Assembly (NCBI GenBank): GCA_037142615.1
Contig: JBAXAI010000001.1
Location: forward strand, 448,001 to 512,000
Direction of reading: 5' to 3'
DNA: 64,000 nucleotides
Source: Spirochaetales bacterium
Lineage (GTDB): Bacteria > Spirochaetota > Spirochaetia > JABEVK01
The notes below the pieces were generated by a model that had not been told where the DNA came from, searched no databases, and saw only the letters and a list, made by a program, of their open reading frames with translations. Positions 1-64,000 of this stretch are shown piece after piece (position 1 is the stretch's first letter; each line of letters begins with the position of its first letter). A program made the position numbers and the translations under genes.

Positions 1-45
1 ATAGCGAAGGGCCTCGATCGCTTCAGGCACAGCCTGTACCTCGTC

Positions 46-350
46 CAGGACCGCCTCATCCGTGCCGTTTTGGAATAATTCGATTCCCCCGTCTTTTCAG
101 TCAGCGACCTCGTCAGTCTGGAACCGCGTGAGCAGGTCCGCTATGGACGGGTGAAACGGGCGAAGGCAAACGCTCCCGCTGGCAGGGCTCTCGAACCGCT
201 TGTACTATCCGTCGTACGCCCGAGTCGGGGCTTTCCTGTGGGGGATACGAAAGGAACTTGACCGATGATGAGTCCGGTGGAATCGGTCTAAAACACTGGG
301 GACCAGAGCTGTTCCTGGACGCCTTGGGTCAGCTTGAGAACCTTCAATAA
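46..350 (+). pseudogene. AbiEi-like antitoxin remnant, possibly joined to an AbiEii C-terminal tail
   Basis: Translates QDRLIRAVLE*FDSPVFSVSDLVSLEPREQVRYGRVKRA (TAA at 76-78), then frameshifted LSNRLYYPSY..ESGLS, similar to the AbiEi 'LANRIYxPSYxSLESALS' motif. The tail LKHWGPELFLDALGQLENLQ* resembles AbiEii ends (weak). Confidence 0.55.
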
Positions 351-367
351 GGGCTGTTTTGGCGGAT

Positions 368-530
368 TCAGGTCAGAATCGCAGGTTCTCCCTCGAGGAG
401 TTCGAGGTCAACTTTTCTTCCCAGCTTATCCTCGAAGTAGAAAGCCAGCCCAATGAAGTTGTCAAAGCTCTTCTGCTGTGGCTGGAACTCGACAAGCAGG
501 TCGATGTCGCTTTTCTCGGTCTCACGTCCT
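368..530 (-). pseudogene. 5'-truncated minimal nucleotidyltransferase (MntA-like) fragment
   Basis: Reads EKSDIDLLVEFQPQQKSFDNFIGLAFYFEDKLGRKVDL, clearly paralogous to 7326-7628; lacks a start codon, the GS motif and a HEPN partner. Confidence 0.8.
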
Positions 531-622
531 TGGGTAGTCCAGCTGACTCCTTCGCAATTGGCATCTGTGGAAGGCGGCCTTGGCAGGCTGTCGGACCAAG
601 GTGGACTTCCGCTATACGCTGA

Positions 623-726
623 ATATACCCTTACGGGTATATATGAACTGACAAATGGCCGAATAGCCCCTATCGGGTATGTTTCCTAGTTTTAAGTTGT
701 AAATTATACCCGATCGAGTGTACAAT
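623..726 (+). promoter_or_regulatory. Three HipB-type operators and sigma70 promoter of the hipBST-like operon
   Basis: ATATACCC-N4-GGGTATAT (623-642, perfect), ATAGCCCC-N4-GGGTATGT (663-682), TTATACCC-N4-GAGTGTAC (704-723), spaced 40-41 bp; TTGTAA(697)-N18-TACAAT(721). Confidence 0.75.
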
Positions 727-732
727 CACTGT

Positions 733-951
733 ATGTCCAAAACCGAGTTCTCTGTACTCCTCAAGAAGGAACGCCGGCTTAACCACCTCACGCAGGAAGA
801 ACTCGCGCTCAGAGCAGGAGTTGGGCTGCGGCTCATCCGTGACATTGAGCAAGGTAAGGCAACGTTACGTATCGACTCGTTGAATAAGGTGCTGGCGCTG
901 TTTGGTTACGAGGTCGCGCCGGTCCGTCGGAGTCCCCATGCGGAGCGCTAA
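733..951 (+). CDS. hipB: XRE/HTH (y4mF-like) transcriptional regulator, HipB-like
   Basis: LTQEELALRAGVGLRLIRDIEQGKATLRIDSLNKVL HTH; first gene of three overlapping genes. Confidence 0.85.
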   Translation: MSKTEFSVLLKKERRLNHLTQEELALRAGVGLRLIRDIEQGKATLRIDSLNKVLALFGYEVAPVRRSPHAER

Positions 952-1255
952 GGTCTGGTATGGGACCAACTTCGCGGGCACGCTGGAAGAAACCGACGTG
1001 GGCTATCGCTTCACCTACTCTTCCGACTACCTCGGCGAGAGCTTACCGCGTCCCATAAGCCAGACCCTCGGGCTGCGGGAACAGCCGTTCGAGGCCAAAA
1101 CACTTTTCCCGTTCTTTGACGGGCTGATCCCGGAAGGCTGGCTGCTCGACTTAGGGACCCTCAACTGGAAGCTCGACCCGAAAGACCGCTTTGGACTGCT
1201 TCTGGCGTTCTGCCGAGACCCCATCGGTGCCGTCGGAGTAACCACCGATGAGTAA
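938..1255 (+). CDS. hipS: HipA N-terminal (couple_hipA) domain protein, HipS-like antitoxin
   Basis: AGTLEETDVGYRFTY...PISQTL...LFPFFDGLIPEGWL...DRFGLL motifs; overlaps both neighbours. Confidence 0.85.
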   Translation: MRSAKVWYGTNFAGTLEETDVGYRFTYSSDYLGESLPRPISQTLGLREQPFEAKTLFPFFDGLIPEGWLLDLGTLNWKLDPKDRFGLLLAFCRDPIGAVGVTTDE

Positions 1256-2177
1256 GTGCCTAGTCTGTTTTGGCGACCTCCGTTCGGGAGACTACCATCC
1301 AAGTTGCGCGTTGCGGTTGTTTGACACGCGAGTTCCGCTCGAAGTCGATCTCAATCTGGAAGACCTGCCCTCGGAAGGCCTGAGGTTGCTCGAAGCCAAA
1401 GGTGGAATAGCGGGTGTCCAGAAGAAACTCTCGTTGGGGCGTTCCACAGGTCAGCCGGGCCGGCTGACGGTCGTCGGCTTCCAAGGACGCTTCATTCTCA
1501 AGCCCCCTTCTCCGGAGTTCGAGGCCCTGCCTGAAAACGAGGCGCTGTGCATGGAGCTTGGCAACCAACTGGGTCTCGGGGTCGCCGGCCACGGTTTGGT
1601 GCGATTGAAGGATGGTACCCTTGCCTACCTGAGCCGCCGTTTCGACCGGCCGGACGACCAGACGAAATGGCACCAGGAGGACTTCTGCCAGCTTGCCGAG
1701 CGACCCGTTGCCGACAAGTACAAAGGTAGCCTTGAGGCAGCGGGTAACCTGCTCCGCTACTCCCGACAACCGGGGCTCGACGCCGTTCGCTTTCTGGAAC
1801 TGGGCCTCTTCTGTTGGCTCACCGGAAATGCCGATATGCACCTGAAGAATTTCTCGTTGCTACTCGACCCCACCAACGGTTGGATTCTCTCGCCGGCGTA
1901 CGATCTGGTCAGTACCCGGCTGGTTCTTCCAGAAGACAACGAGGAAACGGCGCTACCGATCAATGGCAAGAAGTCTCACGTGCATTGGCGGGATTGGGAA
2001 GCTCTTGCAGCCAATTTGGGCGTCGAAGGCAAGGTGGCGTTCAAGCTGGCCGCACGGCTGGCCTCGAAGGTGGCCCTGGTCGAAGATCTCGCAAGACGTT
2101 CGATGCTGCCAACGTCGCAGCAGGAGGTGTTTGTGGCGATCTACCGTGAACGGGCGGCCCGCCTGGCTCGACCCTAG
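1248..2177 (+). CDS. hipT: HipA C-terminal domain kinase toxin, HipT-like
   Basis: IAGVQKKL, FILKP, ENEALCM, RRFDR, HQEDFCQL, GNADMHLKNFSL and LSPAYDLV kinase motifs; N-terminal CxxC..YHxxC. Confidence 0.9.
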   Translation: MSKCLVCFGDLRSGDYHPSCALRLFDTRVPLEVDLNLEDLPSEGLRLLEAKGGIAGVQKKLSLGRSTGQPGRLTVVGFQGRFILKPPSPEFEALPENEALCMELGNQLGLGVAGHGLVRLKDGTLAYLSRRFDRPDDQTKWHQEDFCQLAERPVADKYKGSLEAAGNLLRYSRQPGLDAVRFLELGLFCWLTGNADMHLKNFSLLLDPTNGWILSPAYDLVSTRLVLPEDNEETALPINGKKSHVHWRDWEALAANLGVEGKVAFKLAARLASKVALVEDLARRSMLPTSQQEVFVAIYRERAARLARP

Positions 2178-2351
2178 GGACCGGTAGAAATCCCGCATTA
2201 CGATTTCCTTCCAGTTCTCCTCGTGGCGGAAGTGTTGGCCGTCGTCGGTGTGGGTGTAGTAGAAGCCCATGCCCTTGGCTGCCATCGGCTCCAGCTCGTC
2301 TGGAACGAACCTCTCGACGTCGCAGAAGACCCGTGAGAACTCCGCCTTCAC
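2178..2351 (-). pseudogene. N-formylglutamate amidohydrolase-like fragment (middle part)
   Basis: FSRVFCDVERFVPDELEPMAAKGMGFYYTHTDDG matches the family motif SRLVVDVERFxDDxxEPMAAxGMGxxYTxTxDG; both ends missing. Confidence 0.75.
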
Positions 2352-2506
2352 CGAGTCGACACCTTCGACGTGGAAAATGCGGTCAGTGTACCAGTCGGTG
2401 AGTTTGTCGACTTCCCCGGGGCTCTCGAGCAGGTGAACGTGTTTGTTCGGGTGGATGCGTCCACGATTGTCAGTGGGATGAAGACTTCGGCAGACAGTTG
2501 AAAGGG

Positions 2507-2587
2507 AGGGCGGAGCCCCGCCCTACGCCGTGGCGAACGGTGTTCGCCACCGCTACCCACCCAGCGGGGCTTCGCCAGCCCCGCAAC
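2507..2587 (-). repeat. Three consecutive GTAG/GTTG-tipped GC-rich hairpins (REP-like)
   Basis: Minus strand: GTTGCGGGGCT-ggcga-AGCCCCGC, GTAGCG-GTGGCGAAC-acc-GTTCGCCAC, GTAGGGCGG-ggct-CCGCCCT; about 30-bp period. Confidence 0.55.
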
Positions 2588-2598
2588 GCCCCGGCTGC

Positions 2599-3135
2599 CT
2601 ATTTGGTGGCCTGTTGGTAGGTCCAACCTGATCGAAACCCTTGGCGAGTCGCGATCACGAGTTGACGGGCCAAAGCGTCCTCAAATGCAGACAAGAACTT
2701 GGGCCTGTCGGTTAGCAAACTTGTACTGAACCCCAGATCCTCCTGGTACATTGCCCATACACTGGTCCAGCCGGGAAAGGATTCCCGGGTCAGGACGAGC
2801 GCGTCAAAGTGAGTTTCAACAAATGGCCTCAGGTATTTGTCTGAAGGCAGAGAGTCAGACTTTGCCGAATTGACGGCTTTGTCTTCCGGAATCAGATTCC
2901 AGACTCGATCGTGGGCCACGAGATAGGCGATCCAGTCGTGGTGCAAGATCAAGGCCCCACCGTCATTGGTGAACTGATAGAGTGGCTTTCGAGCCTGAAA
3001 CTCGGCAGACGCAAGCTCAACGATTCGCCGATTGACCTTTGCGTCGGGCAGACCGGCAACCTCTGCCACAAAAAACGGCCGGATCAGCCTAAAGGGGACA
3101 AAACGAAGGAGCCTCGTTGTTTCTATGTGTGATCG
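2599..3135 (-). pseudogene. HNH endonuclease-domain protein fragment fused in frame to truncated istA
   Basis: LLRFVPFRLIRPFF..KPLYQFT..ILHHDWIAYL joined directly to VAHDRVWNLIP...VNSAKSDSLPS; the expected segment carrying the first HNH 'DH' appears deleted. Confidence 0.6.
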
Positions 3136-4236
3136 GACCTTGCCAGCGTGGGTGATGACGATTTGTCCGCTGCGGACTCCGATGCTCACCGATTCGCCAA
3201 TGTGTTTCCAGGGAACAGAATAATGGTTGGTATCGACCTCAACGCAGAGGTCAGAATGGACTTTTCGCGACAGTTCTCTCTCTCGTAGGAAGTCTGGTCG
3301 ACAGGCCAGAGACTTCAGAGCCTCGACTTCCAGTTCAAAGCGCTCAAGAGGAGTCCCGCCGAGTTCCTGAAGGACCCGCTGATCGGCGATCTGATCCATC
3401 CACCAGTCCAGATGGATCTCCAGCGCCTGCCATGAGTCGAACTCCCGACCAGCCAGAGCATTGTTTTTGACGTATCCGACGGCACTCTCGACCTTGCCCT
3501 TGGTTCGTGCGCGATACGGTGCGCAGGAGCGGCGATCAAAGCCCCAGTGCCGGCTGAACGCGACAAAAACGGGGTTGTAGACGACCTCGCGAGTGTGAAT
3601 GTCATGACTGATGACCAGCGCTTTGGCGTTGTCCGTGAGCACGGCTGCCGGTACTCCACTGAATCGTCGGAACGCGTTTTCGGTTCCCTTGAGCCAGCTC
3701 TCAAGCCTCTGATCGGCAAACACTTGCACGTAGATCCGACGGCTGAAGCCCAGAACGAAGACGAACAGGTGAACCTTGACCATCTCGCCGCCGATGTTCA
3801 CCTGGCGCTCACCAAAGTCGATTTGGGCCTGCTCGCCGGGCTTTGTCTCGTAGCGGGTCGTTGCCAATCCACGAACCGCCAGATCCTTGCGCCACGTCCC
3901 AACAGCCCGTTCAACAGTCCGAAGGCTTACATGAATCTTCTTCTTGGCGATCAATTCCTGGCGGACAACTTCGGCATTGCCCCGATGCAGCTTGAACTGC
4001 TCCTCGAGCCAACCTCCCAATCCATCGAGCAACCCTGGCCTTTGAGGATTCTTGTACTCAACGAAACCGCCCGCCGCAATGTAACGTTTGACTGTGTTAC
4101 GGCTAAATCCCAATTGGCGAACAATCGCCTTAACCGGCCACCCCGCCGAGCTCAAAAGCAGAATATCCTCGACTTCCGAAGGCAGGACCATGGGGCTTTT
4201 CTCCTGCCCCCAGTCTGCCCGATTCTGTCCTTCCAT
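3136..4236 (-). pseudogene. istA: IS21 transposase IstA, C-terminally truncated
   Basis: HTH (SRNTVKRY), RYETKPGEQAQIDFG, LTDNAK, PYRARTKGKVE DDE motifs and NHYSVP; homology ends near HAGKV. Confidence 0.9.
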
Positions 4237-4304
4237 TCCCCGTTTCTCCCCGAGGGGTCAATTCCTCGTGTCGCCCGGGGGTCAGTTTCTCATGTCGCGT
4301 GACA
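3136..4304 (-). mobile_element. IS21-family element remnant (left end plus 3'-truncated istA; no istB or right end)
   Basis: Terminal TGTCA at 4304 with two 21-bp subterminal repeats GCGACAyGAGrAAyTGACCCC (4278-4298, 4254-4274), followed by istA. Confidence 0.9.
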
Positions 4305-4345
4305 CGTTGGACATGCCGGAGAAGCTCCAGGTCAGGGCTTGAAGG

Positions 4346-4759
4346 TCATCTTGTTTCAAGAAACCGACGAAACTCCTCAGGGGTGAGGATTCCAAAAGGC
4401 ACCGCGCCCAGATACTGCAACAAGTCTGCGTCACCGGTGACGAGGTACTCAGCGTTGCCGGCAACCGCAGTTTCCAGAAAGACTTGATCGTTCGGATCGC
4501 GGCAGGGTTCGAGGACGGCTTCTCCGAGCTGAGGCACGGTTTCGCTGTACGGGAGAATATCCTCGAGCAGCGTCTTCTGCTCTCCGGGGCTCAAGCGAAA
4601 CTTTGGGTAGGCGAGCACCCGCATCAACTCTTTCGCGGTGGCCGAGCTGACAAGAGGTGTTGCTTGTCCGGACTTCCAGGCCTCGCGCAACCAACTCCAG
4701 TTCTCGCGGCGAAACACAAGCGCCGAAATCAGAGTATTGGTGTCAAGGACAACCTTCAC
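4346..4759 (-). CDS. PIN-domain toxin (VapC-like, TIGR00305-type)
   Basis: VVLDTNTLISAL...CRDPNDQVFLETAVAGNAEYLVTGDADLL; GTG start overlaps the antitoxin stop (GTGA). Confidence 0.9.
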   Translation of the reverse strand: MKVVLDTNTLISALVFRRENWSWLREAWKSGQATPLVSSATAKELMRVLAYPKFRLSPGEQKTLLEDILPYSETVPQLGEAVLEPCRDPNDQVFLETAVAGNAEYLVTGDADLLQYLGAVPFGILTPEEFRRFLETR

Positions 4760-4977
4760 TTCGGCTGCCGAGCCCAGCTGACGGCATCTTGGATGTCCTG
4801 CTCGGTGATTCCCAGCTCGTCCAGTTTGGTCCGGACTTGAGCAGCCGCGTTCGGGTTGACTGGAGTCAGGACGATGCTCTCGCCCTGCTTTCGGACCTCG
4901 AAGTAAGGACTGGAGAACACTGAGGCAATCGCCTTGGGAATTGTGATCTGGTTCTTGCTCGTCATCTTGGCGACCAT
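4756..4977 (-). CDS. AbrB/MazE/SpoVT-family antitoxin
   Basis: AKMTSKNQITIPKAI swapped-hairpin motif; RBS GAGGT; upstream of the PIN gene. Confidence 0.9.
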   Translation of the reverse strand: MVAKMTSKNQITIPKAIASVFSSPYFEVRKQGESIVLTPVNPNAAAQVRTKLDELGITEQDIQDAVSWARQPK

Positions 4978-4995
4978 GTTTTACCTCAAGTAAGA

Positions 4996-5024
4996 ATGTA
5001 AGGAAATATCTCATTCCTTGCAAG
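4996..5024 (-). promoter_or_regulatory. sigma70 promoter overlapped by an operator palindrome (AbrB-PIN operon)
   Basis: TTGCAA-N17-TACATT; inverted repeat TGCAAGGAA-N8-TTCCTTACA spans -35 to -10. Confidence 0.7.
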
Positions 5025-5135
5025 CACGGACCCAGGACACGGGGCTCGGCGCCCAGGAACTCCAGCGGCACCGAGAGCCCTGCGGCTACGTAGACCGAGC
5101 TCACGGCATCGACCAACCAGGCGGGCGTGTGGAGG
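5025..5135 (-). pseudogene. N-formylglutamate amidohydrolase-like fragment (near C-terminus, internally deleted)
   Basis: HTPAWLVDAVSSVYVAAGLS-VPLEFLGAEPRVL; homologous to 8951-9172 but lacks the ELNRPYAGSM segment. Confidence 0.7.
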
Positions 5136-5169
5136 CCGCGCGGAAGGTGGAAGAGGAAGCTTTGCGGGT

Positions 5170-5838
5170 TCACTCCACTTGCTCCAGAGACATCGCTGGC
5201 GCCGCCTGGACAATCTCCAGGGCAGTCGCGCACAACTGCCGGTCTGACGTGCGGAACTCACGGCGGTATTTTGCGCCGTCCAGCCAAGGGGTCAGCCATT
5301 GCGAGGCGTGTTGCCCGCCCTTTCGGTAGAACGGATTGAGGTGATAGCCCGTCATCGTCACCTCATGAAGACGCACGACGGGCCACAGAACCAGGGGACC
5401 GGCAAGACGAGGCGGAGACGCTCCTGTAAAGACCTGGCAGGCAAACCGCAGCACTCTACGATCCAGTTCAGTCGAGTTGGCGAGGCGTGCCTCTTCTCTG
5501 GTACGTACAAGGTCCCCATAGGCCTTCTTGAGGTCGTCGGCGGCCAGCCAGCCGGTCTGGTATTGTCCCGAGACCAGACTGCTCTCCCAGAACTCGGACT
5601 CGAGACTGACCCCCAGGACGTGACAGACCGAGCGCCAGTCCTCCAAAACCCCACCTTCCCACTCGAGGTCAACTTTGAAGCGGTCGGCTTGGGCTTTCGG
5701 GTCCTCGAACTTCGCGACGGTGTCACCGAGCCAGTCAAGCCATTCCTCCGGCTTTTCATCGCCATAGCAAACCAAACCGTAACCATCGCGGATTTCTCCC
5801 AACGACGGAACGTCGTCGGGGTCGTAATGTTGGGCCAT
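5170..5838 (-). CDS. Hypothetical protein, probably a chimera of an acidic ORF and a second gene start
   Basis: ATG with AGGAGG RBS; internal GAGGTG-N3-ATG (MTGYHLNPF) suggests a fused second gene; no recognisable family. Confidence 0.45.
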   Translation of the reverse strand: MAQHYDPDDVPSLGEIRDGYGLVCYGDEKPEEWLDWLGDTVAKFEDPKAQADRFKVDLEWEGGVLEDWRSVCHVLGVSLESEFWESSLVSGQYQTGWLAADDLKKAYGDLVRTREEARLANSTELDRRVLRFACQVFTGASPPRLAGPLVLWPVVRLHEVTMTGYHLNPFYRKGGQHASQWLTPWLDGAKYRREFRTSDRQLCATALEIVQAAPAMSLEQVE

Positions 5839-6009
5839 GGGGGGCCTCCTGTTTAGCAGCGGCCTCGGGGAGAGGCCAGAGCCTTCCGCCAGGCGGAAGG
5901 CACCCCACCCTGCAAGTCGGATAAATCGGTGGGGATGAAGCTATTGTATCACGGGATGAGTGCACTGAGGGTGCAACACCTACGGACTAGGACAGCCCCG
6001 CCTCTGCCC

Positions 6010-6050
6010 TTGCCAGAGAGCCCTCGCCCCTATATAATATCGATTATATA
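6010..6050 (+). promoter_or_regulatory. sigma70 promoter and operator of the AbrB-Doc operon
   Basis: TTGCCA-N17-TATAAT; perfect palindrome TATATAAT-ATCG-ATTATATA (6031-6050) over -10/+1. Confidence 0.75.
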
Positions 6051-6060
6051 GAGGGACTAC

Positions 6061-6288
6061 ATGCTTGCTGTCAAAGTCACGACTGTTGGAGCTTCTGCCG
6101 GGATCATTCTGACCAAAGAAGCGATGGCCCACTTGAAGATTCAGAAAGGTGACACGGTCTACCTGACCGAGGCACCCGATGGGAGCTATCGCTTGACGCC
6201 GTACAACCCCGAGTTCGAGCGACAGATGCGTTTGGCCGAGACGATCATGCATGATGACCGCGAAATCCTGAAGGTCCTCGCTAAGTGA
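6061..6288 (+). CDS. AbrB/MazE-family antitoxin paired with Doc
   Basis: KVTTVGASAGIILTKE...KGDTVYLTE...YRLTPYNPEFERQM; overlaps doc by 4 bp. Confidence 0.9.
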   Translation: MLAVKVTTVGASAGIILTKEAMAHLKIQKGDTVYLTEAPDGSYRLTPYNPEFERQMRLAETIMHDDREILKVLAK

Positions 6289-6674
6289 GTGAGTGGCGCT
6301 GGATACAAAAGGCTGTCGTGCTGGCCATCCACGACAGGCAGATTGCCGAGCATGGTGGGTTGCCTGGTCTCCGCGATGACGGAGCGTTGGCCTCTGCGCT
6401 CGCTCGCCCAGAGAACAAAGCCACCTGCGAGAAGCCCGACTTGGCGGACTTGGCGGCGGCCTACGCCTATGGGCTGGCCCGAAACCATCCCTTTGCCGAT
6501 GGTAACAAGCGCATCGCTTGGGTGGTGGCGCGCCTCTTTGTCGCTGACAATGGTGGACGGCTTCGCTTCGATCCGCTCGAAGCGATCCAGATGGTTCTGG
6601 CCATGGCAAGCGGAACCCTCACGGAGCCAGAGGTTGCAGCCTGGTTCCGTCAACGCCTGTTGGCACAATCGTAG
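6285..6674 (+). CDS. doc: Death-on-curing (Fic/Doc) toxin
   Basis: HGGLPGLRD, LASALARP, NHPFADGNKR motif. Confidence 0.92.
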   Translation: MSEWRWIQKAVVLAIHDRQIAEHGGLPGLRDDGALASALARPENKATCEKPDLADLAAAYAYGLARNHPFADGNKRIAWVVARLFVADNGGRLRFDPLEAIQMVLAMASGTLTEPEVAAWFRQRLLAQS

Positions 6675-6821
6675 CACGTGGTCGACGGAAGGCAGGCGAG
6701 GTTCCGCCGGGTCCGCTGCCACGGGCAAGGCGGTTTCAGGTAGCACCACCCTTGCGGGTCTCAAGTCCGTCGAGGAGTTGAAAAGCCCCAAGCCGGTTGT
6801 CTCGGATTTCTAAGACGTGAC

Positions 6822-6870
6822 AAAAGAAAGGCCCACCCGAAAAGCACTAAATGCTTATCTGGTGGGCCTT
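6822..6870 (-). terminator. Long hairpin with U-tract downstream of the att/tRNA copy
   Basis: AAGGCCCACC...GGTGGGCCTT stem with inner AAGCA/TGCTT, followed by TCTTTT on the minus strand. Confidence 0.6.
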
Positions 6871-6877
6871 AAAGTTC

Positions 6878-6919
6878 AGCCGACGCCCGAAGTCGAATCG
6901 GGGACCTACGCATTACGAG
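6878..6919 (-). mobile_element. att site: 42-bp copy of the tRNA-Thr 3' half
   Basis: Matches 9670-9711 with one mismatch; identity ends at the 5' side of the anticodon loop, typical of tyrosine-integrase crossover; flanked by AT-rich DNA. Confidence 0.9.
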
Positions 6920-7000
6920 GGCTTAGCACTCGTAATTATGTCTATATAATACAAAGCATTAGATACGTGAAACTTGCACAGTGGTATACAATTCGTATAC

Positions 7001-7345
7001 TCACGGTTCCCCAAGAATGCTTCTCAATTGCTGCCGAAGTTTCGGAATTCGTGTGACGGCGACATCCCAGACGATGGCGTAGTCCACCGAAAAGTAGCCA
7101 TGGATCAGCTTGTCTCTCATTCCGGCGATGCCTCTCCAGTCCACCTCGCGATGCTGCAAGGTGAACTCGTTGGTCAGCTGCTTTACGGCTTCTCCCATAA
7201 TTTCCAAGCTGCGCGCGAACGCACGTTTGAGCACGTCGTCGACAAGGAAACTCTCAAGAGTCGCAAGACTCGACTGTCTGAAGAGAAACTCCACTTCGTC
7301 CAAGACGTGGCGAAGCAGTTGTTGGTCAGAGTGCAAGGTACTCAA
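7001..7345 (-). CDS. HEPN (DUF86) RNase toxin, HepT-like
   Basis: RSLEIMGEAVK and WRGIAGMRDKLIHGYF (RX4HXY) motifs. Confidence 0.9.
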   Translation of the reverse strand: MSTLHSDQQLLRHVLDEVEFLFRQSSLATLESFLVDDVLKRAFARSLEIMGEAVKQLTNEFTLQHREVDWRGIAGMRDKLIHGYFSVDYAIVWDVAVTRIPKLRQQLRSILGEP

Positions 7346-7628
7346 CTTCCTGAAGGATAGAAGGCCCTAGATGTGGGCTCAGGGACTCTCTGGTTACCAG
7401 GTCAACTTTTCGCTGGAGGTGGTCCTCGAGGTAAAACGCCAAACCCATGAAGTTGTCAAAGGTCTTTTGTCTCGGCTCAAACTCCACAAGGAGATCGATA
7501 TCGCTGGCCTCGCTGGCTTCTCCGCGGGCAAATGATCCGAAGAGTCCAAGTGCAGCGACACCAAAGCCGGCAATCGCTCCGCGGTTCTCTTGGAGGAACG
7601 TCTCAATGTCGGCCTTGCGTTGCACCAT
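7326..7628 (-). CDS. Minimal nucleotidyltransferase antitoxin, MntA-like
   Basis: LFGSFARGE...SDIDLLV (GSX10DXD) motif; upstream of and overlapping the HEPN gene. Confidence 0.9.
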   Translation of the reverse strand: MVQRKADIETFLQENRGAIAGFGVAALGLFGSFARGEASEASDIDLLVEFEPRQKTFDNFMGLAFYLEDHLQRKVDLVTRESLSPHLGPSILQEVEYLAL

Positions 7629-7733
7629 GGGTCAAGTATAGCCATCCAGTGATATTTCGTCACTCAGCCGAGGGCCTAGTCCGGCTTGCGTCCATTATGT
7701 AAGTCAACTTATACTATGGACGAAGAGGTTGTA

Positions 7734-8954
7734 ATGAAATACCGAGCCCGAACTCTCGAAGCGGCGTTTGCTAGGGCGTCCGCACAGTTTCCTGCGGTGC
7801 TGGTCACCGGGCCAAGACAGGTCGGCAAGACCAGCCTTCTCCGCCACTTGGCCTCGGGCGACCGGACCTACGTCACGCTCGACGATCCCCTGGTGCGCGA
7901 CCTTGCCAAGCGGGAGCCGGCCCTCTTCCTGCAGCGGTTCAAGCTGCCGATCATCATCGACGAGATCCAATACGCCCCGGAGTTGCTACCGCTCATTAAG
8001 ATGAGCATTGACCAAGATAGGCGGCCCGGCCAGTTCTGGCTGACGGGCTCGCAGCAGTTTCAGGTCATGAAAGGTGTTGCCGAATCTCTGGCAGGACGAG
8101 TTGCAGTGTTGCAGCTGGCGGGGTTCACTCGCCGGGAGTTATTGGGGAAGGCACAAGCGCTCCCCTTCGTCCCTTCGGAAGAGCTGTTGCGTCAGGCCGG
8201 CCAGGAGGAGTCCGTGGGCTTGGACGCTCTCTACCAGCAGATATGGAGGGGAACCCTTCCCGGACTTCACAGTGCCCTCGACGTGGACCGTGACCTGTTC
8301 CTGTCGTCTTACGTTCAGACGTATCTCCAAAGAGATATCCGTGATCTGGCCAACATCGGCAATGAACTTGCCTTCCTTCGATTTCTCAAGGCGACCGCCG
8401 CCCGAACCGGCCAACTCCTCAATCTGGCCGATCTGTCCAGGGATTCCGACATCAGCCAGGTCACAGCCAAGCACTGGCTTTCCATCCTGGTCGCCTCTGG
8501 CTTGGTGTACCTGCTGGCTCCCTGGCACTCGAACCTGACCAAGCGTCTGGTAAAGACCCCGAAACTCTACTTCCTGGACACCGGTTTGGCGACCTGGCTC
8601 ACCTCTTGGACCAGTCCTGCAACTCTGGAGGCCGGGGCGATGGCCGGTGCTATCCTGGAGACTTGGGTTGTCTCGGAACTGGTTCGGGGCTGGTGGCACG
8701 CCGGCAAAGAAGCGCCGCTGTACTTCTATCGGGACAAGGATCAGAAAGAAATTGATGTGCTGATTCATCTGGATGGAAAACTCTATCCGCTGGAGATCAA
8801 AAAGAGCGCACAGCCCGGCGCAGACTCGACCAAGAGCTTTTCCGCCGCAAGTAACCTAGGCGAAGGTCGCGGAGCCGGCGCGGTGCTTTGCTTGACGCCC
8901 AACTGGCTCCCCTTCACCCAGCAGGACTTTCTGGTGGGTGTTGGGTTGATCTAA
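7734..8954 (+). CDS. AAA-family ATP-binding protein (AAA_14 + DUF4143)
   Basis: GPRQVGKT Walker A, IIDEIQY Walker B, LTGSQ, KTPKLYFLDTG and YFYRDKDQKEID...PLEIKK C-terminal nuclease-like motif. Confidence 0.9.
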   Translation: MKYRARTLEAAFARASAQFPAVLVTGPRQVGKTSLLRHLASGDRTYVTLDDPLVRDLAKREPALFLQRFKLPIIIDEIQYAPELLPLIKMSIDQDRRPGQFWLTGSQQFQVMKGVAESLAGRVAVLQLAGFTRRELLGKAQALPFVPSEELLRQAGQEESVGLDALYQQIWRGTLPGLHSALDVDRDLFLSSYVQTYLQRDIRDLANIGNELAFLRFLKATAARTGQLLNLADLSRDSDISQVTAKHWLSILVASGLVYLLAPWHSNLTKRLVKTPKLYFLDTGLATWLTSWTSPATLEAGAMAGAILETWVVSELVRGWWHAGKEAPLYFYRDKDQKEIDVLIHLDGKLYPLEIKKSAQPGADSTKSFSAASNLGEGRGAGAVLCLTPNWLPFTQQDFLVGVGLI

Positions 8955-9172
8955 GTGGGAACAGCGGGAATCTTCGCGGTGACAGCCCTGGTTAGGCCCT
9001 GAAGCCGTTCCAGCGCCCCGGGGATCACGTTACCGTCCTTGAGGTACAGCCGCCGGTTCACCTCGATCATGATCGAGAGGACCCGGGGTTCGGTGTCGAG
9101 GAACTCCAGCGGCACCATGGAGCCAGCGTACGGGCGGTTGAGTTCTACCGAGTAGCCGGCGTCCTGGTAGAC
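8951..9172 (-). pseudogene. N-formylglutamate amidohydrolase-like C-terminal fragment
   Basis: VYQDAGYSVELNRPYAGSMVPLEFLDTEPRVLSIMIEVNRRLYL (NxPYxG and IEVNRxLY motifs); 5' part replaced by the doc duplicate. Confidence 0.85.
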
Positions 9173-9466
9173 GGAGCGTTAGCCTCTGCGCTCGCTCGCC
9201 CAGAGAACAAAGCCACCTGCGAGAAGCCCGACTTGGCGGACTTGGCGGCGGCCTACGCCTATGGGCTGGCCCGAAACCATCCCTTTGCCGATGGTAACAA
9301 GCGCATCGCTTGGGTGGTGGCGCGCCTCTTTGTCGCTGACAATGGTGGACGGCTTCGCTTCGATCCGCTCGAAGCGATCCAGATGGTTCTGGCCATGGCA
9401 AGCGGAACCCTCACGGAGCCAGAGGTTGCAGCCTGGTTCCGTCAACGCCTGTTGGCACAATCGTAG
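9170..9466 (+). pseudogene. doc: 5'-truncated doc duplicate
   Basis: Same protein as doc from residue 32 onward; lacks N-terminus, promoter and antitoxin. Confidence 0.85.
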
Positions 9467-9613
9467 CACGTGGTCGACGGAAGGCAGGCGAGGTTCCGCC
9501 GGGTCCGCTGCCACGGGCAAGGCGGTTTCAGGTAGCACCACCCTGTCGGGTCTCAAGTCCGTCGAGGAGTTGAAAAGCGCCAAGCCGGTAGTGTCGGACT
9601 TCTAGGACGCGAC

Positions 9614-9662
9614 AAAAGAAAGGCCCACCCGAAAAGCACTAAATGCTTATCTGGCGGGCCTT
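9614..9662 (-). terminator. Hairpin with U-tract downstream of tRNA-Thr
   Basis: Second copy of the 6822-6870 hairpin; the T>C change gives a G-U pair on the minus strand. Confidence 0.6.
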
Positions 9663-9669
9663 TACATTG

Positions 9670-9741
9670 AGCCGATGCCCGAAGTCGAATCGGGGACCTA
9701 CGCATTACGAGTGCGTTGCTCTACCACTGAGCTACATCGGC
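9670..9741 (-). tRNA. tRNA-Thr (CGT)
   Basis: GCCGATG acceptor stem, TAGCTCAGTGGTAGAGC D-arm, ACGCA-CTCGTAA-TGCGT anticodon arm, TTCGA T-loop; CCA not encoded. Confidence 0.95.
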
Positions 9742-9843
9742 AAGGTAGGGTTTCTATACCGCGTTTTTTAGGTTGGGTCAAGGGTTGCGATCGCGCGCAC
9801 GCCACCTATACTGGAAGTACAACGGGAACTCTGGGGAGGACTC

Positions 9844-12276
9844 TTGCTTCGCCTACTTCGCGGACTGATGATCGCCACCGTTTCTCTTGCCCTTGCCGGC
9901 TGTTCGGTAGAGTCGCCAATGGCAAGCCAGGGCAAGCTCGACCTGTCGCGGTGGGACTTTGCCACTGATTCCCAGGTACGCCTCGACGGGGGGTGGCTTT
10001 TTCAGAGCGACGGCTTCCAGGACGGTAATTTACTCCAGAAATCGTTGCCGGGTCGTTGGGAACTGACCGAGCCTGTCTTTCCCATCGAGGGCATGGGCAG
10101 CTACCACTTGCAGGTGGCCCTGCCCCGCTCCCAAACCCTCTGGAGCCTCCGGGTGCCCGAGTTCTCCTCGGCTTCTCAGGTCTGGGTCGATGGTCGCTTG
10201 GTTCTCGAAAGCGGACGGGTCGGGTCAGGCCCGGAAAAAGAAGTTCCAAGAGTTCAGATCCGTCAAGTGACCTTTCTGGCCGAGCGGGCCGAGGTCAGTC
10301 TGGTGGTTCAGATCTCGAACTACCACGACCGCATCGGAGCAACCCAAGATTCGATCTTTTTCGGTCCCGCCGAGTCGATGCAACCCGCCTGGGAACTCGA
10401 AAAAGCCACCTCGGCGTTCTTGTTTGGCTCTTTGCTGGTCATGGGTCTGCTTAACCTGTTTGTGTTCTATTCCGAAGGTCACCGGCGTGGAAACCTGTGG
10501 CTTTCGCTTTTCGCGTTCTCTGTGGCGATCCGAAATCTGATCACCGGACCTTCGCTTCCCCAAGACCTGTTTCCAAGCTGGGACTTTCAGGCGGTGACGT
10601 CGATCAAGTTTCTCAGCGCGATGGGCGCCATCAGCTGTTTCCTTCTGTACATGAAGCAACTGATGCCCAAGTGGTGGCCCTCACCGATGTTCGTGGGCTT
10701 TCTGCTTTACACCCTGCTGTTCGCTCTGCTTTGCCTTGCGCTTCCGGTAAAGCTTTTCTCCCAGGCGTTTGCCCTGCTCTACACTCTGCCCCTGGCGGCT
10801 GTGATGCTGGTCGCCTTTGGCTTGTTCGTCGTGGCGGCATTCCGGGCAGAACAAGAGGTTCGAGCCGTCTTGCCAGCGATTGTTCTGGTTCTCCTCGGAG
10901 GCCTAAACGACAACCTGAATGTTCTGGTCCCGACGCCCTGGGGACTCATCCTGCCGCAGTGCATGTTTCTTTTCATGCTCTACAACTCGTGGCTGGTGAC
11001 CCGGCAGATGCAGCAAACCTTCCTTCTCAGCCAACGCCTTTCCTCTGATCTCCAGAAGCTGGACGCCCTGAAGGACGATTTTCTGGCGCGGGTCACCCAC
11101 GAACTGCGCACGCCCCTCCACGGGATGATCGGAATCCTCGATGCTTTCCGTCAGGGTGACTATGGTCCGCTGGCCGAACGGCAGAACTATCACCTCACCC
11201 TGGTCGAATCCTCGAGCAAGCGTCTGCTGACCATGGTGAACAGCATCCTCGATTTCTCCCAGCTCAAGCATGGAACGGTGGGAGAGTTGAGGCCTGTCTT
11301 CTACAAGGAACTGGTGGACCTCCTGCTGCCCGTTTTCGCCGGGCAAGTGCAACGAGGGGTTTCCGTCGTCAACCGGGTGTCGGTTCACCTGCCGGCGGCG
11401 CTCGGCGATGCCACCAAGGTCGAGCAAGTTGTGCAGCATCTGCTTGCCAACGCCATCCAGCATACGTCCTCGGGAACCATCGCGGTCGAGGGTGAACTGC
11501 GCGACCAAAAGATCTGGCTGAGCGTGCGCGACACGGGGAGCGGGATTCCTGCCGACGAACTTCCTCACCTGTTTTCGCCCTTTCGACAGGACGCGAACGC
11601 CGATACGCGGTCCAAGAACGGCTTGGGGCTGGGGCTGGCAATTTCGCACCAACTGATTCAGCAGCTAGGTGGAAGCCTGTCGGCAGAGTCGCAGCTCGGC
11701 GTGGGCACCGTGGTGGCCTTCTGCCTTCCAATCTGCCCGCCTGATCAGTTGCAGGCGTTCACCGCGCAAAAAAAAGACCGGGAAATCCGCCGAGATACCC
11801 TCGCTTCGAGATTGGAACCGCTTCCAGATGCAGCAAAGGTTTCGGCTCCAGCGGCGACTGAGGTCGAACAGTTGACGGTATTGATTGTCGATGACGAACC
11901 CGTGAATCTCATGGTTCTGGAGTCGTTCCTCAGGAGGCTGAACTATCGCGTTCTACAGGCTTTCAGCGGGCCCGCCGCGCTGGAACTTGCCGATTTGCAC
12001 ACCATCGACCTGGTGATTCTCGACATCATGATGCCGGGAATGTCGGGCTATGAAGTCAGCCGACGGCTGCGCCAGAAGTTCTCCGCGGCAAGCCTTCCCA
12101 TCATCCTGCTCACCGCCAAGAATCAGATGGAAGACCTCATACAAGGCTTTGCCGCGGGTGCGAGCGACTACCTCACCAAGCCCTTTGTCCGGGCGGAACT
12201 TCGCGCCCGCATGGAGTTCCACCTGACGATCAGCCGGGCAGCGCGCGAAGGCGCACAACCAGCGAACAAATCCTAA
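9844..12276 (+). CDS. Hybrid sensor histidine kinase (7TM-DISM-like sensor, HisKA, HATPase, receiver)
   Basis: Extracellular GKLDLSRWDF...LDGGW domain, about 7 TM helices, THELRTPL, ANAIQH, DTGSGI, GLGLGL and IVDDEPVN...LDIMMP receiver. Confidence 0.9.
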   Translation: MLRLLRGLMIATVSLALAGCSVESPMASQGKLDLSRWDFATDSQVRLDGGWLFQSDGFQDGNLLQKSLPGRWELTEPVFPIEGMGSYHLQVALPRSQTLWSLRVPEFSSASQVWVDGRLVLESGRVGSGPEKEVPRVQIRQVTFLAERAEVSLVVQISNYHDRIGATQDSIFFGPAESMQPAWELEKATSAFLFGSLLVMGLLNLFVFYSEGHRRGNLWLSLFAFSVAIRNLITGPSLPQDLFPSWDFQAVTSIKFLSAMGAISCFLLYMKQLMPKWWPSPMFVGFLLYTLLFALLCLALPVKLFSQAFALLYTLPLAAVMLVAFGLFVVAAFRAEQEVRAVLPAIVLVLLGGLNDNLNVLVPTPWGLILPQCMFLFMLYNSWLVTRQMQQTFLLSQRLSSDLQKLDALKDDFLARVTHELRTPLHGMIGILDAFRQGDYGPLAERQNYHLTLVESSSKRLLTMVNSILDFSQLKHGTVGELRPVFYKELVDLLLPVFAGQVQRGVSVVNRVSVHLPAALGDATKVEQVVQHLLANAIQHTSSGTIAVEGELRDQKIWLSVRDTGSGIPADELPHLFSPFRQDANADTRSKNGLGLGLAISHQLIQQLGGSLSAESQLGVGTVVAFCLPICPPDQLQAFTAQKKDREIRRDTLASRLEPLPDAAKVSAPAATEVEQLTVLIVDDEPVNLMVLESFLRRLNYRVLQAFSGPAALELADLHTIDLVILDIMMPGMSGYEVSRRLRQKFSAASLPIILLTAKNQMEDLIQGFAAGASDYLTKPFVRAELRARMEFHLTISRAAREGAQPANKS

Positions 12277-12300
12277 TCCACCCGCCAACGATGCCGATAC
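12274..12300 (+). promoter_or_regulatory. sigma28 (FliA)-like promoter of flgFGJ
   Basis: TAAT-N15-GCCGATAC versus consensus TAAA-N15-GCCGATAA. Confidence 0.65.
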
Positions 12301-12307
12301 AGAGGAT

Positions 12308-13159
12308 ATGGAACGTGGACTGTACATCAGTGCATCGGGCATGACCGCCCAACAATGGCGCCTCGACGCCGTCTCGAACAACTTGGCCAACGTCGACCAG
12401 ACCGGCTACAAGCGCGACGAGGCCGTCCATAAGGCCTTCCCCGAAATGCTCATTCGCCGACAGAACGACGACGGGGTTTACAAAATGCCCTTTGGTTCGA
12501 TGGACACCTCGCCCATCGTCGGCAAGCTCGGCATGGGTGTCGAGCAGAACGAGTTCTTCACCGTCCAGACCCAGGGCGCTCTCAAAGAAACGAGCAACCC
12601 CTTCGACATGGCGCTGGAAGACAAAGGTTTTTTCGTCGTCAACACCCCGGCCGGCGAACGCTACACCCGCAACGGCTCGTTCACCTTGGGCAAGGAAGGC
12701 TTTCTCGAGACCAAGGATGGCTTTCAGTTGTTGGGCAAAAACGGCCCCATCCAGGTGAAGGCCAACAACTTTGTCGTCGACGCCAAGGGTCAGGTCTGGG
12801 TCAACGACGAGTTCGCCAACGACCCTTCCCGTTTGGTCAGCATGGACGAGAACACCTGGAAGAAGACAACCCTGCTCGACACGCTCAAGGTGGTGAACTT
12901 TGAACAACCCCGTTACCTGGCCAAGCAGGGCAACAGCCAGTACGCCACCACCGAAAACTCGGGCGAAGCTGCCGACCTTCCCGTCAATGCCCGCCCGAAG
13001 GTCCGTCAGGGCTTTGTCGAAGCGGCAAACGTGAACCCGGTCACCGAAATGGTGCAGATGATCGAAATCAACCGCGCCTACGAAAACAACCAGAAGATGA
13101 TCCAGACCCACGACGCCCTGATGGGCAAACTGATCAACGAGGCGTCAGCCTTCCGCTGA
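12308..13159 (+). CDS. flgF: Flagellar basal-body rod protein FlgF
   Basis: GLYISASGM, SNNLANV.QTGYK, YTRNGSF, EAANVNPVTEMV; directly upstream of flgG. Confidence 0.85.
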   Translation: MERGLYISASGMTAQQWRLDAVSNNLANVDQTGYKRDEAVHKAFPEMLIRRQNDDGVYKMPFGSMDTSPIVGKLGMGVEQNEFFTVQTQGALKETSNPFDMALEDKGFFVVNTPAGERYTRNGSFTLGKEGFLETKDGFQLLGKNGPIQVKANNFVVDAKGQVWVNDEFANDPSRLVSMDENTWKKTTLLDTLKVVNFEQPRYLAKQGNSQYATTENSGEAADLPVNARPKVRQGFVEAANVNPVTEMVQMIEINRAYENNQKMIQTHDALMGKLINEASAFR

Positions 13160-13174
13160 TAAAGGAACCCGACT

Positions 13175-13969
13175 ATGATGCGCTCCCTGTGGACAGCCGC
13201 TTCCGGCATGACCGGCCAACAGTTCAACATCGACACGATCGCGAACAACCTTTCGAACGTGAACACCACCGGCTTCAAGCTCAACCGGGCCGACTTCGAA
13301 GACCTGCTGTACCAGACCCAAAAGATCGCCGGTACTCCTGCCACCGAGCAGACGGTCGTACCGACCAACACCCAGGTTGGTCACGGCGTCAAGGTTGCCG
13401 CCACCCAGAAGATCTATACCCAGGGTGCCCTGCAAGCTACCGGCAACGTGGCCGACATGGCCATTCAGGGCGAGGGCTTCTACCGCATCCAGACCCTCGA
13501 CGGCAGCTACGGCTACAGCCGCGACGGCGCGTTCAAGATCGACTCCAACGGCCAGTTGGTGACCAGCCAAGGCTACAAGGTGATGCCCGAGATCGTCATG
13601 CCCCCGAACTGGATCCAAGACAGCGTCACCGTGGCTCAGGACGGCAAGGTTTCGGCCAAGGTGCCCGGCCGCGAGGATCCGCTGCAAGTAGCGCAGATGG
13701 AAATCTTCCGGTTCCCCAACCCCGCAGGCCTGCAGGCTGTCGGCGAAAACTTGCTCAAGCCGACCAACGCCTCGGGCGACGCCATCGCCGGCCGCCCCGG
13801 GTTTGACGGCATGGGCAAGGTGCAGCAGCGGTTCCTCGAAATGAGCAACGTGAGTGTCGTGCAAGAAATGGTCAACATGATTGTGGCCCAGCGCGCCTAT
13901 GAACTTTCGTCCAAAGCCATCCAGACCAGCGACAGCATGCTCGGCATCGCCGCCAACCTGAAGCGATAA
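13175..13969 (+). CDS. flgG: Flagellar basal-body rod protein FlgG
   Basis: MRSLWTAASGM, ANNLSNVNTTGFK, FEDLLYQ, LEMSNVSVVQEMVNMIVAQRAYE. Confidence 0.95.
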   Translation: MMRSLWTAASGMTGQQFNIDTIANNLSNVNTTGFKLNRADFEDLLYQTQKIAGTPATEQTVVPTNTQVGHGVKVAATQKIYTQGALQATGNVADMAIQGEGFYRIQTLDGSYGYSRDGAFKIDSNGQLVTSQGYKVMPEIVMPPNWIQDSVTVAQDGKVSAKVPGREDPLQVAQMEIFRFPNPAGLQAVGENLLKPTNASGDAIAGRPGFDGMGKVQQRFLEMSNVSVVQEMVNMIVAQRAYELSSKAIQTSDSMLGIAANLKR

Positions 13970-13979
13970 GGAATCGTCC

Positions 13980-14354
13980 ATGAACGTCCTCGACACGGCC
14001 AACCTAAACCTCTCCAACAACCGCTACGACGTCACCTCGCTCACCGCCAGCGCCAAGGCCGCTGCGGGTCATGGCACGAGCGGCAAAATCGACAAGAACT
14101 CCGATTTGTACAAGGCCGCCGAGGATTTTCAGTCTATCTTCATCAAGCAGATGCTCGACACCATGCGCAAAACCGTCCACAAGGAAAGCGAAACCGAGCA
14201 GAGTCAGGGCGAATCGGTGTTCGAAGACATGCTCTACGACGAGTACTCCAAGAAGATGTCCAAGAGCGCGGGGTTCGATCTGGCCGACAATCTGTATCGG
14301 CAGATGAGTTTCCTGCAGAATCTTCCCAAGGCAGACGCCACCGCGACCCTCTGA
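13980..14354 (+). CDS. flgJ: Rod-binding protein (single-domain FlgJ)
   Basis: AAEDFQSIFIKQMLDTMRKT...FEDMLYDEY...LADNLYRQM; no muramidase domain. Confidence 0.85.
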   Translation: MNVLDTANLNLSNNRYDVTSLTASAKAAAGHGTSGKIDKNSDLYKAAEDFQSIFIKQMLDTMRKTVHKESETEQSQGESVFEDMLYDEYSKKMSKSAGFDLADNLYRQMSFLQNLPKADATATL

Positions 14355-14395
14355 TTCCTCTTGCGGATGCCCGGTCCGAATTGTATTCTGGGACG

Positions 14396-15160
14396 ATGCA
14401 TCCGATTCGCTTTGAGCAAGTTTCCTTTCAGTACGAACAAACCCCCGTCATCACAAGTTGGACTCTGGACGTTCCGGCCGGAATCACCTCGCTGACAGGT
14501 CCCAACGGTTCCGGAAAATCCACCTTTCTGATTCTGGCATCGGGTCGATTCCTGCCCGCCGAGGGCACGGTGCTTCTGCAGGGGCGCGATACCAGATCAC
14601 TCGACGAGACAACACGCAACCGTCTTGCTTCCCTCTTGTATCAGAACATGGAGTTTGAAAACGAGGAACCGCTGGGCGAGCTGCTCGAATACGTGCAAAG
14701 CGTCGGCTTTTTGACCGACAGGAGTGCCGAACGACGGGCCTCCGTGACGAAGATCTTTGAACTCGATGCCCTTCTGAGCCGCAAGACACAGCAATTGAGC
14801 AAGGGCGAGATGCAGCGCGCCGTGATGGCCTTTTCGTTGCTCTACGGGAGCTCGGTCGTGGTGATGGATGAGCCAATTTTCGCGCTCGAGGATCACCAGA
14901 AGCACAAGGCCTTGAAGTTCCTGGGTGAGTTCACGCAGGAACTGGGAGTCAGCTTCCTGTTCAGCGTGCATGAGCTCGAACTCACCAGGCAGTACTCGCA
15001 AAACGTGCTGCTGTTCTCAAAGGATGCCCCGCCTCTGGTTGGGCCCACTCTCGAGGTTCTCAGCCGCGAGAATCTGGAGGCCGCCTACCAGGTTCCGGCC
15101 GCGCTGTTGCACCAAAAAGAAAGGCTGTACAGAGACAGCCTTTTGCAGGAAAAGAAATAA
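14396..15160 (+). CDS. ABC transporter ATP-binding protein (no adjacent permease)
   Basis: GPNGSGKST, LSKGE signature, VMDEP, H-loop. Confidence 0.85.
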   Translation: MHPIRFEQVSFQYEQTPVITSWTLDVPAGITSLTGPNGSGKSTFLILASGRFLPAEGTVLLQGRDTRSLDETTRNRLASLLYQNMEFENEEPLGELLEYVQSVGFLTDRSAERRASVTKIFELDALLSRKTQQLSKGEMQRAVMAFSLLYGSSVVVMDEPIFALEDHQKHKALKFLGEFTQELGVSFLFSVHELELTRQYSQNVLLFSKDAPPLVGPTLEVLSRENLEAAYQVPAALLHQKERLYRDSLLQEKK

Positions 15161-15164
15161 CTGT

Positions 15165-15237
15165 TGGTGGCAGAGAGATTTGAACTCCCGACCGAGCGGA
15201 TATGAGCCGCTTGCTCTACCGACTGAGCTATGCCACC
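15165..15237 (-). tRNA. tRNA with CAT anticodon, most likely elongator tRNA-Met (Ile2 not excluded)
   Basis: GGTGGCA/TGCCACC acceptor stem, AGCGG-CTCATAT-CCGCT anticodon arm, GTTCAAAT; paired 1-72 and no triple G-C, so not the initiator. Confidence 0.9.
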
Positions 15238-15300
15238 GTTCACTGAAGCCCGGTCAGAATAGCAGTTCACCGGTCTTTGGTCAACCCAAAAGGAGTCTTC

Positions 15301-15696
15301 ATGGTGCACCGACTTTCTATCGATGTGAGGCACTACGAGTGTGACGTGTACAACCACGTCAACAACGCCACCTACCTGAACTACCTGGAGTTTGCCCGCG
15401 AGCGTTTCCTTACCGACGCCGGGCTGGACTACAGGGCCTGGATGGCTCAGGGCAATGGAATCTGGGTTGCCGAAGTGCACCTGCTATGCCTGAGCCCGGC
15501 GGTTGCCGGCGAGGAGCTCACGATTGCCAGCCAGACCGAGGAACAGGGCGGGGCTTGGGCGGTTTTGCACCAGCGAATTCTCGGCCCCGGGGACCGACCG
15601 GTGCTCGATGCAAGGGTCAAACTCGTGTGGGTGGGTCCCGGTGGTCGACCGACGCGTATCCCGGCCGAATGGAAGCAGCGTTTCCAAGACGCGTAG
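15301..15696 (+). CDS. Acyl-CoA thioesterase (4HBT/YbgC family)
   Basis: VRHYECDVYNHVNNATYLNYLEFAR hotdog-fold motif; AGGAG RBS. Confidence 0.9.
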   Translation: MVHRLSIDVRHYECDVYNHVNNATYLNYLEFARERFLTDAGLDYRAWMAQGNGIWVAEVHLLCLSPAVAGEELTIASQTEEQGGAWAVLHQRILGPGDRPVLDARVKLVWVGPGGRPTRIPAEWKQRFQDA

Positions 15697-15698
15697 CC

Positions 15699-18629
15699 CT
15701 ACAGAAGTTTGAGCCGTTTGCCCTCTGCCAGGTACTGGGCGTTCCAGTACGGCCGGTGTAGAAACTCCTGCCGCTGAAGGGGGTCCTCGATCCGGCTGGC
15801 CCGAGTTTGGATGTCCTTCAGGGCCCTTCCGAGCAGAGTTAGGCGTAGCGCCTCTTGTTCGGCGACGTTCCGAGGAAGCACGAGATAGTACCAGAAGTAG
15901 TACTGGCCAGAGGTGATGTCGAGGTCGAGAAGGCTTTTTTGCGCAAGGAGCGTCTGAAACCGTTGGCTGGCAGCTTCGGCGTTCTCGAGCAAGCCTTCCA
16001 ACAGGACCGTAAAGGCCTCGGCCTGCCCTTCGAGCACGCCTTTTTCGCCGGCTTTGGCCAGCACGCGGTCCTCAAGGGCGCTGAACCCGGTGGACCAAGG
16101 CGTGCCTTCGCCACAGAAGGGTTGAGTCGGTTTGACCAGCTTCAGGCCTCGGCGCACCGTGTCGAGGGCCAAGGCCGGGTTTCGGTCAAAATAGTGGGCT
16201 TCCGAAAGGAAGAAGTTTCTCTCCAGGCCCTCGGGCAAGGCTTCAAACATGGCGCGGGCCACCCGGGTGTTCCCGGAATAGGCTTCGCAGCGGCCTTTCC
16301 AGAGGCCCAGAACTTCGTTGGAGCCCTCGCGCCCATAATTCTGGCCTACTCTTTGCGCCGCCTCGAGGTATTCCAGCGCCTTCGCGTAGTCACCCCGGTC
16401 GAACTCCAGCCTGGCCCTGAGAAACAGAACAAAAAGCCGGGCCTGCTGCATCCCGCTGCGAACAATCACAGGTTCCAGACGGTCAAGAGTTTTGACAGAA
16501 GCGCTCAGGTGCCCCAAAAGGAACAGGCTCATTGCGTCGAGGATAGAGTTCTGCACCACGCCATAAAGGGAACCATTCTTTTCGGCCATGCGCGAAGCGA
16601 TGTCAAAGTAGTCTCGGCCTTCCTCGAGTTTCTTGCGGCGCAAGAGGGTGAGGCCGATTTCTGTGTTGGCCCGCGTCTCGAGCAGGCCGAGATTCTGCTC
16701 CTGCGCCGCCAACAGCGCGCGCTTGAGCCGACCAAAACCCTCGACGAGGTTACCGATGCGAAGGTGAAACCGTCCCTGTTGGAGCAACCACTCGGGGCTC
16801 GGTGCGTTTTCGGTCTTCGGGGTGAAGAAGCGCCGAAAAGCGTCAATCGACTCGGGGGTCCAGCTCTTTCCTGGCTGATTGAGCGCAAAACGCAGTTTTG
16901 ACGCGGCGGCCAGTTGCCTCAATGCATCGCGGGCTTCCTCGGGCTGAACCTCTTCCCACAACTCGGGCCGGAGTATTGTCAGAAAGTCACCTTCGCCGCG
17001 GTCGATCTTGTGGGTGATGTAGTGGGAAAGCACAGCGGTAGCGGCGGGGTACTGCCGGTAAGAGTGCAGCAGCGCAAAGACGATTTCTGAAAGTCGCTTC
17101 TCGTGGAGCCACCACTGGTACAAGAACTCACCAAACTTCTGCCTCAGGGCTCCTACTTCGGCCCCGAGCCTTTCGCGAAGTGGGGTCTGGAAGTCGGGCC
17201 TCAGGGCAAGACTCCCGTCTCCAAAGGCCAGGAAGCCAAGATTCTTAAGATTCTGAACCTTGTCGCGAATGACGGCAGCGTCTTCGCCAAGGAACTGGAA
17301 GAAGTCGATGAGCCGAGCTTCGTCGAGAAGCGATCTCCCTTCGAGGAAGATGAGGTAGACCTTGTGGTGGGACGTATCGAGCGACAGCAGCAGTGCCCAG
17401 CTTGGATCTTGCCCGGGGCCTTCGACACCCCAGCACTTTTCTTGAAGTCCGATCAAATAGTGCGCGACCGAAGCGCCCCGGTCGTCACACAGGGCAACCA
17501 CCGCGGGCGGAAGCGGGGGAAATCGGTCGCCCCAACCTCTGTTTTCTCGCTCTTTGGAAAGTCGTGCGGCGTTCAGCGCCGGGAAGCTCCAGGCGAGGCT
17601 GGGCCCGCGAGCCAGAAACTCCCGGTTCGCAGCCGGTTCCAGAAGTAGAACCCAAAGACCATCGCGCGATACCAGTGGGGCGAGCACGTCCTCCAGAAGG
17701 GCCGCGGTTGAGGGCTCATAGTCCTGAGGCGACAGGAACACGAACACAGGAGGAAGGCCCCTTTCGCGCAGGCGCCCGATCACCGCCCGATAGTAGGCTG
17801 TCAAGGCAACGGTAACGTCCTCGCGGCTGGAATCTCCCGGAAACTCGGCCGCGCCACGGGAACGTAGCAAAAGCTGCCACGGGGGACTTTCTGCCTCGAG
17901 CCGATCGAGAATCTGGCCATCGATTTGCCCGAGGAGCTGGGTCAGGAAGTCACGGCTGGAGTCCAGAGGAAATACCACGGGAAAGTCTTCCTGACTGCCG
18001 TAAAGGTGCTGAAGAATAGCCCTCAGCACGTAGACCTTTTCTGACAGATGGTTGCCTTTGAGGCGAACCACCTTGCCTGCGGTCGATGTCTGGTCGGGGG
18101 GCAGTTGTCGGGCCAGGGGCACTTGCAGCCCGTCTACCCAGCCGGTTACTTCCAGCAGCTGCCAAAACGATAGCGGAGTGATGACCTCTTTCGGAGGTGG
18201 CCCGAGGACTTCTGCGAGCGGATCGCCGGGCTCCACGGGAAAGACGCCAGAGAGCTGGGGAAGAACGGTTTGACCTGCCCAGACCGAGTTTTCCTTGGGT
18301 GCGACAAACAACAGTGCCTTCAGGCGCCCAAAAACTTGCAGGTCGTCGGGCGAATCATCCCGCTCCAACAGTAGGTTGAAGCCAAACAACTCGTCTTTTT
18401 TTCGCTCCAACGATTCGCGGGTCAGGAAGAGGAAATCCGACACCAGGTGCAGGACCTTTTCTCTTTGCGGGTGGAACGAAAAGAGGAAGAATCCGTTCTG
18501 CTCGCGAACCAGTTTTCCACCCCGGTTGGCGCTGAAATGCTCGAGCAGGCCACGAAGCTCGGCGACCTCAGAAGTGCGCAACCGAGAGAGTTGGCGGTAG
18601 TTCGCGATTTCCACGAGGACGTAGTACAT
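15699..18629 (-). CDS. 976-aa hypothetical protein with C-terminal TPRs; degenerate cyclase/STAND-like architecture
   Basis: Long ORF with C-terminal TPR-like helical repeats; see findings. Confidence 0.75.
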   Translation of the reverse strand: MYYVLVEIANYRQLSRLRTSEVAELRGLLEHFSANRGGKLVREQNGFFLFSFHPQREKVLHLVSDFLFLTRESLERKKDELFGFNLLLERDDSPDDLQVFGRLKALLFVAPKENSVWAGQTVLPQLSGVFPVEPGDPLAEVLGPPPKEVITPLSFWQLLEVTGWVDGLQVPLARQLPPDQTSTAGKVVRLKGNHLSEKVYVLRAILQHLYGSQEDFPVVFPLDSSRDFLTQLLGQIDGQILDRLEAESPPWQLLLRSRGAAEFPGDSSREDVTVALTAYYRAVIGRLRERGLPPVFVFLSPQDYEPSTAALLEDVLAPLVSRDGLWVLLLEPAANREFLARGPSLAWSFPALNAARLSKERENRGWGDRFPPLPPAVVALCDDRGASVAHYLIGLQEKCWGVEGPGQDPSWALLLSLDTSHHKVYLIFLEGRSLLDEARLIDFFQFLGEDAAVIRDKVQNLKNLGFLAFGDGSLALRPDFQTPLRERLGAEVGALRQKFGEFLYQWWLHEKRLSEIVFALLHSYRQYPAATAVLSHYITHKIDRGEGDFLTILRPELWEEVQPEEARDALRQLAAASKLRFALNQPGKSWTPESIDAFRRFFTPKTENAPSPEWLLQQGRFHLRIGNLVEGFGRLKRALLAAQEQNLGLLETRANTEIGLTLLRRKKLEEGRDYFDIASRMAEKNGSLYGVVQNSILDAMSLFLLGHLSASVKTLDRLEPVIVRSGMQQARLFVLFLRARLEFDRGDYAKALEYLEAAQRVGQNYGREGSNEVLGLWKGRCEAYSGNTRVARAMFEALPEGLERNFFLSEAHYFDRNPALALDTVRRGLKLVKPTQPFCGEGTPWSTGFSALEDRVLAKAGEKGVLEGQAEAFTVLLEGLLENAEAASQRFQTLLAQKSLLDLDITSGQYYFWYYLVLPRNVAEQEALRLTLLGRALKDIQTRASRIEDPLQRQEFLHRPYWNAQYLAEGKRLKLL

Positions 18630-18703
18630 AACCAGTAAATCGGTAGAAAAAATCGCTTCTTGACGGATTTCCCCGGCGCTGGTAGCCTGATCGCGTAATT
18701 GCC

Positions 18704-20659
18704 ATGCCCGAACTTCTTCAAAACTTCATTTACAACTCGTTCTGGGCCAAGGCTCTTGTTGCAGTTGTGCTTTTTCTCTATCTGCTCAAGTTAGGCAAAG
18801 ACTCTTCTATCGCTGTGCTGCCGTCGTTCCGTTTGTTGGTGCCAGTCCTGCTCGCCACGGACTTCGCGTTGGCGTTACTTCCGCACTTTGTCATTTTTCC
18901 CGTATTCCAGGCTTTAGCTGTCCAGCTTGTGTATTATCAGGTGTTGGGCCGTGTCACCGGCAAGGCTCGGTATCCTCTGGTTTTTTGGCTTTTCGGAGGC
19001 GTTTCCCTGTTGGTAGCGGGAGCGTCTTCGCTGGCGGATCTGCCATGGTTTGCGAGCCTCTTGTTCCCACTGGTCTCGCTGGGGTTGTGGATCAACTTCG
19101 GCGCCCAGCTTTACTGTGTTTCCGAGTACAACACCGAGAACAGTCTCGAAATCCGCCTGGCTCGGCGAAATCTGGTCCAAATTCAGATCGGTGTCACGTC
19201 GCTGGTACTGATTCTGACTCCTTGGGGGGGCTACCTCAACCCGATCGTCCAGATGCTGGTGTTGCCGGGAAGTTACCTGATCCACCTGCTGACGCTCAAC
19301 CGGTGGGAGCAGGGCCAGCAGGTGGCTTCCACCCACCACGTCGAGGCGCTCGAGAAGAATCTCGGGTCGCTCTTTGAGTTCATGATCGCCATCGGCAACG
19401 CCATCAGCGAAAAACTCGAGATCGACAAGGTGCTCGAGTTCGTCGTCCGATCGGCCGTCAAGGCCACTGCCGCCGACGGCGGGGCCATCTTCCTCGTTGA
19501 CGAGTTCGAAGATGTCCTCCGGGTCAAGGCCGTAGAAGGTGACTTTCCTCCCCCCTACGCGGTCCCGGCCAAGGTGAAGGCCAAGATTACGAGCCTGAGC
19601 GAGTACTTCGTCTCGACCCCGATTCCGCTGAACAAGACCATTGTCGGCGAGTGCGCGATGGGACGCAAAGGAGTGTACATCCGCGATACGAGGCTTGACC
19701 CGCGGATGGCTCAAAACGCGGCGCTCGACCAACTGCACATCTCGAGCATCATCCTCGTGCCCTTGATGCAAGGTACCAAGGTGTTTGGCGTGCTGGCCAT
19801 TGTTTCACGGCGAGGCAACTTTCAGTTCACCGTCGATCATTATTCTCAGATCAAGACTTTCGCCGACTACACTTCGCTCACCATCAACAGCCTGTTCACC
19901 TACCTGCAGCTCCTCGAAAAGCAGGAAATGGAAAAAGAGGTTGGAATCGCCGCCGAGATTCAGGGTCAGTTGCTGCCCGGAAGTCTCCCCAGGGTGTCGA
20001 GCGTGTCGCTGGCCGCCTTTTCCCAGCCAGCCAAGGGCGTTTCGGGCGACTACTACGACATTATCAGCATTCGCAAGGGACACATCATGCTGGCTGTGTG
20101 CGACGTGGCGGGCAAGGGAATCCCGGCGTCGCTTGTCATGGTGATGATCCGCACCATCATTCATCTGGTGGCGCATCAGCCCGGAATGCACGTCAGCCGC
20201 ATCCTCGACGTGGTCAACTGGGGCATTGCCGGCAAGGTGTCGCTCGACCGTTTTGCGACCGTCGCCTTGTTGACTTACGACTTTGCCCAGCATAAGCTGG
20301 AGTACTCCAACGCGGCGCACCACCCGCTCCTGATTTACCGCGCCGTTTCGCGGTCGTTCGAAACCTTCGATACCGAGGGGATTCCGATCGGTCTCGAGAA
20401 AAAAACGCGCTACGAGCAAGTGGAAACCCAGCTGGGAAAAGGAGATATCGTCATTCTGTACACCGACGGTATCATCGAGGCCATGAACGAAAAGGGTATG
20501 CAGTACACCTACGAATCGTTGCAAAGTGTTGTCGAAAAAAACTGCGAAAAGGCCCCCGAGGCACTTAAGCGCGCCATCATCGAAGATGTGAACGCTTTTG
20601 TCGGCAAGGCTCGCCAACACGACGACCAGACTTTTGTCCTGATGAAGGTTGAGAACTAA
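18704..20659 (+). CDS. Membrane GAF + PP2C (SpoIIE/RsbU-like) phosphatase
   Basis: N-terminal TM helices, GAF region, VSGDYYD, CDVAGKG, LYTDGIIEA, DDQT. Confidence 0.9.
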   Translation: MPELLQNFIYNSFWAKALVAVVLFLYLLKLGKDSSIAVLPSFRLLVPVLLATDFALALLPHFVIFPVFQALAVQLVYYQVLGRVTGKARYPLVFWLFGGVSLLVAGASSLADLPWFASLLFPLVSLGLWINFGAQLYCVSEYNTENSLEIRLARRNLVQIQIGVTSLVLILTPWGGYLNPIVQMLVLPGSYLIHLLTLNRWEQGQQVASTHHVEALEKNLGSLFEFMIAIGNAISEKLEIDKVLEFVVRSAVKATAADGGAIFLVDEFEDVLRVKAVEGDFPPPYAVPAKVKAKITSLSEYFVSTPIPLNKTIVGECAMGRKGVYIRDTRLDPRMAQNAALDQLHISSIILVPLMQGTKVFGVLAIVSRRGNFQFTVDHYSQIKTFADYTSLTINSLFTYLQLLEKQEMEKEVGIAAEIQGQLLPGSLPRVSSVSLAAFSQPAKGVSGDYYDIISIRKGHIMLAVCDVAGKGIPASLVMVMIRTIIHLVAHQPGMHVSRILDVVNWGIAGKVSLDRFATVALLTYDFAQHKLEYSNAAHHPLLIYRAVSRSFETFDTEGIPIGLEKKTRYEQVETQLGKGDIVILYTDGIIEAMNEKGMQYTYESLQSVVEKNCEKAPEALKRAIIEDVNAFVGKARQHDDQTFVLMKVEN

Positions 20660-20671
20660 GGAGATCTGTCC

Positions 20672-21013
20672 ATGGATCTGAAAATCAGAAAGCACACCGA
20701 GACCTACATCATCGACGTCAATGGTGAAATGGACCTCTACAATTCCTACAAGCTCAAAGAACTCGTGATGAAGATGCTCGAAAAGAAAGTGGAGCAGTTC
20801 GTGATCAACCTGGAAAACGTGGACTACATCGACTCCTCCGGCATCGGCGCACTCATCTACATCTGCTCGACAATCAAGAAGATGAACCTCAAGCTTGTGA
20901 TCTGCAACATCCACGGCTCGGTCAAAAAAGTCATCGAATTGACCAAGTTGATGGGCTATTTCCCCATTGCTGGGACGGTCGAAGATTCCTTGCAGAAGAT
21001 CGCTTCGCAGTAA
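20672..21013 (+). CDS. STAS anti-sigma-factor antagonist (RsbV/SpoIIAA-like)
   Basis: GEMDLYNS and VDYIDSSGIGAL with the phospho-acceptor Ser; AAGGAG RBS. Confidence 0.93.
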   Translation: MDLKIRKHTETYIIDVNGEMDLYNSYKLKELVMKMLEKKVEQFVINLENVDYIDSSGIGALIYICSTIKKMNLKLVICNIHGSVKKVIELTKLMGYFPIAGTVEDSLQKIASQ

Positions 21014-21026
21014 CAGAGAGGATCGT

Positions 21027-21575
21027 ATGCCCAACGATATCAAAGAACTGATCGTCAACCCCCAGCACCCGCTCTTTGACAAGACTGGTATGTTCTTCAA
21101 GGAGTTCCCCAGCGACTTCCGACAGATCCGCTACTTCACGCTGCTGATCGTCCAGAAGGCCCCGCCCGAAATCAAGGAACTCAACCTGCTCGAACAGCAG
21201 ATCAGTGAAGTGATCAAAAACGCTGTCAAACATGGCAACCACAGCAATCCTGAAAAGAAGATCCGGGTTTGGTACAGTTTCTCGACGGCTCACGCCCACA
21301 TCATCGTGGAAGATCAGGGAGAAGGATTTCAGGGAATCGAAACCTGGAACGCGTTCAACCGCAAGCGGGTCGAGTGTTTTGTCGCCCAGAACTTCGAGGA
21401 CCTCGCGCAATACGTCAGCTACAAAACCCCCCGCAGTGATGATCACGACGGGGGCAACGCGATGTTTGCTGCCGTGGAGTACTGGAACGATGGCGTGGTC
21501 TACGACACCCCTCGCACCAGCGTTGCCGTGGGAAAAACCTTCCAGCAACGGCGCCACGGCGTCGAAATCCTGTAG
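21027..21575 (+). CDS. Anti-sigma factor / Ser kinase-like ATP-binding protein (RsbW-like)
   Basis: SEVIKNAVKHGN N-box and VEDQGEGF G1-box; G2 box divergent (DGGNAMF). Confidence 0.8.
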   Translation: MPNDIKELIVNPQHPLFDKTGMFFKEFPSDFRQIRYFTLLIVQKAPPEIKELNLLEQQISEVIKNAVKHGNHSNPEKKIRVWYSFSTAHAHIIVEDQGEGFQGIETWNAFNRKRVECFVAQNFEDLAQYVSYKTPRSDDHDGGNAMFAAVEYWNDGVVYDTPRTSVAVGKTFQQRRHGVEIL

Positions 21576-21579
21576 CTTG

Positions 21580-22263
21580 CTACGGTAGAACGCTGGTGAC
21601 GGGGTTGGCCCCGGGATCGAAGGGAAGCGAAGTCCCGAGCTCGAACCATTGAAGGTCGGTGACAAGCCAATGATCCGAACTGCTTTCCAGATACAGCAGG
21701 CCCTTCGCGGCACGGTCGGAATCTCGCAGAAGGAAAGGCCTGAGCAACCCGCCCTCTTCGGGAGAAATCGGTAGCCCCCAACGAACCTTCGAAGCCCCCC
21801 AGCCTGAGTCCTTGAGCGCCTGGAAGCGACCCTTGAGGTAAGCCGTCCACCGCTGGCTCGTCAAGCCGCCGTCGAAGCCCCTGCCGCTGAGTTGGGCCAG
21901 AAACTTGCGCGCGACCTGGGCCGCTTCGTCGGTGCCAGAGTCCAGGGGGCCGAGGTCGAAATCCCGAACCAAGGCAGACGAAAACGCCTGCCTCTGGAGA
22001 AGAAACTCCTTGCCGGTCAATAAGCTCTGATCAAACACCCTTGCGGTTGCCGGAACGGGAGCCGCCCTCGAGGCCGGGCGTGCACCCGGAGCGTTGGGAA
22101 CGGCCCCGGGCGCAGGGGTTCCGGGCGCAGGGGTTCCCGACTGGGTGCGTCCCGGTGGCGGCGTCACGACCTTGGGAGGCACAGGTTTGGCCGGAGTGCA
22201 GCCGGTCAGCAGGGCAAGGGCAAGAACCCCGGCCAAGGTCGAGCGGTAAAGAGTGGTGGGCAC
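21580..22263 (-). CDS. Putative lipoprotein with Pro-rich linker
   Basis: GTG start, LALALLTG-C lipobox, GTPAP repeated twice (15-bp repeat near 22106-22137). Confidence 0.7.
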   Translation of the reverse strand: MPTTLYRSTLAGVLALALLTGCTPAKPVPPKVVTPPPGRTQSGTPAPGTPAPGAVPNAPGARPASRAAPVPATARVFDQSLLTGKEFLLQRQAFSSALVRDFDLGPLDSGTDEAAQVARKFLAQLSGRGFDGGLTSQRWTAYLKGRFQALKDSGWGASKVRWGLPISPEEGGLLRPFLLRDSDRAAKGLLYLESSSDHWLVTDLQWFELGTSLPFDPGANPVTSVLP

Positions 22264-22269
22264 TTCACC

Positions 22270-22312
22270 ATCGTAGTCGAGTCTGGACAACCCGTCCAGA
22301 AGCCCCTACAAT
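22270..22312. promoter_or_regulatory. Symmetric divergent promoter pair centred on TCTGGAC-N5-GTCCAGA
   Basis: Plus strand: TGGACA(22284)-N17-TACAAT(22307); minus strand: TGGACG(22298)-N17-TACGAT(22275). Confidence 0.6.
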
Positions 22313-22319
22313 CCCGGTC

Positions 22320-23597
22320 ATGAGCGCTCACGAAGACATCTTGCGGCATCTGGAACGCGACTATACCAATCCCATCCGCGACCCGCTCTGGAAGCACATC
22401 TACCTCACCCCGGCGCTCGAGAAGGCGATTCGGACGCCGCCTTTTGTGCGGTTGGGGCGCCTCAAACAGTTGGGTTTGGCCGTCCAGGTGTATCCGGGGG
22501 CCACACACACCCGGGCCAACCACAGTCTGGGAGTGTTTCATCTGGCAAAGCGGATGATCCACTCCATTGTCCTTTCACCGTCGTACCCGGGCCACCTGAC
22601 TCTCGAGGGAGTGAAGGCCTTTCTCTGCGCCTCGCTTTTTCACGACCTGGGGCACTTCCCCTACGCCCATGTGTTGGAAGACGGTCTGGCCGTGCGCTTC
22701 CACGAGGAACTGACCGGACTCGCCCTGCAGGATTCAGAATTGACCTCCGTTCTGAAGCACGAGGTTGCCATCGAACCGGCCTTCTGTGCGGCTATCGTCG
22801 ATAAATCGCTCGATTACGCGCCTGGCAAAGACCAGATCAAATTCTTCCGGCGCCTGTTGTCGGGCGTGCTCGACCCCGACAAACTCGACTATCTGAACCG
22901 TGACGCCTACTTTTGCGGTGTTCCCTACGGCATCCAGGATCCAGACTTCATCATTAGCCAAATGATTCCCCACCGCGAACTGGGCATCGGCATTCATCCC
23001 AAGGGAATTCTCAGCGTTGAGCACCTGCTGTTCTCGAAGTACCTGATGTACAAATCGGTCTACTGGCACAAAGGGGTGCGGTCGCCGTCGGCGCTCATCA
23101 AGAAGGCCCTGACTCTCGCGATCCGTGACGGTGTCTTGTCGCCCGAGGCCCTTTACCACGAAGACGATGCCAGTTTTGCCCCGAAACTCGCCGGTTTCGA
23201 CCACCCGGCGCTGCGCAAGATCGCGGTGGCCGAAACACCCGGAAGCTACGTGACGCTGCACGAACAGCCTTACGACGAGCACGGCCTGTTCAGCCTTCGC
23301 ATCAACGACAGCCAGAGCCTCATGGAAACCGAAGACGAGATTCGCCGGGAACTCGAAAAGGAACTCGGCGTTGCGCTTGATCCGGAAGACATCTCGATCG
23401 ACGTCCCCCATTCGGTGTCTTTTGAGGTCGACCTTCCCATCCTGCGGGACGGCCGTCAGAAGAACTTCACCGACGCCGGCACTGTCTTTGACGCCAGCGT
23501 CGTTGCCGGGTTCACCACCAACCTCAAGAAGTTGCGCCTGGTGGGCCCCCGTGCCCTGAAAGGAAAACTTCGCCAGCCTGAGCGCTTCTTCCTCTAG
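22320..23597 (+). CDS. HD-domain phosphohydrolase (dNTP triphosphohydrolase/SAMHD1-like)
   Basis: IRDPLW, RLGRLKQLG, YPGATHTRANHSLGV, LFHDLGHFPYAH, DPDKLDYLNRD. Confidence 0.9.
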   Translation: MSAHEDILRHLERDYTNPIRDPLWKHIYLTPALEKAIRTPPFVRLGRLKQLGLAVQVYPGATHTRANHSLGVFHLAKRMIHSIVLSPSYPGHLTLEGVKAFLCASLFHDLGHFPYAHVLEDGLAVRFHEELTGLALQDSELTSVLKHEVAIEPAFCAAIVDKSLDYAPGKDQIKFFRRLLSGVLDPDKLDYLNRDAYFCGVPYGIQDPDFIISQMIPHRELGIGIHPKGILSVEHLLFSKYLMYKSVYWHKGVRSPSALIKKALTLAIRDGVLSPEALYHEDDASFAPKLAGFDHPALRKIAVAETPGSYVTLHEQPYDEHGLFSLRINDSQSLMETEDEIRRELEKELGVALDPEDISIDVPHSVSFEVDLPILRDGRQKNFTDAGTVFDASVVAGFTTNLKKLRLVGPRALKGKLRQPERFFL

Positions 23598-23644
23598 CTT
23601 GCGTGGCCCTTCGATTGAGCCTAGACTAGGGACAGGAGGCACCG

Positions 23645-24334
23645 ATGCGCGTTCACAATCTGGTCAAGGATCTGGTGGTGCAGAAGGTCGACGAGATGTT
23701 TTCCGACCCGGCTGAACTCAAAGCTGCCCATCTGGACTCCGACGATCAGGGGAGCAAGTTCGACGTCATCTGCTACGTGCTCAACCGGATGCCTCCCCAT
23801 TACGTGGTCTCGGGGCGCGGGATCGCCCATGCCGAGAGCGGCGACTTCCAGGCCAAGGTCCAGAGCCTTGCCGATATGACACGAATCACCCGGGAAGGAA
23901 TGGCGTCGATAGCCAAGCACAAACGGGAGCGCACGGGCTCGTACGAAGTCGGCACCGATGGTCCCTACTTCAACTTTCCCTCGGTCATCGGCCGCTTGTT
24001 CAATGGTGTCAACTTCGAGCCTGTCCACGACATCGACTTGGGCCTCTATCACAACGGAACTCTGGTGAAGGTCATCGACCCCAATTGGCAGAATCCGTAC
24101 CGTCTGGTGCTCAATACGGCAGGAACCTACTTGTTCTGGCCCCATCCTGTCCAAGCACCCGCACTGGGGTCCGAGCAAGCCTTCGAGTTTGAGCTCCGAA
24201 CCGACGACCCACGGTTCGAGCCGCTGCACTACTTCTTCACGCTCAACGTTTCCTCCTCGCAGGAGTTCATCGATTTCGTCAACACTACGGCTTCGACGCG
24301 CCTTAAGGACCTTTACCTCTTTCCCCGTGAATAG
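23645..24334 (+). CDS. comFB: ComFB-family protein with C-terminal extension
   Basis: VHNLVKDLV...DVICYVLNRMPPHYVVS ComFB motif; AGGAGG RBS. Confidence 0.8.
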   Translation: MRVHNLVKDLVVQKVDEMFSDPAELKAAHLDSDDQGSKFDVICYVLNRMPPHYVVSGRGIAHAESGDFQAKVQSLADMTRITREGMASIAKHKRERTGSYEVGTDGPYFNFPSVIGRLFNGVNFEPVHDIDLGLYHNGTLVKVIDPNWQNPYRLVLNTAGTYLFWPHPVQAPALGSEQAFEFELRTDDPRFEPLHYFFTLNVSSSQEFIDFVNTTASTRLKDLYLFPRE

Positions 24335-27300
24335 AGCATTGCGAGCGTTTCTGGGCCTCATTTTGGTGGCGGCCCTCCTTCCTGCCCAAGAGGAAGCCCC
24401 CGATTACTTTCTCGATCCCACACTGGCGCAAGCCCTGCAGCTGGAGGCCGAAGGGTCGTGGACCAGCCGTCTCGCGTGGGGTGGCGGTCTGGTCTGGGGT
24501 CTGTCGGGCGTGTCGGCGGGAATGCCACCTGGTCTAGAGGCCGGTCTGGTCTTCTCGCAGGTTCCCGACTTATCGGTGACGGCCCAGCTTCTGGAACGTT
24601 ACTACCTCAAGGTTGTTTACACGGGCACGGTGGAATCCAACACCTTCGAGGTCGGCTACCACGGTGGTCCCGAAGAATGGCTTCGTTGGGTTCAGGCTGG
24701 AAACACGGCCTTCACGGTTCCTTCCCGCGCCGGGGTAGCGGTGGCCCCGGGTAGGCCAGGTAGCCCTGCTCTCGGCCTGGGCCTGCAAGGTGACTCGATT
24801 TCCCAGGAGTTTCTTCTTCGGTATGAAGATGGTTCACGCGAAGTACGACATTTCCGCGGGTTCGCGCCTGCCGAGGCTTCGGTCGTGTCGCCCGCCAACT
24901 GGATCCGAGGTCGGTTCTTTCAGCTGCCCGCGGGCACCTACCCGTCGTTAAGACTGTGGTTCGAGGACAATCAGCAACCCGACGGTTACCGGGAGGCAAA
25001 AGCCGAAGAGGCGGCCGTGCTCGAATCCGGTTCCATCCGTTTGGAAAAGTCGGCTCAGCTCCGATTGTGGGTTTCGTGGTCCGGCCACGCTCCTGAGCTG
25101 CTCTACGAGCCTGGAAGGAACGCTGTCGCGGAACTGCAGGACCACTATGCCTTGCCGGCCGGCGCGACGGGTCAAGGAAGTGTCGTCGACAAAGCCACCG
25201 GGACCGACAAGGCCGGTTTTGTGGTTACCGCAGAACCGGGGGCCGACTGGTTTGTGGTGCAAGGCCCCGCCGTTCCGCCGTTTCGCCTGATTTCGGAAGG
25301 GCTGTACCCAACTAGCACTACGGGAGTTCCACCGACGCCTGCGGCAGACGTGGATCTTGAGATCCGCTTTCCGGCTGAGATTCCTTCAAAACCACTTTGG
25401 GTCCTCGGTGCCGACGTCGTTCCGTCCAGTGTTCTCGTCACCCGTAACGGCTTTACCGAGACCGAGGTGACCCTTGACCCCTCGAGCGGAAACTTGACCC
25501 CCGATTTCCCCGTCGGCGAGGCCGATCTGGTGACGGTTTCCTTTCAGCGGCAACAGAAGTCGGGCACGTCTCCCGACCTGTTTGCGTGGCAAGGGGGGCA
25601 ATGGAAGCCCGAGGCCAACCAGCAGTTGGAATGGAACTCGTCACTGCGCTGGAACACGGTGCGCAACCGCTTTACGCTGACACAGAATGAGGCCCCTGGC
25701 TCAGTTTCAGCACGGACTCGCTGGACAGGAAGTTTGGGCTCCTGGAGTTGGGACTTGTCGCTGCAAGCCCAAGCCCTACTGGCTGACAGTACCGCTGGAC
25801 GTCGTCTTTTGGCCTTCGACCGGGGTGGACCCACCCTGCCCTACAACAGCGACTCGTTGCGGCCCGCCGCCGCCCCAGGCACGGTCGGATCGCTGGACCT
25901 GGGCCAACTCAGTCGCGGTCAGGCGCTCTACCGGGACTACTTCACCTGGGACGCGCTCAGTGGCGCCAATGTTCTGTCAGCCTGGGGAAAACCCGGGGTG
26001 TCAGCCGAAACGTACACCGACGGAGGCCACCTGGGACCCTATCTCGCTCTGGACGAAAAAACGGGTGCCAGACTGGCTGTACTGGAATCAGCGCTGGGGC
26101 CAGGAAAATGGACGGGGATGACCGTCTTCCTTGACAAGGGACGCCCGGTTGACCTCAGCGCAACAACCCGCGTGCGCCTGCCCCTTCGCCTGCCCTCAGG
26201 CTGGCCCGCAGGAGCGCGGTTACTGGTGCAATTCGGAGCCTTGGGAGAAGACTTCGACGGTAGCGGCGAAGTGAAGTCACTCGCCGCTTCGGCCCCTGCT
26301 TCCCTGCCCTTCACCGACGCCGCGCAGGGGTTCCAGCTCTCGTTTCCCCTGCCAGAGACTTCAACTTGGACGAATGACAGCGACGCTGACGGTGTTGCGC
26401 GACGCTCAGGTGCGGTCCTGACCCTCGAGGTGACCGACCAGGTGCCTCCAGATCCAACGGGCGACTTTGTAGTGACCCTTGACTTGACCGACGCGGAGCG
26501 CTTCTTGCTTTCGACAACCACGGCGTGGTCGCTTCTGGTGGTGAACCCGACCTCCGCCGCGATCGCGTCGTTCCCCCTGCTGGCAGGCCAAGCTCAATTT
26601 CCAGCCGCTACTTGGTCCGTAGCATCGGATCCCGGCGTAGCGGTCGGTTCTGTAGTGCAGGCCGTGGACCTGCCCGATGAAGTGCTTGGCAACCAGAGCC
26701 GCCTCGCCTGGTCGGGCCGTTCGTCGTGGACAGCCACAGCGCGATTTTCCGAGTTTATGCCCAGCCAGTATCGAAGCCTTGCGCTGGAATACCGACTGGA
26801 AGCGGCGGCGGCCACCCAGCTTACGGTTTCGATGGGCAACGCTTCCGGGGACTCGTGGCGCGCTTCGTGGCAGGTGCCTGTGGCGGCTGACGCGACGACT
26901 TGGCAAACCGCAAACCTCGACCTTTCGAACGGCAACTTGTCGGTGGGGGGAACAACGGTTCCAGCGACGGTTTGGGCCCCTGGTGGCACCTGGGACCGAA
27001 TCAGCGTGAGCCAGAACGGCGTCCCAACGGGTGTTCTGTATTTCCGGCCGCCACAGGCCTCCGACGCGGTATGGGACTACCGCTGGGGTACCGACGTCCG
27101 TGTGGCCTGGAGTCTCGGCGATACTCAATTCCGGTTTCGGGGCCTGGAATCACAGTCGCTGGGCTCGCTCCCAAACTGGAAGGCCGAGATGCAGGGACAA
27201 ACGCGTGTCGGTCCAGCTAGTTTCACCGGAGAAGTCACCTTGGACCAATCGCTGGCGGTTCACAGCTTCTACACGGCGGCGCTTTCGCTGGCGGTCCCGA

Positions 27301-28568
27301 ACTCCCCGTGGAAGCTGCAAGGGAAGGATTCCTTCGACGACTCGGGGATACGCCGCGAGTCGGCCTTGGTGCAGCTTCCCTGGTTGGGCACCTGGTCGGC
27401 CGAGGGGACTGCCGACAGTTCGCAGCTGCGGCTGGCGAGAACTTACCGTGCCGGCTGGGCCTGGGATGAGGTTCCGCAGTGGACGGCCACCGCAAACGCG
27501 CAGGTGCAACTGGGTTCCTTCCTGGCGGCGCCGAAACTGGAGTGGACCGACCAGTGGCTTCAAAGTTGGTCGTGGATGGTTCCCGAGACTTCGGTGCAAC
27601 GGACCACGCTGGAAAAGCTCTCCGGCACTTCGAACGCAGGTTTCGGTCCTGTTTCCCTCAAGACAGAGGGTTTAATTCAAGTTCTTCAGTGGGAAGGAGA
27701 TCCTTGGAAGTTCTCGCCGTCGTGGACGACCAAGGCTTCGCTTCCCGTCACGTGGGGAGCCGAGGATTCGCCCTACGTCGTGGAACCCCGGGTCTCGTGG
27801 GACGGGATGGCGTCTTGGGATCTTGCACAAGGGGACACCGCTGAGCGTTTGCCCTCGTTGGCCTGGACGCGATGGAACGGAGGGCTTGCCCCGAGTCAAC
27901 GCCGCGTCAATTCCGCAGCAGGACTCTTGTTCAGCAAAGGGACCTTTCTCGCCCAAGCAGACCTGGGTCAGTCGGTAGGAGTCGAAGCCCTCCAAGCCTT
28001 CGAAGTGACCTCGTTTTCGGGACAGTCCACCGCGAGGTTCGAGAACCTGTTCGGCAGCGCTGGACAATGGCCCGTTTTCCCGGCCTACCGCACCGACAGC
28101 CTGACTTGGACCCTCACGACCCAAGAGAGCTGGGGAACGAGGAGCAGCGACAACGCGGGCCAGGTCCAGGTCGTCCTGCAGCCCGAGGTGTACCTGACCT
28201 CACGTGAAAAACTGGCGCTCGCTGCCAAAGCCGTGTGGCAGTCCTCGGCCACGACGGCCAACCATCTGGAGCTTCAGCCCCAGTGGAGCTGGACTGGCCC
28301 CGCCAATCTGCCGTGGACCCTGCCCGGCTGGATCAGTCCACCTAAGTTCGGGCGGCAGCTCAAGTTTGACACCCGGATGTCGTGGGACTTCGGGGTTCCC
28401 GACGCGACGATACCCCTGCTGCGTCAAGTCGGCGCACGCCACCAAAGCACGCTGACGCTGTCGCCCAAAAGTGAACTTAAGTTAACACTGAACCTCAACC
28501 AAGCGTGGTCGACGGTGGCTTATGTTGTGGGAGTTCAGGCTGCTCTCGACGTTGTCCTGAGCTTCTGA
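24327..28568 (+). CDS. 1413-aa secreted/outer-membrane protein with SprA (T9SS translocon)-like motifs
   Basis: GTG start with signal peptide, Trp-rich amphipathic beta-strands, C-terminal Phe; SprA-like motifs described in findings. Confidence 0.65.
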   Translation: MNRALRAFLGLILVAALLPAQEEAPDYFLDPTLAQALQLEAEGSWTSRLAWGGGLVWGLSGVSAGMPPGLEAGLVFSQVPDLSVTAQLLERYYLKVVYTGTVESNTFEVGYHGGPEEWLRWVQAGNTAFTVPSRAGVAVAPGRPGSPALGLGLQGDSISQEFLLRYEDGSREVRHFRGFAPAEASVVSPANWIRGRFFQLPAGTYPSLRLWFEDNQQPDGYREAKAEEAAVLESGSIRLEKSAQLRLWVSWSGHAPELLYEPGRNAVAELQDHYALPAGATGQGSVVDKATGTDKAGFVVTAEPGADWFVVQGPAVPPFRLISEGLYPTSTTGVPPTPAADVDLEIRFPAEIPSKPLWVLGADVVPSSVLVTRNGFTETEVTLDPSSGNLTPDFPVGEADLVTVSFQRQQKSGTSPDLFAWQGGQWKPEANQQLEWNSSLRWNTVRNRFTLTQNEAPGSVSARTRWTGSLGSWSWDLSLQAQALLADSTAGRRLLAFDRGGPTLPYNSDSLRPAAAPGTVGSLDLGQLSRGQALYRDYFTWDALSGANVLSAWGKPGVSAETYTDGGHLGPYLALDEKTGARLAVLESALGPGKWTGMTVFLDKGRPVDLSATTRVRLPLRLPSGWPAGARLLVQFGALGEDFDGSGEVKSLAASAPASLPFTDAAQGFQLSFPLPETSTWTNDSDADGVARRSGAVLTLEVTDQVPPDPTGDFVVTLDLTDAERFLLSTTTAWSLLVVNPTSAAIASFPLLAGQAQFPAATWSVASDPGVAVGSVVQAVDLPDEVLGNQSRLAWSGRSSWTATARFSEFMPSQYRSLALEYRLEAAAATQLTVSMGNASGDSWRASWQVPVAADATTWQTANLDLSNGNLSVGGTTVPATVWAPGGTWDRISVSQNGVPTGVLYFRPPQASDAVWDYRWGTDVRVAWSLGDTQFRFRGLESQSLGSLPNWKAEMQGQTRVGPASFTGEVTLDQSLAVHSFYTAALSLAVPNSPWKLQGKDSFDDSGIRRESALVQLPWLGTWSAEGTADSSQLRLARTYRAGWAWDEVPQWTATANAQVQLGSFLAAPKLEWTDQWLQSWSWMVPETSVQRTTLEKLSGTSNAGFGPVSLKTEGLIQVLQWEGDPWKFSPSWTTKASLPVTWGAEDSPYVVEPRVSWDGMASWDLAQGDTAERLPSLAWTRWNGGLAPSQRRVNSAAGLLFSKGTFLAQADLGQSVGVEALQAFEVTSFSGQSTARFENLFGSAGQWPVFPAYRTDSLTWTLTTQESWGTRSSDNAGQVQVVLQPEVYLTSREKLALAAKAVWQSSATTANHLELQPQWSWTGPANLPWTLPGWISPPKFGRQLKFDTRMSWDFGVPDATIPLLRQVGARHQSTLTLSPKSELKLTLNLNQAWSTVAYVVGVQAALDVVLSF

Positions 28569-28609
28569 TTGTTGACAAATGTGTTATACTAATGGCTGAA
28601 GGAGTCATC

Positions 28610-29968
28610 ATGAGTCTGAGAAATCGTGTCTGTGGGGCCTTGAGTGTCCTTGTTCTACTTCTCGGGACAGGGTTGGCAAGTCCGCTCGCCGCTCAAAGTT
28701 CCTCGTTTGGCCTGGCCGGTGGCCTTGGTACAGAAGTGATCGACGGGGTGACGTTCCAAACCCTGTCTATTCTTCCCGACGTTCCCATCGGGCCTGTTGG
28801 GCTCGGTATCGACATGTCGTTCCACTTCCGCTTCTATACGACCGATGCCTTGGGCGTTCAGTCCGAGTTTGGCTTCTACCCGCGCTGGGAAGATTTCTGG
28901 GATACTTCGGCCTCCGTCACCTTTCAGGAGAACTTGTCGAAGTGGACCTCGCGGCTGGCGTACCTGCGCTACGGCAACAAAGGCGACCCGATCAACATTG
29001 TCGCCGGCGCCTTGCCCTCGGTCACGCTGGGCAACGGTTTCGTGGTCGGCAGCTACAGCAACGCCATGCTCCAACCCGCTCAGAAGTTCACGGGAATCGT
29101 GGCCAATTTCGACGGCTCGCTGTTCCAGTTCCCCTATGTGGGGCTCGAGTCCTTCACTGACAACCTTTCGTCGTTTGACCTGATCGGTCTGCGTGTGTAT
29201 GCCAAACCTTTCGGGTTCCTGCTGCCCGATGTTGCGCTACTCAAGGACATGCAAGTCGGCTTCACCGAGGTGATCGACTCCAACCCCTACATTTACGCCA
29301 CCACCACGGGAACCGGTTCCGTAGCGGTGACCGGCGTCGACACCAGCCTGACGTTCTTTTCCAATCCCGTCATTTCGGCCAAGGCTTACGGCGATTTCGC
29401 CCTGCAAGGAAGTCATGTTGGTGGGAATGTGGGCATCGGAGGCACGTTGCTGTCGTTTATCAGCTGGGGTGTGCAGAACCGCTTCCTCGGAGCTGACTTC
29501 CTTCCCGACTATTTCGACAAGACCTACGACCTCAGCCGCGACGCTAAGTACGCGATCTACAGCAACACGGGGACGGTGAAGGTCCCGGCGACGCTGGCTT
29601 GGCAGGCCTCGCTCGGTGGCAATTTGTTCGATACCATCAGTTTCGGGGCGGCCTTGGGTGGCCCCTACGGAAACGCCGCCTCTGCGACCCCAACCAAGTA
29701 CGAACTGCCCAAGCTCGAGTCCTACCTGAGCGTTGCCGAGAATCCCTTGCTCCCCATCACAGTCGATGCTTACTACAACAAAGACAAGCTGACGGGCGTG
29801 GGCGATCTGCTGAGTCCCAAAGACGCGGTGATCGGTGCGCGGATCGGTTACAAGATCGGCAATACCACCATTACGATGGTCTACAGCCTCAAGTACTTGG
29901 AAGGTTCGACGTCGGCCACCCCGTGGGAAACGACCTCGAAGCTCGAAACTGCCATCAAGTTGTTCTAG
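28610..29968 (+). CDS. Putative outer-membrane beta-barrel protein
   Basis: AAGGAG RBS, signal peptide, alternating beta-strands, ends ETAIKLF; paralogous to the C-terminal part of the next gene. Confidence 0.7.
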   Translation: MSLRNRVCGALSVLVLLLGTGLASPLAAQSSSFGLAGGLGTEVIDGVTFQTLSILPDVPIGPVGLGIDMSFHFRFYTTDALGVQSEFGFYPRWEDFWDTSASVTFQENLSKWTSRLAYLRYGNKGDPINIVAGALPSVTLGNGFVVGSYSNAMLQPAQKFTGIVANFDGSLFQFPYVGLESFTDNLSSFDLIGLRVYAKPFGFLLPDVALLKDMQVGFTEVIDSNPYIYATTTGTGSVAVTGVDTSLTFFSNPVISAKAYGDFALQGSHVGGNVGIGGTLLSFISWGVQNRFLGADFLPDYFDKTYDLSRDAKYAIYSNTGTVKVPATLAWQASLGGNLFDTISFGAALGGPYGNAASATPTKYELPKLESYLSVAENPLLPITVDAYYNKDKLTGVGDLLSPKDAVIGARIGYKIGNTTITMVYSLKYLEGSTSATPWETTSKLETAIKLF

Positions 29969-29980
29969 GAGGAATGAAAA

Positions 29981-32200
29981 ATGAAGAAATCCCTGACCGT
30001 CTTATTGGTCCTGCTGGCATTCCTGCCTGGAGTGCTCACGGCCCAAACCGCCAAGGCCCCGGCCGTCGTGCTGGTGTTTGCCGGCGACGACCCCAGTCTG
30101 ATCACAATCAAAGATAGCAACGGCAAGCAGCAGGTGGCCAATGAGGGCCTGAAGATGCAGTCCGGCTGGATCATTACGACCGCTAAGGGCGGCTCGGCCG
30201 AGCTGCAGATCAAGCCCAATGGTTCGATCATCAAGATTGCCTCGAGCACCACGTTCAAGATCAACGACCTGAACGCTGGCGACGGCAAAACAAAGAACGA
30301 TTTTGAGATAGCCAGCGGCAAGATCCGCGCGGTGGCCGCCAAGCTTGCAGGGAAGGAAGGCGAACCCGGCTACTCGCTCAAGACGCCAACCGCCAATTGC
30401 GGTGTCCGCGGTACTGACTTCATCATCAACATCGACGGGGCCCAGGAATCGCTGGTCGTCGCAGAGGGTCTGGTGGACTTCACCAAGGATGCCACCGGCG
30501 AACTTCTTCAGGTCGGTGCCGGCCAGATGGCCGATGCCCTTGCTGCCACGTTTAACCTTTTGCCGCTCGACCAGTCGGCCCTCGACGCGTTTTTCTCGGA
30601 TGTCGGCTTCATCAAGCTCGATCCGGCCGTCGTCAACGCGCTGGTCGCCCAGGCTGTTTCTCAGCAGGCCGACGTCGGCGATGTCAACACCGACAAGGGC
30701 AAGACCACCGATACGGGTAAGGCCGAAGCCAAGCCCGCCGAACCGGCCAAGGACGACCCGATTCTCGCTTGGATCAAGAAGGTTCTCGGTGCCGAGATCG
30801 GTTCCGTGACCATCGACGGGCAAACTTGGTCCAAGGCGATCTTGCAGCCAGTGATTGACACCGACGGCTTCCGTCTCGGCCTGTATCTCCCCATCATCTA
30901 CAAGTCCGACATGTTCAATCCCGACGACTGGTACAAGCCCGCCGGCAACAGTGAGTGGTCGTTCGGTACCGACCAGACTGGCTGGCTCAACATTGGCTTG
31001 GACGCGGTCTCTGACCTTGTGCTCAAGATCCGTTTCTTGGAGCTCGGCCGACAGGGCGTCGATCCGTTCTACCTCAAAATTGGTAACCTCAACACCATGA
31101 GCATCGGTCACGGCACGGTGATGAGCCATTTCGCCAACGACCAGGAGTTCCCCTCGGTCCGCAAGGTTGGCCTCAACGCTGGTGTGACTCTCGGGCCTAT
31201 CGGCCTCGAAGGCGTCGCGGACGACCTGGGATCACCTCAAGTTGTCGGCGGACGACTGTCGCTGAATGTGGTCGGAAACTGGGTCGTGTTTGGTGTGGGC
31301 GGCATCGCCGACCTCGCGCTGGTCGATCCCAAGGGTGGAAAGATCGCTGCGGACTATGGCAACCCGATCCTGATCGTCGGTGGCCTTGACACGCAGTGGA
31401 TCAACCTTGACATCGGAGTACTCCGTGCCCTGGTGTTCGCTGACGCCAACGTGCTCACCGCTTGGTACCAGAACGCCTACACGGCGAACGGTGTTACAGT
31501 GGCACAGGGTCTTGCTCTGGGAACGGTCATTGACAGCAAGGGAGTCCTGAGGTCCTACGGTGCTGAGGCCGGCGTCACCGGCAAGATACTTGGTTTGGTC
31601 GACTACCGCCTGGCGTTCCAGCTGGAAAACGGTCTGTACACCAACCAGATTTTCCGGTCGAACTACTACCGCACCAGGGCCGAAAAACTGACCGCACTCA
31701 ATTCTTACCTGACCGATACAACCTACGCGGCGACCGTCGACAAACTGTCAACGGTGGGTATCTTTGGTAGCACAGGCTTCAACATCCTGAACATCCTTAA
31801 GTTCGAAGGCGCCTACCGCTGGCCGATGTCACTCGACTCGACCGGGAAGATTGTGTTCAGTCCTGACGGAACCTTGGCGACAGTGCAGGACTCGTTGGCC
31901 TTCAAGCTCGAAATCCCCAAGGGAGCCCTTCCCGACTTCATCAAGCTGTCGGGAGCCGTGAGCTACGAACGAACCAAGTTTGTCAGCACGCTGGCTCAGC
32001 AGGGAACCAGTCTCAATCTGTTCGACGCCAACACCGTGCTCAAGGGAGAAATCCTGTACGGTGTGGTGCAGGGAGTTGACCTGGCCATCGGCGTGACGAC
32101 GCTCGTCAAGCGCAATGCCGACGGCACGGTGGTCTACGAGACGAACGGACAGCCCAAGATTCTGCCCACGATCAACCTGGAAACCCGCATCGGGTTCTGA
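29981..32200 (+). CDS. FecR-domain protein with linker and putative C-terminal beta-barrel
   Basis: Signal peptide; ITTAKGGSAEL...IKIASST and KTPTANCGVRGTDF...VAEGLV FecR motifs; ends ETRIGF. Confidence 0.8.
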   Translation: MKKSLTVLLVLLAFLPGVLTAQTAKAPAVVLVFAGDDPSLITIKDSNGKQQVANEGLKMQSGWIITTAKGGSAELQIKPNGSIIKIASSTTFKINDLNAGDGKTKNDFEIASGKIRAVAAKLAGKEGEPGYSLKTPTANCGVRGTDFIINIDGAQESLVVAEGLVDFTKDATGELLQVGAGQMADALAATFNLLPLDQSALDAFFSDVGFIKLDPAVVNALVAQAVSQQADVGDVNTDKGKTTDTGKAEAKPAEPAKDDPILAWIKKVLGAEIGSVTIDGQTWSKAILQPVIDTDGFRLGLYLPIIYKSDMFNPDDWYKPAGNSEWSFGTDQTGWLNIGLDAVSDLVLKIRFLELGRQGVDPFYLKIGNLNTMSIGHGTVMSHFANDQEFPSVRKVGLNAGVTLGPIGLEGVADDLGSPQVVGGRLSLNVVGNWVVFGVGGIADLALVDPKGGKIAADYGNPILIVGGLDTQWINLDIGVLRALVFADANVLTAWYQNAYTANGVTVAQGLALGTVIDSKGVLRSYGAEAGVTGKILGLVDYRLAFQLENGLYTNQIFRSNYYRTRAEKLTALNSYLTDTTYAATVDKLSTVGIFGSTGFNILNILKFEGAYRWPMSLDSTGKIVFSPDGTLATVQDSLAFKLEIPKGALPDFIKLSGAVSYERTKFVSTLAQQGTSLNLFDANTVLKGEILYGVVQGVDLAIGVTTLVKRNADGTVVYETNGQPKILPTINLETRIGF

Positions 32201-33906
32201 TGACAAAGCCACACGCCCCCCGGAGGATCAAGGTCCTCCGGGATGAGGTGGCCCGCAAGATCGCGGCCGGCGAGGTGATCGACCGGCCGCTTTCTGTTCT
32301 ACGGGAACTGATTGACAACAGCTTGGATGCCGGTGCCACGCACCTCGACATCCGGCTGGTTTCCGGTGGCCTTCAAAGCCTTGAGGTCACCGACAACGGG
32401 TGCGGCATGACCCGCGAAGACCTTGAGCTCTGCTGGCTCCCGCACACCACTTCCAAGATAGAAAGTGAAGAGGATCTCAATACTCTGTCGAGCCTCGGCT
32501 TTCGCGGCGAAGCCTTGGCCAGCATTTCTGCCTGCAGCCGCGTCAGGATCCTCACGTCTACCGACGACACTGGCCTTGCCTGGGAGCTGAAGCTCGAAGA
32601 AGGTCAGCCACCCTCGCTCAAGAAGGCCTCGGGACCACGAGGAACCCGGGTCACCGTCGAAGATTTGTTTTACAACATTCCGGCACGACGGAAGTTCCTC
32701 AAGTCATCGTCGGCCGAGCAGACGCTTTGTCGCCGCGTGGTGGAGGAAAAGGCCCTCGCCAGGCCGGATTGTGGCTTTTCACTGTGGCAAGAGGGAACGC
32801 AAAGGGCCTACTTCGCCCCAGGGCCCGAACTTCAGCGGGTCCAGAGTGTCCTTGGGGCACCTTGGGACGCGGCCGAGGTTCTGGTTTTTCAGGCCCAACG
32901 TCCAGGTTTGGCCGTGCACGGCTTTTCGCTCGCGCCGCCCCACTCGCGTTCCGACCGCAAGGGCATTCGAATCTATGCCAACGGTCGCCCTTTGCAGGAG
33001 TTTGCCTTGGTTCAGGCCGTCACGTACGCGTACGAAGGGTATTTGCCGGGCGGGGCGTGGCCCTTGGCCGTCGTTTTCGCCGAAGTGGATCCAGCGCTGG
33101 TCGACTTCAACATCCACCCCGCCAAGCGTGAGGCCCGCTTTCGCAATGCCGCCGATCTGCACCAGGCGTTGGTCGAGGGGGTTCGGGAGGCGCTCACAGC
33201 GACACAGTTAGCCTTTCCCCCGGCACAGAGAACCGAACAGCAGCCACTTGCCTTCGAACTGCCCCAAGTGGCCTCGCCGGCGTTGCGTGGAAGGGCCCAA
33301 CTTCCGTCGGTAGACTTTTGGGATGCTGGCGGGAACGAACTTCGAGAGACTCCCGCGCTGGCCCCCGGATTCCGGTATCTGGGTCAGGTACTTGGCGTGT
33401 TTCTCGTTGCCGAGGTTGGCGACACGCTGTATTTGGTGGACCAACATGCGGCCCACGAACGTATTCTCTTCGATCGTTACCGGGCCCAGGGTGGCGAAGG
33501 ACAGGCCCTCCTGTTCCCGCGGCGCTTCCTGCTCGAAGAAGACGCCGCCCGCGTGGTCGAACGTCAAATGGAAGACTGGTCATCGATCGGCATCGGCATC
33601 CGGCAATTGTCGCCTCTGGAGTTTGAGCTTGTGCGCCTGCCGCAGTTGGTCGTCGGACGGGAACGGGAGCTCATCGAGTTCCTCGAACAAAGCCGCAAGC
33701 CCGTCGCCGACGTCGAAAAGGATTTCTACGCCAGCTTTTCGTGCCGTGCGGCCGTCATGGACGGCGACCCCCTGGATCCGCAGGCGGCCAGGGAGCTCCT
33801 GACGCAAGCGTTTGCGCTTGCGCATGCACGCTGCCCTCACGGCCGCCCGTTGTGGACCACGCTCACGCGGGACGAGCTTTTCACCCGTGTCGGGCGCCTC
33901 GTTTAG
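32200..33906 (+). CDS. mutL: DNA mismatch repair protein MutL
   Basis: KIAAGEVIDRP, RELIDNSLDAGA, LGFRGEALASI, DQHAAHERI and CPHGRP endonuclease motifs. Confidence 0.96.
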   Translation: MTKPHAPRRIKVLRDEVARKIAAGEVIDRPLSVLRELIDNSLDAGATHLDIRLVSGGLQSLEVTDNGCGMTREDLELCWLPHTTSKIESEEDLNTLSSLGFRGEALASISACSRVRILTSTDDTGLAWELKLEEGQPPSLKKASGPRGTRVTVEDLFYNIPARRKFLKSSSAEQTLCRRVVEEKALARPDCGFSLWQEGTQRAYFAPGPELQRVQSVLGAPWDAAEVLVFQAQRPGLAVHGFSLAPPHSRSDRKGIRIYANGRPLQEFALVQAVTYAYEGYLPGGAWPLAVVFAEVDPALVDFNIHPAKREARFRNAADLHQALVEGVREALTATQLAFPPAQRTEQQPLAFELPQVASPALRGRAQLPSVDFWDAGGNELRETPALAPGFRYLGQVLGVFLVAEVGDTLYLVDQHAAHERILFDRYRAQGGEGQALLFPRRFLLEEDAARVVERQMEDWSSIGIGIRQLSPLEFELVRLPQLVVGRERELIEFLEQSRKPVADVEKDFYASFSCRAAVMDGDPLDPQAARELLTQAFALAHARCPHGRPLWTTLTRDELFTRVGRLV

Positions 33907-33924
33907 GCGTGACGGGCTCAGTTC

Positions 33925-35889
33925 CTATTTGTTGACGATGGCCTCTATCTCTTTCCTGCGGGAATACGTCGGGTTTTTCGCCAGCAGATCGACGTAGATC
34001 TTCTTGCCGCCTTCTGTGTCACCCTGATCGTAGAGCAGGCCTCCCAAACGGTACGAAGCGTCCCAGTACGTGGGAGCAAGCTTCACAAGATCCTGCAACA
34101 CGACCTTGGCGAGGTCTTTCTGACTGGTCTCCAGATAGGCCAAGGCGAGGTTATAGCGGATATCGGGAGTGTCGCGCTTCAGTTGCAGCGCCTTGTTGAA
34201 GAAGTCGATGGCCTGGGTGTAGAGCTTCTTGACCAGGTAGAGTCGCCCCAGGTTGTTGTTCACCTTGAGGTTGTCTGGCGCCAGGTCCCAAGCTTTCTGC
34301 AGTTGTTCCATCGCACCGTCAGGGTTGTCCTTGGCTTCCATCAAGAGTGCGAGACTCACTCTCGGGTCGACGGACTTGGGGTCGAGGTTGATGGCGTTGC
34401 GATAGGCGGTCATCGCCAGGTCGGGGCTCTTGGCTTTTTCAAGCACCTGGCCGAGGTTGTAGGCGTAGTCGCTCTCGTTGGGGTTGAGCGCGATAGCCTT
34501 TTGAGCGTACTCCAGCGATGAAGTGACCTTGCCGAGCTGAAGTTGTGTTGTCGAAAGGTTGTAGTAGATATCGGCCCGCTTGCTGTCGAGCACCAACGCC
34601 TTGCTGAACTGGCCTTCGGCATCGGCGTACCGACCGGCGTTGTAGTACGCGCTGCCGAGATCGCTCAGCCAACTGGCTCTGGTCGGGTCGAGTTTGGCAG
34701 CGGTCTCGTAGCTTCGGATCGCCAGATCGTTCTTGCCCAAGTTGCTGTAGACTCGCGCAAGATTGTAGTTGATCAGGCCGGAGTCAGGCTTGAGTTTCAC
34801 CGCTTGGCTAAACGCGTCGAGGGCATGCTTGTCGTCCTGAAGTTGCCCGTAGGCGCTCCCCAGTGCGTTGTAGGCCAAAGCATTTTGCGGGTCGAGTTTG
34901 ATGTTGGACTGGAAGGCCTCGATCGCCTGCGGATACTGACGGTTGCTGTAGTAGGCCTTCCCCAATTCATACCAAACAGCCGAGTTGGCTGGATCGTTCT
35001 TGAGGGCATTGCGGTAGCTGTTCACGGCCTCGGGCCAGTTCTTGGCATCCTGGTAAATGTCGCCCTGGACGGAATATCCGGCAGCGTTTTTGGGGTTCTT
35101 GGCCAGCGCGCGCGACAGCGTTTCGAGGGCCGCCCTGCGCGTATCCGAGTCACCTTTCTTGTCACGGAACTGAGCCTCGGCGTCGCGCACCAGCGCGTCC
35201 GAGTTCTCGGGATCCTTGCCGATGAGTTCCTGGAACTTGGCCCTGGCCTGGGCGTACTGAGCCTGACCGAGGTACGACATTCCCTGGGTGAAAAGTTCTT
35301 GGTTGGCCTTCTGCTCGGCCGAGAGCTTTTCGGACTCGGCCTTCTGTTTGGCCAACCGATCGGCCTCGGCCTTTGCAGCCTGTTCGGCCTTCTTCTTTTC
35401 TTCCTCGGCAGCGGCGTTGGCTTGTTCGGCCGCTGCCGCGGCGGCTTTGGCCTTGGTCGCCTGCTTTTCAGCGGCGGTTTGCGTCTGTGCTGCGGTTTGG
35501 GTTTGTGCTGCGGTTTGGGTTTGGCTGGTCTCGAGTTTGGACGACAACTGGTTGAAGCTTTCCTTGAGCTTGTCGTTCGAGGCCTGCAGCGCGTTCAACT
35601 GGTCCTGTTTGTCGGTTTGTTCCTTGGCCTTCTTGGCGGCAACCACGCCCTGACGCAGAGCCTTCGCCTCGGAATCTTCCGAATTGGCGATCAGCAGGCT
35701 GTCGATGAGGTCGAGGGCCCTCTGAAACTCACCCTGATCACGGTAGTCTGCGGCGAGCTTGAGAATGTTGGCGTGCCTGTCACCGGCTGCTTGCTGGGCA
35801 GGGGGGTTGGTCATAAGGAAGGCGCCGCCCCCCACCGCCCCAAGCGTCAAAACCGAGCTCAGACCGATAACGATATTTTTGGTGCTCAT
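33925..35889 (-). CDS. Membrane-anchored TPR protein with Ala/Gln/Lys-rich stalk
   Basis: N-terminal TM helix, coiled-coil/low-complexity linker, about 12 TPRs. Confidence 0.88.
   Translation of the reverse strand: MSTKNIVIGLSSVLTLGAVGGGAFLMTNPPAQQAAGDRHANILKLAADYRDQGEFQRALDLIDSLLIANSEDSEAKALRQGVVAAKKAKEQTDKQDQLNALQASNDKLKESFNQLSSKLETSQTQTAAQTQTAAQTQTAAEKQATKAKAAAAAAEQANAAAEEEKKKAEQAAKAEADRLAKQKAESEKLSAEQKANQELFTQGMSYLGQAQYAQARAKFQELIGKDPENSDALVRDAEAQFRDKKGDSDTRRAALETLSRALAKNPKNAAGYSVQGDIYQDAKNWPEAVNSYRNALKNDPANSAVWYELGKAYYSNRQYPQAIEAFQSNIKLDPQNALAYNALGSAYGQLQDDKHALDAFSQAVKLKPDSGLINYNLARVYSNLGKNDLAIRSYETAAKLDPTRASWLSDLGSAYYNAGRYADAEGQFSKALVLDSKRADIYYNLSTTQLQLGKVTSSLEYAQKAIALNPNESDYAYNLGQVLEKAKSPDLAMTAYRNAINLDPKSVDPRVSLALLMEAKDNPDGAMEQLQKAWDLAPDNLKVNNNLGRLYLVKKLYTQAIDFFNKALQLKRDTPDIRYNLALAYLETSQKDLAKVVLQDLVKLAPTYWDASYRLGGLLYDQGDTEGGKKIYVDLLAKNPTYSRRKEIEAIVNK
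35474..35524 (-). repeat. 18-bp tandem repeat, about 3 copies, encoding QTQTAA
   Basis: gcggtttgcgtctgtgct gcggtttgggtttgtgct gcggtttgggtttg. Confidence 0.85.
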
Positions 35890-35905
35890 GGGATTCCTTC
35901 TGGGT

Positions 35906-36745
35906 TCAGGGTTCGAGGGCGAAGTCGCCGTCGTCCGACTTGACGCCGGCCGGACCGGTGGTCAGGGCCTTGGAGTCGGCTGTCGCCCCCGCCAATGTAT
36001 CGCGGATTCTGGCGAGAATCTCGTCTTGTTTGGCTTGTTCCTCGGCCGCGACCCGGGCCGTTTCTTGGCGGACAGCTTCGGCCTGCTGTTCGGCAGCGGC
36101 GGCCGCGACAGCAATCTTTTGTTCCTCGGCTTGCTTTTGGAGTTGGGCCTTGGCCTCGACTGCTTTCTGAACTTCGGCCTCGCGGAGTTTTCGGGTCTGG
36201 TCGGCCAGTGCAGACGCTTTCGACTCCATGCTGGCGTTTTCCAGAAGAGCAATCAGCTGATCGATTTTGGCGCTCTGTGGGTTTCCAGGCACCAAGGTTT
36301 GGTACTGTTTGTAGTCGTCCACCGAACCATCAAGATTGCCCGCTTCGATGCGGGCATTGGCGCGATTGAGCAACGCATCGCTGACTTCCGGTGACTCGGT
36401 GAGCAACGTCGTGTACGCTTCCTCGGCCCCGGCAAAGTCTTTGGCCTTGGCTTTTACGACGCCCAAATTGAACAACAGGGTTTGGCGGGACGATCCACCG
36501 AGGTCAGCTCCTGCGGCGAACGCCTTAGCCGCCTCTGAGTTCATGTCAAGCCGGGTATAGGTGAGGCCCAGTTCGAGGTACAGCTTTTCGGTGGGGTCGC
36601 CTTGAGCCAGCGCAGCCTCGAGAAAGGTAAGGGCCTTCTTGGGATTGTTGAGGCCCAGTTGCTTTTCACCTTCGGCCAGGAAGTCCACGGCCGCGAGCGC
36701 CGAGGAGACGAAAGACAGCAGAATCACGAGGAAGAACCGTCGCAC
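35906..36745 (-). CDS. Secreted TPR protein
   Basis: GTG start, RRFFLVILLSFVSSALA signal peptide, about 4 TPRs, coiled-coil tail. Confidence 0.8.
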   Translation of the reverse strand: MRRFFLVILLSFVSSALAAVDFLAEGEKQLGLNNPKKALTFLEAALAQGDPTEKLYLELGLTYTRLDMNSEAAKAFAAGADLGGSSRQTLLFNLGVVKAKAKDFAGAEEAYTTLLTESPEVSDALLNRANARIEAGNLDGSVDDYKQYQTLVPGNPQSAKIDQLIALLENASMESKASALADQTRKLREAEVQKAVEAKAQLQKQAEEQKIAVAAAAAEQQAEAVRQETARVAAEEQAKQDEILARIRDTLAGATADSKALTTGPAGVKSDDGDFALEP

Positions 36746-36797
36746 GGCGCGGTTTGACAAGCGTTTGCCGATACCATAGTCTAGGGGTAGGTTTTCC

Positions 36798-38165
36798 ATG
36801 GATATTCTCATTGTTGTCCTTATCATTCTCGGCGTTGTCATCGGTTTCGTGATTTTTTTAGCCGTCAAATCGGCGTTGGCACCTAAGAAAATCTCGTCGC
36901 TAAGCGATTTGGTCAAGGCCGGAAAAACCGGGCCGGCCATCAAGATGGCCAAGGCCATCCTCCTCAAGGATCCCCGGAGCCCCGAGGCACACTACCTGTT
37001 GGGCGTGGCGTATCAGGAAGAGGCCAAGGCCGAACTGGCGCTGATGGAATACAAGACCGTCAACCAGTTGGGAATTTTTCAGGGCGAGCTCGAAGAGAAG
37101 GAGTTTCGGACCCGAATCGCCGACCTTTTCACCCGTTTTGGTCAGAGTGAGGAGGCCCTCAAGGAGTACATTCTTCTGGTCAAGCTCGACCCCGAGACCC
37201 CTGACAACTACTACCAGGCTGGAGTGCTTTTTGAGGATCGGGGAAAGCCCGACAACGCACTGAAGTATTACAAAAAGACCATCGATCTGGATCCGCAGCA
37301 CTCCAACGCCCACCTGAGGCTGGGAATGCTCTTTTTCCGGGCTAGCCGCCCTCTTGAGGCCCGGGAAGAACTGGATCTCGCGCTCAAATTGGCCCCGGAC
37401 AACTACAACGCCTATTTCTACCTGGGGCGTATTCTGAAGGAGAGCCACGATCTCAACGGCGCTTTGGGAGCTTTTGAAAAAGCCATAAAGGACCCGGAGC
37501 TCAAGGTAAAGGCTCTCGTGGAGCGCGGCAGTTGTTTCATGACGCAAAAGAACTACGACCGCGCTATCGTTGAACTCGAGCGCGCTGTCAAGCTCTCAAA
37601 CGACGACGCCGACAAAGACACCCTGTATGCGCGGTACTTTCTGGCGCACTGCTATGAGAAGAACCGTCTGATCGACAAGGCCATCACCGAGTGGGAGAAG
37701 ATCTACTCGAAGAAGCCGACCTTCAAGGATGTGGCCGAAAAGCTGAGCGCCTATCAGGACCTCCGGGTCGACGATCACATCAAAGACTACGTGACCAGCG
37801 CCAAGCCGCAGTTTCTAGCGCTGTGCCAGGCGATTGTTCAGGCCATGAGTCTGTCGGTGCAAAGCAGCACCGAGATGCCCAACGGCGTTGTCAAGATCAT
37901 CTCGATCGAGAACGAGAACGACGAGAAGTTCCGTAACGTCAAGAAGATGCCCAAACTGATGCTGTTCTTCCGAACCAGTGCGAACATTGATGAAGCGCCG
38001 CTGCGGGAGGTGGTCGAGGAAATCCGAAAGCTCGGGGCCAGCAAGTGCTATGTGGTAACCAATACCGCCTTCACGCGGGCTGCCCAGGCTTTTGCCGAGA
38101 CCCGACCCTACGAGCTGATCGGCAAGGACCAACTTCAGACCCTCCTCAAACGCGTGTCGCTTTGA
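36798..38165 (+). CDS. Membrane-anchored TPR protein with C-terminal Mrr-like restriction-endonuclease fold
   Basis: N-terminal TM, multiple TPRs, GASKCYVVTNTAFTRAAQAFAE..PYELIGKDQL; upstream TTGACA(36754)-N17-TAGTCT. Confidence 0.8.
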   Translation: MDILIVVLIILGVVIGFVIFLAVKSALAPKKISSLSDLVKAGKTGPAIKMAKAILLKDPRSPEAHYLLGVAYQEEAKAELALMEYKTVNQLGIFQGELEEKEFRTRIADLFTRFGQSEEALKEYILLVKLDPETPDNYYQAGVLFEDRGKPDNALKYYKKTIDLDPQHSNAHLRLGMLFFRASRPLEAREELDLALKLAPDNYNAYFYLGRILKESHDLNGALGAFEKAIKDPELKVKALVERGSCFMTQKNYDRAIVELERAVKLSNDDADKDTLYARYFLAHCYEKNRLIDKAITEWEKIYSKKPTFKDVAEKLSAYQDLRVDDHIKDYVTSAKPQFLALCQAIVQAMSLSVQSSTEMPNGVVKIISIENENDEKFRNVKKMPKLMLFFRTSANIDEAPLREVVEEIRKLGASKCYVVTNTAFTRAAQAFAETRPYELIGKDQLQTLLKRVSL

Positions 38166-38172
38166 GGCCGGC

Positions 38173-38844
38173 TTGAAGATCCTTTGTGTGGCCGACCACA
38201 TCGATCCTCTGGTCTACAGCACGGCGATGAAGGCCCGCTTTTCACAAGTGGAGCTGGTGCTGGGTGCCGGCGATCTGCCTCTGGAATATTACAGCTTCAT
38301 TGTCAGCATGCTCAACGTTCCGTTGTTGTTCGTCTATGGAAACCACAATCTTTCGGGTCTTGACGCCTATCAGGGGCGCCACGTTGCGACCGACACCCGG
38401 GCGCTCGCAGACCAGTTCCAGCCCTCGAATGCGATCGGGGCAACCTTCTTGGAAGGCAGGCACTACAAGCACAAGAAGCTGCTGATCGCGGGGCTTGGCG
38501 GTTCCATGAGGTACAATGACGGCGAGCACCAGTTCACGGAGTTCCAGATGATGGTACGGGTACTCGGGCTCGCTCCGCGACTTTGGTGGAACAAGCTCCG
38601 CCACGGGCGCTACCTCGACATCCTGCTGACCCATGCGCCCCCTCGGGGAATCCACGACAAAGCCGACAAGACCCACTGGGGCTTCAAGGCCTTTCTGACC
38701 TTCATGCGTTGGTTTGAGCCCAGGTATTTGATTCATGGTCACATCCACCTGTACGAACTGAATGAAGTCAGACGTACCGAGTACCGCAAGACGACCATTC
38801 TGAACTGCTACGACCACCTCGTTCTGGAGGTTGAACATGTATAG
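38173..38844 (+). CDS. Metallophosphoesterase (calcineurin-like)
   Basis: VADH, GAGDL, YGNHN, LLTHAPP and IHGHIH motifs. Confidence 0.9.
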   Translation: MKILCVADHIDPLVYSTAMKARFSQVELVLGAGDLPLEYYSFIVSMLNVPLLFVYGNHNLSGLDAYQGRHVATDTRALADQFQPSNAIGATFLEGRHYKHKKLLIAGLGGSMRYNDGEHQFTEFQMMVRVLGLAPRLWWNKLRHGRYLDILLTHAPPRGIHDKADKTHWGFKAFLTFMRWFEPRYLIHGHIHLYELNEVRRTEYRKTTILNCYDHLVLEVEHV

Positions 38845-39739
38845 CCAGAGCTCCGCCAAGATGCAGGCGCAATCGGATTTCAACAAGGCACGTTCCCGCG
38901 AGTTCTTTTCCCGGGTTCTTCACATCCTCAAGCCGCAACGCAACCGGTTGCTCAGCTTTACCGAAATCCGGTCGCTCCTACGACCCCAGGGAGAAATCTA
39001 CCGGGGAATGCAAGTCGTTCCCATCGAAAAAATCATCGGCAGCGAAGGACGCTACCGGGACTTCAACGCCGCGTTTCTTCCCAAGAAGGAGCACGTGCGT
39101 TCGCGGTGGGAATCGATCGACAAGGCCCACCTGCAGGACATCATCCTACCGCCGATCAAGCTGTACAAAGTTGGGGACTATTTCTTTGTGCGGGATGGAA
39201 ATCATCGTGTCTCGGTGGCACGCATGCAGGGGGTCTGGGCCATTGATGCCGAAGTGACCGAGCTCAAGACGCAGTATAAGCTCGACGCTGGGAAGACCCA
39301 GGAAGAACTCGCCGCGCAGTTGATCGGTTACGAGCGCCAGAAGTTCATCGACCAGACCCACCTTGAACAGATCATTCCGATGGAATACCTCGAGTTCAGC
39401 GACGCGGGTCGTTTCGACGAAATCCTGCAACACATTGAAGGGCACAAGTACTACCTGAACCAGAACATGGAAGGCGAGATGAACTTCAGCGACGCGGCCC
39501 TGTCGTGGTACTTCAACGTTTTCCTTCCCATCATTGAACAGATCAGCTATGACGGCGTGATCGGCCGGTTCCCGGGTCGTACCAAGGCCGACCTTTACAT
39601 CTGGATCGTCAAATACTGGGACGAACTGAAACGGCGCTATGGGGAAAAGATCTCGCTCAAAGACGCGACACGTGACTTTTCGCAGGCCAAGGGAAAGAGT
39701 CTTTGGCAGCAACTCACCGCGCTATTCCAGAAGTCCTGA
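38837..39739 (+). CDS. ParB/sulfiredoxin-like (DUF4032-type) protein
   Basis: KIIGSEGRYRDF...LPPIKLYKVGDYFFVRDGNHRVSVA; GGAGG RBS; overlaps the previous gene. Confidence 0.8.
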   Translation: MYSQSSAKMQAQSDFNKARSREFFSRVLHILKPQRNRLLSFTEIRSLLRPQGEIYRGMQVVPIEKIIGSEGRYRDFNAAFLPKKEHVRSRWESIDKAHLQDIILPPIKLYKVGDYFFVRDGNHRVSVARMQGVWAIDAEVTELKTQYKLDAGKTQEELAAQLIGYERQKFIDQTHLEQIIPMEYLEFSDAGRFDEILQHIEGHKYYLNQNMEGEMNFSDAALSWYFNVFLPIIEQISYDGVIGRFPGRTKADLYIWIVKYWDELKRRYGEKISLKDATRDFSQAKGKSLWQQLTALFQKS

Positions 39740-40834
39740 GGCATCAAGAAAGACCATGTCCTCCGGGCGCGCTATGACATCCTTGCGACCCAAAATCTGT
39801 GCCACCTGCAAGCTGTCTTTTCCCGCGAGCTGACGCAGCTCGTCTGAAGAGAACTTAGTGACGAGCTTGACTACCTCGTTCACCGTCACGACAGCACCTT
39901 TTTCGAACTCGCCGTCCACCTGGGTGACTCCGCGCGGCAAAAGGCTCTTGCGGTGGTACAGGGCTTCCAGTGCGCCCTCGTCGACTGTGAGCTTGCCCTG
40001 AGGAAGGCTGTTGAGTATCCAGCGCAGACGGTTCTTCATGCGGGGCTTGGCCAGAAAAAGGGTGCCCAAAGGCTCTCCGGCCAGGATACGGGACACGACG
40101 TCGGGCTCGCGTCCGTGCGCAAGAACGGTGGTGCATCCCCCCTTTTCGGCGACGAGGACGGCTCGGATCTTGGTACGCATGCCTCCCGTGCTGAAGGCCG
40201 AACCGGCCGCACCGGCCCCCTCCAAAATCTCAGGGGTGATCTTCTCGACGATATCGATCTTTCGGGCATCGGGGAACTTTCGTGGGTCCTTGTCGTAAAG
40301 CGCGTCGATGTCGCTGAGGATGACCAGCAGGTCTGCATCGACTTTGCTCGCCACCAGCGCCGAGAGCCGGTCGTTGTCGCCGAAAGCTTTGCTGATTTCG
40401 GCGATGCTAATGGTGTCATTTTCGTTGAACACGGGGATTGCACCTAGCCCCAGCAGGGTCTCGACGGTCGCCCGAAGGTTCAAGTAGCCTGTGCGGTCCG
40501 AAAGCACATCGTTGGTAAGGAGGACCTGGCCGACGGGGACCCCGTGCGAACCGAAGGCCCGCTTGTACTCGTTCATAAGCACAGGTTGACCGATGGCCGC
40601 GCAGGCTTGGCGCATGCGCACATCGGTGGGACGCTCCTTGAGGCCGAGTTCGCCCGCCCCCAAACCGATGGCACCCGAGGTGACCAGAAGAACCTGGCGG
40701 CCGCTGTGCTGAAGCGCCACCAACTGGTCGGCCATGCGTTCCACGTAGGCCCTGTCGATGCCCGCACCCGCTGAGAGCGTCGCGGTGCCGATCTTGATGA
40801 CAACCCGCCGGACCTTGCTGAAGTCGCGGCTCAC
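39722..40834 (-). CDS. proB: Glutamate 5-kinase
   Basis: VVIKIGT, TSGAI, NENDT, FGDNDRLSA, TGGMRTKI and a PUA domain. Confidence 0.96.
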   Translation of the reverse strand: MSRDFSKVRRVVIKIGTATLSAGAGIDRAYVERMADQLVALQHSGRQVLLVTSGAIGLGAGELGLKERPTDVRMRQACAAIGQPVLMNEYKRAFGSHGVPVGQVLLTNDVLSDRTGYLNLRATVETLLGLGAIPVFNENDTISIAEISKAFGDNDRLSALVASKVDADLLVILSDIDALYDKDPRKFPDARKIDIVEKITPEILEGAGAAGSAFSTGGMRTKIRAVLVAEKGGCTTVLAHGREPDVVSRILAGEPLGTLFLAKPRMKNRLRWILNSLPQGKLTVDEGALEALYHRKSLLPRGVTQVDGEFEKGAVVTVNEVVKLVTKFSSDELRQLAGKDSLQVAQILGRKDVIARPEDMVFLDASGLLE

Positions 40835-42153
40835 TTGCCAGCCTTACCAGCCAACAAGTCTTTATGGGTAAAGGCTTTGCCGCCCTCGCCTGCGTAAGGG
40901 TCGACGATGTGGCCGTTGCCGTAGAGCTTCCACTTGTAGGTGACCAGACCGTCGAGCCCCACCGGACCGCGGGCGTGAAGTTTGCTGGTGCTGACGCCTA
41001 CCTCGGCGCCTAGTCCGTAGCGAAAACCATCCGCGAAGCGCGTGGAGCAGTTCCAGAACGCGTTGGCGGTGTCGACCGAGTTCAGGAAGGTTTCGGCGGT
41101 GGCACGGTTTTCGGTGATGATCCCGTCGGTGTGACGACTTCCATACATATTGATGTGGGCCACCGCCTCATCGAGGCTATCGACCACTTTCACCGACAGG
41201 ATGTAGTCGAGGTACTCGGTCTCCCAATCCTGCTCGAAAGCTTCTTTGGCAGAGGGGATGAGCTTTCGTGCAACAGGGTCGGCCCTCACCTCGACCTCCT
41301 TTTCATCGAAGGCCTGCTTGAGCGGTGGCAACAGGTAGGGAGCGATATCGCGATGCACCAGAACCGTTTCAACCGCGTTGCAAACCGCGACGTACTGGGT
41401 CTTGGAATCGATGATGATCGAGATGGCCTTTTGCACCTGGGCAGCGCCGTCCACATACAGGTGGCACAGCCCATCGGCGTGCCCGAGCACCGGTATGGTG
41501 GTGTTCTTCATGATGTGCTGAACGAACTCGTTGCTCCCCCGGGGTATGATGAGATCGAGGCAATCATCGAGCTCGAGCAGCGCCTGCACATCGTCTCGAG
41601 TTTCAGCGAGATGGAACCAGCCTGAGGGGACACCAGCTGCAGCGCTGGCCGATAAAAGCAAATCCGCCAGGGCACGGTTGGTATGAAGGGCCTCGGCCCC
41701 GCCTTTGAGAATCACAGCGTTTCCGCTTTTGAGGGACAAGGCCACCATTTGCACCAGCGCGTCGGGACGGCTCTCGAAAATCATCGCGATCACGCCTAAG
41801 GGACAGGTGACCTGATACAGCTCAAGCCCTTTGTCGAGCTCTCGTGCGCTCAGGGTTCGACCGACTGGATCCGGCAAACGGGCTACGCTCTCGACACCCT
41901 CAGCGGCCTGCGCAATCTTGACGCCCTGAAACTTGAGTCGCGACAACAGAGGGGTAGCCAAGCCAATCAGCTCCGCCGCCTCGAGGTCCTTTTGATTGGC
42001 AGCGGCCAACTCCAAAGCCCCTCGTCGCAGGGCGTCGGCCATCGCCTGAAGTGCCCGGTTCTTGGCCTCTGTGGTCATTGCGGTCAACTTCGGCGAAAGG
42101 GCCTTGAGGCGGCGGGCAATGGCCGGGATCGCAGTCGAAACAGGGGTACTCAT
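40831..42153 (-). CDS. proA: Gamma-glutamyl phosphate reductase
   Basis: PLGVIAMIFESRP, VCNAVET, NCSTRFADG, GAEVGVSTSKLHARGPVGL. Confidence 0.96.
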   Translation of the reverse strand: MSTPVSTAIPAIARRLKALSPKLTAMTTEAKNRALQAMADALRRGALELAAANQKDLEAAELIGLATPLLSRLKFQGVKIAQAAEGVESVARLPDPVGRTLSARELDKGLELYQVTCPLGVIAMIFESRPDALVQMVALSLKSGNAVILKGGAEALHTNRALADLLLSASAAAGVPSGWFHLAETRDDVQALLELDDCLDLIIPRGSNEFVQHIMKNTTIPVLGHADGLCHLYVDGAAQVQKAISIIIDSKTQYVAVCNAVETVLVHRDIAPYLLPPLKQAFDEKEVEVRADPVARKLIPSAKEAFEQDWETEYLDYILSVKVVDSLDEAVAHINMYGSRHTDGIITENRATAETFLNSVDTANAFWNCSTRFADGFRYGLGAEVGVSTSKLHARGPVGLDGLVTYKWKLYGNGHIVDPYAGEGGKAFTHKDLLAGKAGK

Positions 42154-42232
42154 ACGACCAAACCTACCATGGAACAGCGTCTCTTTCAAAGGGGCTTGAT
42201 TGTTCCCGCATTTTGATCATTGTTATAGCGTT

Positions 42233-44803
42233 ATGGAAAAGAACGTTCTGGTCATCGTTGAGTCGCCCACAAAAGCCAAAACCATCAAGAAATTCCTTCC
42301 TTCGAGGTTTCAGGTGGAAGCCAGCGTGGGCCATATCCGTGACCTGCCTCAGACCGCCGCCGAGATTCCCGCCAACGTCAAGGATCAGGAATGGACGAGG
42401 CTTGGCATCAACGTCGAAGACAAGTTTGCACCGCTGTACGTCATTCCCAAGGACAAGGCGGCTCTTGTCCGGTCGCTCAAGGCGCTGGTCAAAGACGCTT
42501 CCGAAATCTACCTGGCAACGGACGAAGACCGCGAAGGCGAGAGCATTTCCTGGCACCTCCTCGATGTGCTTTCACCGAAAGTTCCTGTCAAGCGCATGGT
42601 CTTCCATGAAATCACTGAACGCGCCATTCAAGAAGCGCTGGAACACACCCGTCAGATCGACATGAACCTCGTGAACGCCCAAGAAACAAGGCGCATCCTC
42701 GACCGACTTTACGGCTACACGCTCAGTCCACTGATCTGGAAAAAGATCGCGTACGGACTGTCGGCTGGCCGGGTGCAAAGCCCGGGACTTCGGCTGATCG
42801 TCGAGCGGGAACTGGCCCGCTGCCGTTTCAAGGCTGCCGAATACTGGGATCTGAAAGTCCAGCTGAAAAAAAACACCGGCAATGCCATGTTTGAGGCGAA
42901 ACTATCGGAAGTCAAGGGTCGCAAAGTAGCCTCTGGCAAAGACTTCGATCCCGAGACGGGACTCCTGTCGGCAAAGTCCCAGGCCGTGCTCCTGTCGTCT
43001 GAAGAGGCGGCAGTTCTTGAGCGTTCGCTGAAAACCGCTCTCTGGGTCGTCTCGGAAGTTCAGGAAAAAGAGACCCGACAGAAGCCGGCTGACCCCTTTA
43101 CAACCTCGACTCTCCAGCAGGAGTCGAACCGCAAGCTGGGTTACTCGGCGCGCGACACGATGAGGGTGGCCCAGAAGCTGTATGAAGAAGGCTTCATCAC
43201 CTACATGCGAACCGACAGTCCAAGCCTGAGTCAGGAGGCCCTTGCAGAGGCCCGGGCAACCGTGGGGCAGATGTTCGGCACCGAATACCTTCCACCTACC
43301 GCCCGCCAGTTTGCTGCCAAGTCCGGTTCCGCCCAGGAGGCCCACGAAGCCATCCGTCCGTCCATCCCCTTCCGTACCCCCGAAGCGACGGGTCTTTCGG
43401 GCCGGGAGCGAGCTTTGTACGAACTCATTTGGAAGCGGACCCTCGCCAGCCAGATGGCGGAGGCCCGTAAGTCCATCGTCAACGTGAAGATTGAGGCCGG
43501 CGATGCCATTTTTGGAGCCAGTGGCGTGCGCATTGTGTTTCCCGGGTTTCTGCGCGTCTACGTCGAAGGCTCCGACGATCCGGAAGCCGCACTCGACAAC
43601 ATGGAAGTGCTTCTCCCGCCGCTCGCCAAGGGCGAGGGTCTGACAAAGACGAAGCTGGAAGCCGAGAAACACCTCACCAAGGCCCCTGCCCGATTCACCG
43701 AAGCCGCGTTGGTGCAGCGTTTGGAAAAAGAAGGGATCGGACGTCCGTCGACCTACGCTACCATCATCGCAACGCTGCAGGACCGCGGCTACGTGTTCCG
43801 CAAGGAGCAGGCGCTGGTGCCGACCTTCACCGGGATGGCTGTGACGGCGATTCTCGAGACCAACTTCCCGCAGTTGGTGGACTACGAGTTCACCTCACGC
43901 ATGGAGGAGCGCCTCGACGAGATCGCTCTGGGTCAGCAAGATCGGCTGGAATACCTCACTGAGTTCTATTCCGGACCCCAAGGGCTTTCTGATGTCGTGA
44001 AGAACACGGAAAAAGCGATTGACGCGAACCTGAGCCGGTCGCTCCGCCTTCCTCAGCTGCCACTCAGTCACGTCATCAAGATTGGGCGCTTCGGGCCCTA
44101 TCTGATTCAAGTGAGGCCTGACGGAAGCGAAGCCAAAACCTCGCTTCCTGAGGACACAGCCCCGGCCGACCTGAAGGAAAGCGACGTCGAGGCCTTGCTC
44201 GAGCGTCAGGAGAGCGGTCCGATGGCTTTGGGAACAGATCCCGAAAGCGGCAAACCCATCTACGCCCTCACCGGGCGCTACGGTCCCCATTTGCAGGTTG
44301 GTGACAAGCCGACCGAAAAGGGCGACAAATCCGGAAAGCCTCGGACGGTTAGCCTGCCCAAGGGGATGGAAGTGGAACAGGTGAACCTCGACTTCGCCCT
44401 GAAACTTCTGTCGCTTCCGAGAACCCTCGGCAAACACCCTGAAACCAGCGAACCGGTAACCGCGAACAACGGCCGGTTCGGTCCTTACGTGGCGCACAAC
44501 GGCGAGTTCCGCTCGCTGAAAAAGGACGACGATCTTTTCGCCGTCACCCTTGAGCGCGCGTTGGAACTCTTTGCCGAAGAGAAAAAATCCCGGGCCACAG
44601 CCAACGTCATCAAAGAGTTTCTTCCCGGTGACGGAGGCCTGAAGCGCAAGGTTTCGGTGCTCGCCGGACGTTACGGTGCCTACTTGAAGTCTGGCGTTAC
44701 CAACATCAGCTTGCCGGATGACCGCAAGACCCCCGAGGCGGCCGCCCTGTTGACTGTCGAAGAAGTGCTGATTTTGGTGCAGAAGCCCAAGCGGAAGGCC
44801 TAG
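42233..44803 (+). CDS. topA: DNA topoisomerase I
   Basis: IVESPTKAKTI, DEDREGE, SAGRVQS, ITYMRTDS, GIGRPSTY; C-terminal GR(F/Y)GPY repeats. Confidence 0.97.
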   Translation: MEKNVLVIVESPTKAKTIKKFLPSRFQVEASVGHIRDLPQTAAEIPANVKDQEWTRLGINVEDKFAPLYVIPKDKAALVRSLKALVKDASEIYLATDEDREGESISWHLLDVLSPKVPVKRMVFHEITERAIQEALEHTRQIDMNLVNAQETRRILDRLYGYTLSPLIWKKIAYGLSAGRVQSPGLRLIVERELARCRFKAAEYWDLKVQLKKNTGNAMFEAKLSEVKGRKVASGKDFDPETGLLSAKSQAVLLSSEEAAVLERSLKTALWVVSEVQEKETRQKPADPFTTSTLQQESNRKLGYSARDTMRVAQKLYEEGFITYMRTDSPSLSQEALAEARATVGQMFGTEYLPPTARQFAAKSGSAQEAHEAIRPSIPFRTPEATGLSGRERALYELIWKRTLASQMAEARKSIVNVKIEAGDAIFGASGVRIVFPGFLRVYVEGSDDPEAALDNMEVLLPPLAKGEGLTKTKLEAEKHLTKAPARFTEAALVQRLEKEGIGRPSTYATIIATLQDRGYVFRKEQALVPTFTGMAVTAILETNFPQLVDYEFTSRMEERLDEIALGQQDRLEYLTEFYSGPQGLSDVVKNTEKAIDANLSRSLRLPQLPLSHVIKIGRFGPYLIQVRPDGSEAKTSLPEDTAPADLKESDVEALLERQESGPMALGTDPESGKPIYALTGRYGPHLQVGDKPTEKGDKSGKPRTVSLPKGMEVEQVNLDFALKLLSLPRTLGKHPETSEPVTANNGRFGPYVAHNGEFRSLKKDDDLFAVTLERALELFAEEKKSRATANVIKEFLPGDGGLKRKVSVLAGRYGAYLKSGVTNISLPDDRKTPEAAALLTVEEVLILVQKPKRKA

Positions 44804-44821
44804 CTTCCCTGTTAGGGAGGT

Positions 44822-46201
44822 ATGAACCCCGACTGGCTTCCCGCTCTCAAGGCTCTCAAGGTTTCCTACCTCTTTCCGTATCAGGAACTTGCCATCGCCC
44901 AAATCCTCGGTCCTCCGGGGCTTCGGCAAGGTGTGATCCTGCCAACCGGGGCTGGTAAAAGCCTCTGCTTTCAAGTTCCCGCCCTGCTGTTCGACAAGCC
45001 CACGCTGGTGGTGTACCCGCTGCGGTCGCTCATGGCCGACCAGAAACGCCGCTGCGAGCAGGCGGGAATCGCTTGCGCCGTGTTGCAGGGGGGGCAGACG
45101 CGGGAACAAAGACGCAAAGTCCAGCAGCGGTTGCAGGCAGGCCAGGTAAAGCTTCTGCTCACGAACCCCGAAACATTGATCCAGCCGGCCGTGAAAAAAA
45201 TGCTCAGCACGGTGACCTTCGCGCACGCGGTCATTGATGAGGCGCATTGTATCACTTTGTGGGGAAAAGACTTCCGGCCGACCTACCGCGAACTGCCGGG
45301 AGTGTTGGAGTCCCTCCAGCCCGAGCGGATCAGCGCGTTCACCGCGACCGCCTCGCCGAGGGTTACCGAAGACTGGACCCAGCACTTGTTTCAAGGCCAA
45401 CCTTGGTCACTCATCCGAGCCGCCGCCGACCGAACCAACCTGGACTTCGCTCGGGAGCCCTATCTGTCGCTGCGTTTTACCTTGCCGCGCCTCCTGACCC
45501 GTGAGGCCCGGCCCGCTTTGGTGTTTTGCCGCAACCGCGAGGGTGTGCGCCGCTGGGCCCACCACATTCTGCGCGAAACCGGCCTGGACGTGCGTCACTA
45601 CCATGCCGGCATGACCAAGGAAGAAAAAACTTCCGTCGAGGACTGGTTTTTCCAAAGTGCCGATGGGGTACTCTGCGCAACCAATGCCTATGGGATGGGT
45701 ATCGACAAGTCGGGCATCCGAACAGTGATCCACCTGGATGTGTCGAATAACGCCGAAGACTACTTGCAGGAAGCTGGTCGTGCCGGACGCGACGGAAGGC
45801 CCTCGCGTGCGCTCATGCTCACCAGGGCGAAGGTAGGAGGGACACCCGAACCGACCTGCTGGCGAAAGAAGTTGCTCGCCGTCTTCGAGGAGGAACCCGT
45901 GATCTGCAGCGGGTGTGATGCCTGCCGTGGCCAGACCATGTGGCTTCCGGCGGAGTTGACCAGGACCTGTGGGCTGCTGTACCGCTATCGGGGCAAACTC
46001 GACCGTAAGGAGTGTCAGGCCCTCCTTCGGGGTCGGGCCGAACCGGGCCTCGAGGCCCTGCGACTTTGGCCCGGTTGGGGCATGTGGTCGGGCTTGGATG
46101 ACCTGACGTTCCGGGAACTGTGGGCGGGACTCGAGGACGGAGGCTGGCTGGTCTTTGGAAAACGTGAGGGTGCCCTTCTGCGGAAGGTTTCCTTGAATTG
46201 A
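44822..46201 (+). CDS. recQ: RecQ-family DNA helicase (short, no HRDC)
   Basis: PTGAGKSLCFQ, DEAHC, FRPTY, YHAGM, GMGIDK, QEAGRAGRDG. Confidence 0.9.
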   Translation: MNPDWLPALKALKVSYLFPYQELAIAQILGPPGLRQGVILPTGAGKSLCFQVPALLFDKPTLVVYPLRSLMADQKRRCEQAGIACAVLQGGQTREQRRKVQQRLQAGQVKLLLTNPETLIQPAVKKMLSTVTFAHAVIDEAHCITLWGKDFRPTYRELPGVLESLQPERISAFTATASPRVTEDWTQHLFQGQPWSLIRAAADRTNLDFAREPYLSLRFTLPRLLTREARPALVFCRNREGVRRWAHHILRETGLDVRHYHAGMTKEEKTSVEDWFFQSADGVLCATNAYGMGIDKSGIRTVIHLDVSNNAEDYLQEAGRAGRDGRPSRALMLTRAKVGGTPEPTCWRKKLLAVFEEEPVICSGCDACRGQTMWLPAELTRTCGLLYRYRGKLDRKECQALLRGRAEPGLEALRLWPGWGMWSGLDDLTFRELWAGLEDGGWLVFGKREGALLRKVSLN

Positions 46202-46226
46202 CATGGGGGGCAAGGGTTACTAGACT
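46198..46226 (+). promoter_or_regulatory. sigma70 promoter; probable leaderless transcript
   Basis: TTGACA-N17-TAGACT, then 6 nt to ATG 46233. Confidence 0.7.
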
Positions 46227-46232
46227 GTCAGG

Positions 46233-46586
46233 ATGGCTACGATTCTGATTGCCGATGATTCCTGGGTTGCCCGGTTGGGGATGAACAAGCTCCTTGTCTC
46301 GTTGGGGCACACTGTTCTCGAAGCCACTGACGGCAAGCGGGCTCTCGAGGTAGCAGAGCAGCATCCTGTGGAAATCCTGTTTCTCGACCTTTTGATGCCC
46401 GAACTTGACGGTTTCGGGGTTCTTGAGGCGCTGCGTGGCAAGCTGGTCCGCCCGAAAGTGTATGTCCTTTCAGCCGACATTCAGGAAACTACGCGCCAAC
46501 GGTGCGTTGACTTGGGGGTCGATGGCTTTTTGAACAAACCACCTCTGCGAAGCCAGATCGAGGAAGTGCTCAAGGCCTTGGCATGA
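46233..46586 (+). CDS. Single-domain response regulator (CheY-like)
   Basis: ILIADDS, LDLLMPELDG, LSAD, FLNKP. Confidence 0.92.
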   Translation: MATILIADDSWVARLGMNKLLVSLGHTVLEATDGKRALEVAEQHPVEILFLDLLMPELDGFGVLEALRGKLVRPKVYVLSADIQETTRQRCVDLGVDGFLNKPPLRSQIEEVLKALA

Positions 46587-47182
46587 TTTCCGAGCAGTCC
46601 CTCGAGATTTTGAAAGAACTTCTCAATATTTCGGTCGGAAAAGGCGCACAGGTTCTCAACACGATGTTGCGACACCATGTGAGGCTCAGCGTCCCCCAGG
46701 TGATCGAAACCAGTCCGTCTCATCTGCACGAGGCGCTGGGTCTTCCCTTGAACCAGGAGATTTCTTGCGTCCAAATGGCCTACAAAGGCAGCCTTCAGGG
46801 CGAGGTCCAGCTCCTTTTTCCGATGAAGGAAGCTGGCCTGATGGTCAACCTGATCACCGAAGAGGAGTTTCCTCCCGAGGAACTTGACTTCATCCGCCAG
46901 GCAACGGTGACGGAAGTCGGGAATGTGGTGATCAACGCCGTCATGGGCACGCTGAGCAACCTCTTCGGGTTTCATCTTCAGTATGGGCTTCCCGCCTACC
47001 GGGGCGGCACCGTGTCGAGTCTTTCCCAGCACGCCGGTCTCAAAAACCTCGACAGGATTCTGATTGCCAGGACAACCTTCCGCATTGAGGAAATCGACTT
47101 GAACGGTGCGCTTATTTTGTTCTTCTCGTTGCCCACTTTCAAAACGCTGGAGTCGGCGGTTCAAAACTATGCCGAGCGCTGA
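46583..47182 (+). CDS. CheC-family phosphatase
   Basis: Two ExxN motifs (KELLNI, TEVGNV); LSVPQV. Confidence 0.85.
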   Translation: MISEQSLEILKELLNISVGKGAQVLNTMLRHHVRLSVPQVIETSPSHLHEALGLPLNQEISCVQMAYKGSLQGEVQLLFPMKEAGLMVNLITEEEFPPEELDFIRQATVTEVGNVVINAVMGTLSNLFGFHLQYGLPAYRGGTVSSLSQHAGLKNLDRILIARTTFRIEEIDLNGALILFFSLPTFKTLESAVQNYAER

Positions 47183-48170
47183 CAACGCCCGTTTCCGCGA
47201 TCTGGATTTCGTGCCGCTTGGTTTGGCTGTTATCGATAAGAGCTTCCGGGTGCTCTTCTGGAACAGTTGCATGGCAGAGTGGACGGGGGTACCGCGCGCG
47301 ATGGCCGAAGGCGGGCAGTTGGACCGTTTGGCTCCCGAGTGGGCAACGCCCCAGTATCGCGAGCGTGTGAGGGAAGTCTTTCTCGGCGGGCCCCCAGTGG
47401 TCTTTTCGCCACTGCTGCATCCTGAAATCATCCCCGTGCGCCCGGGCGAGAGCCCGGTCTACAATGTCAAAGTTACAGCGCTTCCCGAGGAAGACGGTTG
47501 GCTGGGGCTACTTTCGGTGGAAGATATCACGGTACTCAGCCAGCGTATCGTCAAGCTCCGGGAGCTGCAGAAGCGGTCCGAGCTCCTGATGCGGGAAATC
47601 CATCACCGCGTCAAGAACAACCTCAATATGGTCAGCAGTTTGATCACCCTTCAGTCCGATATCAGTCCCGATGAAACGGTCCGGACTCTCGAAGATCTTC
47701 AGAGCCGAATCATCGCCATCAGTCAGGTCCACGACGTGCTTTACCGAACTGACGACCTTTCTTTGGGGAAGGCCGCGGACTACCTCGGGCCCTTGGCCCA
47801 GTTGATCAATCAGAATCTCTCGGCCGGTCATCACGATCTTGTGCTGGATCTAGACGACACGGTGATGTTCGACATCGAGACCACCATCCAGTTGGGCCTG
47901 ATTCAGGCCGAACTGATGACCAACGCCCTGAAGTATGGCTTTAGGAATCCGGTTGCGGGGCAGCTTACGGTGAGCCTGCGGCGCTTGCCTACGGGAGAAA
48001 CCGAGTACGGCCTGTCGCAGACGGGAGACACGCTGCCCAAGGATTTTGATCCGCAGCAGTCGACCGGCCTCGGGATGCAATTGATCCTGACTTTTGCCGC
48101 GCAACTTGGGTGCGACTTCCAGTGGAAGCGGGGCGATCCGACCACCTTCACCTTGAGGTTTCGCCGCTGA
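47169..48170 (+). CDS. PAS + HisKA_2 histidine kinase
   Basis: PAS (VLFWN..MAEWTG), EIHHRVKNNL, ELMTNALKY, GLGMQLI. Confidence 0.9.
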   Translation: MPSADNARFRDLDFVPLGLAVIDKSFRVLFWNSCMAEWTGVPRAMAEGGQLDRLAPEWATPQYRERVREVFLGGPPVVFSPLLHPEIIPVRPGESPVYNVKVTALPEEDGWLGLLSVEDITVLSQRIVKLRELQKRSELLMREIHHRVKNNLNMVSSLITLQSDISPDETVRTLEDLQSRIIAISQVHDVLYRTDDLSLGKAADYLGPLAQLINQNLSAGHHDLVLDLDDTVMFDIETTIQLGLIQAELMTNALKYGFRNPVAGQLTVSLRRLPTGETEYGLSQTGDTLPKDFDPQQSTGLGMQLILTFAAQLGCDFQWKRGDPTTFTLRFRR

Positions 48171-48733
48171 TGGCGGCCCCCGCCCTACCCGAGGCGGTGC
48201 TTTTTCTGGGCAACCCAGGAAGAGACTATGCGAAAACCAGACACAACGCAGGCTTCATGGTTTCTGAGTGCTGGGAACCCGTCACCGGAAACGCCTGGCA
48301 ATCCAAGTTCAAAGGCTTATGGATGACAACGCGCTGGCAGGACCGCAAGGTGATTCTGCTCAAGCCGCAGGTGTTTATGAATCTCAGCGGCGAAAGCGCT
48401 CGGGCAGCGAGCGATTTTCTCAAGGTTCCACCCGAACATTGGCTGGTTGTGCACGATGACCTGGAGGTCCCCTTCGGCGAGATCCGGCTCCAGATTGGCG
48501 GCGGTTTGGGCGGTCACAACGGACTCAAGTCGCTCAAACAGCACTGGGGAACCGACAAGTTCGCACGTCTGCGCTTCGGGTTGGGCAGACCAGTTCACCT
48601 GGAGGTGGCCGATTTCGTGCTATCGAGATTCTCACCAGCCGAGGAAATCCAGCTAGGTTTGCTGTTGCCGATGGCCTGTCGCCTGTTGGAAGGCGCCCTG
48701 AGCCGTGGAATTCCCGAGGCAAAGAGGCCCTAA
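48170..48733 (+). CDS. pth: Peptidyl-tRNA hydrolase
   Basis: LGNPG..YAKTRHNAGF, KPQVFMNLSG, VHDDL, GGHNGLKS. Confidence 0.95.
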   Translation: MAAPALPEAVLFLGNPGRDYAKTRHNAGFMVSECWEPVTGNAWQSKFKGLWMTTRWQDRKVILLKPQVFMNLSGESARAASDFLKVPPEHWLVVHDDLEVPFGEIRLQIGGGLGGHNGLKSLKQHWGTDKFARLRFGLGRPVHLEVADFVLSRFSPAEEIQLGLLLPMACRLLEGALSRGIPEAKRP

Positions 48734-48769
48734 CTCAAGCAAAACAGGCCTGGGCTGTGTCTGACAGGT

Positions 48770-49441
48770 ATGAAACTCTCACTGTACGAACGGCCGAACG
48801 ATCGGCTTCAGCCCCGGGAAAAGTTCCAGGTCATAGGCCCCTCGGGACTCTCGGATCAGGAACTCCTCCAGCTGATCCTGGGAACGGGAACCAAGGCCTC
48901 TCCCGTCGCCCAGTTGGCCAATCGGGTCCTGCAACTCCTGGACCGGTGGGGGCCCTCGCTCGATCTGAGCCTCCTCGACACCCTGGAGGGTATCGGCCCG
49001 GCGCGCAAGGCTCAGCTGGCGGCCGTCTTGGAACTCGTGCGACGACTGGGGCGACCGCCGGCCCTCCGCATCGTGACTCCCTCGGACCTTTACCCTCGAT
49101 TGCTGCATTTTGCCGACCGTCCGCAGGAGGTTTTTCTGGCGGCCACGCTCAACGGCGCTCACGAACTGCTCGCGCTGCACACAGTGACGATTGGTCTCTT
49201 GAACCGCACGCTGGTTCATCCACGGGAGGTTTTTGCCCCCGCGCTCAACGATAGGGCCGCGAGCGTTGTGCTGGCCCACTCGCACCCGAGTGGTAACCAT
49301 GAGCCCAGTCTGGAAGACCGGGAAGCCACCAGCCGCCTGTGCCGTGCGGGAAAACTTCTGGGGATTGAGGTTCTCGACCACCTGATTTTCTCAGCCGCCG
49401 GCTACCTCAGTTTCCGCGAGAAAGGTTTGCTTTTTCTTTGA
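48770..49441 (+). CDS. radC: RadC/UPF0758 JAB-domain protein
   Basis: PREK, LSDQELL, GIGPAR, VHPREVF, AHSHPSG..EPSLED, VLDHLI. Confidence 0.93.
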   Translation: MKLSLYERPNDRLQPREKFQVIGPSGLSDQELLQLILGTGTKASPVAQLANRVLQLLDRWGPSLDLSLLDTLEGIGPARKAQLAAVLELVRRLGRPPALRIVTPSDLYPRLLHFADRPQEVFLAATLNGAHELLALHTVTIGLLNRTLVHPREVFAPALNDRAASVVLAHSHPSGNHEPSLEDREATSRLCRAGKLLGIEVLDHLIFSAAGYLSFREKGLLFL

Positions 49442-49517
49442 GGGAGATCGCCACGGGTGCCTCGGACGGGCCGCGTCTGGCAATGATCCGGAATTTCCTG
49501 TACGATGGCGCAACGAT

Positions 49518-51287
49518 ATGAATACCCCCCCCACCTTCGCCGACCTCGGTCTGTCGGCAACCGTTCTCGAAGCTCTTTCGAAAAAGGGCTTCGAAGAGCC
49601 CACGCCCATCCAGGCTTTGGTCATCCCGGAACTCCTTCGCGCCGATGTCGACCTCATTGGTCAGGCCCAGACAGGCACTGGAAAAACTGCAGCGTTTGCC
49701 CTACCTCTCATTGAAAAGCTGACGCCCGGCGTGGGCCACATCCAGGCGCTCGTTCTCGCGCCAACCCGCGAGCTCGCCGTTCAGATCTGCGAAGAAATCT
49801 CGTCACTGCGTGGCACCAAACCGTTTTCTGTGGCCCCCGTCTACGGTGGCCAGTCCTACACCGAGCAGTTCCGCCGCTTCAAGATGGGGGTCGACATCCT
49901 CGTCGGTACTCCCGGACGTATTCTCGACCACCTCGAACGCGGGAGCCTGAAGCTCGACAAACTCCAGTACCTGATCCTCGACGAAGCCGATGAAATGCTC
50001 GACATGGGGTTTTCGGAAGACATTGACACCCTGCTCGAGCAGGTCAACCCCGACCGCTGCATGCTCCTTTTTTCGGCCACCATGCCAGACCGTATCCGGT
50101 TGATTGCCAACAAGCACATGAAGAATCCTAAAACCCTGTCGGTCAAGGGCCAGGCGATGACGGCCGAACTGACGGAGCAGATCTACTTCGAAGTGAACGA
50201 AGGGGATAAGTTCGAGTCGTTGTGCCGAATCCTCGACCTCGAAGAGGACTTCTACGGCATTGTCTTCTGCCGTACGAAGTTACAAACCGATGAGATCAGC
50301 CACCGACTGGCCGACCGGGGCTACGGAGCTGAGGCAATTCACGGCGACCTGACTCAGGGACAGCGTGAGCTGGTGCTCAAGAAGTTCAAGGGCAAGCGCC
50401 TGAACATCCTGTGTGCCACCGATGTGGCAGCCCGCGGAATCGATGTCGAAAACCTCACGCACGTGATCAACTATAGTTTGCCGCAAGACCCCGAAGCCTA
50501 CGTGCACCGCATCGGGCGCACCGGCCGCGCAGGTAAGGAAGGGACAGCGGTCACTTTCATCACCGCCGAGGAATACCGCAAGATGGCCTTCATTGAACGG
50601 GTGTCCAAGACCCGCATCCGCAAGGAGCGAGTACCTGGCGTCGGCGAGATCATCACCTTGAAGAAGGCGCGGTTGGCCGCCAAAGTGCAGGAATCGCTGG
50701 AAAAACCTGTCCTCCCTGCGATCGGCGAACTCGCCAAAGAACTGTTACAGGACCGAGACGCCGCTGAGGTGCTGGCCGCCGTACTCCAGCAGTACGCCTC
50801 GGGCGAGTTCGATGAAAAAACCTACGCTCCCATCCGCGACCTGTTCGACCGGCCTAAGCGCGAGCGGGCGAGCTACAGTTCCACGGCCGGTTTTCCTGGA
50901 ACCGGTGCACCTGCCTTTCATGGCGGTGACCGCCCTTGGGACAACGGACCGGGACCAGCGGGCAAGGCGCGCCTGTTCATCGCGATGGGGCGAACTGACG
51001 GCATCTCGCCCCGCAAAATCGTTGACCTGCTCGAGAGTCAGGGTGGCATTCCCAGCCGGTTCATCGATGACGCGGTCGTTATGGAGGAGTTCTCGTTCGT
51101 GACGGTTCCCTTCCGCGATGCCGAACGCCTGATCCAGACCTTCCGCTCGCAAGGCCATCAGGGAAAACCCCTAATCAAGCTGGCCCGCCCAGAGGATGGA
51201 GAGGCAGGTGGGCCGCCCAGGCGCCCGTTCGCGGGGCCTCCTGGCAAGTTTGGACCGCCCAAGTACGGCAAACCCCGCAAATACTAG
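49518..51287 (+). CDS. DEAD-box RNA helicase with DbpA-type RNA-binding domain
   Basis: AQTGTGKT, PTRELA, DEAD, SAT, HRIGRTGRAG; C-terminal RLFIAMGRTDG. Confidence 0.95.
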   Translation: MNTPPTFADLGLSATVLEALSKKGFEEPTPIQALVIPELLRADVDLIGQAQTGTGKTAAFALPLIEKLTPGVGHIQALVLAPTRELAVQICEEISSLRGTKPFSVAPVYGGQSYTEQFRRFKMGVDILVGTPGRILDHLERGSLKLDKLQYLILDEADEMLDMGFSEDIDTLLEQVNPDRCMLLFSATMPDRIRLIANKHMKNPKTLSVKGQAMTAELTEQIYFEVNEGDKFESLCRILDLEEDFYGIVFCRTKLQTDEISHRLADRGYGAEAIHGDLTQGQRELVLKKFKGKRLNILCATDVAARGIDVENLTHVINYSLPQDPEAYVHRIGRTGRAGKEGTAVTFITAEEYRKMAFIERVSKTRIRKERVPGVGEIITLKKARLAAKVQESLEKPVLPAIGELAKELLQDRDAAEVLAAVLQQYASGEFDEKTYAPIRDLFDRPKRERASYSSTAGFPGTGAPAFHGGDRPWDNGPGPAGKARLFIAMGRTDGISPRKIVDLLESQGGIPSRFIDDAVVMEEFSFVTVPFRDAERLIQTFRSQGHQGKPLIKLARPEDGEAGGPPRRPFAGPPGKFGPPKYGKPRKY

Positions 51288-51321
51288 GAGTTTTCGCCGC
51301 AATTCCGGTAAACTATGAGCC

Positions 51322-52392
51322 ATGAGTGACGATGTGGTGTCTGCCAGCGATACGGAGCTCCTCGGTGCCTTGTTATTGGCGCAGGGTTTGGTTCTGCTGG
51401 GTGTCGCAGGAGTTGAAGCCGATACTTCTGCGCACGCGGCCACCTATTCCGAGCGGCTTTCTGGTGGTAGCTTCGGGACCATGGCGTACCTGGAACGCCA
51501 CCGGGCGCTCAAGTACGCCCCCTCCTTGGTGGTTCCGGGAACTCGTAGTTTGGTGATCGCAGGCTTGAGTTACTTCCAGCCGAAGCCTGATCGGCCCCAC
51601 AGTGCAAACGCCACGGGCCAGGTGGCCCGGTACGCTTGGGGACGCGACTACCATAAGGTCTTGTTGAACAAGCTTCAGGCGGTCGCCGCCGATCTGCAGG
51701 CCCGGTTTCCGGGTGAAACCTTCCGGTCTTTCACCGACACGTCCCCTATCGACGAGAGGTTCTGGGCCCAGGTAGCCGGGGGGGCGTTCACGGCCCGAAA
51801 CACGCTGTCGATCCACCAGGAGCTCGGAAGCTGGTTTGTCCTCGGGGAAATCTTTTCTTCGCAACAATTTGTTCCGTCTGGGAGGCGACCACACGTCCAC
51901 GGTTCCTGCCCTTCGGCCTGCCGCCGCTGCGTGGAGGTCTGTCCGACCGGCGCGCTCGATGGCAAGGGAGGAATCGACGCCCGCAAGTGCCTGGCGTATC
52001 TGACCATCGAGCACCGCGGACCCATTGCGCTCGAGTTCCGTGAGGCGCTCGGCGACCGTCTTTTCGGCTGCGATCTGTGTCAGGAGGTTTGTCCGTTCAA
52101 CCTCAAAGCGAGTCCCACAATAGAAGCTCAATTCTTGGCCTGGAAAGCTGGCAGTGAGCTTGACCTGCGTGAGATTCTGGAACTGAAGGACGAGAAGCAG
52201 TTCACCCTGCGTTTCGGCGGTTCACCGGTTCACCGCGCGGGCTTTCAGGGCCTGCGACGTAACGCCTGTCTGGTGGCTGGAAACCTCGGCGCCAAGTCGC
52301 TCGAACCGGTACTGGCCCGTTTGGCCGCAGAGGACGATCCCGTTGTCGCGGAAGCCGCCGAGTGGGCTCTGGCACGATGGAGGCTCTCGTGA
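51322..52392 (+). CDS. queG: tRNA epoxyqueuosine reductase
   Basis: VARYAWGRDYH, GSWFVLG, CPSACRRCVEVCPTGAL, FGCDLCQEVCP. Confidence 0.93.
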   Translation: MSDDVVSASDTELLGALLLAQGLVLLGVAGVEADTSAHAATYSERLSGGSFGTMAYLERHRALKYAPSLVVPGTRSLVIAGLSYFQPKPDRPHSANATGQVARYAWGRDYHKVLLNKLQAVAADLQARFPGETFRSFTDTSPIDERFWAQVAGGAFTARNTLSIHQELGSWFVLGEIFSSQQFVPSGRRPHVHGSCPSACRRCVEVCPTGALDGKGGIDARKCLAYLTIEHRGPIALEFREALGDRLFGCDLCQEVCPFNLKASPTIEAQFLAWKAGSELDLREILELKDEKQFTLRFGGSPVHRAGFQGLRRNACLVAGNLGAKSLEPVLARLAAEDDPVVAEAAEWALARWRLS

Positions 52393-53069
52393 GGTACGCG
52401 GCGCTTCTCTTGGCTCTCTGGCTGGCTACCGTGGCTTCGGCCATGGGTTTCTCCGAAGATCCCGGAGAAGTCCAAAAGCGAAACTACGACGTGTTCGCTT
52501 TCAACAACCTTACTGTTCGCGGGGAAGTGACCGTGGAAATCCGCCAGGGTGATCATTACGCCGTCACTGTGCAAACGACCCGGGCCCTCTTTGAGCAGTT
52601 GACCGTGTACAGCCTGTTCGGCGAAGCCAACATCGCCATTGAGACTGGCCTTCGAGGGCCCCGTGAAACCGGCGCGGTTCAGGTCTGGATCACGGTTCCC
52701 CGCCTGAACCGGTTGCTGGTGCTCGACCACAGCAGCGTTGTGGCCGACTGGCCGTCGGACGCCGCGTGGGTGTCCCTGCGCGACAACAGCGTGCTCGACT
52801 TGTCTTTCAGCGGCAAGACGCTCACTATCGAGGCCTTTTCGCGCTCGCGCGCGGTTGTCACCGGTACGGCGGGCCTCTTGTCGTTGTACCTTCGAACCGC
52901 GAGCCAAGTCGCCGCCAATGACCTGAGCACAGCCAAGGCCGAACTGGAATTGGACGAAGGCTCTTCGGTCGTTCTCGGCCCGACGGCACGCTGGACCGGA
53001 GTGCTGCGGCGAAACTCAACCGCGACCTCGCTGGGCCAGCCTCCGCAAGGTTCTCTCACTCAGAAATGA
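52389..53069 (+). CDS. Secreted GIN/DUF2807-like beta-helix protein
   Basis: Signal peptide; FNNLTVRGEVTVEIRQGD, VWITVPRL and repeated short beta units. Confidence 0.7.
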   Translation: MRYAALLLALWLATVASAMGFSEDPGEVQKRNYDVFAFNNLTVRGEVTVEIRQGDHYAVTVQTTRALFEQLTVYSLFGEANIAIETGLRGPRETGAVQVWITVPRLNRLLVLDHSSVVADWPSDAAWVSLRDNSVLDLSFSGKTLTIEAFSRSRAVVTGTAGLLSLYLRTASQVAANDLSTAKAELELDEGSSVVLGPTARWTGVLRRNSTATSLGQPPQGSLTQK

Positions 53070-53346
53070 AGTCAACTGCGACGGCCTGCTCGTACAAGGG
53101 AGCAAGAAAAGCCTTCACAGGCAGGTGGGCCGGATGCTCGTTGTACACAGCCAAGGCCGCCTCGTCCTTGAGCGTGACAACGAGCCCCAGATCGTAGGAC
53201 CGACCCGAATGGACCACGTCTGACCCCACCTTGAGGTCTAGAACTTCACCGATGAGTGGGGCCATAGCGCGCAGGCGGGCTACCGCCTCGCCCACCGAGT
53301 GCTTGTTCTCCGGTTTGAAGCGGAACGCCACCAGGTGGAAGAGCAT
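53056..53346 (-). CDS. Dabb-family stress-responsive alpha/beta barrel protein
   Basis: HLVAFRFK...YDLGLVV...YNEHPAH...AVDF; coupled to the ahpC stop. Confidence 0.88.
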   Translation of the reverse strand: MLFHLVAFRFKPENKHSVGEAVARLRAMAPLIGEVLDLKVGSDVVHSGRSYDLGLVVTLKDEAALAVYNEHPAHLPVKAFLAPLYEQAVAVDFISE

Positions 53347-53915
53347 CAGATCTTGCCGACCAGCTGGATGCCGGGCTTCAGAGTCTTCTGACCGGGTTCC
53401 CAATTGGCCGGGCAAACTTCGCCGTGCTCGCGGACAAACTTGGCGGCGCGCAGTTTTCGGAGGGTCTCTTTGGCGGCCCGGCCGATACCGTTGTCGTTGA
53501 TCTCGATCGTCTTGACGAAACCCTCGGGATCGATGATGAAGGTGCCCCGGTACGCAAGACCCGCATCGTCACCGTCTTCGATGTAGACGCCGCAGTAGCG
53601 GGAAAAAGCGCCGGAAGGATCGGCCAACATCGGATATTGGATCTTGCCGATCGTGGGGCTGGAACCGTGCCAAGCAAAGTGGGCAAAATGCGTGTCGGTG
53701 CTCACCGACAGGATTTCAGCTCCCTCAGCTGCAAACTCGGCGTAATGATCGGCCATATCGCCCAGTTCGGTGGGGCAAACGAACGTGAAGTCCGCAGGGT
53801 AGAAGAACACTACCACCCACTTTCCTTTGTAGTCAGACAATTGGACGGGACGAAACTCGCCCTTATGGAAGGCTGTCAGGCGGAAGTCTTCCACCTTTTT
53901 GTTCAGTGCGATCAT
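53346..53915 (-). CDS. ahpC: 2-Cys peroxiredoxin AhpC
   Basis: FYPADFTFVCPTEL and GEVCPANW. Confidence 0.95.
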   Translation of the reverse strand: MIALNKKVEDFRLTAFHKGEFRPVQLSDYKGKWVVVFFYPADFTFVCPTELGDMADHYAEFAAEGAEILSVSTDTHFAHFAWHGSSPTIGKIQYPMLADPSGAFSRYCGVYIEDGDDAGLAYRGTFIIDPEGFVKTIEINDNGIGRAAKETLRKLRAAKFVREHGEVCPANWEPGQKTLKPGIQLVGKI

Positions 53916-54004
53916 GGGAATCTCCTCAACTCATTATGTCGATAAGATCCGGATTTTCGGCAAAAATGTCAAAGGGGCTTTTTTTTTGTATATTGAACAA
54001 CGAT

Positions 54005-54646
54005 ATGGAACAAACCGCAACGATTCCCCTGTTTCCGCTCAATGTCGTTCTGTTTCCCAATCAACCGTTGCCCCTCCATATTTTTGAGCCGCGGTACAAA
54101 CAGATGGTTGCCGACTGCCTCGCCGACGGGCGCGATTTTGGGGTTGTTCTGGCCCATCAGGGCCAGCTGTTCCAGAACGGCACCTGCGCCCGCATTGAGA
54201 ATATCGTGGAACGCTTCGACGACGGGCGCCTCAACATCCTGACTCTGGGAAAGAGGCGCTTCCGTGTGCAGAAGCTTCTTGAGGACAAGCCCTATTTGGA
54301 GGGCGAAGTTGAGTTCTGGGACGACAGGGAGGTTCCCTCGGCCGCAGTCGAACAACTTCTGCGGCAGGTTCACCTTCTGGTTAAGGACTATATGCGGATC
54401 ACTGGCAAGATTGCGGACCCCAGCCTCATCGAGAACTACACTCCGTACGGGTTTTCATTTTTTCTGGCCGAAATCAACAGCTATTCCTTGACCCGACAGC
54501 AGGAAGTACTTGAGATGAACTCCGCCGAGGAACGTCTGCTGGAAGGCCTGGCGAGTCTGACCCAGTTGGTAGCCAAGCTTAAGTTGGACGAGAAACTCCA
54601 ACAGCTTTTGGGTAGCACCAGCAGCTTCTTCAACATCTGCAACTGA
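54005..54646 (+). CDS. LON peptidase substrate-binding domain protein
   Basis: IPLFPLNVVLFP..PLPLHIFEPRYKQMV. Confidence 0.9.
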   Translation: MEQTATIPLFPLNVVLFPNQPLPLHIFEPRYKQMVADCLADGRDFGVVLAHQGQLFQNGTCARIENIVERFDDGRLNILTLGKRRFRVQKLLEDKPYLEGEVEFWDDREVPSAAVEQLLRQVHLLVKDYMRITGKIADPSLIENYTPYGFSFFLAEINSYSLTRQQEVLEMNSAEERLLEGLASLTQLVAKLKLDEKLQQLLGSTSSFFNICN

Positions 54647-54654
54647 CTCTTGGC

Positions 54655-54683
54655 TTGACACCGAGAGGCCGATTCTCTATTCT
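54655..54683 (+). promoter_or_regulatory. sigma70 promoter of the small basic ORF
   Basis: TTGACA-N17-TATTCT. Confidence 0.8.
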
Positions 54684-54706
54684 GATGCGATCTTCTGGAG
54701 GGTTCT

Positions 54707-54844
54707 ATGGGTTCTGACACCAAAAAAACATCGACTCAGCGCCGTAACAAGGCCGAAAAGCGCGCTGTGGCGCGTGCCAAGGCTGCGAATCGTGCTCTGG
54801 CACGACTCAAGGCCAAGGGCTTCAACAAGTCGCTGAGCGCCTAG
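54707..54844 (+). CDS. 45-aa highly basic small protein (not in the ORF track)
   Basis: MGSDTKKTSTQRRNKAEKRAVARAKAANRALARLKAKGFNKSLSA; GGAGG RBS, own promoter and terminator. Confidence 0.8.
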   Translation: MGSDTKKTSTQRRNKAEKRAVARAKAANRALARLKAKGFNKSLSA

Positions 54845-54860
54845 TTGTTCTGACAGCTTG

Positions 54861-54888
54861 AACCCGGCCGAAAGGCCGGTTTTTTGTT
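54861..54888 (+). terminator. Rho-independent terminator
   Basis: CCGGCC-GAAA-GGCCGG followed by TTTTTTGTT. Confidence 0.85.
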
Positions 54889-54936
54889 GTTGCAAATGAC
54901 TTTGCGGCTCATACAATGAGTTTGAGGGGCGTTGCC

Positions 54937-57066
54937 ATGAAGTTCACTCTGCGGGTCAAACTGTTCATTACATCTTTTGTCCTTGTCATCCCGCTTAGCT
55001 TTGCCCTGTGGAGCCTTTTGGGCCTGTATCAGGGCCAGCTTGACTTCACCCAGCAGGAAATCCGAGGTCTTGAGGCGACGACTCCCGTAGCCCGCACACT
55101 GTTTCTGCTCCAGTCCTCGCATGGGGAGTCGACACAGTCGGCAGACTTGGCTTCGGTGGTCGAAGGGTTCACTCCGATCGCCCAGAAGTACCGAATCCAT
55201 CTCACCATCGAAAAGGCCGAACTGCAGCGTGCAGGCGTTGCTTGGAACGAGGTCAATACTCTCGAATCGCGCCTCAAGTTCTACCTTTCGGGAAACCCTG
55301 ACACCTACGAGAAAGTCTTCGGCCTGACGAGGGGCCTAATCGCCTATCTTGGCGACACCTCGAACTTGATTCTCGACCCTGACATCAACTCTTACTACCT
55401 TATCAGCGTGCTGATGATTGACCTTCCCGACCTGATCACCGTGATTGACAAAATCCAGACAACCCTTCGGGAATGGCCGGCCAATCCGCTGCCGGCCGAC
55501 TACTTCAACGCCTATACGCTGGTCGGCGCGTACGAAAAGAAAATCGGGGACCTCGCCGTCTCGCTCGACCGGTCCCTGAAGAACGATCCGGGCCCTTACG
55601 GTTCCATCCCAGGTTACGTAGACCGCATGGAGGCTCAGAAGCAACCCCTGCTCGCAGCCCTGAATATGCTCGACAACGTATTGAAGGGTCAGGCGCGCAG
55701 CGGACAGTGGAATCTGGCGCTTTCCAAGCCGGTATTCCTCGACGCCCAAAAAATCCTTCAAAAAACTGACAGCCTGGGCAGAGAATTTCTGGCCCTGATG
55801 CTCCAAGCGCGAATCTCCTCGATTCAGCGCGCGCTGGTGTTCGCCTTTGCGTTGTGCGCTGTTCTCGTGGCTGGCGGGCTCTTCCTTGTGCTTTTCATGG
55901 TGGGCCGCATCCGCGGGAAGGTCTTTCTTCAAATGGCCGCGTTTGAGAGGGTGTCGCAAGGCGACCTGACGATCCGGCTGAGTCCCAAGGGCGGCGATGA
56001 ACTTGCCAAGTCGGCCGCGTCGTTCAATCGTTTCATGGATACCTTCCAGGGTAACTTCCGCAACCTGTCGACCCTTTCCAAGGTCTTGGGTAGTTCGGCC
56101 GTGAAAGTGCAATCTTCCAGCGAGTTCCTGGGCAAAGGGAGCCAGACGCAGGCGGCAACGGTGGAAGAAACCTCTACCACGATGGAGACGTTTTCTGACA
56201 CGCTCGAAGGAATTCGCATTCACATGTCGAAGCAACTGGAAGCCACCGAAGAAACCTTCTCGACGATGGATGCTCTGAGTTCGGGGCTGGGAAATATTCG
56301 CAACGAGGTCGCTGCCCTGCGGAGCATTGCTGCGGAGAGTCATGATTCCACGCAATCTGGCGAAGGCATCCTGAGGGAGTCTCTGGAGGTCAGTCAGCTC
56401 TTAGGAACAGGAATGAACGAGGCTAACGCCCGCATGATGGACATCCGGGGCGGCACTGAGAATATCGCTGAACTCCTTACCGCCATCAGTCAAATTTCCG
56501 GTAATACCAGCCTTCTGGCGATGAACGCCGCGATTGAGGCTGCTCATGCTGGCGAAACCGGAAAGGGTTTTGCGGTTGTTGCCGAGGAAATCCGCAAACT
56601 CGCTTCTGATACCCAGATTTTTGTTGATGACATTTCGGGAATCATGGAACAGATTCAGATTTCGGTAGCCAACGGAGCGGCGATCACGGACAAGGGTGCC
56701 CGTCACGCGATGGAGTCGTTTCGGCTTGGTGAACTTTCCCGCGAGGCCTTGCAGCGCATCAGCAACAGCTTTTCGGACATCAACAACCGCGTCTTGGGCA
56801 TCGAGCAATTCGTTCAAGGCACCGAGATCCTGACCAACGAAATCCACGAGAAGGCCCAAAGCCTCAACGAGGAGACCGGCAATCTCAATCAGTCGATCCT
56901 GGAAACCACGGAAGGCGCCCGCCAGATTGGCACAGCGATGTTTGACTTGGCCGAGAGTGCCAGTACCACAGCACAAAATGGCGAGGACCTCAACCAACTG
57001 TCCCAAACTCTTGAGCGGCAGTCAGACCAACTGACCAAGACCGTCACCAAGTACAAAATCGACTAG
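54937..57066 (+). CDS. Methyl-accepting chemotaxis protein
   Basis: Two TM helices, [14 protein letters not shown] sensor, [35 protein letters not shown]. Confidence 0.95.
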
Positions 57067-57299
57067 TCGGTCTTGTGCTCGGGCGGTTCCACATCGGGGA
57101 ACGGCAGATCCAGTGAGCTCGAAAGGGCTGCTTGGTTGGCGGCCTGAATTTCGAGAGCAACCTCCTGGCGGTAGACCTTAACCTCTTTTGGGGCCTTGAT
57201 TCCCAACTTGACCGTGTCGCCACGCAAGTCGACCACCCAAATCTCGATTCCATCGCCAATGAGAATCTTCTGGTCTTTTTTTCGGGAGAGGATCAGCAT
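57063..57299 (-). CDS. csrA: Carbon storage regulator CsrA
   Basis: [15 protein letters not shown]...[17 protein letters not shown]. Confidence 0.95.
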
Positions 57300-57300
57300 T

Positions 57301-57738
57301 TCATTCCCTCCGCGCGGCCATTTCTTCCAGAATATCGTGCTTGGTGCGGTACTCGTCCTTGGGACTGATGCACTGCGCCCCCTTGCCTGTCTTGCGGTTG
57401 ATCACCAGCGGCCCCTGCAAATTGGCAGTCATGGGTCCGGACTCGGGAATCGTGACGATGGCAAAGACCAGCAAGTCGGCCGCCTCAGGATTGCCCAGCT
57501 CGTCCAGGTCTTCCCGGCTGAGACCGGGATCATAGTCGTCGTGGAAGATAGACGGCTTGATCAGAATGAAAGCAATTCGAACCTCGTCGAGATTTTGCAG
57601 CCAGAAGAAAGGCTTCTTGTGCGCGTCGATCAGGGCGAAGCGAGTGTATTCCTCGAAGCCGAGGAGGCCCCGTGGAAAGGCCAGGATCTGCTTGTCTTCA
57701 ATCTCTACAGGGCCGTAGGCCTTGGTATCGAGCTTCAT
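57301..57738 (-). CDS. fliW: Flagellar assembly factor FliW
   Basis: FPRGLLGFE, PFFWLQ, MTANLQGPLVIN; adjacent to csrA. Confidence 0.93.
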   Translation of the reverse strand: MKLDTKAYGPVEIEDKQILAFPRGLLGFEEYTRFALIDAHKKPFFWLQNLDEVRIAFILIKPSIFHDDYDPGLSREDLDELGNPEAADLLVFAIVTIPESGPMTANLQGPLVINRKTGKGAQCISPKDEYRTKHDILEEMAARRE

Positions 57739-57740
57739 AG

Positions 57741-58997
57741 TCACCTCAGAAAGTCCATCAACGTGGTGGGAAGGATTTTGGCTGCGGCCTTCAAGGCCGC
57801 TTGGTGTGTGTAGTCGAGCATTTTCATCTGGGTGATTCCCTGGGTCAGGTCGAGGTCGAGGAGGTTCGAAGTCTTCTCTTGCACCTTGGGAATCTCATCC
57901 TGCAGCCGCTTGCTGGTGTCTTCCAGGCGGGTGTCCCGCGAACCGAGTTCGGCCACGGCGGTCTGAATGTTCTTCAGGGACGCTTGTACTCCGGCCAAAC
58001 CTTGGCCACCGATGAACTCCTTGTTTCCGGCCAAAAGGTTGTCACGCAGCCGGATCACGGCATCGAACATGGACCCACCAAAGGCCCTGGCGTCCGGATG
58101 GAGGTTCTGCGGGGGCTGAAGGCCGGGACGGTCCGAAAGGACTCCCAGATCTCGCAACACGTTTCCACCGGTTCCGGCGGCGTCTTCGAGGAACAACTGG
58201 TGTGGCTGGGTGGTTTCCAGCACCAGTCCGTTGGTAACAGGGTCAATAGAGGCGCGCACTGCCACGGGGGCTGCGTTGATTCGGCTGACAATAGTGTGAA
58301 TGTTGTCACCGGCTTTGAGATCGATCTTCTTTCCGTCCATGAGAAAGGAGGTGTCGGACTGGACCTGGTAGTTCTGCGCGTCGACCGACGAATACACCTT
58401 TTGCTGGTCAGCCCAAAACACCTTGTTCCCGGCAAAGTTCGTCGCGATGCTGGTGTTTTCGCTGATGTCAGCCTTGTTTTCGCCGATCGAGCCCATGTAC
58501 TCCACATTGGTGATCACCTGCCCGGTTCCCCCTTCGACGTGGCCCTTGAGCGTGCGGAAGGCCGCTGAGTCGAGTTTGGTCCCCGCAAAAAGACTCTGGC
58601 CGTCGGGGCCCTTGGCGTTACCAATGCTCACGAGCTCGTTAAGGTACTCATTGATCTCATTGCCCATGGTCTGCAGATCACTCTTGGAGTAAGTTCCGTT
58701 GGCACCTTGGATGGTCAGCTCATTGACCCGCTGCAAAATGTCCTGGGTTTGCGACAGATGGCTTTCCTGGATACGAAGGTTGGCCTGCACTTCGAGCGCA
58801 TTGCTGTCGTAACGCTCCAAGCGAGCCATCCAGCTTTGGTAGCGCGTGGCATGGGCGGCAGCGACCGGATCATCACGAAGGTTCTGGATGCGTTGCTGGC
58901 TGGCCATCTGGTTTTGGTTGCGGTTGATCTGGTACTCCTGAGACCGCAAAGTCGAGTTCAGATCGTTGTTGGTCATGTTGGAACTGATGCGTTGCAT
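57741..58997 (-). CDS. flgL: Flagellar hook-associated protein 3
   Basis: MQRISSNM, DDPVAA, GANGTYS, SLFAG, C-terminal TLMDFLR. Confidence 0.93.
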   Translation of the reverse strand: MQRISSNMTNNDLNSTLRSQEYQINRNQNQMASQQRIQNLRDDPVAAAHATRYQSWMARLERYDSNALEVQANLRIQESHLSQTQDILQRVNELTIQGANGTYSKSDLQTMGNEINEYLNELVSIGNAKGPDGQSLFAGTKLDSAAFRTLKGHVEGGTGQVITNVEYMGSIGENKADISENTSIATNFAGNKVFWADQQKVYSSVDAQNYQVQSDTSFLMDGKKIDLKAGDNIHTIVSRINAAPVAVRASIDPVTNGLVLETTQPHQLFLEDAAGTGGNVLRDLGVLSDRPGLQPPQNLHPDARAFGGSMFDAVIRLRDNLLAGNKEFIGGQGLAGVQASLKNIQTAVAELGSRDTRLEDTSKRLQDEIPKVQEKTSNLLDLDLTQGITQMKMLDYTHQAALKAAAKILPTTLMDFLR

Positions 58998-58999
58998 GG

Positions 59000-60895
59000 T
59001 CAGACTCCTAGCTTGTTGATGATGGTGTCTAGCATGTCGTTCCAGTTGGAAATGAACCTGGCGGCAGCGTTGTAGCCGTGTTGAAACTTCAGTAGGTTGG
59101 ACATTTCTTCGTCGATGTTGACGCCCGAGACGCTGTCGCGCAGGTCATGGAGGTCTTTCATCACCTTGTTCTGGGTCTCCAGGCTGATCTGGGCGGTTTC
59201 GCCCTTGAGGCCAATGCTCGCTACAGACTGAGCGAAGTAGTCATCGAAGGTCTTGGCGTCACCAACATTGACCTGACTGCCCCGGAGGCTTGCGATCGCG
59301 AGGGCCGCTGAACCGTCACCGGCTTCGGCTGGTTTGCCATTGGCACCCAAACCCGCAGCGAGTTTGCCGGGGTCGGCGGTGAGTTCTTGATTGATGCCGA
59401 CCCAAGCCGAAGGATGCGCCAACGGCGCCACCGCGTATTGCGTTCCACCGCCGGCCAGCGCTGTTGCCGCCTGGGGCGTGGTCCAGTCGTAGGCTCCGCC
59501 TGGACCCGGCGCCGCCAGCACTCCGGAATAGCCGACCAAGAACTGACCGGAGTCTTCGACATGCCGCAACACAAAAGGAGGATTTGCAGGGTCGGCGCTC
59601 GGAACGGCCTTGAGCTGTAGTTTGCCATCGCGGTCCAGCCGTGCGCTGACTTCGGACCCAGAGTTGTTGATGCGTTGCACGATGTCGTGTACGGTGTCGG
59701 CGGCATTGTAGGCTAGCGTGATGTTTCCGGCCTTTCCGGGCAGAGTCATGGTTCCCGACAAGCCCACCTGTTGCTGGGGATCGAGCGCATTCTTGCCCGT
59801 TACGCGGAACAACATGGTTGAGTCGAGCACGCCGTCACCATTCTTGTCGTAGCTGCCGTCAGCGTTGGTGACTGCCTTGTACTCGGTGAAGAACTTCTTT
59901 CCTGTATCGCCGTTGATGCCGTAGCCCGCGGAGTGAACTTCGTTGACGAGGTCGGAAAAGTGGACGGTCATCTGGTCGAGGTTTTGGATTTCCTTGCGGG
60001 TGTCGACGTCGCGCAGTTCGACAAGGGCTCCCAACTTGCCGCCGGAAGTGCCCCCAAGGCTCAAAGGAATCGGTTCCTTGGTGTCGGAACGGATCACTTT
60101 CCAGTACCCTTCGTTGGTCGGGTCGCCCGTGATTTCCATGGGGCTGGCAATCTTCCCCTGTACCAAATGGACGCCATTCATGTGGATCTGAAACTCATCC
60201 GGGTCACGCTTGTTCTCGACCGTGATGGGAACAATCGACGACAACTTGTTGGTCAGCAGGTCACGCTGGTCGAGCAGGTCGTTGGGATTGTCGCCCATGC
60301 CCTTCACTTTCTCGATTTGAACGTTGAGCGCAGCGATGTTCTTCAGGTAGGTATTCACCTCGCCCACCGTGTTGGCGACGTCTTCGTTGATCATGACGGC
60401 CACGTCGGTGAGGTTCTTGTTCTTGTCGTGGATGGAGTCCATCAGAGTCTGGCCCCGTTCCAGGACAGCCTTGCGGCTTGCCATTTCGTCAGGATGGAGC
60501 GATAGGTCCTGCCAGCCTTCCCAGAACTTGTCCATGCGGCTCCGGATCGAAATCTCGGCCGGTTCGTTCTGGATCTTTTCCAGTTGGAGGATGTACTTGT
60601 CGCGCTGAGCCCAGTAGCCTTCGCCAGAAGCCGTCGAATTGATGCGGTTTTCGAGCAGGTCGTCGCGGACCCGGGTCACCGACTGGGTTTCGACCCCCTG
60701 ACCCAGTTGACCTGGTACCCAAGCCCGGTTGAGTCCCGGGTCGTCGAGCGGAGGCGCCGCCTTCATCTCGACCCGCTGTCGCGAGTAGCCCTCCGTGCCG
60801 GCGTTCGCAAGGTTGTGCCCTGTGGTCTGCATGGCCTCGGTGTGCGCTGCCAGCGCGCGTTTTCCCATTTCAATTCCGGCAAATGCTGAACTCAT
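59000..60895 (-). CDS. flgK: Flagellar hook-associated protein 1
   Basis: GHNLANAGTEGYSRQRV, NDLLDQRD, VSGVNIDEEM..LLKFQHGYNAAAR. Confidence 0.95.
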   Translation of the reverse strand: MSSAFAGIEMGKRALAAHTEAMQTTGHNLANAGTEGYSRQRVEMKAAPPLDDPGLNRAWVPGQLGQGVETQSVTRVRDDLLENRINSTASGEGYWAQRDKYILQLEKIQNEPAEISIRSRMDKFWEGWQDLSLHPDEMASRKAVLERGQTLMDSIHDKNKNLTDVAVMINEDVANTVGEVNTYLKNIAALNVQIEKVKGMGDNPNDLLDQRDLLTNKLSSIVPITVENKRDPDEFQIHMNGVHLVQGKIASPMEITGDPTNEGYWKVIRSDTKEPIPLSLGGTSGGKLGALVELRDVDTRKEIQNLDQMTVHFSDLVNEVHSAGYGINGDTGKKFFTEYKAVTNADGSYDKNGDGVLDSTMLFRVTGKNALDPQQQVGLSGTMTLPGKAGNITLAYNAADTVHDIVQRINNSGSEVSARLDRDGKLQLKAVPSADPANPPFVLRHVEDSGQFLVGYSGVLAAPGPGGAYDWTTPQAATALAGGGTQYAVAPLAHPSAWVGINQELTADPGKLAAGLGANGKPAEAGDGSAALAIASLRGSQVNVGDAKTFDDYFAQSVASIGLKGETAQISLETQNKVMKDLHDLRDSVSGVNIDEEMSNLLKFQHGYNAAARFISNWNDMLDTIINKLGV

Positions 60896-60907
60896 GATTG
60901 GCCTCTC

Positions 60908-61408
60908 TCAGAAATGCGTATTCAGAACGAGGGGACGCGCTTCGCCGCCCCGGATGAAGCCGGAGCGCGAATACATGCGGCCCCGCAAGGTCGGATTCAA
61001 CTCGTGGACGACGGCTTTGACGAGCGCGCTGGCCGTTTGAACGTAGGTGGCAATGCCGAGGTTCAGCCCCTTCAGGCGCAAAGACCGCAGTTTCAGCTCG
61101 CGGAATAGTTCTGCCAACAACTCGCGCTGGTCTTCGGGGAGCCGGGGAAGAACTTCGTAGAACTTGCCTTCGCGGCCCAAGACTCGCAGTTGGATGCCTC
61201 GCCAGAGGGCGTCGCGACGCTCCTCAAGGCAACGAAGGCCTTCGGATTGGAAGTCGAGGGATTGCAGGGCCTTCTCGAGGGCCGGCCAGGTCTTGGTTTG
61301 CAACGCGGCCTTGGCAGCCAGTTGGGTATCCTGAAAGTGGTCCATGCCCTGAATTTGCATTTCCATCAGGGTTTTCAGGTCGAGCAGATTCCTTTCCAGT
61401 GTGTCCAT
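60908..61408 (-). CDS. flgN: Flagellar export chaperone FlgN-like
   Basis: Helical protein (LEERR...LKGLN...YSRSG) directly upstream of flgK; AAGGAG RBS. Confidence 0.7.
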   Translation of the reverse strand: MDTLERNLLDLKTLMEMQIQGMDHFQDTQLAAKAALQTKTWPALEKALQSLDFQSEGLRCLEERRDALWRGIQLRVLGREGKFYEVLPRLPEDQRELLAELFRELKLRSLRLKGLNLGIATYVQTASALVKAVVHELNPTLRGRMYSRSGFIRGGEARPLVLNTHF

Positions 61409-61429
61409 CGTCCGACTCCTTCCTTTCGA

Positions 61430-61456
61430 TTGTCGGAAGAAGCCGAAAAATCATGA
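61430..61456 (-). promoter_or_regulatory. sigma28-like promoter of flgNKL-fliW-csrA
   Basis: TCAT-N15-TCCGACAA. Confidence 0.5.
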
Positions 61457-61461
61457 CACTT

Positions 61462-64000
61462 TTACCAGATACCGACCCGCAGTCCCGTCGAGAACGTCGG
61501 AACCGCCTTGGCTTCGATTTCCGACGAGATAAACCACATTGTCGCCTCGCCGTACCAACTGTAGGTGCGGAAGAACATTTGGTTCTTGAGGGTGACCTTG
61601 GCCCACTCCCACTGCCCCAGCAGGGAACCCAGGAAGACTGGTTTTGCCTCGGTACCGGAGAAATCCAGAAACTTGTCGCTCATCGAGAACAGCGAGAAGT
61701 TCGCCCCGACGGCGGCAGACATCGAGAACCAGTCCCAGTCGGGACCGAAAAAGTACGAAAACGGGATATTGGCAATATTGGCAATGAGTTTGACCCCGGC
61801 GATTGTTCCCGAGAAACGAGACGGCGGGGCCTGACCGATTTGGGCCTGCAGCTTGACCGCGTCGTTCGAGAACGAAAACCCGACGGCCTGTTCCCACCAC
61901 GTGGCACCCCAGAAGTGACTGTCGGTGTACAGGCCCTGGATGAAGGTTGGCGCACCGTAGCCCGACTTGTCACCCTCGCGCAACGCGATCTCTACCTTTG
62001 TTTTCCCGGTAGGATCCGAGGTGTAGCCCGAGAGGTCTATCTTGCCGTACACCCGCGAGTTTTCAAGAGACTTGGTCAAATTGACCGTCGTGGGAGTTTG
62101 GCTGACGTAAACGATCATCCGCTGGACGGCCGTGGAACCATCGGCGAACTTGGCGCGGAACACCAACGGAAGCGGGCCATCGGGCAGATCCAGCGACTCG
62201 AGGCGATACTTCCACGACTCGTTGCCTACGGCCTTGGTGAAGGTCTTTCCGTTGTCGAGGGACACTTCCACGGCCGACACGAGGTGGCCCGGGTCGATGG
62301 TAGATCCTCCTGAGGTGTCCTGAATCGACATCCAGCCGGCAATCCCTTCGATGTAGGGTCGGTTGGTGACAAACGAGCCGTTGTGAAAGTTCACCACCTG
62401 GAGGTAGGGTCCCTCGGGTTCGAAAATGATCTTGCGGGGTTCGCTGACAATGGTCACGGTGTCGGTCAGCTGAACGGATGCCTGAACCTCGTGCTCGCCC
62501 CGGTCCAACAGGTCAGCGTAGACGTCAACCTGAAAGTAGCCCTTGGCATCGACATCGACGGCAACTTTAGTCTTGCCATCGATATTGAGCAGGGCCTTGG
62601 TGACTTTGGCCCGGGTCGTTACCTGCCCTGCGATGGTAAACAAACCGCTGCGGGTCTCTCCAGCGAGCGGATAGAGAAGCTCGATCTTGTCGAAGCTCGT
62701 CGCCGAGCCTATCTGGATGTTTCGGGCCAGGTAGGTCGCGTTTCCGGCGGCATCGCGTGCTTCGAGGCGAAGGTTGTACCAGCCCGGGGTCATGGCTTCG
62801 AGCGGAAACTCCTGACTAAAGGTAGGCGTGGTCGGTAGGTCGTAAATCTGCACGGAGACCGGGACTGCCGTTGCAACTGTCGGGTGGCCCGCTGTCGACT
62901 GGTCGGGGGTTTCGATCAGTCGCAGCATCGCTTTGAGACTCTGGAGCGTGACGTTGTCGCTGCTTCGACCTTCCAGTTTCAGCACATCGAGCAGGGGCTG
63001 CCCATCGGTAGGGGTATTGAGCGTTACTTGAGGCGGGGTGTTGTCGAGGTTGAACAGGCTGGTGTAGAGCGCTTCGACGTCGTAATTGTCGATGGTACGG
63101 ATCAATACTGAGTAGGTACCGTCCTTGAGGGTCTTGGTGTCGAAGCGCCACTCCCATTCCTGACGTTCTTTCGGCTGAAACTGCTTCGCAAGAGGATCAG
63201 TCGTCGCCGCCAGCAGAAGCTCTTCCTTCTTACGGAAGTCGGCACGGTTCCAGCTCAGGCCGTTATCCAGCGAAATCGCGACTTCCTTGATCCCGTTGCG
63301 GTCGAGCCCGGCACCGATCAGACTGACCACACCGCTCACCGTCTTCTGGATGTCGGGGGCAAGAAGAAGGGCCTGGGGCTGAGACAACGAGACTCGGAAC
63401 GTGGAACTGAAGAGATTGCCCTTGGTTCCGTAGAGGTCCTCGGCCTGCATTTCGATGAGGTGTTCGTTGTCGTTGAACAACTTCAAGGGCTCGTTCACGG
63501 TAAAGCTGGTAGCGTTGTCGATACGGGTCCAGGGGCCACCGTCAATGCGGTACGACACTGATTTTACTCCATCGTCATCGAAAACCATGCCGGTAAGCTT
63601 GAAGTCAGTCTGCACGACCTCCCCGTTGGCCGGAGTCTGGATCTGGACCACGGGCTTGTCGGCTTCCTGATCGATTGTAAACTGGACTGGCGTTACGGAC
63701 TGGTTGCCCGCAATATCGGTCGCTCTGACATACCAGCGCTCGGGTATGCGGATGTAGGAGGCGAAGTCGAGGTTGAAGCGGAAGACATCGGTGCCGTCGG
63801 CGGGCCGGTACACTTTGCCATCCTCGCTGTACTCAATCAAGGCGATCGCGCTGGTATCTTCGGCGGTTCCCACAATGGAGGTCAGGCCATTCACCTTGAA
63901 GTCCACTGGTGGCGTCACTTTGGTGATCACTGGGGGTGAAGTATCCTTGGTGACCCACCGCTCGGCTGTGGTCTGGTGGCCGCCTTTGTCGGAGGTCCGG
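61462..64000 (-). CDS. Large multi-Ig-like-domain surface protein, 5' end beyond the window, with putative C-terminal beta-barrel
   Basis: Repeated ~100-aa units (GTAED/GMVFDDDGV/GAGLDRNGI/GRSSDNV, AxDxAGN, DNTPP); amphipathic C-terminus ending TGLRVGIW. Confidence 0.8.
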   Translation of the reverse strand, partial: RTSDKGGHQTTAERWVTKDTSPPVITKVTPPVDFKVNGLTSIVGTAEDTSAIALIEYSEDGKVYRPADGTDVFRFNLDFASYIRIPERWYVRATDIAGNQSVTPVQFTIDQEADKPVVQIQTPANGEVVQTDFKLTGMVFDDDGVKSVSYRIDGGPWTRIDNATSFTVNEPLKLFNDNEHLIEMQAEDLYGTKGNLFSSTFRVSLSQPQALLLAPDIQKTVSGVVSLIGAGLDRNGIKEVAISLDNGLSWNRADFRKKEELLLAATTDPLAKQFQPKERQEWEWRFDTKTLKDGTYSVLIRTIDNYDVEALYTSLFNLDNTPPQVTLNTPTDGQPLLDVLKLEGRSSDNVTLQSLKAMLRLIETPDQSTAGHPTVATAVPVSVQIYDLPTTPTFSQEFPLEAMTPGWYNLRLEARDAAGNATYLARNIQIGSATSFDKIELLYPLAGETRSGLFTIAGQVTTRAKVTKALLNIDGKTKVAVDVDAKGYFQVDVYADLLDRGEHEVQASVQLTDTVTIVSEPRKIIFEPEGPYLQVVNFHNGSFVTNRPYIEGIAGWMSIQDTSGGSTIDPGHLVSAVEVSLDNGKTFTKAVGNESWKYRLESLDLPDGPLPLVFRAKFADGSTAVQRMIVYVSQTPTTVNLTKSLENSRVYGKIDLSGYTSDPTGKTKVEIALREGDKSGYGAPTFIQGLYTDSHFWGATWWEQAVGFSFSNDAVKLQAQIGQAPPSRFSGTIAGVKLIANIANIPFSYFFGPDWDWFSMSAAVGANFSLFSMSDKFLDFSGTEAKPVFLGSLLGQWEWAKVTLKNQMFFRTYSWYGEATMWFISSEIEAKAVPTFSTGLRVGIW

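Follow-up and report, generated by a model that had tools for sequence, protein, structure and literature searches.

Within the window, by which we mean the whole 64,000-nucleotide stretch of Spirochaetales DNA analysed here, a gene encoding a large protein that resembles SprA has a ComFB-like gene on one side and two genes for predicted barrels on the other. These genes, together with the features of the SprA-like protein, are as follows:

23645..24334, + strand: ComFB-like gene, 229 aa (Pfam ComFB, E 6e-11).
24327..28568, + strand: gene for the SprA-like, putative outer-membrane protein, 1413 aa, with a GTG start and the stop codon within the span.
24327..24389, + strand: predicted Sec signal peptide, residues 1-21 (VNRALRAFLGLILVAALLPAQ, followed by EE; cleavage after AQ judged by eye).
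24552..24704, + strand: motif 1, the N-terminal core (…NTFEVGYHGGPEEWLRWVQAGN), with its first part FSQVPDL...KVVY at nt 24552-24620 and its second part FEVGYHGGPEEWLRWVQAGN at nt 24645-24704; hhalign partner in SprA, …KIKYTGYEDEIVQSVEAGN.
24888..24926, + strand: motif 2, SPANWIRGRFFQL; family consensus IRGRFFxLPD; hhalign partner in SprA, DYSDNYYFID.
25404..25496, + strand: motif 3, LGADVVPSSVLVTRNG…TLDPSSGNL, with its parts at nt 25404-25451 and nt 25470-25496; hhalign partner in SprA, LGFNVVPGSVRVTLNG…YTVNDQMGTV.
26109..26267, + strand: motif 4, WTGMTVFL…DLS…LLVQFGALGEDFDGSG, with WTGMTVFL at nt 26109-26132 and the last part at nt 26220-26267; hhalign partner in SprA, WASIIRLL…NLV…LIIDMGKISEDVIPNG.
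26679..27041 (approximate limits), + strand: jelly-roll (CBM11-like) beta-sandwich, residues ~785-905 (profile against PDB, E 0.015).
27072..28565, + strand: long C-terminal beta-strands, the predicted barrel wall, residues ~916-1413 (DSSP and VIA over the modelled part).
28610..29968, + strand: porin-like putative outer-membrane barrel, 452 aa, 42 nt downstream of the SprA-like gene (AlphaFold).
29981..32200, + strand: FecR-barrel, 739 aa, with a signal peptide, a periplasmic FecR domain and a C-terminal barrel (Pfam FecR, E 2.6e-12).

The reading frame of the SprA-like gene extends from stop to stop over 24189-28568, and initiation at the GTG at 24327 gives the 1413-aa product, which begins with a hydrophobic leader, contains 4.5% tryptophan and ends in ...VVLSF, with a terminal Phe, much as the earlier note on this DNA had described it (signal peptide, Trp-rich, terminal Phe); the four motifs that it had placed in the window were likewise located at matching coordinates. 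An N-terminal hydrophobic leader is present in 19/19 full-length orthologs, all 19 of which have F or Y as their last residue, and in 128 further full-length family members this residue is F (85), Y (27), L (11), W (4) or P (1). Twenty columns are invariant across the 19 orthologs, including Y111, G113 and G125 in motif 1, N374 in motif 3 and W595, G637 and E641 in motif 4; the motifs, which form the conserved core regions of the family, go beyond what chance would produce.

Pfam and NCBIfam returned no match for the SprA-like protein at E<=10, its single-sequence search of PDB gave an enoyl-ACP reductase as the sole match (E 0.54, noise), and related-locus searches retrieved no relative with the window protein alone and only its own record with P0019. 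TIGR04189, the curated SprA model, had no match in the whole genome and matched 2/19 orthologs weakly (best E 0.017), SprA_N matched none of five further family members, and the profile built from the 19 orthologs found CBM11 only (E 0.015) among PDB sequences, without reaching SprA. Searched against 5.8 billion proteins, the same profile identified four proteins from outside the family, all of which carry Pfam SprA_N (PF14349): P0015 (E 3.3e-5), P0016 (E 6.8e-5) and two others (E 0.032 and 0.1). P0016, labelled 'cell surface protein SprA', matches PDB 6h3i_A, whose name is 'Protein involved in gliding motility SprA', with E 6.7e-117, and is therefore a true SprA.

Profile-profile comparison of the 19-ortholog profile with four SprA proteins using hhalign yielded a match of 99.76% (E 1.5e-27) over 899 columns, and a local rerun (99.5%) paired all four motifs, with a reversed-SprA control dropping to 0.1% (E 0.54). 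The collinearity of the motifs with SprA/Sov, which the earlier note had put forward, was borne out by hhalign against P0016, in which each motif is paired with its counterpart; motif 2 also has equivalents in shorter SprA_N-bearing proteins, YVRGQFFFL in P0017 and FESGRFFWV in P0018. When the C-terminal half was compared with SprA, hhalign aligned the jelly-roll part only (87.8%), and in the last third (residues ~930-1413) this method could not align the barrel wall with SprA by sequence. The two proteins are no more than about 10-14% identical, and the spirochete protein scores below the curated cut-offs of TIGR04189 and PF14349. Of the TIGR04189/SprA_N search that the earlier note had proposed, the curated HMMs thus gave no usable match, and it is profile-profile homology, together with the collinear motifs, that places the protein in the SprA superfamily. 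With 1413 aa it is far shorter than canonical SprA, as had been claimed, and lies below a range of ~2000-2500 residues, compared with 2403 aa for SprA in PDB and 1945-2479 aa for P0015-P0018.

An AlphaFold2 model, built from an alignment of 50 sequences and spanning residues 24-1223 of 1413, has a pLDDT of 82.1 and a pTM of 0.63. Foldseek, proposed beforehand against the Flavobacterium SprA structure, placed SprA chains at ranks 1-4 (8gl6_A, with E 3.1e-34 and TMq 0.52, followed by 8gl8_A, 6h3i_A and 6h3j_A), with E values from 3e-34 to 4e-24 and TMq of 0.44-0.54 across the four, against a TMq of 0.09 at rank 5. VIA-align superposed 1060 residues on 8gl6_A at Z 16.5 (residues 15-1187 of the model, 136-2026 of the chain), whereas non-SprA matches aligned at most 370 residues; the fit to SprA is global but loose, with an rmsd of 8.3 A and a TM of 0.52-0.54. 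Over the modelled residues 24-1223, the predicted three-dimensional architecture is that of SprA. Both hhalign and Foldseek gave significant matches to SprA, and the lack of such matches is one of the two grounds that the earlier note had named for abandoning the assignment. The profile match, the motif pairing and the restriction of the top Foldseek and VIA matches to SprA lead us to regard the protein as a real, reduced barrel of the SprA family.

DSSP assigns 24 strands of at least 10 residues to the model (residues 24-1223), including in model residues 893-1181 a series of 15 strands of 9-17 residues each, and VIA pairs model residue 1187 with SprA residue 2026 at the end of the alignment; in the tail beyond the model (residues 1224-1413), about 8 more strands were judged by eye from the sequence. 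The jelly-roll aligns with 6r31 over 148 residues (VIA Z 12.7), and hhalign maps query residues 771-930, the jelly-roll region, onto SprA 1295-1502. Being homologous to the matching SprA segment, the jelly-roll is an inherited domain and not an added carbohydrate-binding module.

The ComFB-like and SprA-like genes share 8 nt, where the stop of the former runs over the GTG start of the latter, and a ComFB-like gene lies directly upstream in 11/21 loci of relatives; housekeeping genes such as mutL are also among the neighbours of the SprA-like gene. Downstream, the AlphaFold model of the 452-aa barrel (pLDDT 82.3, about 20 strands) matches generic 18-strand barrels in Foldseek, the best being MOMP, AlgE and Occ channels, with FadL-type TodX at TMq 0.21-0.23; its profile found no match among PDB sequences, and an Atlas search retrieved only its own family and that of the FecR-barrel. 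Given these generic channel matches, and with PorV not among the best 50 Foldseek ranks, the barrel is unsupported as a PorV analog. The C-terminal barrel of the FecR-barrel is paralogous to the 452-aa barrel (profile E 5.7e-13; Atlas structure TM 0.78), and FecR domains belong to a family that links uptake receptors of the outer membrane with signalling. In 13 genomes from 10 GTDB families, the genes for the SprA-like protein, the 452-aa barrel and the FecR-barrel lie next to one another on the same strand, and the same three-gene order occurs in at least 10 further genomes from other classes. The barrel neighbours are separable, as among 151 genomes the SprA-like gene and the barrel occur together in 50, the SprA-like gene alone in 24 and the barrel alone in 30.

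Contigs from two metatranscriptome runs of one study cover 28610-32454, and the same runs contain two short fragments that fall in the SprA-like gene, at 24218-24418 and 24809-25054, as well as part of the ComFB-like gene. Such RNA-library contigs may derive from DNA carry-over, and 25055-28609 is without cover, which is uninformative.

The genome, which is 96.7% complete, was searched for type 9 secretion system (T9SS) parts and cargo. PorV (PF19572) had no match at E<=1, with a positive control genome, and PorP/SprF (TIGR03519) was likewise not found in the genome. Among the Gld components covered (GldK, GldL and GldM), for which the 14 control genomes all lack T9SS and hence provide no positive control, GldM (TIGR03517) had no match in the genome, GldL (TIGR03513) reached at most 14 bits against a cut-off of 68, and GldK (TIGR03525) retrieved only paralogs with an FGE-sulfatase domain, with C-terminal matches of at most 82 bits (cut-off 350). 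The best score in the genome for the PorU sortase (NF033707) was 18 bits (cut-off 420), and the C-terminal sorting domain TIGR04183 had only 3 matches, all sub-threshold. FlgD_ig gave 18 matches confined to 6 ORFs of the genome; of three such ORFs checked, only one, of 5062 aa, carries a FlgD_ig/CTD-like domain at its very end, the arrays in the other two being internal and ending at least 270 aa before the stop. With its restriction to 6 ORFs and a terminal position in one of the three checked, FlgD_ig was rejected as a cargo tag, and the proposed search for CTD/FlgD-Ig proteins therefore produced no cargo set. A search for UPF0164/PorV-like barrels, which had also been suggested, succeeded in part, finding one UPF0164 barrel about 280 kb from the SprA-like gene and, as described above, no PorV. 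The claim that the protein belongs to a type IX-like export system thus found no backing in this genome, where neither PorV, PorP/SprF, PorU and GldK/L/M nor a cargo set was found.

The SprA-like gene is present in 30/41 relatives, with all matches free of internal stops, and the family occurs in 74/151 sampled Spirochaetota genomes; its profile matches 1340 cluster representatives at E<=1e-3. TIGR04189 has sub-threshold matches in 54/151 Spirochaetota genomes (best 97 bits, E 3e-28), and, among the rows compared, these ORFs are also matched by the family profile. In other Spirochaetota lineages the SprA-like ORFs are longer, at about 1730-2344 aa, and these longer forms bridge the short family and canonical SprA. 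PorV-family barrels and SprA-like ORFs co-occur in 8/151 Spirochaetota genomes, none of which belongs to the class of the window, and four of these genomes, when tested, had 31-54 Por_Secre_tail matches each; among the matches listed, almost all exceeded the cut-off. Searches of PorV-bearing Spirochaetota with two GldM models gave 0/5 and 0/8 over the cut-off, a weak negative given that no control passed it either.

The SprA fold is the largest known single-chain protein-conducting barrel. Like SprA/Sov of Flavobacterium johnsoniae (2403 aa; PDB 6H3I, 6H3J, 8GL6, 8GL8), the protein has a signal peptide and a predicted giant beta-barrel architecture, with conserved N-terminal and middle motifs in the same order and a jelly-roll common to both. 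Unlike SprA/Sov, it has no counterpart of the first 200-290 residues of SprA or of many inserts, its C-terminal part has about half the length of that of SprA, its gene neighbours are different, and T9SS partners and CTD cargo were not found in the genome. According to PMC10994853, SprA is a capped 36-strand barrel with a lateral opening, in which PorV assists substrate exit, and in Flavobacterium both PorV and motor energy are required for substrate release. The closest sequence matches from outside the family, apart from P0016, are the SprA_N-bearing P0015, P0017 (labelled Gemmatimonadota) and P0018 (1945-2022 aa), which come from outside Bacteroidota and share the RG(R/Q)FF motif nearly literally, but are about 550 residues longer and are recognised by Pfam as SprA_N. 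Many of the longer Spirochaetota ORFs have the same two-barrel neighbours as the short form, from which they differ in their greater length, their nearness to SprA and the co-occurrence with PorV. LptD, FimD/PapC chaperone-ushers and TonB-dependent receptors share a generic barrel wall with the model (VIA Z ~10-12, 290-350 residues), but they cover a fraction of it and have no motif or profile similarity.

We are all but certain that the protein is homologous to SprA over residues ~63-930 and that, over residues 38-1210 at the least, its three-dimensional arrangement resembles that of SprA. The best explanation of the data as a whole, to which we assign a probability of roughly 0.55, is that the product of the gene is an outer-membrane protein exported through Sec, a remote homolog of SprA/Sov with ~40% less length. 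The odds seem to us evenly balanced that it still acts as a wide protein conduit of the outer membrane, working unlike SprA; the barrel would pass proteins across this membrane, probably large surface or secreted ones, and its mode of action would have to differ from that of SprA because PorV, PorP/SprF, PorU, GldK/L/M and CTD cargo were not found. More tentatively, the two downstream barrels may be working partners, in which case the 452-aa barrel and the FecR-barrel could fill roles comparable to those of a gate or carrier; these barrels are not obligatory across the phylum. It is also conceivable, if doubtful, that the family represents an older and broader translocon class than T9SS, of which free-living spirochetes would run a motor-less, PorV-less and CTD-less version, often teamed with the FecR-barrel and its porin-like paralog, with other Spirochaetota keeping SprA, PorV and CTD cargo without recognisable GldM; export of large envelope or secreted proteins would then proceed by an as yet undescribed mechanism.

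Other readings were weighed against these. That large Trp-rich beta-barrels resemble SprA merely by chance or through their composition might be argued from the identity of about 10-14% and from the single-sequence and HMM-versus-sequence searches, which gave no SprA match, but this is contradicted by the collapse of the reversed control to 0.1%, by the presence of SprA_N in all extra-family matches of the 5.8-billion-protein search, by an independent structural route that puts four SprA chains first with 3x the aligned length of other barrels, and by intermediate-length spirochaetal forms matched by both profiles; we consider it exceedingly improbable. A protein with the SprA fold could have been re-purposed to work with the two downstream barrels, either as a wide outer-membrane channel through which large substrates are taken up or exchanged or as a sensor-coupled porin complex, with no role in protein export. 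The porin-like character of the adjoining partners (MOMP, AlgE and Occ fold matches), the FecR domain on one of them, the CBM11-like jelly-roll, and the failure to find a secretion signal class, carrier or motor in the genome are all consistent with such a channel. Nevertheless, the jelly-roll was inherited from SprA and is not a newly gained sugar-binding module, the downstream barrels are not obligatory partners (24/151 genomes have the SprA-like gene only), and protein export is the sole known function of the SprA fold (PMC10994853), so that we hold this to be distinctly a minority reading.

Loss of transport along with the rest of the system, leaving a structural or envelope-biogenesis component such as an outer-membrane scaffold, appears unlikely. 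All matches retain an intact ORF, without internal stops, 20 columns are invariant across distant orthologs, the motifs kept are those also conserved in working SprA proteins, and the gene is widespread in the phylum (74/151), which together point to selection on the core used by SprA; the reduction in length by ~40% (1413 vs 2403 aa), the housekeeping neighbours such as mutL, and the fact that every T9SS partner tested was not found in the genome would fit a scaffold.

Few routes of export across the outer membrane are recognised in spirochetes, and inventories of their outer-membrane proteins are of practical interest. An unannotated family of ~1400-2300 aa with the SprA fold, present in about half of the sampled phylum, is a concrete candidate for such a route. 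T9SS is described as Bacteroidota-specific in PMC4793230, further T9SS abstracts give the same restriction, and in the literature covered, which places most subscription-journal papers outside its scope, we found no description of a SprA-like protein in spirochetes. A SprA-like pore in a genome where no other T9SS parts were found implies a pore family of greater breadth and independence than had been assumed. As a natural 'minimal SprA', the protein would allow one to ask what the translocon cannot do without, and the family bears on whether T9SS arose around a pre-existing pore. If true, the combination of SprA, PorV and CTD cargo in other Spirochaetota would mean that type 9-like secretion exists outside the FCB group.

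The SprA-like gene, which the earlier note had read as encoding a reduced SprA-type translocon, starts at a GTG that overlaps the stop of the ComFB-like gene upstream by 8 nt, and lies in the following arrangement:

23645-24334: ComFB-like gene (229 aa), upstream, its stop overlapping the SprA-like start
24327-28568, + strand: SprA-like gene, GTG start, 1413 aa, open frame 24189-28568
28610-29968: gene for a 452-aa barrel, downstream of the SprA-like gene
29981-32200: gene for a 739-aa FecR-domain-plus-barrel protein (FecR-barrel), downstream of the 452-aa barrel and followed by mutL

All motif strings behind that reading were found in the gene at their reported positions, and the general features described with them hold equally: Trp makes up 4.5% of residues, the leader is basic, then hydrophobic (…FLGLILVAALLPAQ, followed by EE), and the C-terminus, …VVLSF, ends in Phe.

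Checking against curated SprA models (TIGR04189, SprA_N), as the note had proposed, gave no support: Pfam and NCBIfam searches of the protein returned no matches, and TIGR04189 matched nothing in the window's genome and only two among 19 orthologs, the stronger at E 0.017. A family profile searched against PDB sequences matched CBM11 only. Searching 5.8 billion proteins with a profile of the 19 aligned orthologs, window protein included (A1), yielded four matches outside the family, all carrying PF14349 SprA_N: P0015 (E 3.3e-5), P0016, named SprA at its source (6.8e-5), P0017 (0.032) and P0018 (0.1). P0016 in turn matches PDB chain 6h3i_A ('Protein involved in gliding motility SprA') at E 6.7e-117. 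Aligned by hhalign with the four SprA_N proteins (A3), A1 gave 99.76% (E 1.5e-27) over 899 columns, pairing its columns 74-1019 with SprA columns 205-1383; the reversed SprA alignment, used as control, gave 0.1% (E 0.54). A local rerun against SprA (99.5%) paired each of the four motifs with its SprA counterpart, bearing out the parallels drawn in the earlier note. The C-terminal half alone reached 87.8%, matched through the jelly-roll domain only, and the C-terminal barrel wall was not alignable to SprA by sequence. As a weaker, dependent pointer, an Atlas feature search hints at SprA, with 25 of the 30 nearest clusters in a set whose best cluster has SprA_N on 12% of members.

A model of residues 24-1223 of 1413 (the last 190 lying outside), made from a 50-row alignment, had a pLDDT of 82.1 and a pTM of 0.63. 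The suggested Foldseek comparison returned SprA chains at ranks 1-4 against the PDB: 8gl6_A (E 3.1e-34, TMq 0.52), 8gl8_A (0.54), 6h3i_A (0.53) and 6h3j_A (0.44), with a TMq of 0.09 at rank 5. VIA-align gave Z 16.5 and rmsd 8.3 A for 8gl6_A over 1060 residues, and Z 16.2 over 1038 residues for 6h3i_A; everything else it listed was either an isolated domain (CBM11, over 148 residues) or a generic barrel aligned over at most 370. Since model 15-1187 aligned to 8gl6_A 136-2026, ~1170 residues of the SprA-like protein span what needs ~1890 in SprA. DSSP assigned 24 strands of at least 10 residues to the model, and 15 strands of 9-17 residues each between model residues 893 and 1181. On homology and predicted fold, the window protein is established as a reduced SprA-family barrel.

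By sequence relationship, the protein is a member of a large family without annotation. Matches to the gene were present in 30 of 41 related genomes, in frames of ~1400-1670 aa without internal stops; all 18 full-length orthologs extracted for A1 have a leader and a C-terminal F or Y, and 20 alignment columns are invariant. A second profile, covering the N-terminal 700 residues (A2), matched 1340 cluster representatives at E<=1e-3 in a search of 1.84 billion proteins, and 548 of the 1340 reached E<=1e-30; the 150 matches listed were mostly 1400-1720 aa, and 128 full-length matches ended in F (85) or Y (27) in most cases. Within Spirochaetota, 74 of 151 sampled genomes had a match (frames 511-2344 aa, mostly 1600-2000). 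The spirochete assignment holds, because family member P0019 comes from an uncultured Spirochaetales bacterium and Spirochaetota is the commonest phylum for Atlas clusters of the neighbouring gene.

The ComFB domain occupies residues 4-92 of the 229-aa protein, with ~135 C-terminal residues outside it; its gene is the immediate upstream neighbour at 11 of the 21 loci seen in relatives, most others having too little upstream DNA, and the stop/start arrangement is kept in relatives. Downstream, the 452-aa barrel (model pLDDT 82.3, ~20 strands) and the FecR-barrel are paralogs (profile E 5.7e-13, Atlas TM 0.78). Among the 50 Foldseek ranks listed for the former, the resemblance was to channels of the MOMP, AlgE and Occ type and PorV did not appear, so that a PorV-like role gained no support. 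The one-strand order SprA-like, barrel, FecR-barrel recurs in 13 of 30 gene-bearing relatives, across 10 GTDB families; in most of the remainder the SprA-like and barrel genes sit on separate, often cut, contigs. One genus has mutL directly after the SprA-like gene, and there the 452-aa query found no barrel. Genomes of other classes show the adjacency too, at least 10 of them, including G073, from a PorV/CTD-rich lineage (CTD, C-terminal signal). The SprA-like and barrel genes are separable across the phylum: among 151 Spirochaetota genomes, 50 carry the pair, 24 the SprA-like gene without the barrel, 30 the barrel without the SprA-like gene, and 47 neither one.

The stretch 28570-28609, immediately before the 452-aa barrel gene, contains TTGACA, then TGTTATACT, which resembles an extended -10 element, and further on the GAAGGAG of a ribosome-binding site. 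In two runs, contigs from RNA libraries start at 28610 and 28618, and a consensus promoter scan did not list the element; an internal promoter here may drive the two barrel genes apart from the SprA-like gene. In run X12, one contig from an RNA library leaves out 329 nt at the barrel-gene junction (29468-29798), with GT..GC ends, which may be an assembly artefact between the paralogs. Two metatranscriptome runs of one study yielded contigs that cover both barrel genes, along with two short pieces from the 5' end of the SprA-like gene and some of the ComFB-like gene, which does no more than hint at transcription. Metagenomes from freshwater and lake water contain near-identical DNA; six runs from four studies have at least half of the sampled words, and two of these runs may be the source of the window DNA.

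Type 9 secretion system (T9SS) partners were sought in the window's genome (G000, 96.7% complete); most negatives lack a positive control, as no T9SS organism is represented among the 14 control genomes. PorV (PF19572), the PorP family and GldM had no match there, GldL scored at most 14 bits, PorU at most 18 (cut-off 420), and TIGR03525 (GldK) met only FGE-sulfatase-domain paralogs at up to 82 bits against a cut-off of 350, leaving the expected GldKLM components unsupported. Two kinds of related gene were present:

G000:C1:191456-192298, - strand: single UPF0164-family (FadL/PorV-like clan) barrel, strong match (135.7 bits), outside the window
G000 contigs C2, C5, C9, C13, C41, C55, C59, C67: ten ORFs with a GldK-like domain, none a GldK ortholog by score

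Of the PorV- or UPF0164-like barrels that the earlier note proposed to search for, only the latter was found, and ~280 kb separate it from the SprA-like gene. The ten ORFs, whose GldK-like C-terminal (FGE-sulfatase type) domain scores 41-82 bits to TIGR03525, form an unusually large set. Near the window end (~62695; G000:C1:510695-510811, - strand), a 2210-aa open frame gives a meaninglessly weak PorU match (E 0.57). The anticipated CTD/FlgD-Ig cargo did not emerge: all three Por_Secre_tail matches were sub-threshold, the best of them covering the very C-terminal end of a 5062-aa ORF, where Pfam places FlgD_ig. FlgD_ig arrays were rejected as a C-terminal cargo tag, the two others checked being internal. 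In the 5062-aa ORF the FlgD_ig/CTD-like domain ends three codons before the stop, making it the sole candidate C-terminal-signal protein seen in G000; this and a 5339-aa ORF lie outside the window, on C5 (~138939-154100, - strand) and C24 (- strand).

Elsewhere in the phylum, TIGR04189 gave sub-threshold matches in 54 of 151 genomes (best 97 bits, E 3e-28), none passing the cut-off and none from the window's class; among the rows compared, these are 1730-2344-aa ORFs also matched by A2. PorV-family barrels occur in eight of the 151 (G044, G046, G060, G073, G085, G097, G108, G118; seven over the Pfam cut-off), all of other classes than the window's. The four tested, G044, G060, G073 and G097, have 31-54 Por_Secre_tail matches each, and PorV-less G147 has none. 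A 1915-2219-aa SprA-like ORF is present in seven of the eight and was not found in G118; GldM was found in none of them, a weak negative because the controls gave no match over the cut-off. Given these PorV/CTD-rich lineages and a window class without PorV (its genome without a CTD cargo set), the phylum holds a series, with SprA-like protein, PorV and CTD cargo at one end and the short, PorV-less form at the other. The PorV-bearing genomes look like they carry type 9-like secretion beyond the FCB group. T9SS is reported only in Bacteroidetes in the available text of PMC4793230, and the accessible part of a Brachyspira preprint names SprA only in describing a FadL/PorV-like protein; in the full-text literature available, mostly outside subscription journals and supplementary tables aside, no account of a SprA-like protein from a spirochete turned up.

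In the mechanism described in the accessible part of PMC10994853, substrate binds in the capped lumen of SprA and leaves, driven by a motor, through a lateral opening bound to PorV. Since neither carrier nor motor nor signal turned up in the window's genome, this mechanism cannot apply unchanged here. The barrel could have been re-purposed as an uptake or sensor channel, which we consider rather unlikely, and its survival as a structural relic seems less probable still. The most likely reading, to which we give a probability of about one half, is that the SprA-like protein would work independently of a motor, as a wide conduit for proteins in the outer membrane, and may be aided by the adjacent barrels.
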